Origin: Erysipelotrichaceae bacterium | GTDB taxonomy: Bacteria > Bacillota_I > Bacilli_A > Erysipelotrichales > Coprobacillaceae | Direction of reading: 5' to 3' | Assembly (NCBI GenBank): GCA_028698185.1 | Contig: JAQVDW010000008.1 | Span: forward strand, 49,741-81,740 | DNA length: 32,000 nt | In this document: one piece after another, positions 1 through 32,000 of the stretch | Position numbering within the stretch: the first letter of the stretch is position 1 | Layout: every line of letters starts with the position of its first letter | Made by a program: the position numbers and the translations under genes | Notes under the pieces: generated by a model | Told to the model about the DNA's origin: nothing | What the model saw: only the letters and a program-made list of their open reading frames with translations | Database searches by the model: none

Positions 1-351
1 CTCAAAGAAGCCAGCGAACAGTCGCACCGGAATCTAATCCCGGTCCTCGACGATCTGATCACAGTCGAGCAGGTCAAACAATACCAGGGTGATTACAATG
101 TGGTTGCCTATGAACAGACGGCCAAAGACAAGGTCCATGGCGGTTTCAAGGAAGTGTTGGAAAATGTGGAACCAGGACAGACAATCAATGTGATCGTCGG
201 GTCCGAGGGAGGATTTTCCCAGGCTGAGGTCGACTATTTCAACCACAACAGCTACAACAATATCTCGCTTGGCAAGCGTATCCTAAGATCCGAGACAGCG
301 CCCCTTTATATCCTTAGCGCCATCGGCCTGTTTCGCGAGGTGGTAAGATGA
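1..351 (+). CDS. rsmE: 16S rRNA (uracil1498-N3)-methyltransferase RsmE, 3' part (5' end outside window)
   Basis: Frame 1 is open from base 1 to TGA at 349-351. The translation carries RsmE C-terminal motifs VGSEGGFSQAE and LGKRILRSETAPLYILSAI. It lies upstream of mtaB, as in the Bacillus yqeU-yqeV arrangement. Confidence 0.8.
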   Translation, partial: LKEASEQSHRNLIPVLDDLITVEQVKQYQGDYNVVAYEQTAKDKVHGGFKEVLENVEPGQTINVIVGSEGGFSQAEVDYFNHNSYNNISLGKRILRSETAPLYILSAIGLFREVVR

Positions 352-1109
352 TCATTGAGCTTCTAAACCACTATGCCCGCAGCCATGATTTTACCAAGTC
401 CCAGCTGCACGGAGCGTATCGAAAGAAGCGACAGCTGCTCAAGGATTATGGTTTTGACTTCAAAATCAAAAACAGCTTTGATCTCTATACCTTTGAGATA
501 ATATCTCGCGGTTTTGAAAACGAACAAGCGATAAATGACGCCATCAACCTGCTCAAAAACCAGAATGAGGACGTCCTGCGCCATTTGAATTATCAAGAAC
601 GCCAGCGTTTTTTTCATCAGGAAATCGGCCGTATTGTCGAAAACCTCCCTTGTTTTAGCTATGGGTGCGACATCTACATTCCTTATTACAACCGCAAAGT
701 CAACGAGTACATTGTGAGTGACTACGAAGCCCTGGGCTTGAAAAAATATCAGCTGATCCTAAAAAACCCGGACCGCAACCAACTGGATATTTTCAAACAT
801 TACGGGTTGGCGCCATATGCCGGTGATTTTTGCGACCTGGAGCGATTAGGTGAAAATGATGGTAGGGTTGCCTTCTATTCCCGGGAGTTCAATTTGATCT
901 ATTTCATCTCGAAAGAAGACCTTCAAATCCAGGAACTCGTCCTCAAGGACAAGTGGTTTAAAGGCGATTATACAAGAGAACAGATCGAAACATTGGCAGG
1001 AATGATCATTAGTGATGAGGATGATATCCTTATCTACGATTATCTAGCTCAGGAAAATCTTTTGAGCGACAAATTTATCAAGAAAACGGAGAAAAAATGG
1101 AGAAAGTAA
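348..1109 (+). CDS. hypothetical protein (253 aa), no family recognised
   Basis: ATGA start/stop overlap with rsmE and a 13-nt overlap with the mtaB start imply translational coupling. It is a long ORF with no competing frame. I can name no motif in it. Confidence 0.6.
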   Translation: MIIELLNHYARSHDFTKSQLHGAYRKKRQLLKDYGFDFKIKNSFDLYTFEIISRGFENEQAINDAINLLKNQNEDVLRHLNYQERQRFFHQEIGRIVENLPCFSYGCDIYIPYYNRKVNEYIVSDYEALGLKKYQLILKNPDRNQLDIFKHYGLAPYAGDFCDLERLGENDGRVAFYSREFNLIYFISKEDLQIQELVLKDKWFKGDYTREQIETLAGMIISDEDDILIYDYLAQENLLSDKFIKKTEKKWRK

Positions 1110-2395
1110 AAAAAGTAGCCTTCCATACCCTAGGCTGCAAAGTCAACAGTTATGAATCAGAGGCGATGCTCGAGCTGTTCAAAGAAGCAGGCTACCAGGA
1201 AGCCGAATTCAAAGATGAAAGCGACGTCTATATAATAAATACCTGCACCGTGACCAACACCGGTGACCGGAAATCCCGACAGATAATCCGCCAGGCAATC
1301 AAGCGCAACCCGGATGCTGTAGTCTGTGTTGTGGGCTGCTATGCCCAGGTGTCCAAGGACGAGGTCCTGGCAATCGAAGGTGTCGGGGTTATCATCGGAA
1401 CCCGCTACAAGGACGGGATTGTCGATTTGGTCAATGAGCATCTAAGAACCGGGGAAGTGGTTGTCAAGATAGATGATGTGCTGCGTCTAAGTGAGTTCGA
1501 GGAATTGGAGATCCACAATTTCAAAAACACCCGGGCCTTTTTGAAAATCCAGGATGGCTGCAACAATTTCTGTACTTACTGCATCATCCCATACAGCCGT
1601 GGGAAGCTGCGTTCCCGCGACCGGGAAAGCGTCCTGGCCCAGGCCAAGGAGCTAGTTTCCAAGGGGTTTGTGGAAATCGTCCTTACCGGAATCCATACCG
1701 CCGGCTATGGCGAGGATTTTGGCGACTACGATTTTGGCGATCTGCTTGAAGAACTTTCCGGAGTTCCCGGGTTGAAAAGACTGCGGATTTCCTCGATCGA
1801 GACGAGCCAGATTACTGACAAGATTGTCGGGCTTATCAGCGAAAACAAAGTGATTGTCGACCACCTCCATGTGCCAATCCAGGCCGGAAGCGACGAGATT
1901 CTCAAGAAGATGCGCCGCAAATACACCCTTGAGCAGTTCGAGGAGCGTATCGCCGCCCTGCGCGAGAAGGTGCCCAACATGGCCCTGTCGACCGACATCA
2001 TTGTCGGGTTCCCCGGGGAAACCGACGAGTTGTTTGAAAAGACTGTGGCAACATTGAAGCGGATCAATTTCATGCAGCTTCATGTCTTCCCTTATTCGAG
2101 AAGAAAAAACACCCCTGCCGCGAATATGGCAAACCAGGTAGAAGAACAAGTCAAGAAGCGGCGGGTCAGCGAACTTGTCGCCCTTTCAAAAGAGCTGACC
2201 GCCAAGTATGCCCGGGCGAATCTTGATGTTATCCAGGATGTCCTGTTCGAGTCGCGCGAAGGCGATTACCTTGTCGGCCACAGTTCGAATTATCTGAAAA
2301 TCAAGGTGGCGACCGATGCCTATCTGATCGGCCAAATCGTGCCGGTCCGCCTGGTCAATATCGAGGATGAGCTGATTGGAGAGATAGTGAAATGA
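1097..2395 (+). CDS. mtaB: radical-SAM methylthiotransferase, MtaB-type (tRNA ms2t6A37)
   Basis: 432 aa. N-terminal MTTase domain (VAFHTLGCKVNSYESE) and radical-SAM CxxxCxxC (DGCNNFCTYC). The MtaB versus MiaB choice rests on the rsmE-linked context. Confidence 0.8.
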   Translation: MEKVKKVAFHTLGCKVNSYESEAMLELFKEAGYQEAEFKDESDVYIINTCTVTNTGDRKSRQIIRQAIKRNPDAVVCVVGCYAQVSKDEVLAIEGVGVIIGTRYKDGIVDLVNEHLRTGEVVVKIDDVLRLSEFEELEIHNFKNTRAFLKIQDGCNNFCTYCIIPYSRGKLRSRDRESVLAQAKELVSKGFVEIVLTGIHTAGYGEDFGDYDFGDLLEELSGVPGLKRLRISSIETSQITDKIVGLISENKVIVDHLHVPIQAGSDEILKKMRRKYTLEQFEERIAALREKVPNMALSTDIIVGFPGETDELFEKTVATLKRINFMQLHVFPYSRRKNTPAANMANQVEEQVKKRRVSELVALSKELTAKYARANLDVIQDVLFESREGDYLVGHSSNYLKIKVATDAYLIGQIVPVRLVNIEDELIGEIVK

Positions 2396-3876
2396 AAAAA
2401 CTAAATGAGCTGTTCGATTGTGAGTACGATGCGAAGATCTATTCGATCCATTCGGATTCTCGCTATGTCAAGAGAAACTCGCTGTTTTTTTGCATCGAGG
2501 GATTGACCGTCGATGGCCATCAGTATATCGATGACGCCATTTTCCAGGGTGCAATCGCAATAGTTCATTCCAAAAAGCTTCCTTATTATCGCTCTGACAT
2601 CATCTATCTCAAGGTCGATGACGTCAAAGCCCAACTCAACCGGGTAGCCAACATCTTCTTTGACTATCCTTCGACCAAAATGAAGACAATCGGGGTGACC
2701 GGTTCCGGGGGCAAGACGACCCTGGCGACATTGATCGACCAGGCCCTGGCCCACAAGTTCAAGACCGGTTACTTCGGCTCGGACCGTCTTAGCTATGACG
2801 GGATGGATCTGCGCCAGCCCCTGGCCACCCCCGAGGTCATCTATCTCCACCAGCATCTTTCGCGGATGGTGTCGCGTGATGTCGAGTTGGTGGCAATCGA
2901 GGTTTCAAGCATCGGGTTGGTTCTTGAGAGGTATACGGATATCCAGTTTGACATCGCGGTGATGACCTCGATCGAACCCCGCCATTTGGAGTTCCATGGC
3001 ACCTTCGAGGAATATCTGGAGGCCAAATTGTCATTGTTCAGCCAGCTTGAGGAAGACTGCCAAGCGATACTCAACGAGGATGACAAGTATTTCGACAAGT
3101 TCAAAAGGGCAACAAGGGCCAATATAATAACCTATTCCCTGACGGACAAAAGCGATGTGTACGCGAAAAATCTTGACCTGTCATTGAAACAAAGCAAATT
3201 CATCCTATGTCTTGATGGTCAGGAGATCCCAGTGGTGACCAAACTGGTGGGAAGGTACAATCTTTATCATCTGTTGGCATTGGGGGCGATAATGAAGGCC
3301 TGCCAGGTCGATACCCTCAAGATCGGCGAGATAATCAATTCGCTCGACGTCGTCGGGGGCCGATATGAGGTTCTTGATCTCGACGAGAGCTTCGATGTGG
3401 CTGTCGACCACTGTCAGGAACTGTCAGATTACGAGCGGATATTCGATTTCGCTAGGAAATATGTGAAGGAAAAAGGGCGGATTATCGGGGTTTTTGGACC
3501 GTCGAGCTATCGGGGCAAACGCTACCGCGAACAGCTCGGTCGGATTGCCGACCGCTATCTCGACCACGCGATTTTGACCAATCAGGATGAACGGCTTGAA
3601 AATAGCGGAATCGAGAAAATATGTCTTGATGTCCAGAACAACCTTAAAAAGGCGACATCGATCATCATATCCCAGCGTCAGTTCGCCATTGAGCAGGCGA
3701 TCGAAATCGCCAGTCCTGATGATATCATCCTGGTCCTGGGCAAAGGCGAGGAACGGTTCATGGCTCTTGAGGTAGGGACAAGCTATTATGCAGGCGACAG
3801 GGAAGTGGTCCTGGAGTCAATCAGGCATGTCTATCATGACAATTACGAACCAAGCAACGATGAATTCATGTACTAA
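2392..3876 (+). CDS. murE: Mur ligase, MurE-like (UDP-MurNAc-L-Ala-D-Glu:diamino acid ligase)
   Basis: 494 aa. Mur ligase P-loop GVTGSGGKTT and the overall N-terminal/central/C-terminal Mur ligase layout. ATGA overlap with the mtaB stop. The usual DNPR specificity motif is replaced (see findings). Confidence 0.75.
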   Translation: MKKLNELFDCEYDAKIYSIHSDSRYVKRNSLFFCIEGLTVDGHQYIDDAIFQGAIAIVHSKKLPYYRSDIIYLKVDDVKAQLNRVANIFFDYPSTKMKTIGVTGSGGKTTLATLIDQALAHKFKTGYFGSDRLSYDGMDLRQPLATPEVIYLHQHLSRMVSRDVELVAIEVSSIGLVLERYTDIQFDIAVMTSIEPRHLEFHGTFEEYLEAKLSLFSQLEEDCQAILNEDDKYFDKFKRATRANIITYSLTDKSDVYAKNLDLSLKQSKFILCLDGQEIPVVTKLVGRYNLYHLLALGAIMKACQVDTLKIGEIINSLDVVGGRYEVLDLDESFDVAVDHCQELSDYERIFDFARKYVKEKGRIIGVFGPSSYRGKRYREQLGRIADRYLDHAILTNQDERLENSGIEKICLDVQNNLKKATSIIISQRQFAIEQAIEIASPDDIILVLGKGEERFMALEVGTSYYAGDREVVLESIRHVYHDNYEPSNDEFMY

Positions 3877-3907
3877 AAAACCGCACCCGTAAAAGGCGCG
3901 GTTTTTT
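3877..3907. terminator. bidirectional rho-independent terminator between murE and the PRD gene
   Basis: Stem AACCGCACC / GGCGCGGTT (one mismatch), loop CGTAAAA, flanked by an A-run upstream and a T-run downstream. Confidence 0.7.
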
Positions 3908-4580
3908 ACTTCTGTTTGGTCACGACGACAAAGTGCAGTGCCAAAAAGGCAACTTCATCATCATTGAATTCCATATCGATATCGTCCTTGATAACATCGC
4001 GCAGTTCTGCGGCCAGGTTGAACTCTCTCATATGCCGTTGTTTGATCTGGGCAGTCAGAGGGTTGGTCAATTGGCGGTTCTCTTGCAGACGCTCAAGGGC
4101 GGGTTCCAAGTGCAATCCGATTGAGACGATGAATTTCTGTTTGTTGCTGAAATCCACGTCGTATTTTTCTTTGATTCTAGTTAAAGCTGTTTTTATGTAA
4201 GTGTATGTTTGATCATCAAGCAAGTCAATTCCGGTTGTTATTTCCAAATCCAAAGCGTTGGTTTTTCTCAAATACATGGTCACCAATGATATCTCGTTTT
4301 CCGGGAACTCGATTGCATACTGGCTGGCGATTGAATCGCAGATATCCTTGGCTACCGGATACAGTTCATCTTCTTGATATTCGAGAACTTTCGCTTTTGA
4401 CAAAGGGATATAGTTCCTGTTTTGAATGCGGATCGTGGTGATGCTTAAATGAGTGGCTAAATTTTTCTTGGAATGGCTTGATAAAAAAATGTTGTTTTTT
4501 TCGACATTACTTGAAAGAATTTCTTGAACGTTGCTCTTAACTTCATTAAAGGACTCACTTGTCATAATCTTGGTTGACAT
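3906..4580 (-). CDS. stand-alone PRD-domain protein (two PRD modules, no CAT/HTH/EII domain)
   Basis: 224 aa. PRD-like segments: LATHLSITTIRIQNR ... ENEISLVTMYL, and SIGLHLEPALERLQENRQLTNPL ... DDEVAFLALHF, the second with both conserved His positions. GGAGG RBS upstream of the ATG. Confidence 0.7.
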   Translation of the reverse strand: MSTKIMTSESFNEVKSNVQEILSSNVEKNNIFLSSHSKKNLATHLSITTIRIQNRNYIPLSKAKVLEYQEDELYPVAKDICDSIASQYAIEFPENEISLVTMYLRKTNALDLEITTGIDLLDDQTYTYIKTALTRIKEKYDVDFSNKQKFIVSIGLHLEPALERLQENRQLTNPLTAQIKQRHMREFNLAAELRDVIKDDIDMEFNDDEVAFLALHFVVVTKQK

Positions 4581-4796
4581 TTAATACCTCCAAATTTTTA
4601 TATAAATCCACTATAATATATTAGTTCATAAAAATAAAGGAAAATTTCAAAATATTTAAGCGATATCACTGGAAATTATTTAGAAAAAGGTATATAGTGT
4701 ATGTGCTAGTGGGAAAACAAGTTTCAAAATTTTTTCACAAGGTGGAAAATTCGTGTTAAGTGCTAGTAAAAATTAATATGGGGGTATTAAAATTAG

Positions 4797-6860
4797 ATGA
4801 ATTTCAAAAATGAATGGTCTGGATTTACTGCTGGTAAATGGATTAAAGAAATCGATTTAAGAGACTTTATCCAAAAGAACTACACTCCTTATGATGGAGA
4901 TGACAGCTTTTTAGCAGGTCCAACTGAATCAACAACAACATTATGGGATCAAGTAATGGAGTTGACTAAACAAGAAAGAGCCGCTGGTGGCGTTCTTGAT
5001 ATGGATACTAAAATCGTATCTACTTTGACTAGCCATGGAGCTGGTTACCTTAACAAAGATTTAGAAACAATTGTCGGATTCCAAACAGACAAACCTTTCA
5101 AACGTTCTTTACAGCCAAACGGTGGTATCCGTATGGCGGTTCAAGCTTGTAGAGACAATGGTTATGAAGTTGATCCACAAGTTGTGGAAATATTCACTAA
5201 ATACCGCAAAACACATAATGCTGGGGTATTTGACGTTTATACTGAAGACATGAGAGCTTGCCGTTCTTCACACATCATCACTGGATTGCCAGATGCTTAT
5301 GGTCGTGGAAGAATCATCGGTGACTACCGTCGTGTCGCATTATATGGTACCGATCGCCTGATCGAAGACAAAAACTGGCAAAAAGATACTACAAGAGTCC
5401 GTATGGACCCTGAAAACATCCAATTGCGTGAAGAATTGTCTGAACAAATGCGTGCATTGAAAGAATTGAAAGAAATGGCTGCTTCTTACGGTTTTGACAT
5501 TTCAAAACCCGCAAAAGACGTTAAGGAAGCAATCCAATGGTTATACTTCGGATATTTGGCTGCCGTTAAGGAACAAAACGGTGCTGCAATGTCTTTGGGT
5601 AGAACTTCCACTTTCATCGACATCTATGCTCAACGTGACTTGGATAACGGTACTTACACTGAGGAACAAATCCAAGAATTCATCGACCATTTCATCATGA
5701 AATTGCGTCTTGTAAAATTCGCCCGTACTCCTGATTACAACGCAATCTTCGCCGGAGACCCAACTTGGGTAACTGAATCAATCGGAGGTGTCGGTGTTGA
5801 TGGACGTCACTTGGTAACAAAATCATCTTTCCGTTACCTGCACACATTGATTAACTTGGGAACTTCTCCTGAACCAAACTTGACAGTATTATGGTCAACT
5901 CGTTTGCCACAAGAATTCAAAAAATTCTGTGCTAAAATCTCAATCGAAACCTCATCTATCCAATATGAAAATGATGATTTGATGCGCGTTTCTCATGGTG
6001 ATGACTACGCTATCGCATGTTGCGTATCTTCAATGAGATTAGGAAAAGAAATGCAATTCTTCGGAGCCCGTGCCAACCTGGCTAAATGTTTGTTATACGC
6101 AATCAACGGTGGTGTCGATGAAAAATCCAAAAAACAAGTCGGACCTAAATTCCGTCCTGTAACTTCAGAATATCTTGACTATGATGATGTAATTGAAAAA
6201 TATGAGGACATGATGAAATGGTTGGCTGATGTTTATGTCAACTCATTAAACATCATCCACTACATGCATGACAAATATGCATACGAAAGAATCCAAATGG
6301 CGTTGCATGACCGTGAAGTAAAACGTTACTTCGCAACTGGTATCGCTGGTCTTTCAGTAGTAGCAGACTCACTTTCAGCAATCAAGTACGCTAAAGTAAA
6401 AGTAATCCGCGACGAATCAGGATTAGCTGTTGACTATCAAGTTGAAGGTGACTTCCCAACTTACGGAAACGATGATGACCGTGTTGACGAAATCGCCAAC
6501 TGGTTAGTTCATACTTTCATGGGATATGTAAAAACTCACTTCACATACAGAAATTCAGTACCAACTACTTCAATCTTGACAATCACTTCTAATGTCGTAT
6601 ATGGTAACGCAACAGGAAACACTCCTGATGGCCGTAAAGCCGGTGAACCATTCGCGCCAGGTGCCAACCCAATGCACGGTCGTGACAAATCAGGAGCGGT
6701 ATCTTCATTGGCTTCAGTTGCCAAATTACCATTCGCTGATGCTCAAGATGGTATTTCAAACACTTTCTCAATCATTCCTGGAGCTTTAGGTAAAGATGAT
6801 CAAGTATTCATGGGTGACCTTGAAGTTGATCTTAATCTTGAAGATTTAGATAACAAATAA
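4797..6860 (+). CDS. pflB: pyruvate formate-lyase (formate C-acetyltransferase) catalytic body, lacking the C-terminal glycyl-radical domain
   Basis: 687 aa. PflB-like from [23 protein letters not shown] through the Cys-Cys active site AIACCVSS to [14 protein letters not shown]. It then ends in an acidic tail and a stop, with no RVSGY motif. Codon usage is strongly biased (AT-rich third positions, cgt/ggt/aaa). Confidence 0.9.
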
Positions 6861-6876
6861 GAAAGAAGGTATTAAG

Positions 6877-7092
6877 ATGTCTAAGGAACAAAATATTGAC
6901 GATTTGGTTAATATGTTGGATTCGATTGCCTCAAAAGGCGCTGGACATATTAATGTGATCGTTGAAAATCCTGAAGAGGTGGATTTGCAGGATGCCAGCA
7001 TAACCGAAGGCTGCAACTGCGAAATCGGCGATACTGCCTGCAAAATCCCGAACATGCCGCTATATGGCGAAGATGGATCGGACAAATATTAG
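6877..7092 (+). CDS. small protein: radical-less paralog of the N-terminal part of the PFL glycyl-radical domain with a Cys-rich acidic tail
   Basis: 71 aa, with GAAGG RBS 7 nt upstream. Residues 1-41 parallel the downstream module ([16 protein letters not shown] versus [16 protein letters not shown]). The tail is [30 protein letters not shown]. Confidence 0.55.
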
Positions 7093-7105
7093 AAGGAGAC
7101 AAACA

Positions 7106-7345
7106 ATGGCTAACGAACAACAAGTAGACAACCTAGTAAATATGTTGGATGGTTACGTTGAACAAGGTGGACATCACTTGAACGTCAACGTATTCAACCG
7201 TGAAACATTATTGGATGCCCAAGCTCATCCGGAAAAATACCCACAATTAACTGTGCGTGTCAGTGGATATGCGGTTAACTTTGTCAAACTGACAAAAGAA
7301 CAACAAAACGACGTAATCTCACGTACTTTCCACGAAGGTATGTAA
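7106..7345 (+). CDS. autonomous glycyl-radical domain protein (GrcA/YfiD-like; the detached C-terminus of PFL)
   Basis: 79 aa from the ATG at 7106, preceded by [65 protein letters not shown] contains the RVSGY glycyl radical signature. The track ORF start at 7064 overlaps the previous cistron and lacks an RBS. Confidence 0.9.
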
Positions 7346-7350
7346 TAGTG

Positions 7351-7382
7351 AAACCTGGATCAATGTCCAGGTTTTTCTTTTT
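7351..7382 (+). terminator. rho-independent terminator of the pfl locus
   Basis: AAACCTGGA-tcaatg-TCCAGGTTT followed by a T-rich run, 6 nt after the stop. Confidence 0.8.
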
Positions 7383-7603
7383 CCTAAATTCCGGGGATTG
7401 AGTTTGGGGTCCCAGCGACTTTAAAGCGATATGAAAATAATATTTTAAAAAATATTTTTTTAAGATATGAAACTCCAGATTCAAGTTGCCCGAGTCCGCT
7501 TAATTATATTTCATTTCTCGAATTTGTTATTGATTTTTAAGGGAAAATATATAATAATATTCACGTAAAATTATTGATGAGATGAAAAGGAAAGTAAAGT
7601 AAA

Positions 7604-7864
7604 ATGAGTTTTTACAACACTAGAAATCGGCTTGGCGAAATAAAGTTCGATTATGAAGATGGTTTTGAAAATGAAGATGTTTTAGCTTATGAATTTGGTC
7701 TCGAATTGGATGAAAGTGATGAGGAAGAAATATACGATTTTACTAAAATCGTCAAAAGGATGTCAGGCGTGGAGTTGTTGGATATTTATCAATACAAGCA
7801 CGAACTTTCATCTACAGCCAATAATATAATTGTGAATGAAATGGCTCGAAGAAAACTGATATGA
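7604..7864 (+). CDS. hypothetical small acidic protein (86 aa)
   Basis: Own AAAGGAAAG RBS region and own terminator. About 20 Asp/Glu, including the run DESDEEE. No family recognised. Confidence 0.5.
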   Translation: MSFYNTRNRLGEIKFDYEDGFENEDVLAYEFGLELDESDEEEIYDFTKIVKRMSGVELLDIYQYKHELSSTANNIIVNEMARRKLI

Positions 7865-7866
7865 TT

Positions 7867-7895
7867 GATGCCGCCTATGGCTGCATCTTTTTTTT
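7867..7895 (+). terminator. rho-independent terminator
   Basis: GATGCCGCC-tat-GGCTGCATC (one mismatch) followed by T8. Confidence 0.7.
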
Positions 7896-7902
7896 GAATT
7901 TA

Positions 7903-7916
7903 TGATAACGTTTTCA
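7903..7916 (+). promoter_or_regulatory. catabolite-responsive element (cre, CcpA site) upstream of the PRD regulator gene
   Basis: TGATAACGTTTTCA fits TGWNANCGNTNWCA at every constrained position. An extended -10 (TGtTAAAAT, 7926-7934) follows. Confidence 0.6.
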
Positions 7917-7966
7917 AGGTTTTTATGTTAAAATCTAACCTATAGGTTTTTTAAAGAGGTGAGACA

Positions 7967-9991
7967 ATGATAATTCAAGACCTTGACAAAAGATGCATCA
8001 AAATACTAGAAGTGTTGCTCAATCGCGACAGCAACGTGACATTGCAGGAGATAGCCCTGTTCAACAACGTCTCCCGCCGGACGATCTATTACGATCTTGA
8101 GCGAATCAATGATTTCTTGATTGAAAACAAGTGGGAGAAAATAATCGTCGAGCGGGGCAAAGGAATCTATCTCCATGCGAACACGCGTCAGGCTTTAAGC
8201 CAGGACATGCTTGAGGGATCTAAGAACCCGGCATTCAATCCAAGCGACAGGGTCCGTATAATCACTTGTACGATACTCAGACGGGATTCAATCATTCTAA
8301 TCGAGGATCTGATGGATATCTGCAAAGTCAGCCGGAATACGATCCAATCCGACCTCAAGTCGGCCCAGGAAAGCCTTGCCAACTACAATCTCGAATTGGA
8401 GTTCACCTTGAAAAAGGGATACTACATCAAGGGTAATGTGATTACGAAGCGGGCGGTTTTTTTCCTGTGCTTTGACCATATCCGCAAGCTTTATCTTTCC
8501 GGTGATATCGAACTAAGCCAGCAGGATGTCGTCGATGAATACCAGAAACGGCTCCATTCGGTCGAAAAGGAACTCAACTACCGTTTTGTTTATGGGGTGT
8601 GCTACTCCTTGTCGGTTTTTTTCGCCACTGTCAGCCATCGCAAGGATCCGCTGATATTCGACCAGGTTCTGGTGATGAAGATTGTCGAAACGCCAGAATA
8701 TGGGCTGATTGACAAATATTTCGAGGATTTCTCCTCGTTTGAGAAGGTCTACCTGACCCTGCATATTCTAGGAAGCCGCCTCCAAAGCCTCAACCTGGAT
8801 TTCAATGACCAGCTAAATGGCGACATCTACAATCTGGCCTGCGATCTGGTAGAGGAATTCGAACGGATTGCCAATGTGGATTTCCAAAAACAAAAGGAAC
8901 TTGAACAGGCCTTGTATTATCATCTTAAAAACAGTATCTACCGCTACCGTTATGGCATAATCATCGGCAATCCCTTGCTTGACGATGTCAAAAGGGAGTA
9001 TGGCTACCTTTTCGATGTGACCAAAAAAGCCACCCAGTTCATGCAAAAGGAACTTTCGCTGCCCATCCATGATGCGGAAATAGCCTATCTGACCCTTCAC
9101 TTCGGAGGTGCCTTGAACAGCCAACGCAAGCTTACCAAAAAGAAGAAGCGGATTCTGGTCATCTGCCCCAATGGCTTGTCGACAGCAAACATGCTAAAAG
9201 CCGAAATATCCTACCTGATCCAGGATGACGCAATAATCGAAATCACAAACAGCGACAACCTAACGGCCCATCAGAATTCCTATGATGTCGTAATTTCGAC
9301 CATCGCCCAGGTGGCCGAGAGATTCACGGATTTCATCCTGGTCAATCCGGTCCTGAGCGACCTTGACCGGATGGCCATCATGAAAAAAGTTTACGAGATT
9401 GACAATCCCCAAAGCGAACTAAATGATCTTGTCAATATAATCAAGCCGTATCTCAAGGATGATAGTCTAGGAGCGGTCCGTGATGAGCTGTACCGTTTTT
9501 TAAATTACCGCCAGCTCCACCGGTTCAACCTGGAGGAAGATTCCACCACAGCAAGCAGCTTTCTAGGCCAGCCGGATTTTGTCGCGATCGACAACCGGAA
9601 CATATCCTGGCAGCAAGCAATCGAGGATACGACTCGAATCTTGGAGAGGAAGAACCATGTGACCAACCTTTACGCCAAGAACATAGTCCGGCAGTTGTTA
9701 AAGTACGGGCCCTACATGTTCATCGCCAATGGGGTGTGCCTGGCCCACTCGAAAATATCCCATGGTTCATTGAAACTGGGCCTGTCTTTATGCGTCTATC
9801 CCCGGGGAGTCGAGTTTGAAAGGGTCAAGACCGCCTATCTGGTGTTCGTCATGAGCGCCCAGGACCAGACCAGCCATCTAAAAATGCTTTCGGATCTGAT
9901 TAAACTGTTTGCCCAGGAACAAAACATGGAACAGGTCAGGGATCTCAAAAGTGTCGCTGATATCAATGTTTTTTTCGAGAATGCAATCTGA
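7967..9991 (+). CDS. PRD-containing transcriptional regulator with PTS EIIB- and EIIA-like domains (MtlR/LicR-type, BglG family annotation)
   Basis: 674 aa. N-terminal HTH (VTLQEIALFNNVSRRTIYYDLERI), two PRD modules (..EIAYLTLHFGG), an EIIB-like Cys segment (RILVICPNGLSTANMLK) and a C-terminal EIIA(Mtl/Fru)-like domain (GVCLAHSKISHG). Confidence 0.85.
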   Translation: MIIQDLDKRCIKILEVLLNRDSNVTLQEIALFNNVSRRTIYYDLERINDFLIENKWEKIIVERGKGIYLHANTRQALSQDMLEGSKNPAFNPSDRVRIITCTILRRDSIILIEDLMDICKVSRNTIQSDLKSAQESLANYNLELEFTLKKGYYIKGNVITKRAVFFLCFDHIRKLYLSGDIELSQQDVVDEYQKRLHSVEKELNYRFVYGVCYSLSVFFATVSHRKDPLIFDQVLVMKIVETPEYGLIDKYFEDFSSFEKVYLTLHILGSRLQSLNLDFNDQLNGDIYNLACDLVEEFERIANVDFQKQKELEQALYYHLKNSIYRYRYGIIIGNPLLDDVKREYGYLFDVTKKATQFMQKELSLPIHDAEIAYLTLHFGGALNSQRKLTKKKKRILVICPNGLSTANMLKAEISYLIQDDAIIEITNSDNLTAHQNSYDVVISTIAQVAERFTDFILVNPVLSDLDRMAIMKKVYEIDNPQSELNDLVNIIKPYLKDDSLGAVRDELYRFLNYRQLHRFNLEEDSTTASSFLGQPDFVAIDNRNISWQQAIEDTTRILERKNHVTNLYAKNIVRQLLKYGPYMFIANGVCLAHSKISHGSLKLGLSLCVYPRGVEFERVKTAYLVFVMSAQDQTSHLKMLSDLIKLFAQEQNMEQVRDLKSVADINVFFENAI

Positions 9992-10003
9992 AAATCTTCT
10001 CGC

Positions 10004-10048
10004 GCCCAAGCTTTGCACAAACCATGTGCAATGATTTGGGCTTTTTTT
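10004..10048 (+). terminator. rho-independent terminator after the regulator gene
   Basis: GCCCAA...TTGGGC outer stem with inner TTGCACA/TGTGCAA stem, followed by T7. Confidence 0.7.
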
Positions 10049-10099
10049 GTAGCGCTTTCAAAGATATACTGAAAATGTAATCAAGAGGAGATCAATCAT

Positions 10100-10549
10100 A
10101 TGGAAAAACTTTTCAAGAAGAAAAACATTTATTTTGTCGAACGAGTCACCGACTGGGAGGAAGCGATCAGGACAGCGATCGAGCCTTTGGTCAGACAGGG
10201 ATATTGCGAATCCCGCTATATCGATGGGGTGTTTGAAAACACCAAGAAATACGGTCCCTATTACGTCTTGTGCGAAAATCTGGCCTTGATTCATGCGGCT
10301 ACAAACCAGGGGGCGCTCGAGACGCAGATGGCAGTGACCGTCCTCAAGGAACCGGTCAGATTCAAACCCGACGGATTTGATGTGCGGATATTGATCGGCC
10401 TGGTCGCAAGCGACGCCAAGAGCCATGTGGATATCATGAGGGCGATCGGGGAAATATTTTCCAACAGCGAGACGGTTGAAAAACTGCTGGCCACAACATC
10501 GCAAGATGTCGTCTATGACATCTTTGCCAATTCAAATGATGTAGCATAA
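10100..10549 (+). CDS. PTS EIIA component, ascorbate (UlaC/SgaA)-type
   Basis: 149 aa PTS_EIIA_2-like (..NLALIHAAT.., ILIGLVASDAKSHVD). GAGGAG RBS. First gene of the PTS operon. Confidence 0.8.
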   Translation: MEKLFKKKNIYFVERVTDWEEAIRTAIEPLVRQGYCESRYIDGVFENTKKYGPYYVLCENLALIHAATNQGALETQMAVTVLKEPVRFKPDGFDVRILIGLVASDAKSHVDIMRAIGEIFSNSETVEKLLATTSQDVVYDIFANSNDVA

Positions 10550-10577
10550 AGAAAAAAATTTAGGAGGAAAGAAAGTT

Positions 10578-11996
10578 ATGTTTATTATCGACATCATTGT
10601 CAACATCTTGTCAACACCTGCGATTCTGGTCGGTCTATTGGCCATGCTGGGTCTGGTCCTGCAAGGAAAGCCGACATCGGCGATCATCAAGGGAACAATC
10701 AAGACAATCGCTGGATTTGTAGTACTTGGGGCGGGGGCGTCTTACCTGCTTTCGGGTTCATTGAATGATTTTGGAACACTGTTCAATTTCGCATTCAAAA
10801 TGCAAGGGGTCGTTCCAAACAACGAAGCGATCGTATCTCAAGCGCTCACCCAATACGGTCAGGCTACTGCTTTGATCATGTGTTTCGGGATGGTCGCAAA
10901 TATCGTCCTGGCCCGGTTCTCAAGGATGAAATACATCTTCCTGACCGGTCACCACACTCTGTACATGGCCTGCATGATCGCGGTCATCCTGTCGGTTGGA
11001 GGGTTGTCAGGAATTCCATTAATCATCGGCGGTTCGGCATTGTTGGGTCTGGTTATGGTCATTTCGCCAGCGTTGCTCCAGCCTTCAATGGAAAAGATCA
11101 CCGGTTCAAAAGATCTTGCCTTCGGACATTTCGGGGGATTCGGGTATTTTGTATCCGCTCAAGTGGGAAAACTTTTCAAAGGTTCAAAATCGTCTGAGGA
11201 TATCAACTTCCCTAAGGGGTTGTCATTCCTGCGTGACACTACAGTATCGATTTCCATCACAATGATTGTCTTTTTCATGATCGTAACAGGAGTTGCGGTA
11301 ATGAACGGTGGCTTGAGCGATCCGACCATCTCGGCTCTGTTCGCAGGTGGTGACACGAAAACCCACTGGCTTGTATGGGCTCTTATGCATGGTATCAATT
11401 TCGCCGCTGGGGTCTACATCATCCTTTCAGGTGTTCGTCTTATCATCGGTGAAATCGTTCCGGCCTTCAAAGGAATCGCCGAAAAACTGGTTCCTAATTC
11501 AAAACCTGCCTTGGACTGTCCGGTTGTCTTCCCTTACGCTCCAAATGCGGTATTGATTGGATTCTTGGTATCGTTTGCCGGTGGTATCGTTGGTCTTCTA
11601 GTGCTGGGAATGATCAACACCAACCTGATTCCGGTTGCCTTGATTTTGCCTGGGGTCATCCCTCATTTCTTCTGTGGGGCTTCGGCCGGTGTATTTGGCA
11701 ACGCCCAAGGCGGTCTTAAAGGATGTATTGCCGGTTCGTTCGCTCATGGTCTTTTGATCACTTTCCTTCCGGCAATCTGTATGCCGGTCATGGGAGCGCT
11801 CCAATTCGCGAATACGACATTCTCGGATGCCGACTTCTCGGTAGTGGGAATCCTGATCGGGAATGTGGCCCAATATGTCCAAGGCTATGGCTTGCTGGCA
11901 ATATGTCTGGTCTTATTCGCCTTGCCGATTGTCTATAATCTGGTGGCCCCAAAAAAGGTAAACAAGGAAGCTGACGAAAAAGCTTATTCAAAATAA
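10578..11996 (+). CDS. PTS EIIC permease, ascorbate family (UlaA/SgaT-like)
   Basis: 472 aa polytopic membrane protein with an SgaT-like N-terminus (IVNILSTPAILVGLLAMLGLVLQ). AGGAGG RBS. Flanked by matching IIA and IIB genes. Confidence 0.85.
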   Translation: MFIIDIIVNILSTPAILVGLLAMLGLVLQGKPTSAIIKGTIKTIAGFVVLGAGASYLLSGSLNDFGTLFNFAFKMQGVVPNNEAIVSQALTQYGQATALIMCFGMVANIVLARFSRMKYIFLTGHHTLYMACMIAVILSVGGLSGIPLIIGGSALLGLVMVISPALLQPSMEKITGSKDLAFGHFGGFGYFVSAQVGKLFKGSKSSEDINFPKGLSFLRDTTVSISITMIVFFMIVTGVAVMNGGLSDPTISALFAGGDTKTHWLVWALMHGINFAAGVYIILSGVRLIIGEIVPAFKGIAEKLVPNSKPALDCPVVFPYAPNAVLIGFLVSFAGGIVGLLVLGMINTNLIPVALILPGVIPHFFCGASAGVFGNAQGGLKGCIAGSFAHGLLITFLPAICMPVMGALQFANTTFSDADFSVVGILIGNVAQYVQGYGLLAICLVLFALPIVYNLVAPKKVNKEADEKAYSK

Positions 11997-12002
11997 TTGC
12001 AT

Positions 12003-12040
12003 GGAAACCAAGATGCAAATTCTTGGTTTTCCGATTTTTA
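12003..12040 (+). promoter_or_regulatory. intercistronic hairpin between EIIC and EIIB
   Basis: GGAAACCAAG-atgcaaatt-CTTGGTTTTCC followed by GATTTTTA. It could be a partial terminator or a processing/stability element. Confidence 0.35.
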
Positions 12041-12059
12041 TATCGAAGGAGAAAATATC

Positions 12060-12338
12060 ATGGAAATCAAAAAAATAATGTGCTGCTGCGGTTCCGGCCT
12101 TGGATCAAGCATGCTTGTAAGAATGAATGTGGAAAAGGTCCTGAAAAATCATGGGATGAACGATATCGAGGTTATGCACTCATCAGTTTCCGATGCGGTT
12201 GAAAATGCGGCCGATCTGTTCGTGGTTGGAGGCGACCTGGAGGAGTTTGTCGATTCCCTGCCAAACAAGATAATTCTCGACAATATCATGGATATGGGTG
12301 AACTTGAAGAAAAATTGGGCACCAAGCTGGGTTTTTAA
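12060..12338 (+). CDS. PTS EIIB component, ascorbate (UlaB/SgaB)-type
   Basis: Start moved to the ATG at 12060 (GAAGGAG RBS). 92 aa beginning MEIKKIMCCCGSGLGSSML, with the phospho-Cys loop typical of SgaB. Confidence 0.8.
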   Translation: MEIKKIMCCCGSGLGSSMLVRMNVEKVLKNHGMNDIEVMHSSVSDAVENAADLFVVGGDLEEFVDSLPNKIILDNIMDMGELEEKLGTKLGF

Positions 12339-12339
12339 G

Positions 12340-13200
12340 ATGAGGGATACAAAAATCGCCGGCCTTGAAAAAATGGCGGCCGGAGTCCGTTACGACATTT
12401 TGAACATGCTGCTAAAGTGCGGAGCGGGACATCTTGGTGGTTCGTTTTCAATTGTCGAATTGCTTTGTGTTTTGTACGGATCGCAGATGAATCACGATCC
12501 GGCCAACCCCGACTGGAGCGGGCGCGACTATCTAGTCCTGTCCAAAGGCCATGCCGGACCGGCGCTTTATGCGACCCTGGCCCATCAGGGGTATTTCGCC
12601 CATGATCAGCTGGACACTTTGAACTGCGGGGGGACCGACTTCCCATCCCATCCCGATCGCCTTAAGACAATCGGTGTTGATGTAACCACCGGCTCACTAG
12701 GACAAGGCACAAGCCAGGCAGCCGGGGTAGCCTACGGGTTAAAGTTGGCAAAAAGAGACAATCATGTCTATCTGATTGTCGGCGACGGTGAGCTTAATGA
12801 GGGCCAATGTTGGGAAGCGTTCCAGTTCATCGCCCATTACCGTCTCGATAATCTTGTCGTCATCATCGACGACAACAAGAAGCAGCTCGATGGATATACC
12901 CAGGATGTCATGAATCCCTTCGACATCGCCAAGAAGATGGAGGCCTTTGGTTTCTACACCATGAAAGTCAAAGGTGATGACCTCGAGGCCATCGACCTCG
13001 CTGTAAGCTACTTGAGACGGGTCGGATCAACCGCAAAATGTATTGTCCTCGACACAGTCAAGGGTCAGGGCATTGGATATTTTGAGGAGCTGATGGACAA
13101 CCATTCAGTCAAGTTCGACAGTCAGGAAAATCAAAAGGCGGCCAAGGCGGCTTTGGATGAACTTGAAAAATTGATGAACCGGGAGGCGGAAAATGTTTGA
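12340..13200 (+). CDS. transketolase, N-terminal (TPP-binding) subunit
   Basis: Start at 12340, immediately after the EIIB stop. GHLGGSFS, SKGHAGPALYA and GDGELNEGQCWEA motifs of the transketolase PP domain. Confidence 0.9.
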   Translation: MRDTKIAGLEKMAAGVRYDILNMLLKCGAGHLGGSFSIVELLCVLYGSQMNHDPANPDWSGRDYLVLSKGHAGPALYATLAHQGYFAHDQLDTLNCGGTDFPSHPDRLKTIGVDVTTGSLGQGTSQAAGVAYGLKLAKRDNHVYLIVGDGELNEGQCWEAFQFIAHYRLDNLVVIIDDNKKQLDGYTQDVMNPFDIAKKMEAFGFYTMKVKGDDLEAIDLAVSYLRRVGSTAKCIVLDTVKGQGIGYFEELMDNHSVKFDSQENQKAAKAALDELEKLMNREAENV

Positions 13201-14158
13201 ACTAACAGAAAACAGGAATACCAAAGGCCGGGAACTTCGGACCAGCGTGGTCGAATCGATTCTGGAACTGATCAAAGAAAATGACAAGGTCGTGGCTTTG
13301 GAGGCCGATCTTGGTGGCGCGAGCTACTTCAATAAAATAAATAAAGCAGCGCCGCACAATTTCATCCAGATGGGTATCCAGGAGGCCAATATGGTCGGTG
13401 TCGCTGCAGGCATATCGATTGTCGGCTATGTTCCTTTTGTCCACACGTTTGCACCATTTGCGACCAGGCGGGTGCTTGACCAGATTTTCATGTCAGGAAG
13501 CTACTCGAAAAACACCATCAACATCTACGGATCCGATCCGGGCTATTGTGTGGGCACCAACGGGGGAACCCATACCTCATTCGAGGATGTGGCTTTGCTC
13601 CGGGCAATTCCCGAAATCGTGATCTGCGACGGGGCTGATGACACCCAGGTGGCCTGGATTGTCAAGGAATTCGCCAAGATGGAAGGGGTCCATTACTTGC
13701 GGGCCAACCGTAAAGCGGTCCGGGACATATATAAAGCCGGATCATCATTCCAAATCGGGAAGGGCAATCTCATTTTTGAAGGCAAGGACGTGTTGATTAT
13801 TTCCGCCGGCGAACTGGTAAGCGATGCTCTCGATGCCCGGGATATCCTGGAAGCTCAAGGTTACTCGGTCGGGGTGATTGACATGTTCACCATCAAGCCA
13901 TTGGACGAAAAACTGATAATTGAACAGGCAGCAAAAGCCAAGATAGTGGTGACGTTCGAAAACCATTCGGTGATCGGGGGGCTGGGCAGTGCAGTCGGTG
14001 AAGTGATTGTTGAAAACAGGCTCAATCCTATTTTTAAGAGAATTGGGGTTGAAGATAAATTTGGCCAAGTGGGAAGTCCGGATTTCTTGAAGGAGAAATA
14101 TGGTCTTACCAGCAAGCGGCTGGTCAAAGAAATCAAGACATTGTCAGGAAAAATGTAG
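13193..14158 (+). CDS. transketolase, C-terminal (pyrimidine-binding) subunit
   Basis: 8-nt overlap with the N-subunit gene. FIQMGIQEANMVGVAAG and GGTHTSFEDVALLRAIP motifs. Confidence 0.9.
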   Translation: MFELTENRNTKGRELRTSVVESILELIKENDKVVALEADLGGASYFNKINKAAPHNFIQMGIQEANMVGVAAGISIVGYVPFVHTFAPFATRRVLDQIFMSGSYSKNTINIYGSDPGYCVGTNGGTHTSFEDVALLRAIPEIVICDGADDTQVAWIVKEFAKMEGVHYLRANRKAVRDIYKAGSSFQIGKGNLIFEGKDVLIISAGELVSDALDARDILEAQGYSVGVIDMFTIKPLDEKLIIEQAAKAKIVVTFENHSVIGGLGSAVGEVIVENRLNPIFKRIGVEDKFGQVGSPDFLKEKYGLTSKRLVKEIKTLSGKM

Positions 14159-14184
14159 AATGAAAATAGAAGGAGTTAATGTAT

Positions 14185-14850
14185 ATGAAATTTTTTATTG
14201 ATACAGCCGATGTGAACCAGATAAAAGAGGCCTATGAGATGGGTGTGATCTGCGGGGTGACCACAAATCCCTCGCTGATTGCCAAGGAGGGCCGCGACTT
14301 CAATGAGGTCATCAAGGAAATTACCGGCATCGTTGACGGTCCTATTTCCGGAGAGGTGAAGGCGACGACCGTGGATGCGCCGACCATGATTGAAGAAGGC
14401 AAAGAAATAGCCAAGATCCATCCCAACATGGTGGTGAAGATTCCGATGACCATAGAGGGTCTAAAAGCCTGCAAGACATTGAGTCAGGAAGGAATCAAAG
14501 TCAACATGACCCTGATTTTTACCGCCAACCAGGCCCTGCTTGCAGCCCGGGCTGGAGCGAGCTACGTCTCGCCATTTCTTGGCCGGCTCGATGACATCTC
14601 CACTGACGGCCTGAAACTTATCGATGACATCGTTACGATTTTTGGTGTCCACGATTTGAAAGCAGAAATAATTGCCGCCTCCGTGCGCCACCCGATCCAT
14701 GTCCTGGACTGCGCCAAGGCCGGAGCTCATATCGCCACTGTCCCATTTGGGGTGATCGCGAAGATGGTCGAGCATCCGCTGACAACAGCCGGAATCGCCA
14801 AGTTTGAGCAGGATTATCTGAGTGCAATGGGTCAGAATAGTTTGGGATAA
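14185..14850 (+). CDS. tal: short (class 3B) transaldolase / fructose-6-phosphate aldolase family protein
   Basis: [36 protein letters not shown]..., with Schiff-base Lys in NMVVKIPMT. Closely resembles the Bacillus-type ~212-aa Tal. The ATG at 14185 has better spacing to GGAG than the one at 14179. Confidence 0.85.
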
Positions 14851-14872
14851 GATAAAAAGAAAGGATAGGAGG

Positions 14873-15571
14873 ATGTTTAAACAGGTGTTTAAACCAAAAA
14901 CGGCAATGACAAATGAAGAAATTCTATCAAGGGTCGACCATACGTTGTTGACACCTACAGCCACTTTCGAACAGATTGACCGGATTGCCCGGGACGCAAT
15001 CGAATATCACACAGCTTCGATCTGCATACCCCAGACTTATGTCAGAAGGATTCATGACATTTATCAAGATCAGGTGAATATCTGCACAGTCGTGGGATTT
15101 CCGCTCGGTTACAATTCGACGGCATCGAAGATCAAAGAGGTGGAAGTGGCAATAAGCGATGGTGCAAATGAAATAGATATGGTCATCAATATCTGCGATG
15201 TCAAAAATAGGGACTTCGCCAAAGTCGAGGAAGAAATCCGACAGATCAAGCAGGCTTGCGGATCAAAAATCCTTAAGGTCATTGTTGAAACCTGCTATCT
15301 TGATGAGCAGGAAAAAATTGAACTGTGCAAAGTTGTGACTGCTGCCAAGGCCGACTATATCAAGACATCGACCGGGTTTGGAACCGGCGGCGCGACTTTC
15401 AGGGATATCGAGCTTTTCAAAAGACACATCGGTCCCGATGTGAAAATCAAAGCGGCAGGAGGAATAAGCAGCTATGACGATCTCAAGGAGTTTGTCCGCT
15501 TGGGTTGCGACCGTCTTGGAACTTCACGGGCGATCAACATTATAAAAGGGATTGAAAGTGAAGGATATTGA
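14873..15571 (+). CDS. deoC: deoxyribose-phosphate aldolase
   Basis: RVDHTLLTPTAT, EIDMVINI, and active-site Lys context DYIKTSTGF. The start at 14873 is uncertain (14906 is the alternative). Confidence 0.8.
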   Translation: MFKQVFKPKTAMTNEEILSRVDHTLLTPTATFEQIDRIARDAIEYHTASICIPQTYVRRIHDIYQDQVNICTVVGFPLGYNSTASKIKEVEVAISDGANEIDMVINICDVKNRDFAKVEEEIRQIKQACGSKILKVIVETCYLDEQEKIELCKVVTAAKADYIKTSTGFGTGGATFRDIELFKRHIGPDVKIKAAGGISSYDDLKEFVRLGCDRLGTSRAINIIKGIESEGY

Positions 15572-15686
15572 TCAACGTTGGTGTCTAGTTCATCAATTGT
15601 TGCTATAATCAATTTATAAGCTAAGACTTATAACTCTCCCTTATAGTAAATTTATCCATATAATTGTTGACTGATAAGTCAGTCAA

Positions 15687-15717
15687 AGATCGAACATCCG
15701 TTTCGGTCTTTTTTTGT
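15687..15717 (+). terminator. rho-independent terminator closing the PTS-tkt-tal-deoC operon
   Basis: 8-bp stem AGAUCGAA/UUCGGUCU (one G-U pair), 7-nt loop, then T7. It lies about 115 nt after the deoC stop. Confidence 0.7.
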
Positions 15718-15738
15718 TTTGACAGTTTCCAAAAAAAA

Positions 15739-15769
15739 TTGATGAAAATCGGATAATATGGGTTATAAT
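15739..15769 (+). promoter_or_regulatory. candidate sigma-A promoter for the coaBC-proximal transcript
   Basis: TTGATG - 19 nt - TATAAT. The spacer is long, so the call is only tentative. Confidence 0.3.
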
Positions 15770-15795
15770 GTAAAAAACAGTCAAAGGGGCATTTG

Positions 15796-16368
15796 ATGAC
15801 AGCCGACATCCTGGTCTTGATCACTTTTGGAAGCGTCTTTATTTTGGGAATATCCATCCCGGACCGTTATTTGATTTGATAAGCGAATAATCCATGACAG
15901 TCACTTGGTGGTGGCGGTCCAGGACAATCTCGCTTATCAAATCAACTATCGCAAGCTAAAACTCAAGATTGCCGCCCAGGTCTTCTTTATCGTATTGGCG
16001 ACGATTGCCATTATTGTGTCGAGCCGGTTTATGATAAGAATAGCCCTGGCCGTCTTGATTGTACTTGTGGTTGCGGGTGTCAGGTTCACCTTGGCTTCCT
16101 TCAATAAGGAAGTCAGGATAGAAGATAGTCCTCTCCGGCCCTGCCGGAATGTAAAGCTTCTTGAGTCTTGTGATCTAAGAATGCTCAGTCTGGTGGCATC
16201 AATAGCGTGGTGGCGGTACGTTATCTTGCCTATTATTATTTGCAGTTCGATGGCACCAACCGGCTTTATCTCAAACGAAATTTTGAAAATTGGCACCATC
16301 TGGTCGCCTTGGCCCTGGCGGTTTTTGCGGACAGATTCAAACTGGAAAACAAAGGAGTTCAACAATGA
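15796..16368 (+). pseudogene. frame-disrupted membrane-protein gene (fragments in frames 1, 2, 1) ending in ATGA overlap with coaBC
   Basis: Three fragments: a 27-codon hydrophobic ORF (15796-15879, frame 1); a frame-2 segment open from 15875 with two TM-like helices (AAQVFFIVLATIAIIVSS, IALAVLIVLVVAGV); and a frame-1 segment open from 16174 (..YLQFDGTNRLYLKRNFENWHHLVALALAVFADRFKLENKGVQQ) whose TGA overlaps the coaBC ATG. The frame-2 ORF otherwise reads 190 nt into coaBC. Confidence 0.4.
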
Positions 16369-17552
16369 AGAAAACAGTATTGATAGGAGTTACAGGAAGT
16401 ATCGCAGCCTACAAGATGGCAGATGTCGCGAGCAGTCTTACCAAAAGCGGCATCAATGTTTATGTATTGATGACACAGAATGCGACCAAATTTATCAGCC
16501 CGATCGTCTTTTCGACGCTTACTGGCAACAAGTGCTACGTGGACACCTTCGATGAAGAGGGGGACATCGTCGTGCCCCATGTCAATCTGGCGAAAATGGC
16601 GGACTTGTTCATTGTCGCCCCGGCATCGGCAAACTGTATCTCCAAGCTGGCCAACGGCATCGGGGATGACATGCTTACCACAACGGTACTGGCCTACCAC
16701 GGTCCCAAAATGATCTCGCCGGCCATGAACACCAATATGTACAACAACCAGATTGTTCAGGACAATCTAGCCAGATTGAGAAATTACGGCTGGGAAATAA
16801 TCGAACCGGCCAGCGGCATCCTGGCGTGCAAGGATGAGGGCAAAGGGAAACTGCCTCAGGTGGAACAACTGCTCGATAACATCTACGCATATGTCAGACG
16901 CGAAAAGGACCTGGCGGGCAAAAGCGTTCTTATTAGCGCCGGGCCGACCCAGGAGGCTCTTGATCCGGTGCGTTTCATCTCCAACCATTCAAGCGGAAAG
17001 ATGGGGTATGCCCTGGCCCGCAATGCGATGGAAAGGGGCGCCAAGGTCACCCTGATCAGTGGAAACGTCAACCTAAACGATGTTCCATTCGTGGAGACAA
17101 TCAAGATCAAAAGCGCAAGTGATCTCGCAAAGGTCGCCAAGTTGAAGGCTCCTGAGGCCGATATCGTCATCATGGCGGCGGCAGTCGGGGACTACCGGCC
17201 CAAGGCATATTCCAGCCAGAAAATAAAAAAGGCCGATGGAGAGATCGTCCTGGAGCTTGAAAAGACCGAAGATGTGCTTAGCTATCTGGGCCATCATAAA
17301 AGATCCGGCCAGTTCATCTGTGGCTTCTCGATGGAAACTGAAAACCTGGTCGCCAATTCGCGGGCCAAGCTTGAAAAGAAGCAGGCCGACTTGATCGTCG
17401 CGAATAACCTCATGGATGAGGGGGCCGGCTTCAAGGTCGATACCAATGTTGTCACCTTGATCACGAAAGATGAGACAATTGCCTGTCCGATTGCTGCCAA
17501 AGAAGATGTGGCTGAGGCGATTTTGGATTTTATCGCCGCCAAAATCAAGTAA
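16365..17552 (+). CDS. coaBC: bifunctional phosphopantothenoylcysteine decarboxylase / phosphopantothenate-cysteine ligase
   Basis: Start at MKKTVLIGVTGSIAAYK (flavoprotein domain) with AAAGGAG RBS. C-terminal CoaB domain (ISAGPTQEALDPVRFISNHSSGKMG). 395 aa. Confidence 0.9.
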   Translation: MKKTVLIGVTGSIAAYKMADVASSLTKSGINVYVLMTQNATKFISPIVFSTLTGNKCYVDTFDEEGDIVVPHVNLAKMADLFIVAPASANCISKLANGIGDDMLTTTVLAYHGPKMISPAMNTNMYNNQIVQDNLARLRNYGWEIIEPASGILACKDEGKGKLPQVEQLLDNIYAYVRREKDLAGKSVLISAGPTQEALDPVRFISNHSSGKMGYALARNAMERGAKVTLISGNVNLNDVPFVETIKIKSASDLAKVAKLKAPEADIVIMAAAVGDYRPKAYSSQKIKKADGEIVLELEKTEDVLSYLGHHKRSGQFICGFSMETENLVANSRAKLEKKQADLIVANNLMDEGAGFKVDTNVVTLITKDETIACPIAAKEDVAEAILDFIAAKIK

Positions 17553-17570
17553 CAATCAAAGTTTAAAGGC

Positions 17571-17620
17571 AAAAAAAGCCTGGTCAATGCCATCAATGAA
17601 GATGGCAAGCCAGGTTTTTT
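17571..17620. terminator. bidirectional terminator between coaBC and the convergent NifX-like operon
   Basis: A7-GCCTGG..TGCCATC-aatgaa-GATGGCA..CCAGGT-T6. The extended hairpin has U-runs available on both strands. Confidence 0.75.
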
Positions 17621-17650
17621 GATTTGACATGGGGGTGTCAAAGCGCTAAT

Positions 17651-18013
17651 TTAGTGGGAACATTGATGGTTTTCGTCGTGGTCATGACCGGCGCACATCG
17701 AATTTGTGGAAAGCAGGCACCCTTCCAAGTACGTGTTGACGTTTGCCAGGCAATCGCCGGAACATCCGGTGATGACATCGATGTTTCGCTGGTTGAACAG
17801 GTCGACTGCCTTGGAACCGATGCCCCCGACGATGACCAGGTTGACTCCTAGTTCATGGAGGAATCTAGGCAGGACTCCTGGTTCATGTTTCGGAGCGGTC
17901 ACATATTCGTGGCTGACAACTTTGTTGTCGGCGCAGTTGGCAATCAGGTATTGCCGGCAATGACCGAAGTGGGCACTGATTTGGTTGTTGTCACAAGCTA
18001 CAGCTATTTTCAT
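17651..18013 (-). CDS. NifB/NifX-family (Nitro_FeMo-Co domain) protein with His/Cys-rich C-terminal tail
   Basis: MKIAVACDNNQISAHFGHCRQYLI... is the typical start of the small NifX-like family. The tail is CAGHDHDENHQCSH. Confidence 0.8.
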   Translation of the reverse strand: MKIAVACDNNQISAHFGHCRQYLIANCADNKVVSHEYVTAPKHEPGVLPRFLHELGVNLVIVGGIGSKAVDLFNQRNIDVITGCSGDCLANVNTYLEGCLLSTNSMCAGHDHDENHQCSH

Positions 18014-18017
18014 TTAT

Positions 18018-18863
18018 TTATCCTCTTTCAATGATTTTTTTTAGATTACGGGCTGTTTCCCGGATTGCGTGGGCCGCGGGAATGTCGAAATCAACGACAT
18101 TGAGGCCTTGGTTGATGCATTTGACGACATTCGAATCATTGGGAACTTTTCCGACCAGGGTGATGTTTTCTTCTTTTAGATAACTTTCGATCATTTCGGT
18201 CGATTCCAATGACAGGTCGAAGCGGTTGATTATGCATGCCGCTTTGAGATTGAACGACTTTGACAGTTCATAGGTCCGCTTCATATCGGCTAAACCGCTC
18301 ATCGTCGCTTCGCACACCAACAAGATCAGATCGACGTTGGCCATAGCGGCGATTACCGGACAGCCGACCCCGGGCGAGCCGTCGATTATGCAGATCGTGT
18401 CTTGCTCGGGCATAAGACTCTTAACCTGGGTTACCAGTTTCCCGGAATTGCCTTCACCCATCTTCAATTTTGCACTATAAAATTTGCGGTTGGCATCAAT
18501 GGCCTCAAAAGTCTGGCCACAGACATTGTCAACCATTGTTATGGCTCCAGCCGGGCAGACAAATTCGCAGACCCCGCAACCTTCGCAGCGATAAGTAATC
18601 GTCTGGTAATCTTCAATCGCCTTGAATTTGCAGTGCTCGACGCATTTCCCACATTTGATGCACTTTTCCGGATCGATGATCGCTTTTTTCAGACCGTAAT
18701 AATCCTGGGTGTCGGTCACCTCGAGCCGGTTCAATAAAAACAGGTTGGGGGCATCGACATCGACATCACCGAACACTTTGGAATCAAAAAGTTCGATAAG
18801 ACTAGAAGCGATGGTGGTTTTTCCTGTTCCCCCTTTGCCGCTTAGCACAAGGACCTTATACAT
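18018..18863 (-). CDS. MinD/ParA-superfamily P-loop ATPase with inserted 2x[4Fe-4S] ferredoxin domain
   Basis: Deviant Walker A LSGKGGTGKTT. Inserted CIKCGKCVEHC and CEGCGVCEFVCP motifs. Confidence 0.85.
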   Translation of the reverse strand: MYKVLVLSGKGGTGKTTIASSLIELFDSKVFGDVDVDAPNLFLLNRLEVTDTQDYYGLKKAIIDPEKCIKCGKCVEHCKFKAIEDYQTITYRCEGCGVCEFVCPAGAITMVDNVCGQTFEAIDANRKFYSAKLKMGEGNSGKLVTQVKSLMPEQDTICIIDGSPGVGCPVIAAMANVDLILLVCEATMSGLADMKRTYELSKSFNLKAACIINRFDLSLESTEMIESYLKEENITLVGKVPNDSNVVKCINQGLNVVDFDIPAAHAIRETARNLKKIIERG

Positions 18864-19671
18864 TTGCTTCCCTCCTTAGAGTATCGAGGATATCCATGAA
18901 AATTCCCTTGTACTCGTCACTGTGTTCTACCGCCAGTTTCCCCGAAGCGACAAGCATCCCGATTTCCTTTTGGTAGGGGATACGGGCGATCACATTGTCG
19001 GTGTATTCGACAGTGCTTTCCATGTCTTTGTTGACAACCAGGCCATAAGGCAGCTTGAGCTTTTCAAGCAGCTCCTTGACCATCAGGTAATTGTGGTAGG
19101 AAAACAGGGTCGGTTCGACAACGATGATGCAGTATGACGCATCTTCAATCGCTTCCATGACGCTGCATGCGGTCCCGGGCGGACAATCGATGATATTGAG
19201 ACCGGGTTGAGCATTCTCGAGAGTGGTGGCAACTGTCGAGACGGCGGACTCGGTACCGACTTTCATCGTGCCGGTAACGACCATTGTGTCCAGGTATTGT
19301 CCGATGGTGACTTCACCGACCTTGATATTTTCATAGGAAATAGCACCATTGGGACATACCAGGGCGCAACCACCGCAATTGTGGCAGATGTTTTTGAATA
19401 CCAGGATGCGATCGTAAAGATAGGCCAGGGCGTTGAACCGGCAGAAGCTTACGCACTCGCGGCAACCATCGCACTTTTTTTTGTCGACCACCGGGATTTT
19501 GACTGTGACATCGCATGTCTTGGTGATTGGACCATTCAGGAAAATGTTGCCGTTGGGCTCCTCGACGTCGCAATCAAGATAAGTGCACTTACCGGCGATG
19601 CGGGCCAGGTTGGTAGCGACAAATGTTTTTCCGGTACCGCCTTTTCCCGAAAGAATGGCGATTTTAGCCAT
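18856..19671 (-). CDS. MinD/ParA-superfamily P-loop ATPase with inserted 2x[4Fe-4S] ferredoxin domain (second paralog)
   Basis: Start moved to MAKIAILSGKGGTGKTF (19671), which overlaps the upstream stop by 8 nt. CDGCRECVSFC and CHNCGGCALVCP motifs. 8-nt overlap with the next gene. Confidence 0.85.
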   Translation of the reverse strand: MAKIAILSGKGGTGKTFVATNLARIAGKCTYLDCDVEEPNGNIFLNGPITKTCDVTVKIPVVDKKKCDGCRECVSFCRFNALAYLYDRILVFKNICHNCGGCALVCPNGAISYENIKVGEVTIGQYLDTMVVTGTMKVGTESAVSTVATTLENAQPGLNIIDCPPGTACSVMEAIEDASYCIIVVEPTLFSYHNYLMVKELLEKLKLPYGLVVNKDMESTVEYTDNVIARIPYQKEIGMLVASGKLAVEHSDEYKGIFMDILDTLRREANV

Positions 19672-20023
19672 GATGGAAACCTGGATGGGTTGATGTTCCT
19701 TGTTCGAGTTCGCCGTTTTTGTACTTGGCCAGATTTTCATCCAAAGACGAGTCGATTCCGGTGAACATCTTCACAGCTCCCGCCAGCAGGTCGCTGGCGT
19801 TTTGGCCTAACTGCTTGGTGATCAGTATCTCAACCTGGTTGTCAAGCAGGAACTGGCCAGCTTTGATTCCGGCACCCCCGCTTGATGTGAAGGCGGGATT
19901 TTCTTTGAATTCGACATCTCCATCATCGAGATTTACAAAGGCGAAATATTTTGCCCGGGCAAGATTGTCCGACAGTTTGGCGTTCATGTTTTTTTCATTT
20001 ACAGCCATTGCAAGTAGTTTCAT
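19664..20023 (-). CDS. NifB/NifX-family (Nitro_FeMo-Co domain) protein, second paralog
   Basis: 119 aa. AKYFAFVNLDDGDVEF...GGAGIKAGQFLLDNQVEILITKQLG fits the small NifX-like fold family. GGAGG RBS. Tail THPGFHHG. Confidence 0.7.
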   Translation of the reverse strand: MKLLAMAVNEKNMNAKLSDNLARAKYFAFVNLDDGDVEFKENPAFTSSGGAGIKAGQFLLDNQVEILITKQLGQNASDLLAGAVKMFTGIDSSLDENLAKYKNGELEQGTSTHPGFHHG

Positions 20024-20054
20024 AATTTTTCCTCCATATTATTGACATATGTTC

Positions 20055-20082
20055 ATTATACACCTTTGCGGTCATAAGTCAA
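20055..20082 (-). promoter_or_regulatory. sigma-A promoter of the NifX-like/MinD-ferredoxin operon
   Basis: On the minus strand: TTGACT - 16 nt - TATAAT, about 30 nt upstream of the RBS. Confidence 0.6.
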
Positions 20083-20105
20083 TAACTGTGGATGCCTTAA
20101 GCCAA

Positions 20106-20134
20106 ACAAAAAAGATATCACAAGGATATCTTTA
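20106..20134 (-). terminator. rho-independent terminator of the permease gene
   Basis: Minus strand: AAGATATC-cttgt-GATATCTT followed by T5, starting within the stop codon. Confidence 0.65.
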
Positions 20135-21394
20135 GTCGGGTATTATCAGATTCAGGATGATTCCTACCATGGCGCTTAGAGCCGTTCCTGAAAGGACAGC
20201 CGAACCGGGAAGGGGCAGCAGGGCTCCTCCAAGACCGAACACCAGCATGGCCGAAGTGATAATCAGGTTCTTTTGTTTCGAGTAATCGACGCGGTTTTCG
20301 ATAAGAACCCGTAGGCCGTTAGAGGCGATGACCCCGTAGAGCAGGATTGACATTCCGCCAAGAACGCTCGTTGGAATCGATGAGATGACCGCGGCAACTT
20401 TCCCGCTGGTCGAAAGAATGATCGCGAACAGTGCGGCTCCCGCGGTGACATAGACGGAACCGATTTTCGTCATCCCGATGACTCCGGTGTTCTCACCATA
20501 AGTCGTGTTTGCCGGTCCTCCGATAAGGGCTGATAAGGCAGTCGCCAGACCGTCTCCGACCAATGTGCGGTTAAGTCCGGGTTCTTTCAAAAAGTTTTTT
20601 CCACAGATGTGACCGAGAACAACGTGGTCTCCGATATGCTCGGAAATCGTCACCAGGGCAACCGGAAGGATAGCCAGTGTTTCTGGACCGAAATAAAGTT
20701 TGTAGCTATTGAAGTTTCCAATTTTGACCGGGAACGAGAATTCCGGAATCGAAAACCAAGGAGCTGAAGCGATTGCGGTAAAATCAACCATGTTGAAGGC
20801 AACGGAAATCCCGAAGCCAACGATAATGGCAATCAAGAAAGGAATGATCTTCATGAATCCTTTGCCCTTGGCCGAGATGAAAGCGGCAACCAGGAAAGTG
20901 ACGGTCGCCACAATCATGTTTTTCGGATCGCCCCCGGCAACGAAACCGGCATTGGTGATGGCGCTTGATGCCAGACCCAGACCGATTACAGCGATCATCG
21001 GACCGATTACCACCGGCGGCAGCAGGACATCAATCCATTTTTTCCCGACGAATTTGATGATCAAAGCCACGACGCAGTAGATAAGACCGACAAGCATCAA
21101 TCCGGTCTGTGCGGCTGCGATGCTGCCATTCATTGCCTTGACGGCAACTATCACTGCAGTGATGTAGGCAAATGACGACCCCAGATAGACTGGAACCTTG
21201 CCTTTTGTGACAAAGGTGTAAATAAGTGTTCCTATCCCTGAAGCGAACAGGGCCACCGATACCGGGTAGCCGGTCAAGATAGGAACAAGGATGGTTGCGC
21301 CAAACATCGCAAACACATGCTGCATCGACAAGAACAGCCATGATTTCAAAGGCGGGCGCTCATTGACGTCGATAATTAGTTTCTTTTCTTCCAT
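20132..21394 (-). CDS. uraA: uracil permease (NCS2/NAT family)
   Basis: Start moved to MEEKKLIIDVNERPP (21394) with GGAGGA RBS. LSMQHVFAMFGATILVP and the NAT signature GENTGVIGMTK (Glu-type, as in uracil permeases). Confidence 0.8.
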   Translation of the reverse strand: MEEKKLIIDVNERPPLKSWLFLSMQHVFAMFGATILVPILTGYPVSVALFASGIGTLIYTFVTKGKVPVYLGSSFAYITAVIVAVKAMNGSIAAAQTGLMLVGLIYCVVALIIKFVGKKWIDVLLPPVVIGPMIAVIGLGLASSAITNAGFVAGGDPKNMIVATVTFLVAAFISAKGKGFMKIIPFLIAIIVGFGISVAFNMVDFTAIASAPWFSIPEFSFPVKIGNFNSYKLYFGPETLAILPVALVTISEHIGDHVVLGHICGKNFLKEPGLNRTLVGDGLATALSALIGGPANTTYGENTGVIGMTKIGSVYVTAGAALFAIILSTSGKVAAVISSIPTSVLGGMSILLYGVIASNGLRVLIENRVDYSKQKNLIITSAMLVFGLGGALLPLPGSAVLSGTALSAMVGIILNLIIPD

Positions 21395-21566
21395 ATTATC
21401 CTCCAAATATTCTTGTAGCATGATATCACAAATTAAGATAGAATAACAGTATAAAAGATAAAAAAGTTGGAATAATCGAACAAATAGCGATTGTGATTTG
21501 GCAATATAAGACAATTGGCCAATATATTTGAATTTTCAACGGATTGCAGTCAAAAAGGAGACAACT

Positions 21567-22328
21567 ATGGATTATGTTTTGATCACCGGGGCGACCAGTG
21601 GCATCGGAAAGGAGTTTGCCAGATATTACGCTTCCGCCGCCAAAAATCTGATTATCGTCGGTCGCAACCGGGACAGACTCGATGATCTAAAAATGGAGCT
21701 TGAGCGAAAATTCCCGATCGAAGTGGTAATCATAACTCTCGATTTGGCGTCGCAGGATGCTTTCGCAAGCCTGGCCCGATTCATCAATGAGAGCACGATT
21801 GATGTTAGCCTTGTCATCAACAATGCGGGAATCGCCACTTCCGGTCCGGCCGAACAAGTTCCTTCAAAGCGCGATTACGAGATGGTCATGGTGAATATAT
21901 ATTCCCTGATGGAAATAACCAAGCTTTTTTTGGATTACTTCTACCAGCGCAACAAGGGAGCCATTTTGAACGTCGCCTCGACGGGCGCCTATGCTCCCGG
22001 CCCTTTCACTGCCAGCTATTTCGCTTCGAAGTCGTTTGTCCTTAGCTATACCCAGGCACTCAACTTCGAGGCAAAAGCAAATGGTGTTTATGTCGGAGTG
22101 TTGTGCCCGGGCACGACAGCGACCAATCTCTTCCAGGCATCAAACCAGAAATGTCCAAGATGGGCGATGGATCCGGCCAAGGTAGCCCGGATAGGGGCAA
22201 GACAGATAAACCGAGAAAAGCCCGTCCAGATCTGCGGCTGGACCAACCAATTGCTGACGATGCTGCCTAAGCGCATCAAGGTTTCCGGGATCGCGAGAAT
22301 CAAGAAGAACGGAAGCACCGAGATTTAG
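21567..22328 (+). CDS. short-chain dehydrogenase/reductase (SDR) family oxidoreductase
   Basis: Start at MDYVLITGATSGIGKEF (AAAGGAG RBS). NNAG motif and catalytic YxxxK (SYFASK). Confidence 0.8.
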   Translation: MDYVLITGATSGIGKEFARYYASAAKNLIIVGRNRDRLDDLKMELERKFPIEVVIITLDLASQDAFASLARFINESTIDVSLVINNAGIATSGPAEQVPSKRDYEMVMVNIYSLMEITKLFLDYFYQRNKGAILNVASTGAYAPGPFTASYFASKSFVLSYTQALNFEAKANGVYVGVLCPGTTATNLFQASNQKCPRWAMDPAKVARIGARQINREKPVQICGWTNQLLTMLPKRIKVSGIARIKKNGSTEI

Positions 22329-22366
22329 AGTGTACAAGTGCGCTGAAATATTGTATAATACAGGCG

Positions 22367-22488
22367 TGAACAGGGGTGCCCTAAAGGCTGAGATAAACCC
22401 TTATCACCTGATCTAGTTAAGACTAGCGTAGGGAGTTCAATTATATTGGAACCTTGCGCCTCGATCATTTCAATGGAGGTGTTTTTTA
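22367..22488 (+). promoter_or_regulatory. TPP (THI-box) riboswitch with SD-sequestering expression platform
   Basis: P1 TGAAC/GTTCA enclosing GGGGTGCC..GGCTGAGA..ACCC..ACCTGATCTAGTTAAGACTAGCGTAGGGA. Downstream CCTC (22459-62) can pair with the GGAGG RBS of thiT. Candidate promoter TGTACA-17-TATAAT at 22331-22359. Confidence 0.9.
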
Positions 22489-23028
22489 ATGAAAGTCAAA
22501 GATCTAGTTTTCATGGGGATGTATGTCGCTCTTGCCCTGGTGCTTGAGTCTGTTTCCCAAATCGTTCCCATCTTGCAAATGCCACTTGGTGGCAGCATCA
22601 ACCTGGGAGTAATCCCGATCATTCTTGCGTCATATCATCTGGGGTGGAAAAAAGGCTGGTCAGCCGGTTTTCTTTGGTGGTTTGTCGGATTCACTTTGTT
22701 TGGATTCAACCGCTGGTATCTCAATCCGGCCCAATATTTTCTGGATTACCTGATTCCCGATACGATCATCGGCATTGCCTGTGTGATGCCTAAACTGTTT
22801 ATGAAAAACAATCTTTACACCGGTATCGTCCTTGTGTCGGTTATCCGGTTTCTGGCCAATGTCCTTTCGGGCGTGTTCTTCTATTTTCCTGAAGGATCAG
22901 CCCCAGGCAGTTTCGGCGCTTGGGTCTATTCAATCAACTACAATCTGTGGTATAACCTGGCAACAATGGTGGTCGCGATCATCATCGCCCCTATTTTGAT
23001 CAAACGGATTCCGATGCGCAAGATCTAA
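22489..23028 (+). CDS. thiT: thiamine transporter ThiT (ECF S-component)
   Basis: 179-aa six-helix membrane protein directly behind a TPP riboswitch. Size and hydrophobic pattern are typical of ThiT. Confidence 0.8.
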   Translation: MKVKDLVFMGMYVALALVLESVSQIVPILQMPLGGSINLGVIPIILASYHLGWKKGWSAGFLWWFVGFTLFGFNRWYLNPAQYFLDYLIPDTIIGIACVMPKLFMKNNLYTGIVLVSVIRFLANVLSGVFFYFPEGSAPGSFGAWVYSINYNLWYNLATMVVAIIIAPILIKRIPMRKI

Positions 23029-23053
23029 CTCCCGATATGGGAGTTTTTCTTTT
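23027..23053 (+). terminator. rho-independent terminator of thiT
   Basis: AACTCCC-gatat-GGGAGTT followed by a T-rich run. Confidence 0.75.
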
Positions 23054-23140
23054 GGGATAAATATTGGTTTCCAGCGATAATTGTCTTTATTTTGATGCAT
23101 TTTGGTGTTATATTGTTTGAAGGTACAAAGGAGTATTGAA

Positions 23141-24478
23141 ATGGCACGAAGAATCGATTTATTGAACGGTAAAATAACCCAGTCGCTCCTGGCGCTGGCA
23201 CTGCCGATAATGGCGACATCCATGATCCAGCTGGCTTACAATCTTATCGACATGATCTGGGTCGGCCGGATCGGGGTCAATGCGATCAGCGCCATCGGAG
23301 CCAGCGGGATGTACATCTGGATCGGCGAAGGTCTGATCTTGATGTACAAGATCGGGGCGCAGGTCCTTGTGGCTCAACAGCTTGGAGCAGGGAACATATC
23401 CCGGGCCCGCGACTATGTCAAAACGGTCCTGCAGACCTCTTTTCTTTCCAGCGTGACCTATGCCCTGGCCCTTTTTGTCTTTGCATCAAGCATGATCGGA
23501 TTTTTCGATTTTCAATCGGCTGATGTTATTTTCCAGGCGGTCACCTATTTGAAGATAGTCGCCTGGGGCATGGTGTTCATGTCCTTCAATTTCGTGATGA
23601 CCGGGCTGCTCACGGCAACTGGCGACTCCAAGACTCCGTTTCTTGTCAACACCGTGGGGATTGTCATCAACATCTTCCTCGACCCTTTGTTGATATTCGG
23701 ATTTGATATGGGGGTCAGCGGCGCGGGTCTGGCTACGGTACTTTCCCAAGGGATCGTGTCCTTGCTGCTTCTTGTCACCATGAGCAGGGATGACTACCTT
23801 TTCCATGACCTCCATTTTGTGGGCAAAGTCGATTTGCGCGGCTTTATGGGAATTGCCCGGATCGGTCTTCCCACTTCGCTGCAGTCGGTCGGATATGCGG
23901 CGATTTCGATGATCCTTTCACGCTATACCGCAAGTTTTGGCGACAGCGCCGTCGCCATCACCCGGGTCGGCGGCGGAATCGAGTCGATATCCTGGATGAC
24001 TGCGGACGGTTTCGGTTCGGCTCTTAGTTCCTTCATCGCCCAGAATTACGGTTCGAAAAAGTACGATCGGGCCCGGCACGGCTATTTCCAAGCCCTGAAA
24101 ATAACCACAATATGGGGTTTGGGTACAACCATGCTACTGGTACTGTTTCCCGGGCAATTGCTTTCGGTCTTCATCCATGAACCGGGTCTCTATCCCCTGG
24201 GTATCGCCTATTTGCAGATCCTGGGACTTTCGCAGCTTTTCATGTGCTATGAACTGATGAGCTCGGGAGCTTTTGGAGGATATGGCGACACGAGGACGCC
24301 GTTTCTGGTTTCCATCATCCTGACGGGAGCACGGATTCCGCTCGCATTTCTCCTGGTGGCCCTTGTCCACAATGTCACCGGAATATGGTGGGCGATCAGC
24401 CTGAGTTCCCTGGCAAAAGGGGTAATCCTGGTGACGCTGTTTTTCATCAGGACCAAGAAATACCAGTATCAGACATAA
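23141..24478 (+). CDS. MATE family efflux transporter
   Basis: Start at MARRIDLLNGKITQSLLALALPIMATSMIQLAYNLIDMIWVGRIG (AAAGGAG RBS), the canonical MATE N-terminus. 12-TM-like, 445 aa. Confidence 0.85.
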   Translation: MARRIDLLNGKITQSLLALALPIMATSMIQLAYNLIDMIWVGRIGVNAISAIGASGMYIWIGEGLILMYKIGAQVLVAQQLGAGNISRARDYVKTVLQTSFLSSVTYALALFVFASSMIGFFDFQSADVIFQAVTYLKIVAWGMVFMSFNFVMTGLLTATGDSKTPFLVNTVGIVINIFLDPLLIFGFDMGVSGAGLATVLSQGIVSLLLLVTMSRDDYLFHDLHFVGKVDLRGFMGIARIGLPTSLQSVGYAAISMILSRYTASFGDSAVAITRVGGGIESISWMTADGFGSALSSFIAQNYGSKKYDRARHGYFQALKITTIWGLGTTMLLVLFPGQLLSVFIHEPGLYPLGIAYLQILGLSQLFMCYELMSSGAFGGYGDTRTPFLVSIILTGARIPLAFLLVALVHNVTGIWWAISLSSLAKGVILVTLFFIRTKKYQYQT

Positions 24479-24533
24479 TAAAAAATCCTGGCAAGAACCG
24501 CATCCAATTTGGCTGTCCAAATCGATGACTGCG

Positions 24534-24557
24534 ATCCTGTACAGGATTTTTATTTTT
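24534..24557 (+). terminator. weak hairpin/terminator after the MATE gene
   Basis: Palindrome ATCCTGTACAGGAT followed by TTTTTATTTTT. It overlaps the 3' end of convergent niaR. Confidence 0.4.
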
Positions 24558-25050
24558 CTACCAGGAATCCCAGCTCGCTTAGGTCGTTGACAATATTGTC
24601 GATGACTTTCTGCGAGGGTGCCGTGATTTCATGATAGTGGGTGAACCCGTCACCTAGATGCTTCAAAGGCAATCCCTGGTGTCTGTTCATCTTGGCCACG
24701 AATTCATCGACTTCCTTGCGGTTGGAAAGGTTCAAGGGGGCGACGATTTCCTCGTATACGGGATGGTCGATGATCACGTTCTTGATGGTCCCGCCATTGT
24801 CGACGATCGCATAGAGTTCCTTGATCATGTCTTCGTTTTCATGGGCGAGGCAAAGCCGGACACTCACGGGATTCTCGCTGATGATATAGCCGCGGTTGGT
24901 TGAGATGATATCATAGCCCTTGGCCCGCAACAAGGCAATTTCCTGGACAATGATCTGGCGCGAGATATTGAACCGTTCGGAAAGTTCGCTGCCGCTTACG
25001 GCCCGGTTCGCCTCCTGGAGATATTTGTAGATCTTGTCGAGCCGATTCAT
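24550..25050 (-). CDS. niaR: NAD biosynthesis transcriptional repressor NiaR (YrxA; HTH + 3H domain)
   Basis: 166 aa. N-terminal HTH (VSGSELSERFNISRQIIVQEIALLRAKGY) and a C-terminal His-containing 3H-like domain (CLAHENED.., IIDHPVY.., THYHEI). Last gene of the nad operon, with a 4-nt overlap with nadC. Confidence 0.8.
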   Translation of the reverse strand: MNRLDKIYKYLQEANRAVSGSELSERFNISRQIIVQEIALLRAKGYDIISTNRGYIISENPVSVRLCLAHENEDMIKELYAIVDNGGTIKNVIIDHPVYEEIVAPLNLSNRKEVDEFVAKMNRHQGLPLKHLGDGFTHYHEITAPSQKVIDNIVNDLSELGFLVEK

Positions 25051-25883
25051 AAAATCACCATGTTTTTTAATGAGAGGTCCAGAGCGACCCCGCTGTATGT
25101 CAGTGCTCCCGATGAGATGAAATCGATCGGATAATCCTTCAATTCCTCGAGCCGGGCCGAATTGATGTTGCCGCTGACTTCAATCAGGGCTTTTTTGCCA
25201 ATAAGCTTGCAGGCGTCCATGATGGTCTTGTTGTCCATATTGTCGAGCATGATGATATCGACCCCATTGTCAAGACATTCCTGGACCATCTCAAGGCTTT
25301 CGCATTCGACTTCGATTTTCTGGACGACGCGCATGTATTGACGGACTTGGGCAACGGCCTTGGTGATTGATCCGGCCGCATCGATATGGTTGTCTTTAAG
25401 CATGATTCCGTCGCTCAGGTTGTATCGGTGGTTGCCCGCACCCCCAATGCGGGTAGCGTATTTTTCGAAGATCCGGTTGTTCGGGGTTGTCTTGCGGGTG
25501 TCAAGCAGCCTGACGTGGCTGTCCTTGAGGACGTCGGCCATTTTGCGGGTGTTGGTCGCGATGCCCGACATCCGCTGCAGGTAGTTCAGGGCGGTCCGCT
25601 CGCCTGAAAGAAGCGCCCGGATTTTCCCTTTGCATGTCCCGATTTTTTGACCCTTGGTGACAAAATCACCATCCTTGCATTCGCTGATGAACTCGTAGTC
25701 CGGGTCCAGGAGCAGGAATGTCTCATTGAAAACGTCAAGTCCGCAGATTATGCCGTCTTCTTTGCAGATAAGGTCGACAGTTCCGGCTGTTTCTTTGGCG
25801 ACAACGGCATTTGTCGACAGGTCCTCACTGGAAATGTCCTCTTTTAAAGCTGAAATTATGTAATCTTTATAAAAGCCATTCAT
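25047..25883 (-). CDS. nadC: nicotinate-nucleotide diphosphorylase (carboxylating), quinolinate phosphoribosyltransferase
   Basis: 278 aa. LSGERTALNYLQRMSGIAT, LLDTRKTTP and IMLDNM motifs. Confidence 0.9.
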   Translation of the reverse strand: MNGFYKDYIISALKEDISSEDLSTNAVVAKETAGTVDLICKEDGIICGLDVFNETFLLLDPDYEFISECKDGDFVTKGQKIGTCKGKIRALLSGERTALNYLQRMSGIATNTRKMADVLKDSHVRLLDTRKTTPNNRIFEKYATRIGGAGNHRYNLSDGIMLKDNHIDAAGSITKAVAQVRQYMRVVQKIEVECESLEMVQECLDNGVDIIMLDNMDNKTIMDACKLIGKKALIEVSGNINSARLEELKDYPIDFISSGALTYSGVALDLSLKNMVIL

Positions 25884-27138
25884 TGTAAAACTCCTTATTT
25901 TTATTCTTCAGATAGTCCAGAACGGTTTTCCGGTTTGCTTCCTGGTATTCGCTGATATTCTCATAGGGGCTAAGGTCCACTCCGATTTCTCTGGGATCCT
26001 GTTTGTTTTCATTGATGTGTTTCGCACACAGCTTGGCAAACACGCCACTTTCTAGCAGGGAATTGCTGGCGAGGCGGTTCTTGCCATGGACGCCGGTTCC
26101 GGCGGTCTCGCCGATGGCATAAAGATTCCTGATGGAAGTCTGTCCTTTTACGCTGGCCTTGATGCCCCCCATAAGGTAATGCTGCCCTGGCATGATCGGG
26201 ATGCGGTCCTTGTAGGGGTCGATTCCCCGTTCAAGGCAGGTCTGGTAGATGTTTGGGAAATGCTCGATCATCTTTTCGTAAGGGATGTTGGAAACATCAA
26301 GGTAGACATGGTCCGTATTTTGTTCGACCATCTTGTCCTTGATAGCCTTGGTGACAATGTCACGGGGTAGGAGGCTGTCGACAAACTGGTTGCCGTCCTT
26401 GTCGACGATCACGGCCCCTTCGCCCCGGATCGATTCGCTGATCAAAAAGTTGCGTCCCTTATCCTTTGAATAAAGGAGGGTCGGGTGGATCTGGATGTAA
26501 TCGAGATGGTCGAGTTCGATGTTGTTTTTGATGGCGATTGCGAAGCTGTCGCCTTTTATATGGGTGTAGTTGGTTGACTGTTTGAAAAGTCCCCCGATGC
26601 CGCCGGTGGCGAGGATCACTTGGCCGGCGTAGACCGGTGTGATGATCCCGTCTTTGAGGATTATCGCACCAAGGCAGACGTTGTCGACGATGATCAAATC
26701 AAGCATTGCGGTTTGTTCAAAAAGCGTGATGTTCTTGCGTTGCTCCAGTTCAATAAGCAGCTTGGTGGTTATCTCCTTGCCGGTGACATCCTGGTGGTGG
26801 AGGATCCGTTTGGCCGAATGTCCGCCTTCGCGGGTGTAGTCAAAATCGAACTCGACTCCGTATTTTATCAGATCAAGGATCAGATCATTGGAGTTGTCAA
26901 TCATCGTCTTGACGACTTCGATGTCGTTTTCAAAGCGGCCCGCCTTTAGAGTGTCCTGAAGGTATGATTCATAGTCGAACTTGTGGAGCAGGGTGGAAAT
27001 CCCTCCTTGGGCGAGGGAAGAGTCCGATTTTTCTTTTTTGTCGTTGCAGATCATCAGCACATCGAGACTGGAATCCAGCCCCAGCCCGGCGATCAGCCCG
27101 GCGAGTCCGCTGCCGACAATTAGCACATCTGTTTTCAT
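25867..27138 (-). CDS. nadB: L-aspartate oxidase (short form)
   Basis: FAD fold DVLIVGSGLAGL. SLAQGGI, ATGGIGG, and GLYAIGE-like IRNLYAIGETAGTGVHGKNRLASNSLLE. 423 aa. Overlaps nadA and nadC. Confidence 0.85.
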   Translation of the reverse strand: MKTDVLIVGSGLAGLIAGLGLDSSLDVLMICNDKKEKSDSSLAQGGISTLLHKFDYESYLQDTLKAGRFENDIEVVKTMIDNSNDLILDLIKYGVEFDFDYTREGGHSAKRILHHQDVTGKEITTKLLIELEQRKNITLFEQTAMLDLIIVDNVCLGAIILKDGIITPVYAGQVILATGGIGGLFKQSTNYTHIKGDSFAIAIKNNIELDHLDYIQIHPTLLYSKDKGRNFLISESIRGEGAVIVDKDGNQFVDSLLPRDIVTKAIKDKMVEQNTDHVYLDVSNIPYEKMIEHFPNIYQTCLERGIDPYKDRIPIMPGQHYLMGGIKASVKGQTSIRNLYAIGETAGTGVHGKNRLASNSLLESGVFAKLCAKHINENKQDPREIGVDLSPYENISEYQEANRKTVLDYLKNKNKEFYNEWLL

Positions 27139-28043
27139 TTGGCCATCTCCAGCATGCGATCGAGCGACTTTTTCGCTTCCGCGATCAGCTCACCTGAAAG
27201 CACGACGCCATCGAAATCGTTTTCCAGGCTGGCGGCGACTTTGGCCGGCGTGATCTTTTTCATGTCGACACAGATCTGGTCGGCTTTGATCGGATAGAAG
27301 TGCTTGTGGGGATTCTGTTTTTCCAGTTCGTAGAACATGCCCAGCTCGCTGGCGATGATGAACTCATCATTGTCGCTGTTGGCCACAAAATCGATGATTC
27401 CGGTTGTCGAACCGATATAGTCGGCAACGCCAAGAACCCCTTCATTGCATTCGGGATGGGCCATAACCAGCGCCCCGGGATGGAGTTTCTTGGCTTCAAG
27501 CAGCTCGTCTTTGTTCATCCTTTCGTGCACCGGGCAGTAACCGGGGTGCAGGATGAAATTCTTTTCCGGGAACTGCTTGGCCAGATAGCCACCCAGATTC
27601 TTGTCCGGGATGAAATAGATGTTTTTGTTTTTGATCTTGGGAATGATATTATGGGCGTTGCCGCTGGTCACGCAGACATCGACATAGCGCTTGATTTCGC
27701 TTTTCGAGTTGATGTAGGCAACCACGCACACATCATCATAGGCGGCTTTGATCTTGTCGATATCTTCCTTGGTCACCATGTTGGCCATGGGGCAGATGGC
27801 GCTGTTGTCAACAAGCAGCACTGTCTTGTCCGGGTTGAGAATTTTGGCCGACTCGCCCATGAATCTCACGCCGCAAAAGACGATTGTCTTGTTTTCAAGC
27901 TCGGTCGCCTTTTTGGCTAGGTAGAAGGAATCACCGACATAGTCGCAGATATCCAGAACATCGCGCTCCAGGTAATAGTGCCCTAAAATGACAGCGTCAC
28001 GCTGTTTTTTCAATTCATTGATTTTATTAATTAAATTATCCAT
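27135..28043 (-). CDS. nadA: quinolinate synthase
   Basis: 302 aa. ILGHYY, FCGVRFMGESAKIL, AICPMA, and HPECN plus GST motifs of NadA. Confidence 0.9.
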   Translation of the reverse strand: MDNLINKINELKKQRDAVILGHYYLERDVLDICDYVGDSFYLAKKATELENKTIVFCGVRFMGESAKILNPDKTVLLVDNSAICPMANMVTKEDIDKIKAAYDDVCVVAYINSKSEIKRYVDVCVTSGNAHNIIPKIKNKNIYFIPDKNLGGYLAKQFPEKNFILHPGYCPVHERMNKDELLEAKKLHPGALVMAHPECNEGVLGVADYIGSTTGIIDFVANSDNDEFIIASELGMFYELEKQNPHKHFYPIKADQICVDMKKITPAKVAASLENDFDGVVLSGELIAEAKKSLDRMLEMAK

Positions 28044-28069
28044 AATTTTCTCCTGTCCTTGTGGATTTT

Positions 28070-28115
28070 ATCATGACACAAAAAAAATCCATTGTCAACA
28101 CTTCTGTCATGACAG
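28070..28115 (-). promoter_or_regulatory. nadA promoter with two TGTCATGA(CA) operator-like boxes
   Basis: Minus strand: perfect palindrome CTGTCATGACAG (28104-28115), then TTGACA (28093-28098) - 17 nt - TGtCATGAT (-10 at 28070-28075). The -10 is embedded in a second TGTCATGA box (28071-28078). Confidence 0.5.
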
Positions 28116-28140
28116 CTGAACAATTAATTAATTTTTTAAC

Positions 28141-28168
28141 AAAGTAAACATAAAAAAGTAAACATAAA
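28141..28168 (+). repeat. perfect tandem direct repeat, 2 x 14 bp (AAAGTAAACATAAA)
   Basis: Read directly: 28141-28154 equals 28155-28168. The GTAAACA core recurs inverted at 28201-28207. Confidence 0.9.
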
Positions 28169-28202
28169 GATGAGAAGCAAATATATACACCTATATTACT
28201 TG

Positions 28203-28230
28203 TTTACAATATTTGCCAAAGTGTTATAAT
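28203..28230 (+). promoter_or_regulatory. sigma-A promoter of hsdR (extended -10)
   Basis: TTTACA - 16 nt - TGtTATAAT, about 70 nt upstream of the hsdR ATG (RBS GGAGGGG). Confidence 0.55.
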
Positions 28231-28298
28231 TTTATTTGATAGCTTTTATTAACATTTGTGAAAATTTGCCATAGAAAACATTCGGAGGGGATAATATC

Positions 28299-31292
28299 AT
28301 GGTCGAATATACAGGGGAGTTAGATATTGAAAATCAAATGATTGACCAATTGACACGCGGAGAGAGCCAATGGACATACCGACCGGATCTAAATACCGAA
28401 GATCTTCTATGGGTCAATTTTTTTGATAAGTTGGAACAAAATAATGTAAGAACTCTTAATGAAAATCAGCTGACCGAACAAGAAAAAAACCAGATTAAGA
28501 ATCAGTTGAATTTTGTCAACTACTACGAAGCGGCAAAATGGATTGCCGGAGAAAATGGCATTGCTAAAGTTCAAGTACAACGCGAGGATGCGACTCTAGG
28601 CACAATCCGGTTGGAAGTTTTGTGGCGCGACAATGTTGCCGGAGGTAAATCTAGTTATGAAGTAGTCAACCAAGTATCCGTTGCCAAGGTCAGTGCTGGA
28701 GATACGGACCGTCGCTTTGATGTGACGCTGTTGATAAATGGTTTGCCGATGATTCATATCGAATTGAAAAACCGGTCGACTGGTTTTATGGATGCATTCC
28801 GACAAATCAAAAAATACGACAAGGAAGGTAAATTCAGAGGAATTTATTCCACCTTGCAGATGTTTGTCGTCTCCAATGCTACTGAGACAAGGTATATTGC
28901 TGCGGCCAAGGAGAATAAGATAAACGAGCAATTTTTGACCAAATGGGTGGATAAAGATAATAGACCAGTTGTCAATTTGAATGATTTTACAGCGCATGTG
29001 TTATCGATTCCCAGAGCTCATCAGATGGTGATGCAATATTCAGTTATTGATGACAGCAAGAAGGCCTTGATTTTGCTTCGACCTTACCAAGTTCATGCGA
29101 TAGAGGAAGTAAAAAAGGCTAGTATGCAACGAAGAAGTGGCTATGTTTGGCATACTACCGGTTCAGGAAAGACCCTGACTAGTTATAAAGTTGCCCGCAA
29201 CCTGCTACAAATCCCGTCAATCAAAAAAACAATATTTATCGTGGACCGGACTGATCTAGATCAACAAACAACCTCAAGCTTCATGTCTTATGCAGAGAAT
29301 GATGTGATTGATGTCGACGAAACAGAAAGTACTCACAATTTGGTAAAGAGATTGTATTCTGAAGATAAGACAGTCGTGGTTACGACAATTCAAAAAATCA
29401 ATACAATGATGAAGAAATTCGATGAAGGCAGATACAAAAAGGAGTACAAGAAAATAAAGGAATTGAATGTTGCTTTCGTCGTCGATGAATGCCATCGGGC
29501 GGTGTCGCCTGGACGCCAACGGTACATTTCTAAATTTTTTATCAACTCTCTTTGGTATGGTTTCACTGGGACTCCGATATTTGCCGAGAATAAAAGGGAG
29601 CAGGTTGGCGATTTAGCTCAAACAACCGAAGAACAATATGGAAAAAGGCTGCATGAATACACCGTAAAGGAAGCAATCCACGATAAAGCGGTTTTGGGAT
29701 TTCAGGTTGAGTACAAGAATACAATTATTACTGACGTAGATGAATCTGAACTTCTTACTGAGTTATATGATAAGGAAGAGCATATGCTGGAAGTATTGGA
29801 TTCTATCATTAACCACTCCCGTAGAAAGCTTGGATTTCAAAATGGTGTCGGCAAAACATATAGCGCAATTTTGACGGTCAGAAGTATCACGGTGGCCCAA
29901 AGATATTATGAATTAATGTCCCAGGTTAAAAGGGGAGAGAAGGAAATAAAAGTCAGTGAAAAGACCAAGCGGACACTTCCCGATTTTCCTAAGTTTGCCA
30001 TTACCTACTCAGTAACTGAAAATGAAGAAGATAGCACCACTAATCAAGACAAGATGAAAGAATCTATTAAAGATTATAATATCGAATTTGGAACTAATTT
30101 TTCAATCGCGGATATCAAATCATACAACAATGACATCAATGAACGTCTGGCACGAAAGAAAGACCGATATAAATTTCGCGAGGAACAGCTTGATTTAGTG
30201 ATTGTGGTTAACCGGTTATTAACTGGTTTTGATGCTCCTTGTTTGTCAACTTTGTTTATCGACCGTCGACCAATGAGACCACAAGATTTGATTCAGGCGT
30301 TTAGCCGCACTAATCGGCTGTTTGACAAATCTAAAAACTATGGGCAAATTGTAATATTTCAAAAACCTGATGCCTTCAAGGATGCCGTTGATAATGCCCT
30401 TCGCTTGTACTCTAATGGAGGGGAAAATTCAGTATTAGCTCCGACCTGGGAAGAAGAAAAGGAAAATTTTGATCAGAAGGTGAAGGCACTCAAGGCAATA
30501 GCACCAACCCCTGAAGACGTTCCGGATATCGATTCAGCATCTGATGAGGATTTGAAGTATTTTGCCAAAGCATATCAAGAGTTCGATAAGCTATTTGCTT
30601 CAATTCAAGTCTATTCCAATTATGAACGTAGGCAAGTCTTGGCTGAAGCCGGTCTTACAATTGGAATGATTGAAGAATTTGCAGGAAAGTATGAAAATGT
30701 AATTGAAGAAATAAAAAGGCGCAAGCCTGATGGTGACTCGGATGTTGTTACAATTGACGTGATGTATGAGCTTGAGAGTGTAAGAACTGATGAAATCAAC
30801 TACGAGTACATATTATCACTGATTCAAGCATTTATTCCTGAAGGTGGAAAGGAATATAAGGAACTTTCTGATAAAGATATCAAAGCAATCAGCACATATA
30901 TCGAAGAATTACGAAAAACAAATCCAGGTTTAGCGGATATAATTAATAATCTATGGTTTCGGGTGCAGTGGAACCCAGACAAATACCGAGGTCAATCAGT
31001 GGGTAATATCCTAGATCAGATGATTGAGGAAACAATAAATGCGAAAGTTCATGAAATCGCTTCTCACTGGTGTGTGGGTTACAATGAATTGAAGTTCGTA
31101 GTAAAGAACTATCGTAAAGGTGAATCAAAACAGCTCGGAGAGCAAGAACTAAATGAATCTAGAGATTATGATGCGTATAAAAAAAAATACGGCCAAGATG
31201 CTCTACCAAAACTAAAATATTTAAGAGCAATCAAACCAGCTTATACAAAAGTGATTGATGAAATGATAGTGCCGCTGCAACACCGTAGATAA
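28299..31292 (+). CDS. hsdR: type I restriction enzyme, R (endonuclease/translocase) subunit
   Basis: 997 aa. N-terminal PD-(D/E)xK-like region ([18 protein letters not shown]), helicase motif I HTTGSGKT, motif II VVDECHR, and a later LLTGFDAP motif. Confidence 0.9.
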
Positions 31293-31307
31293 AGGGAAAG
31301 GGATATA

Positions 31308-32000
31308 ATGAGTGATAAAAACATAAAACAACCAAAAGTGAGATTTAAAAAGTTTGCGGGCGAAAATGCTCAAGCTTGGGAACAGCGTAAGTTAGCCGAT
31401 CTTGCTGAACAATATATTGGTGGTGGTACTCCAAAGACATCTGTAGAGGAATATTGGAATGGAAGAATACCTTGGATTCAGTCATCTGATTTAAATGATG
31501 GTGAGGTATCGGGTGTTGAACCGAAAAAAATGATTACTGAACAAGGGTTAAATAATTCAGCCACAAAACTGGTGCCATCTAATTCAATTGCCATCATTAC
31601 ACGTGTAGGGGTCGGGAAGCTTGCATTTATGCCATTTTCGTATGCTACAAGCCAAGACTTCTTATCGTTAAGTGGATTGAAAGTTGATCCGTGGTTTTGC
31701 GTATATTCTTGCTATAAAAAATTACAAAGCGAACTTCGCTCAGTGCAAGGAACATCCATTAAAGGTATTACCAAAAGTGAGTTATTAGACAAGAAAATTT
31801 TTGTTCCAGTTAATGGCGAACAACGGAAGATTGGCGAGTTTTTTAGGAACATAGACGACCTTATCACCCTTCATCAGCGTGAGTTGGATAATACTAAGAC
31901 TCTGAAACAGACTATGTTATCGAAAATGTTTCCTAAGGAAGGTTCAGATGTGCCTGAATTCCGTTTTGCTGGATTTACTGACCCTTGGGAACAGCGTAAG
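31308..32000 (+). CDS. hsdS: type I restriction-modification specificity subunit (3' end outside window)
   Basis: The ORF runs to the window edge without a stop, so it is absent from the ORF track. N-terminal VRFKKFAGENAQAWEQRKLADL, TRD-like middle, then conserved central helix IDDLITLHQRELDNTKTLKQTMLSKMFP and a restart EFRFAGFTDPWEQRK of the second half. Confidence 0.85.
   Translation, partial: MSDKNIKQPKVRFKKFAGENAQAWEQRKLADLAEQYIGGGTPKTSVEEYWNGRIPWIQSSDLNDGEVSGVEPKKMITEQGLNNSATKLVPSNSIAIITRVGVGKLAFMPFSYATSQDFLSLSGLKVDPWFCVYSCYKKLQSELRSVQGTSIKGITKSELLDKKIFVPVNGEQRKIGEFFRNIDDLITLHQRELDNTKTLKQTMLSKMFPKEGSDVPEFRFAGFTDPWEQRK

Follow-up and report, generated by a model that had tools for sequence, protein, structure and literature searches.

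PFL is a central fermentation enzyme and the founding model for glycyl radical enzymes (GREs). According to a 2026 review, spare-part proteins are known only as YfiD, and accessory subunits only for HPAD, BSS and MASS; Y06I has also been named as a spare-part protein (PMC8683613). In E. coli, tight binding of YfiD and efficient activation depend on cPFL residues 696-733 (PMC8683613). The strain table of another study lists GrcA as restoring formate production in E. coli with radical-less G734A PflB only (PMC12338860), a rescue that we infer to be displacement of an intact radical-less domain. Among the accessory subunits, BSS-beta affects both the radical domain and the formation of the thiyl radical (PMC13450708, PMC12590467). 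On separately encoded radical domains, our literature search returned only studies of YfiD in E. coli or of GREs other than PFL; the name "GrcA3" occurs in no paper found, and none was found on GrcA together with Lachnospiraceae and formate acetyltransferase.

Here we describe a split PFL locus in 32,000 nucleotides of a contig from an Erysipelotrichaceae bacterium (this whole stretch is called the window). Three genes on one strand make up the unit, and a 71-aa open reading frame, which we call mid, lies in the middle. The features are as follows.

4797-6860, + strand: truncated PFL catalytic body, 687 aa (Pfam PFL-like, E 5e-221)
6807-6857, + strand: acidic non-PFL tail of the body (the PflB alignment ends at body residue 670)
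6865-6869, + strand: Shine-Dalgarno-like GAAGG, 7 nt before the mid ATG (read from the sequence)
6877-7092, + strand: 71-aa ORF (mid protein) with an ATG start, between body and GrcA3
6877-6978, + strand: mid residues 1-34, helix and beta-strand handle, paralogous to GrcA3 1-34 and approximately PflB 678-709
6979-7011, + strand: mid residues 35-45, acidic linker, poorly conserved, pLDDT below 50
7012-7059, + strand: mid residues 46-61, conserved Cys motif (from an alignment of diverse members)
7060-7092, + strand: mid residues 62-71, acidic C-terminal tail, and the stop codon
7093-7098, + strand: strong Shine-Dalgarno AAGGAG for GrcA3 (read from the sequence)
7106-7345, + strand: 79-aa glycyl-radical subunit with RVSGYAV, GrcA3 (NCBIfam NF038360)
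7350-7385, + strand: intrinsic-terminator-like hairpin (7350-7375) and T run, an 11-bp stem followed by TCTTTTTCCT, which closes the three-gene unit

An initial annotation, made from the sequence alone, had taken the genes on either side of mid for two pieces of a PFL, and alignments to PflB bear this out. The 687-aa body matches positions 2-669 of the 744 in TIGR01255, and its residues 7-670 align with E. coli PflB 12-681. It keeps the active-site Cys pair C408/C409, ends just short of the glycyl-radical hairpin, spans the whole Pfam PFL-like model and covers only positions 1-51 of the 106 in the Pfam Gly_radical model; its tail carries a signature common to split PFL bodies, [VI]F-x-GD[LI][DE]-x-D. 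The 79-aa protein scores 168.3 bits against the GrcA3 cut-off of 158 and so belongs to that family, matches TIGR04365 (GrcA/YfiD) and NF008341 (GrcA2) below their cut-offs, and takes up Gly_radical positions 50-106 of 106. Its residues 3-79 correspond to E. coli PflB 679-760. The body and the 79-aa module, which cover PflB 12-681 and 679-760, thus make up one complete PFL between them, and mid is an extra copy of approximately PflB 678-709. Mid has a Shine-Dalgarno-like site of its own, as first annotated. No terminator-like match lies between the three genes; the one other such match on the + strand falls inside the GrcA3 gene (7254-7273). pflA was not found anywhere in the window.

Upstream of the body, a divergent gene (3906-4580, - strand), syntenic in relatives, encodes a 224-aa PRD-domain protein that matches only the PRD part (~65-162 of 272) of GlcT/LicT antiterminator models and seemingly lacks the N-terminal RNA-binding domain. 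Just 3' of the PFL unit is an acidic 86-aa ORF (7604-7864, + strand) without a Pfam or NCBIfam family, which occupies the same position in Coprobacillaceae relatives with a dN/dS of 0.1-0.3. Past it, synteny is not conserved in the related Coprobacillaceae chromosomes, where group II intron reverse transcriptases and an IS110 transposase are inserted just 3' of the PFL unit (L005, 5274-6557 and 8173-8240; L006, 6112-7320). Further along the window, an ascorbate-type PTS EIIC is a single 472-aa ORF (10578-11996); in a close MAG chromosome (L001, 8698-10115) the same gene is called as two ORFs of 217 and 255 aa, a split that reflects a frameshift or an assembly error. A TPP riboswitch (22362-22451, + strand; Rfam RF00059, 74 bits) stands directly 5' of a YuaJ-type thiamine transporter gene (22489-23028).

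The resemblance of mid to the downstream radical module, first noticed by eye, is statistically significant. BLASTP aligns the two with 17 identities in 33 positions (E 3e-10), the GrcA3 NCBIfam model matches mid residues 3-34 only (E 2.5e-5, 24.3 bits), and hhalign joins the mid and GrcA3 families over 36 columns covering mid residues 1-34, with a probability of 96% and an E of 4.8e-9. The shared part thus spans ~34 residues, and not the ~41 originally proposed. The handle keeps residues common to GrcA3 and full-length PFL. By contrast, nothing in the C-terminal half of mid aligns to the glycyl-radical loop and RVSGYAV is absent, in keeping with the original view of mid as a radical-less paralogue of the module's docking part. 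Searches with the 71-aa protein gave no Pfam match at E <= 1, Gly_radical included, and no match to TIGR04365 or NF008341. The nucleotide string that had been reported as identical in the two genes is the 12-mer AATATGTTGGAT, found at 6910 and 7139 and nowhere else in the window; it adds little, because both copies encode N-M-L-D. We considered this identity as a sign of recent gene conversion and rejected it on that ground and because comparisons across the family point to an old split.

We then asked how widely mid is kept. In related Coprobacillaceae loci, taken from MAG chromosomes and short metagenomic contigs, the 687-71-79 order is retained and mid is always 71 aa long and 82-100% identical. 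The initial annotation had proposed conservation and dN/dS in relatives with the split pfl as a check on the ORF: it is kept in syntenic relatives, with a pairwise dN/dS of 0.04-0.25 and dS up to 1.3-1.7. These values are comparable to those of GrcA3 (0.01-0.16) and slightly looser than those of the body, and in almost every pair dN is lower over codons 41-71 than over the N-terminal half. Judged by these substitution patterns, mid is a genuine protein-coding gene under purifying selection.

Beyond this family, a scan of one genome per species placed mid relatives between a PFL body and GrcA3 in 52 genomes, two of them from Coprobacillaceae and the remainder mostly from Lachnospiraceae and other Clostridia, with Oscillospiraceae among the families. 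Cultured hosts are Cuneatibacter caecimuris, Konateibacter massiliensis and Acetatifactor aquisgranensis, and cultured Subdoligranulum variabile has the split arrangement with a variant of mid. Across the inspected loci with enough flanking sequence, mid shares the strand of its two neighbours, a body of 678-714 aa before it and a GrcA3 of 79-83 aa after it, in 44 of 44 non-redundant complete triplets. A Lachnospiraceae locus reached through its GrcA3 has this order: a 702-aa body is followed by a 74-aa ORF with the same architecture as the 71-aa mid, an 81-aa GrcA3 and pflA. In some Lachnospiraceae split-PFL loci (L009/L010, 5305-5473; L064, 4692-4859) pflA is followed by a gene for a 55-aa two-cluster ferredoxin, which may be the electron donor for the activase.

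A profile search collected 2,474 clusters of the mid family at 90% identity, in which every named cluster is a "hypothetical protein" and Pfam domains are absent throughout. Searched exhaustively, 1.84 billion representatives yielded 267 clusters at 50% identity, almost all of 42-140 aa; the profile recovers a Coprobacillaceae representative (P0003) that is 83% identical to the window protein with an E of 3.4e-19. An 813-aa match (P0314) is a coiled-coil repeat protein and was discarded as a false positive. No natural fusion able to stand in for the complex was present in the best 120 family matches or the best 150 representatives; longer GrcA3 entries that looked like such fusions are start-codon artefacts.

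These sequences also bear on how mid arose, which the initial annotation had ascribed to a partial tandem duplication in this lineage. Over the helix-strand core, mids from different loci are 0.69 identical to one another and 0.53 identical to the GrcA3 of their own locus, and identity to foreign GrcA3s is the same (0.53). Because mids resemble one another more than they resemble their own GrcA3, the duplication of the handle was ancient and single, not recent and local, and the family is now old and widespread.

Alignment of 26 diverse members, one of them fused to a body, locates the constraint. A54, C55 and P58 are invariant and C48 is nearly so; in the handle, D8, D9, V11, M13, L14, D15, G23, H24 and N26 are near-invariant. 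The handle follows the pattern DD[IL]V-x-MLD ... G-x-GH-x-N[VI], to which window residues 8-27 conform, and the Cys motif, which the window protein likewise fits, reads C-x(1-9)-A-C-x-[VI]-P-[TN]-[LM] and then acidic residues. Between the two, the linker ranges from ~10 to more than 50 residues (long in P0246, P0281, P0293 and P0310). The emphasis originally placed on three Cys needs correction, as three are common and two are universal. An AF2 monomer model built on a 123-sequence alignment has a helix at residues 3-20 (pLDDT ~80) and falls below 50 beyond residue 35. That only the helix folds is in keeping with a protein that takes up its fold on a partner, and speaks against a zinc-ribbon-like module able to fold by itself; the mid family profile retrieved nothing relevant from solved structures. 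Alignment and model together indicate that mid is a protein of three parts: a docking-type handle, a flexible and variable linker, and a conserved motif of two to three Cys.

We next compared expression signals. In line with the earlier remark that mid uses codons like those of the bulk genome, its log-likelihood ratio per codon (pfl-body versus bulk table) is -0.59, against -0.78 +/- 0.23 for 21 other window genes, +0.67 for the body and +0.48 for GrcA3; every 71-codon chunk of the body scores at least +0.475. This holds across loci: on average, codons preferred by the body make up a fraction of 0.44 in mid, 0.60 in GrcA3 and 0.65 in the body itself, and mid lies under GrcA3 in 42 of 43 loci. 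Shine-Dalgarno matches of at least 5 nt precede GrcA3 in all 44 loci and mid in 26 of 44 (35 of 44 at >=4 nt). The lower codon optimisation and weaker Shine-Dalgarno sequences suggest that mid is made at a lower level, and has a lower copy number, than the two enzyme pieces on either side, with codon bias in ~70 codons serving as an indirect proxy.

The Cys motif is also found outside mid. In Helcococcus, the acidic tail of a 714-aa body runs directly into ...TDTCVGNACSIPTL..., and GrcA3 and then pflA follow the body with no middle ORF. We also inspected 80 metagenomic loci picked solely by similarity to GrcA3. Essentially all of their GrcA3 genes are stand-alone, and the junction upstream almost always holds a Cys element of one of three kinds: a mid ORF; an A-C-x-I-P-N/T motif fused to the body tail, such as ...GDLDLDRIEECGNQACNIPNI or ...DCPTCVDIPNLLEGLD; or a short LDCGCCEG tail. 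The body-fused motif comes without the helix-strand copy. Fusion of the same motif to body tails makes it an independent conserved module of split PFLs; in the window type, the motif is delivered in trans on a copy of the GrcA3 docking handle. The earlier claim that a Cys tail had replaced the radical loop thus holds as to the tail, which is conserved, and fails as to simple replacement, given an independent module that follows a variable linker and is body-fused elsewhere.

Only a few loci seemingly have no Cys element at all. Two of them (L091 and L100) have a split PFL with a Cys-free body tail and no middle ORF visible before GrcA3, and because of these the element is not absolutely universal. 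Thirty metagenome loci that appeared to have no motif by regular expression proved on inspection to hold mostly variant motifs, frameshifts or missed mid ORFs. In one further locus (L072), GrcA3 (~1495-1737) is not beside a PFL body and directly follows ribosomal-protein-like genes; it may be an orphan copy. A subtype of eight loci (L096, L102, L105, L111, L112, L117, L118 and L133, with GrcA3 near 1500-1900) has body tails that end in LDCGCCEG, and its GrcA3 proteins carry a ~60-70-aa C-terminal extension with the motif PR[TR]SVG[ST]MSMP[SD][DG]F.

In four other loci (L108, L120, L134 and L145) GrcA3 itself ends in CxCGC, and all four bodies end in ...LDCGC[CS]EG... GrcA3 proteins with the CxCGC tail occur in 4 of 29 loci with Cys-rich body tails and in 0 of 90 others. 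This pairing is a hint that the junction Cys element contacts bound GrcA3, and that the body tail and the CxCGC terminus might share a metal site or a disulfide. As a partner for the Cys motif within the body we also considered C378 and C431, which are kept in split bodies. Both are shared with one-piece PFLs, from Listeria, Clostridium butyricum and Peptoclostridium, and so are not specific; the lead was rejected.

What might mid do? We propose, with a probability of roughly 0.42, that it is a sub-stoichiometric accessory factor for assembly or gatekeeping at the place where the exchangeable radical subunit docks. Its handle would dock in or next to the body slot used by GrcA3's own helix-strand, and the tethered Cys motif would then come to lie at the mouth of the glycyl-radical site, be it empty or occupied. 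Mid would in this way hold and protect a body without its radical subunit, and would hand the slot to activated GrcA3 or help to evict a damaged one. We favor this reading because the docking residues are retained, expression is seemingly sub-stoichiometric and E. coli offers precedents. It belongs to the class of plug, chaperone or regulator advanced in the initial annotation, which is plausible as the leading class of explanation. The body-fused motif has a different implication: where it belongs to the body polypeptide, 1:1, and lacks a helix-strand copy, as in Helcococcus and many metagenomic loci, the working end can act without occupying the GrcA3 slot, which better fits a permanent latch than an exchangeable placeholder. 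Mid would in that case bind together with GrcA3, and the Cys motif, perhaps by sharing a metal ion or forming a disulfide, would clamp the non-covalent radical subunit to the body and so replace the covalent link of a one-piece PFL. The confinement of CxCGC-tailed GrcA3 to loci with Cys-rich body tails agrees with such a clamp, as do the promotion of YfiD binding and activation in E. coli by cPFL 696-733, the equivalent of the mid handle (PMC8683613), and the Cys-rich accessory subunits that modulate the radical domain in BSS, HPAD and MASS (PMC13450708, PMC12590467). However, body and GrcA3 already tile a full PFL, so that no free slot is evident for a second helix-strand, and the lesser codon optimisation and weaker ribosome-binding sites of mid are not what one would expect of a stoichiometric subunit in an enzyme this abundant. 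Further, only two Cys are universal, window-type GrcA3 has none, and the AF2 model holds no folded metal-binding module. On this balance we consider a permanent clamp somewhat unlikely, though as the main rival it deserves serious weight.

A response to oxygen would overlap with both the gatekeeping and the clamping roles. The C-x(n)-C pair might switch between thiol and disulfide, or between metal-bound and free, on exposure to O2. The effect would be to close or open the radical site, or to quench the glycyl radical before destructive cleavage sets in. The pair of Cys, spaced 1-9 residues apart, is the family's most conserved feature, a replaceable radical subunit has a logic concerned with oxygen damage, and HPAD-gamma has a proposed, though undemonstrated, protective role in radical reduction (PMC13450708). 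Against this, no redox partner is encoded nearby in the inspected loci, the reading is purely inferential, and an invariant Ala-Cys and Pro, with hydrophobic and acidic residues after them, look more like a specific docking motif than a generic thiol switch; we regard it as improbable. Far less probable again is the more speculative suggestion of the initial annotation, that of a RiPP-like precursor whose leader, of radical-domain origin, would offer a Cys-rich core to a radical-SAM enzyme. A small Cys peptide is indeed encoded beside the radical-SAM activase PflA in many loci. Yet the presumed core is the most conserved part and the presumed leader less so, the opposite of typical RiPPs; the ordinary PFL activase is the sole radical-SAM neighbour across more than 60 loci, and the window has no pflA at all. 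No SPASM-type maturase, protease or exporter was present in any inspected locus, the named radical-SAM RiPP families in NCBIfam gave no match, and the motif doubles as the C-terminal tail of a ~700-aa body. Similarity of the N-terminus to a neighbouring gene and bulk-like codons could, finally, suggest decay, with mid a non-functional relic of a duplicated 3' end that merely is still open. A dN/dS of 0.04-0.25 at dS up to 1.7, a length and motif kept across families and orders of Firmicutes, and invariant residues within the novel C-terminal part effectively refute this. We therefore regard the 71-aa mid protein as no dead decoy, and as no precursor peptide either.

The GrcA3 half of this system is known to database curators; mid is not described in the literature searched, in agreement with the initial annotation, which knew of no described equivalent. 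Our comparisons suggest that the split PFL of many gut Firmicutes that encode mid has a third, undescribed component. More broadly, we tentatively propose that a block of gut Firmicutes (Lachnospiraceae, Oscillospiraceae, Coprobacillaceae and Helcococcus) may rely on an obligately multi-piece PFL with a disposable radical subunit, in which the Cys-Pro element would be a new GRE component that controls loading, retention or exchange of that subunit, possibly by metal or thiol chemistry shared with GrcA3. The comparisons point to a natural, widespread design in which the radical domain is a separate 79-83-aa protein and is accompanied by a conserved small Cys-motif protein or tail. It raises the questions of how a non-covalent radical subunit is loaded, held and replaced after oxygen damage, whether mid is a dedicated, evolved counterpart to the unexplained 696-733 requirement in E. 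coli repair, and whether split PFLs of gut commensals could be engineered or targeted. With thousands of copies now labelled "hypothetical protein", the mid family deserves a name and a database model.

Among known systems, mid fits none of the radical-SAM RiPP precursors of the SCIFF/ranthipeptide or sactipeptide type, which have an adjacent maturase, a variable core and a conserved leader; the neighbours of mid are the PFL body, GrcA3 and, in many loci, an ordinary PflA. Class III ribonucleotide reductase NrdD has a C-terminal Zn(Cys)4 site beside the glycyl-radical loop that is thought important for radical generation. NrdD and mid have in common a Cys cluster by a glycyl-radical domain; in NrdD, however, the four Cys are in the radical's own polypeptide, and the two are not homologous. 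Like mid, the small subunits of other GREs (BSS beta and gamma, HPAD gamma, and MASS beta, gamma and delta) contain Cys and are encoded with the catalytic subunit. They bind to that subunit, and their folded domains, HiPIP- or rubredoxin-like, hold Fe or Fe-S sites with four ligands; PFL is not known to have a subunit of this kind. The Cys region of mid has two universal Cys, a pLDDT below 50 and no sequence match in Pfam, NCBIfam or the PDB. With two to three Cys, one predicted helix and no sequence relation to these subunits, mid instead derives from the GRE's own radical domain.

The spare-part proteins are also among the closest known systems. GrcA3, GrcA/YfiD and phage T4 Y06I are, like mid, small stand-alone proteins encoded with PFL, and the N-terminal ~34 residues of mid are homologous to the GrcA3 N-terminus (approximately PflB 678-709), presumably with the same docking surface. 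At 24.3 bits against a cut-off of 158 and with no glycyl-radical loop, mid is not a member of GrcA3; it cannot carry a radical, and its Cys motif is absent from spare-part proteins. A further likeness is to the 696-733 remnant of oxygen-cleaved E. coli PFL, which, like mid, comprises the beta-10 strand region without a working Gly loop (PMC8683613). That remnant is a covalently attached damage product that raises spare-part binding and activation (PMC8683613). Mid, unlike the remnant, is separately encoded, under selection and equipped with an added conserved Cys motif. Both coexist with a separate radical-bearing module that holds its own copy of the beta-10 strand.
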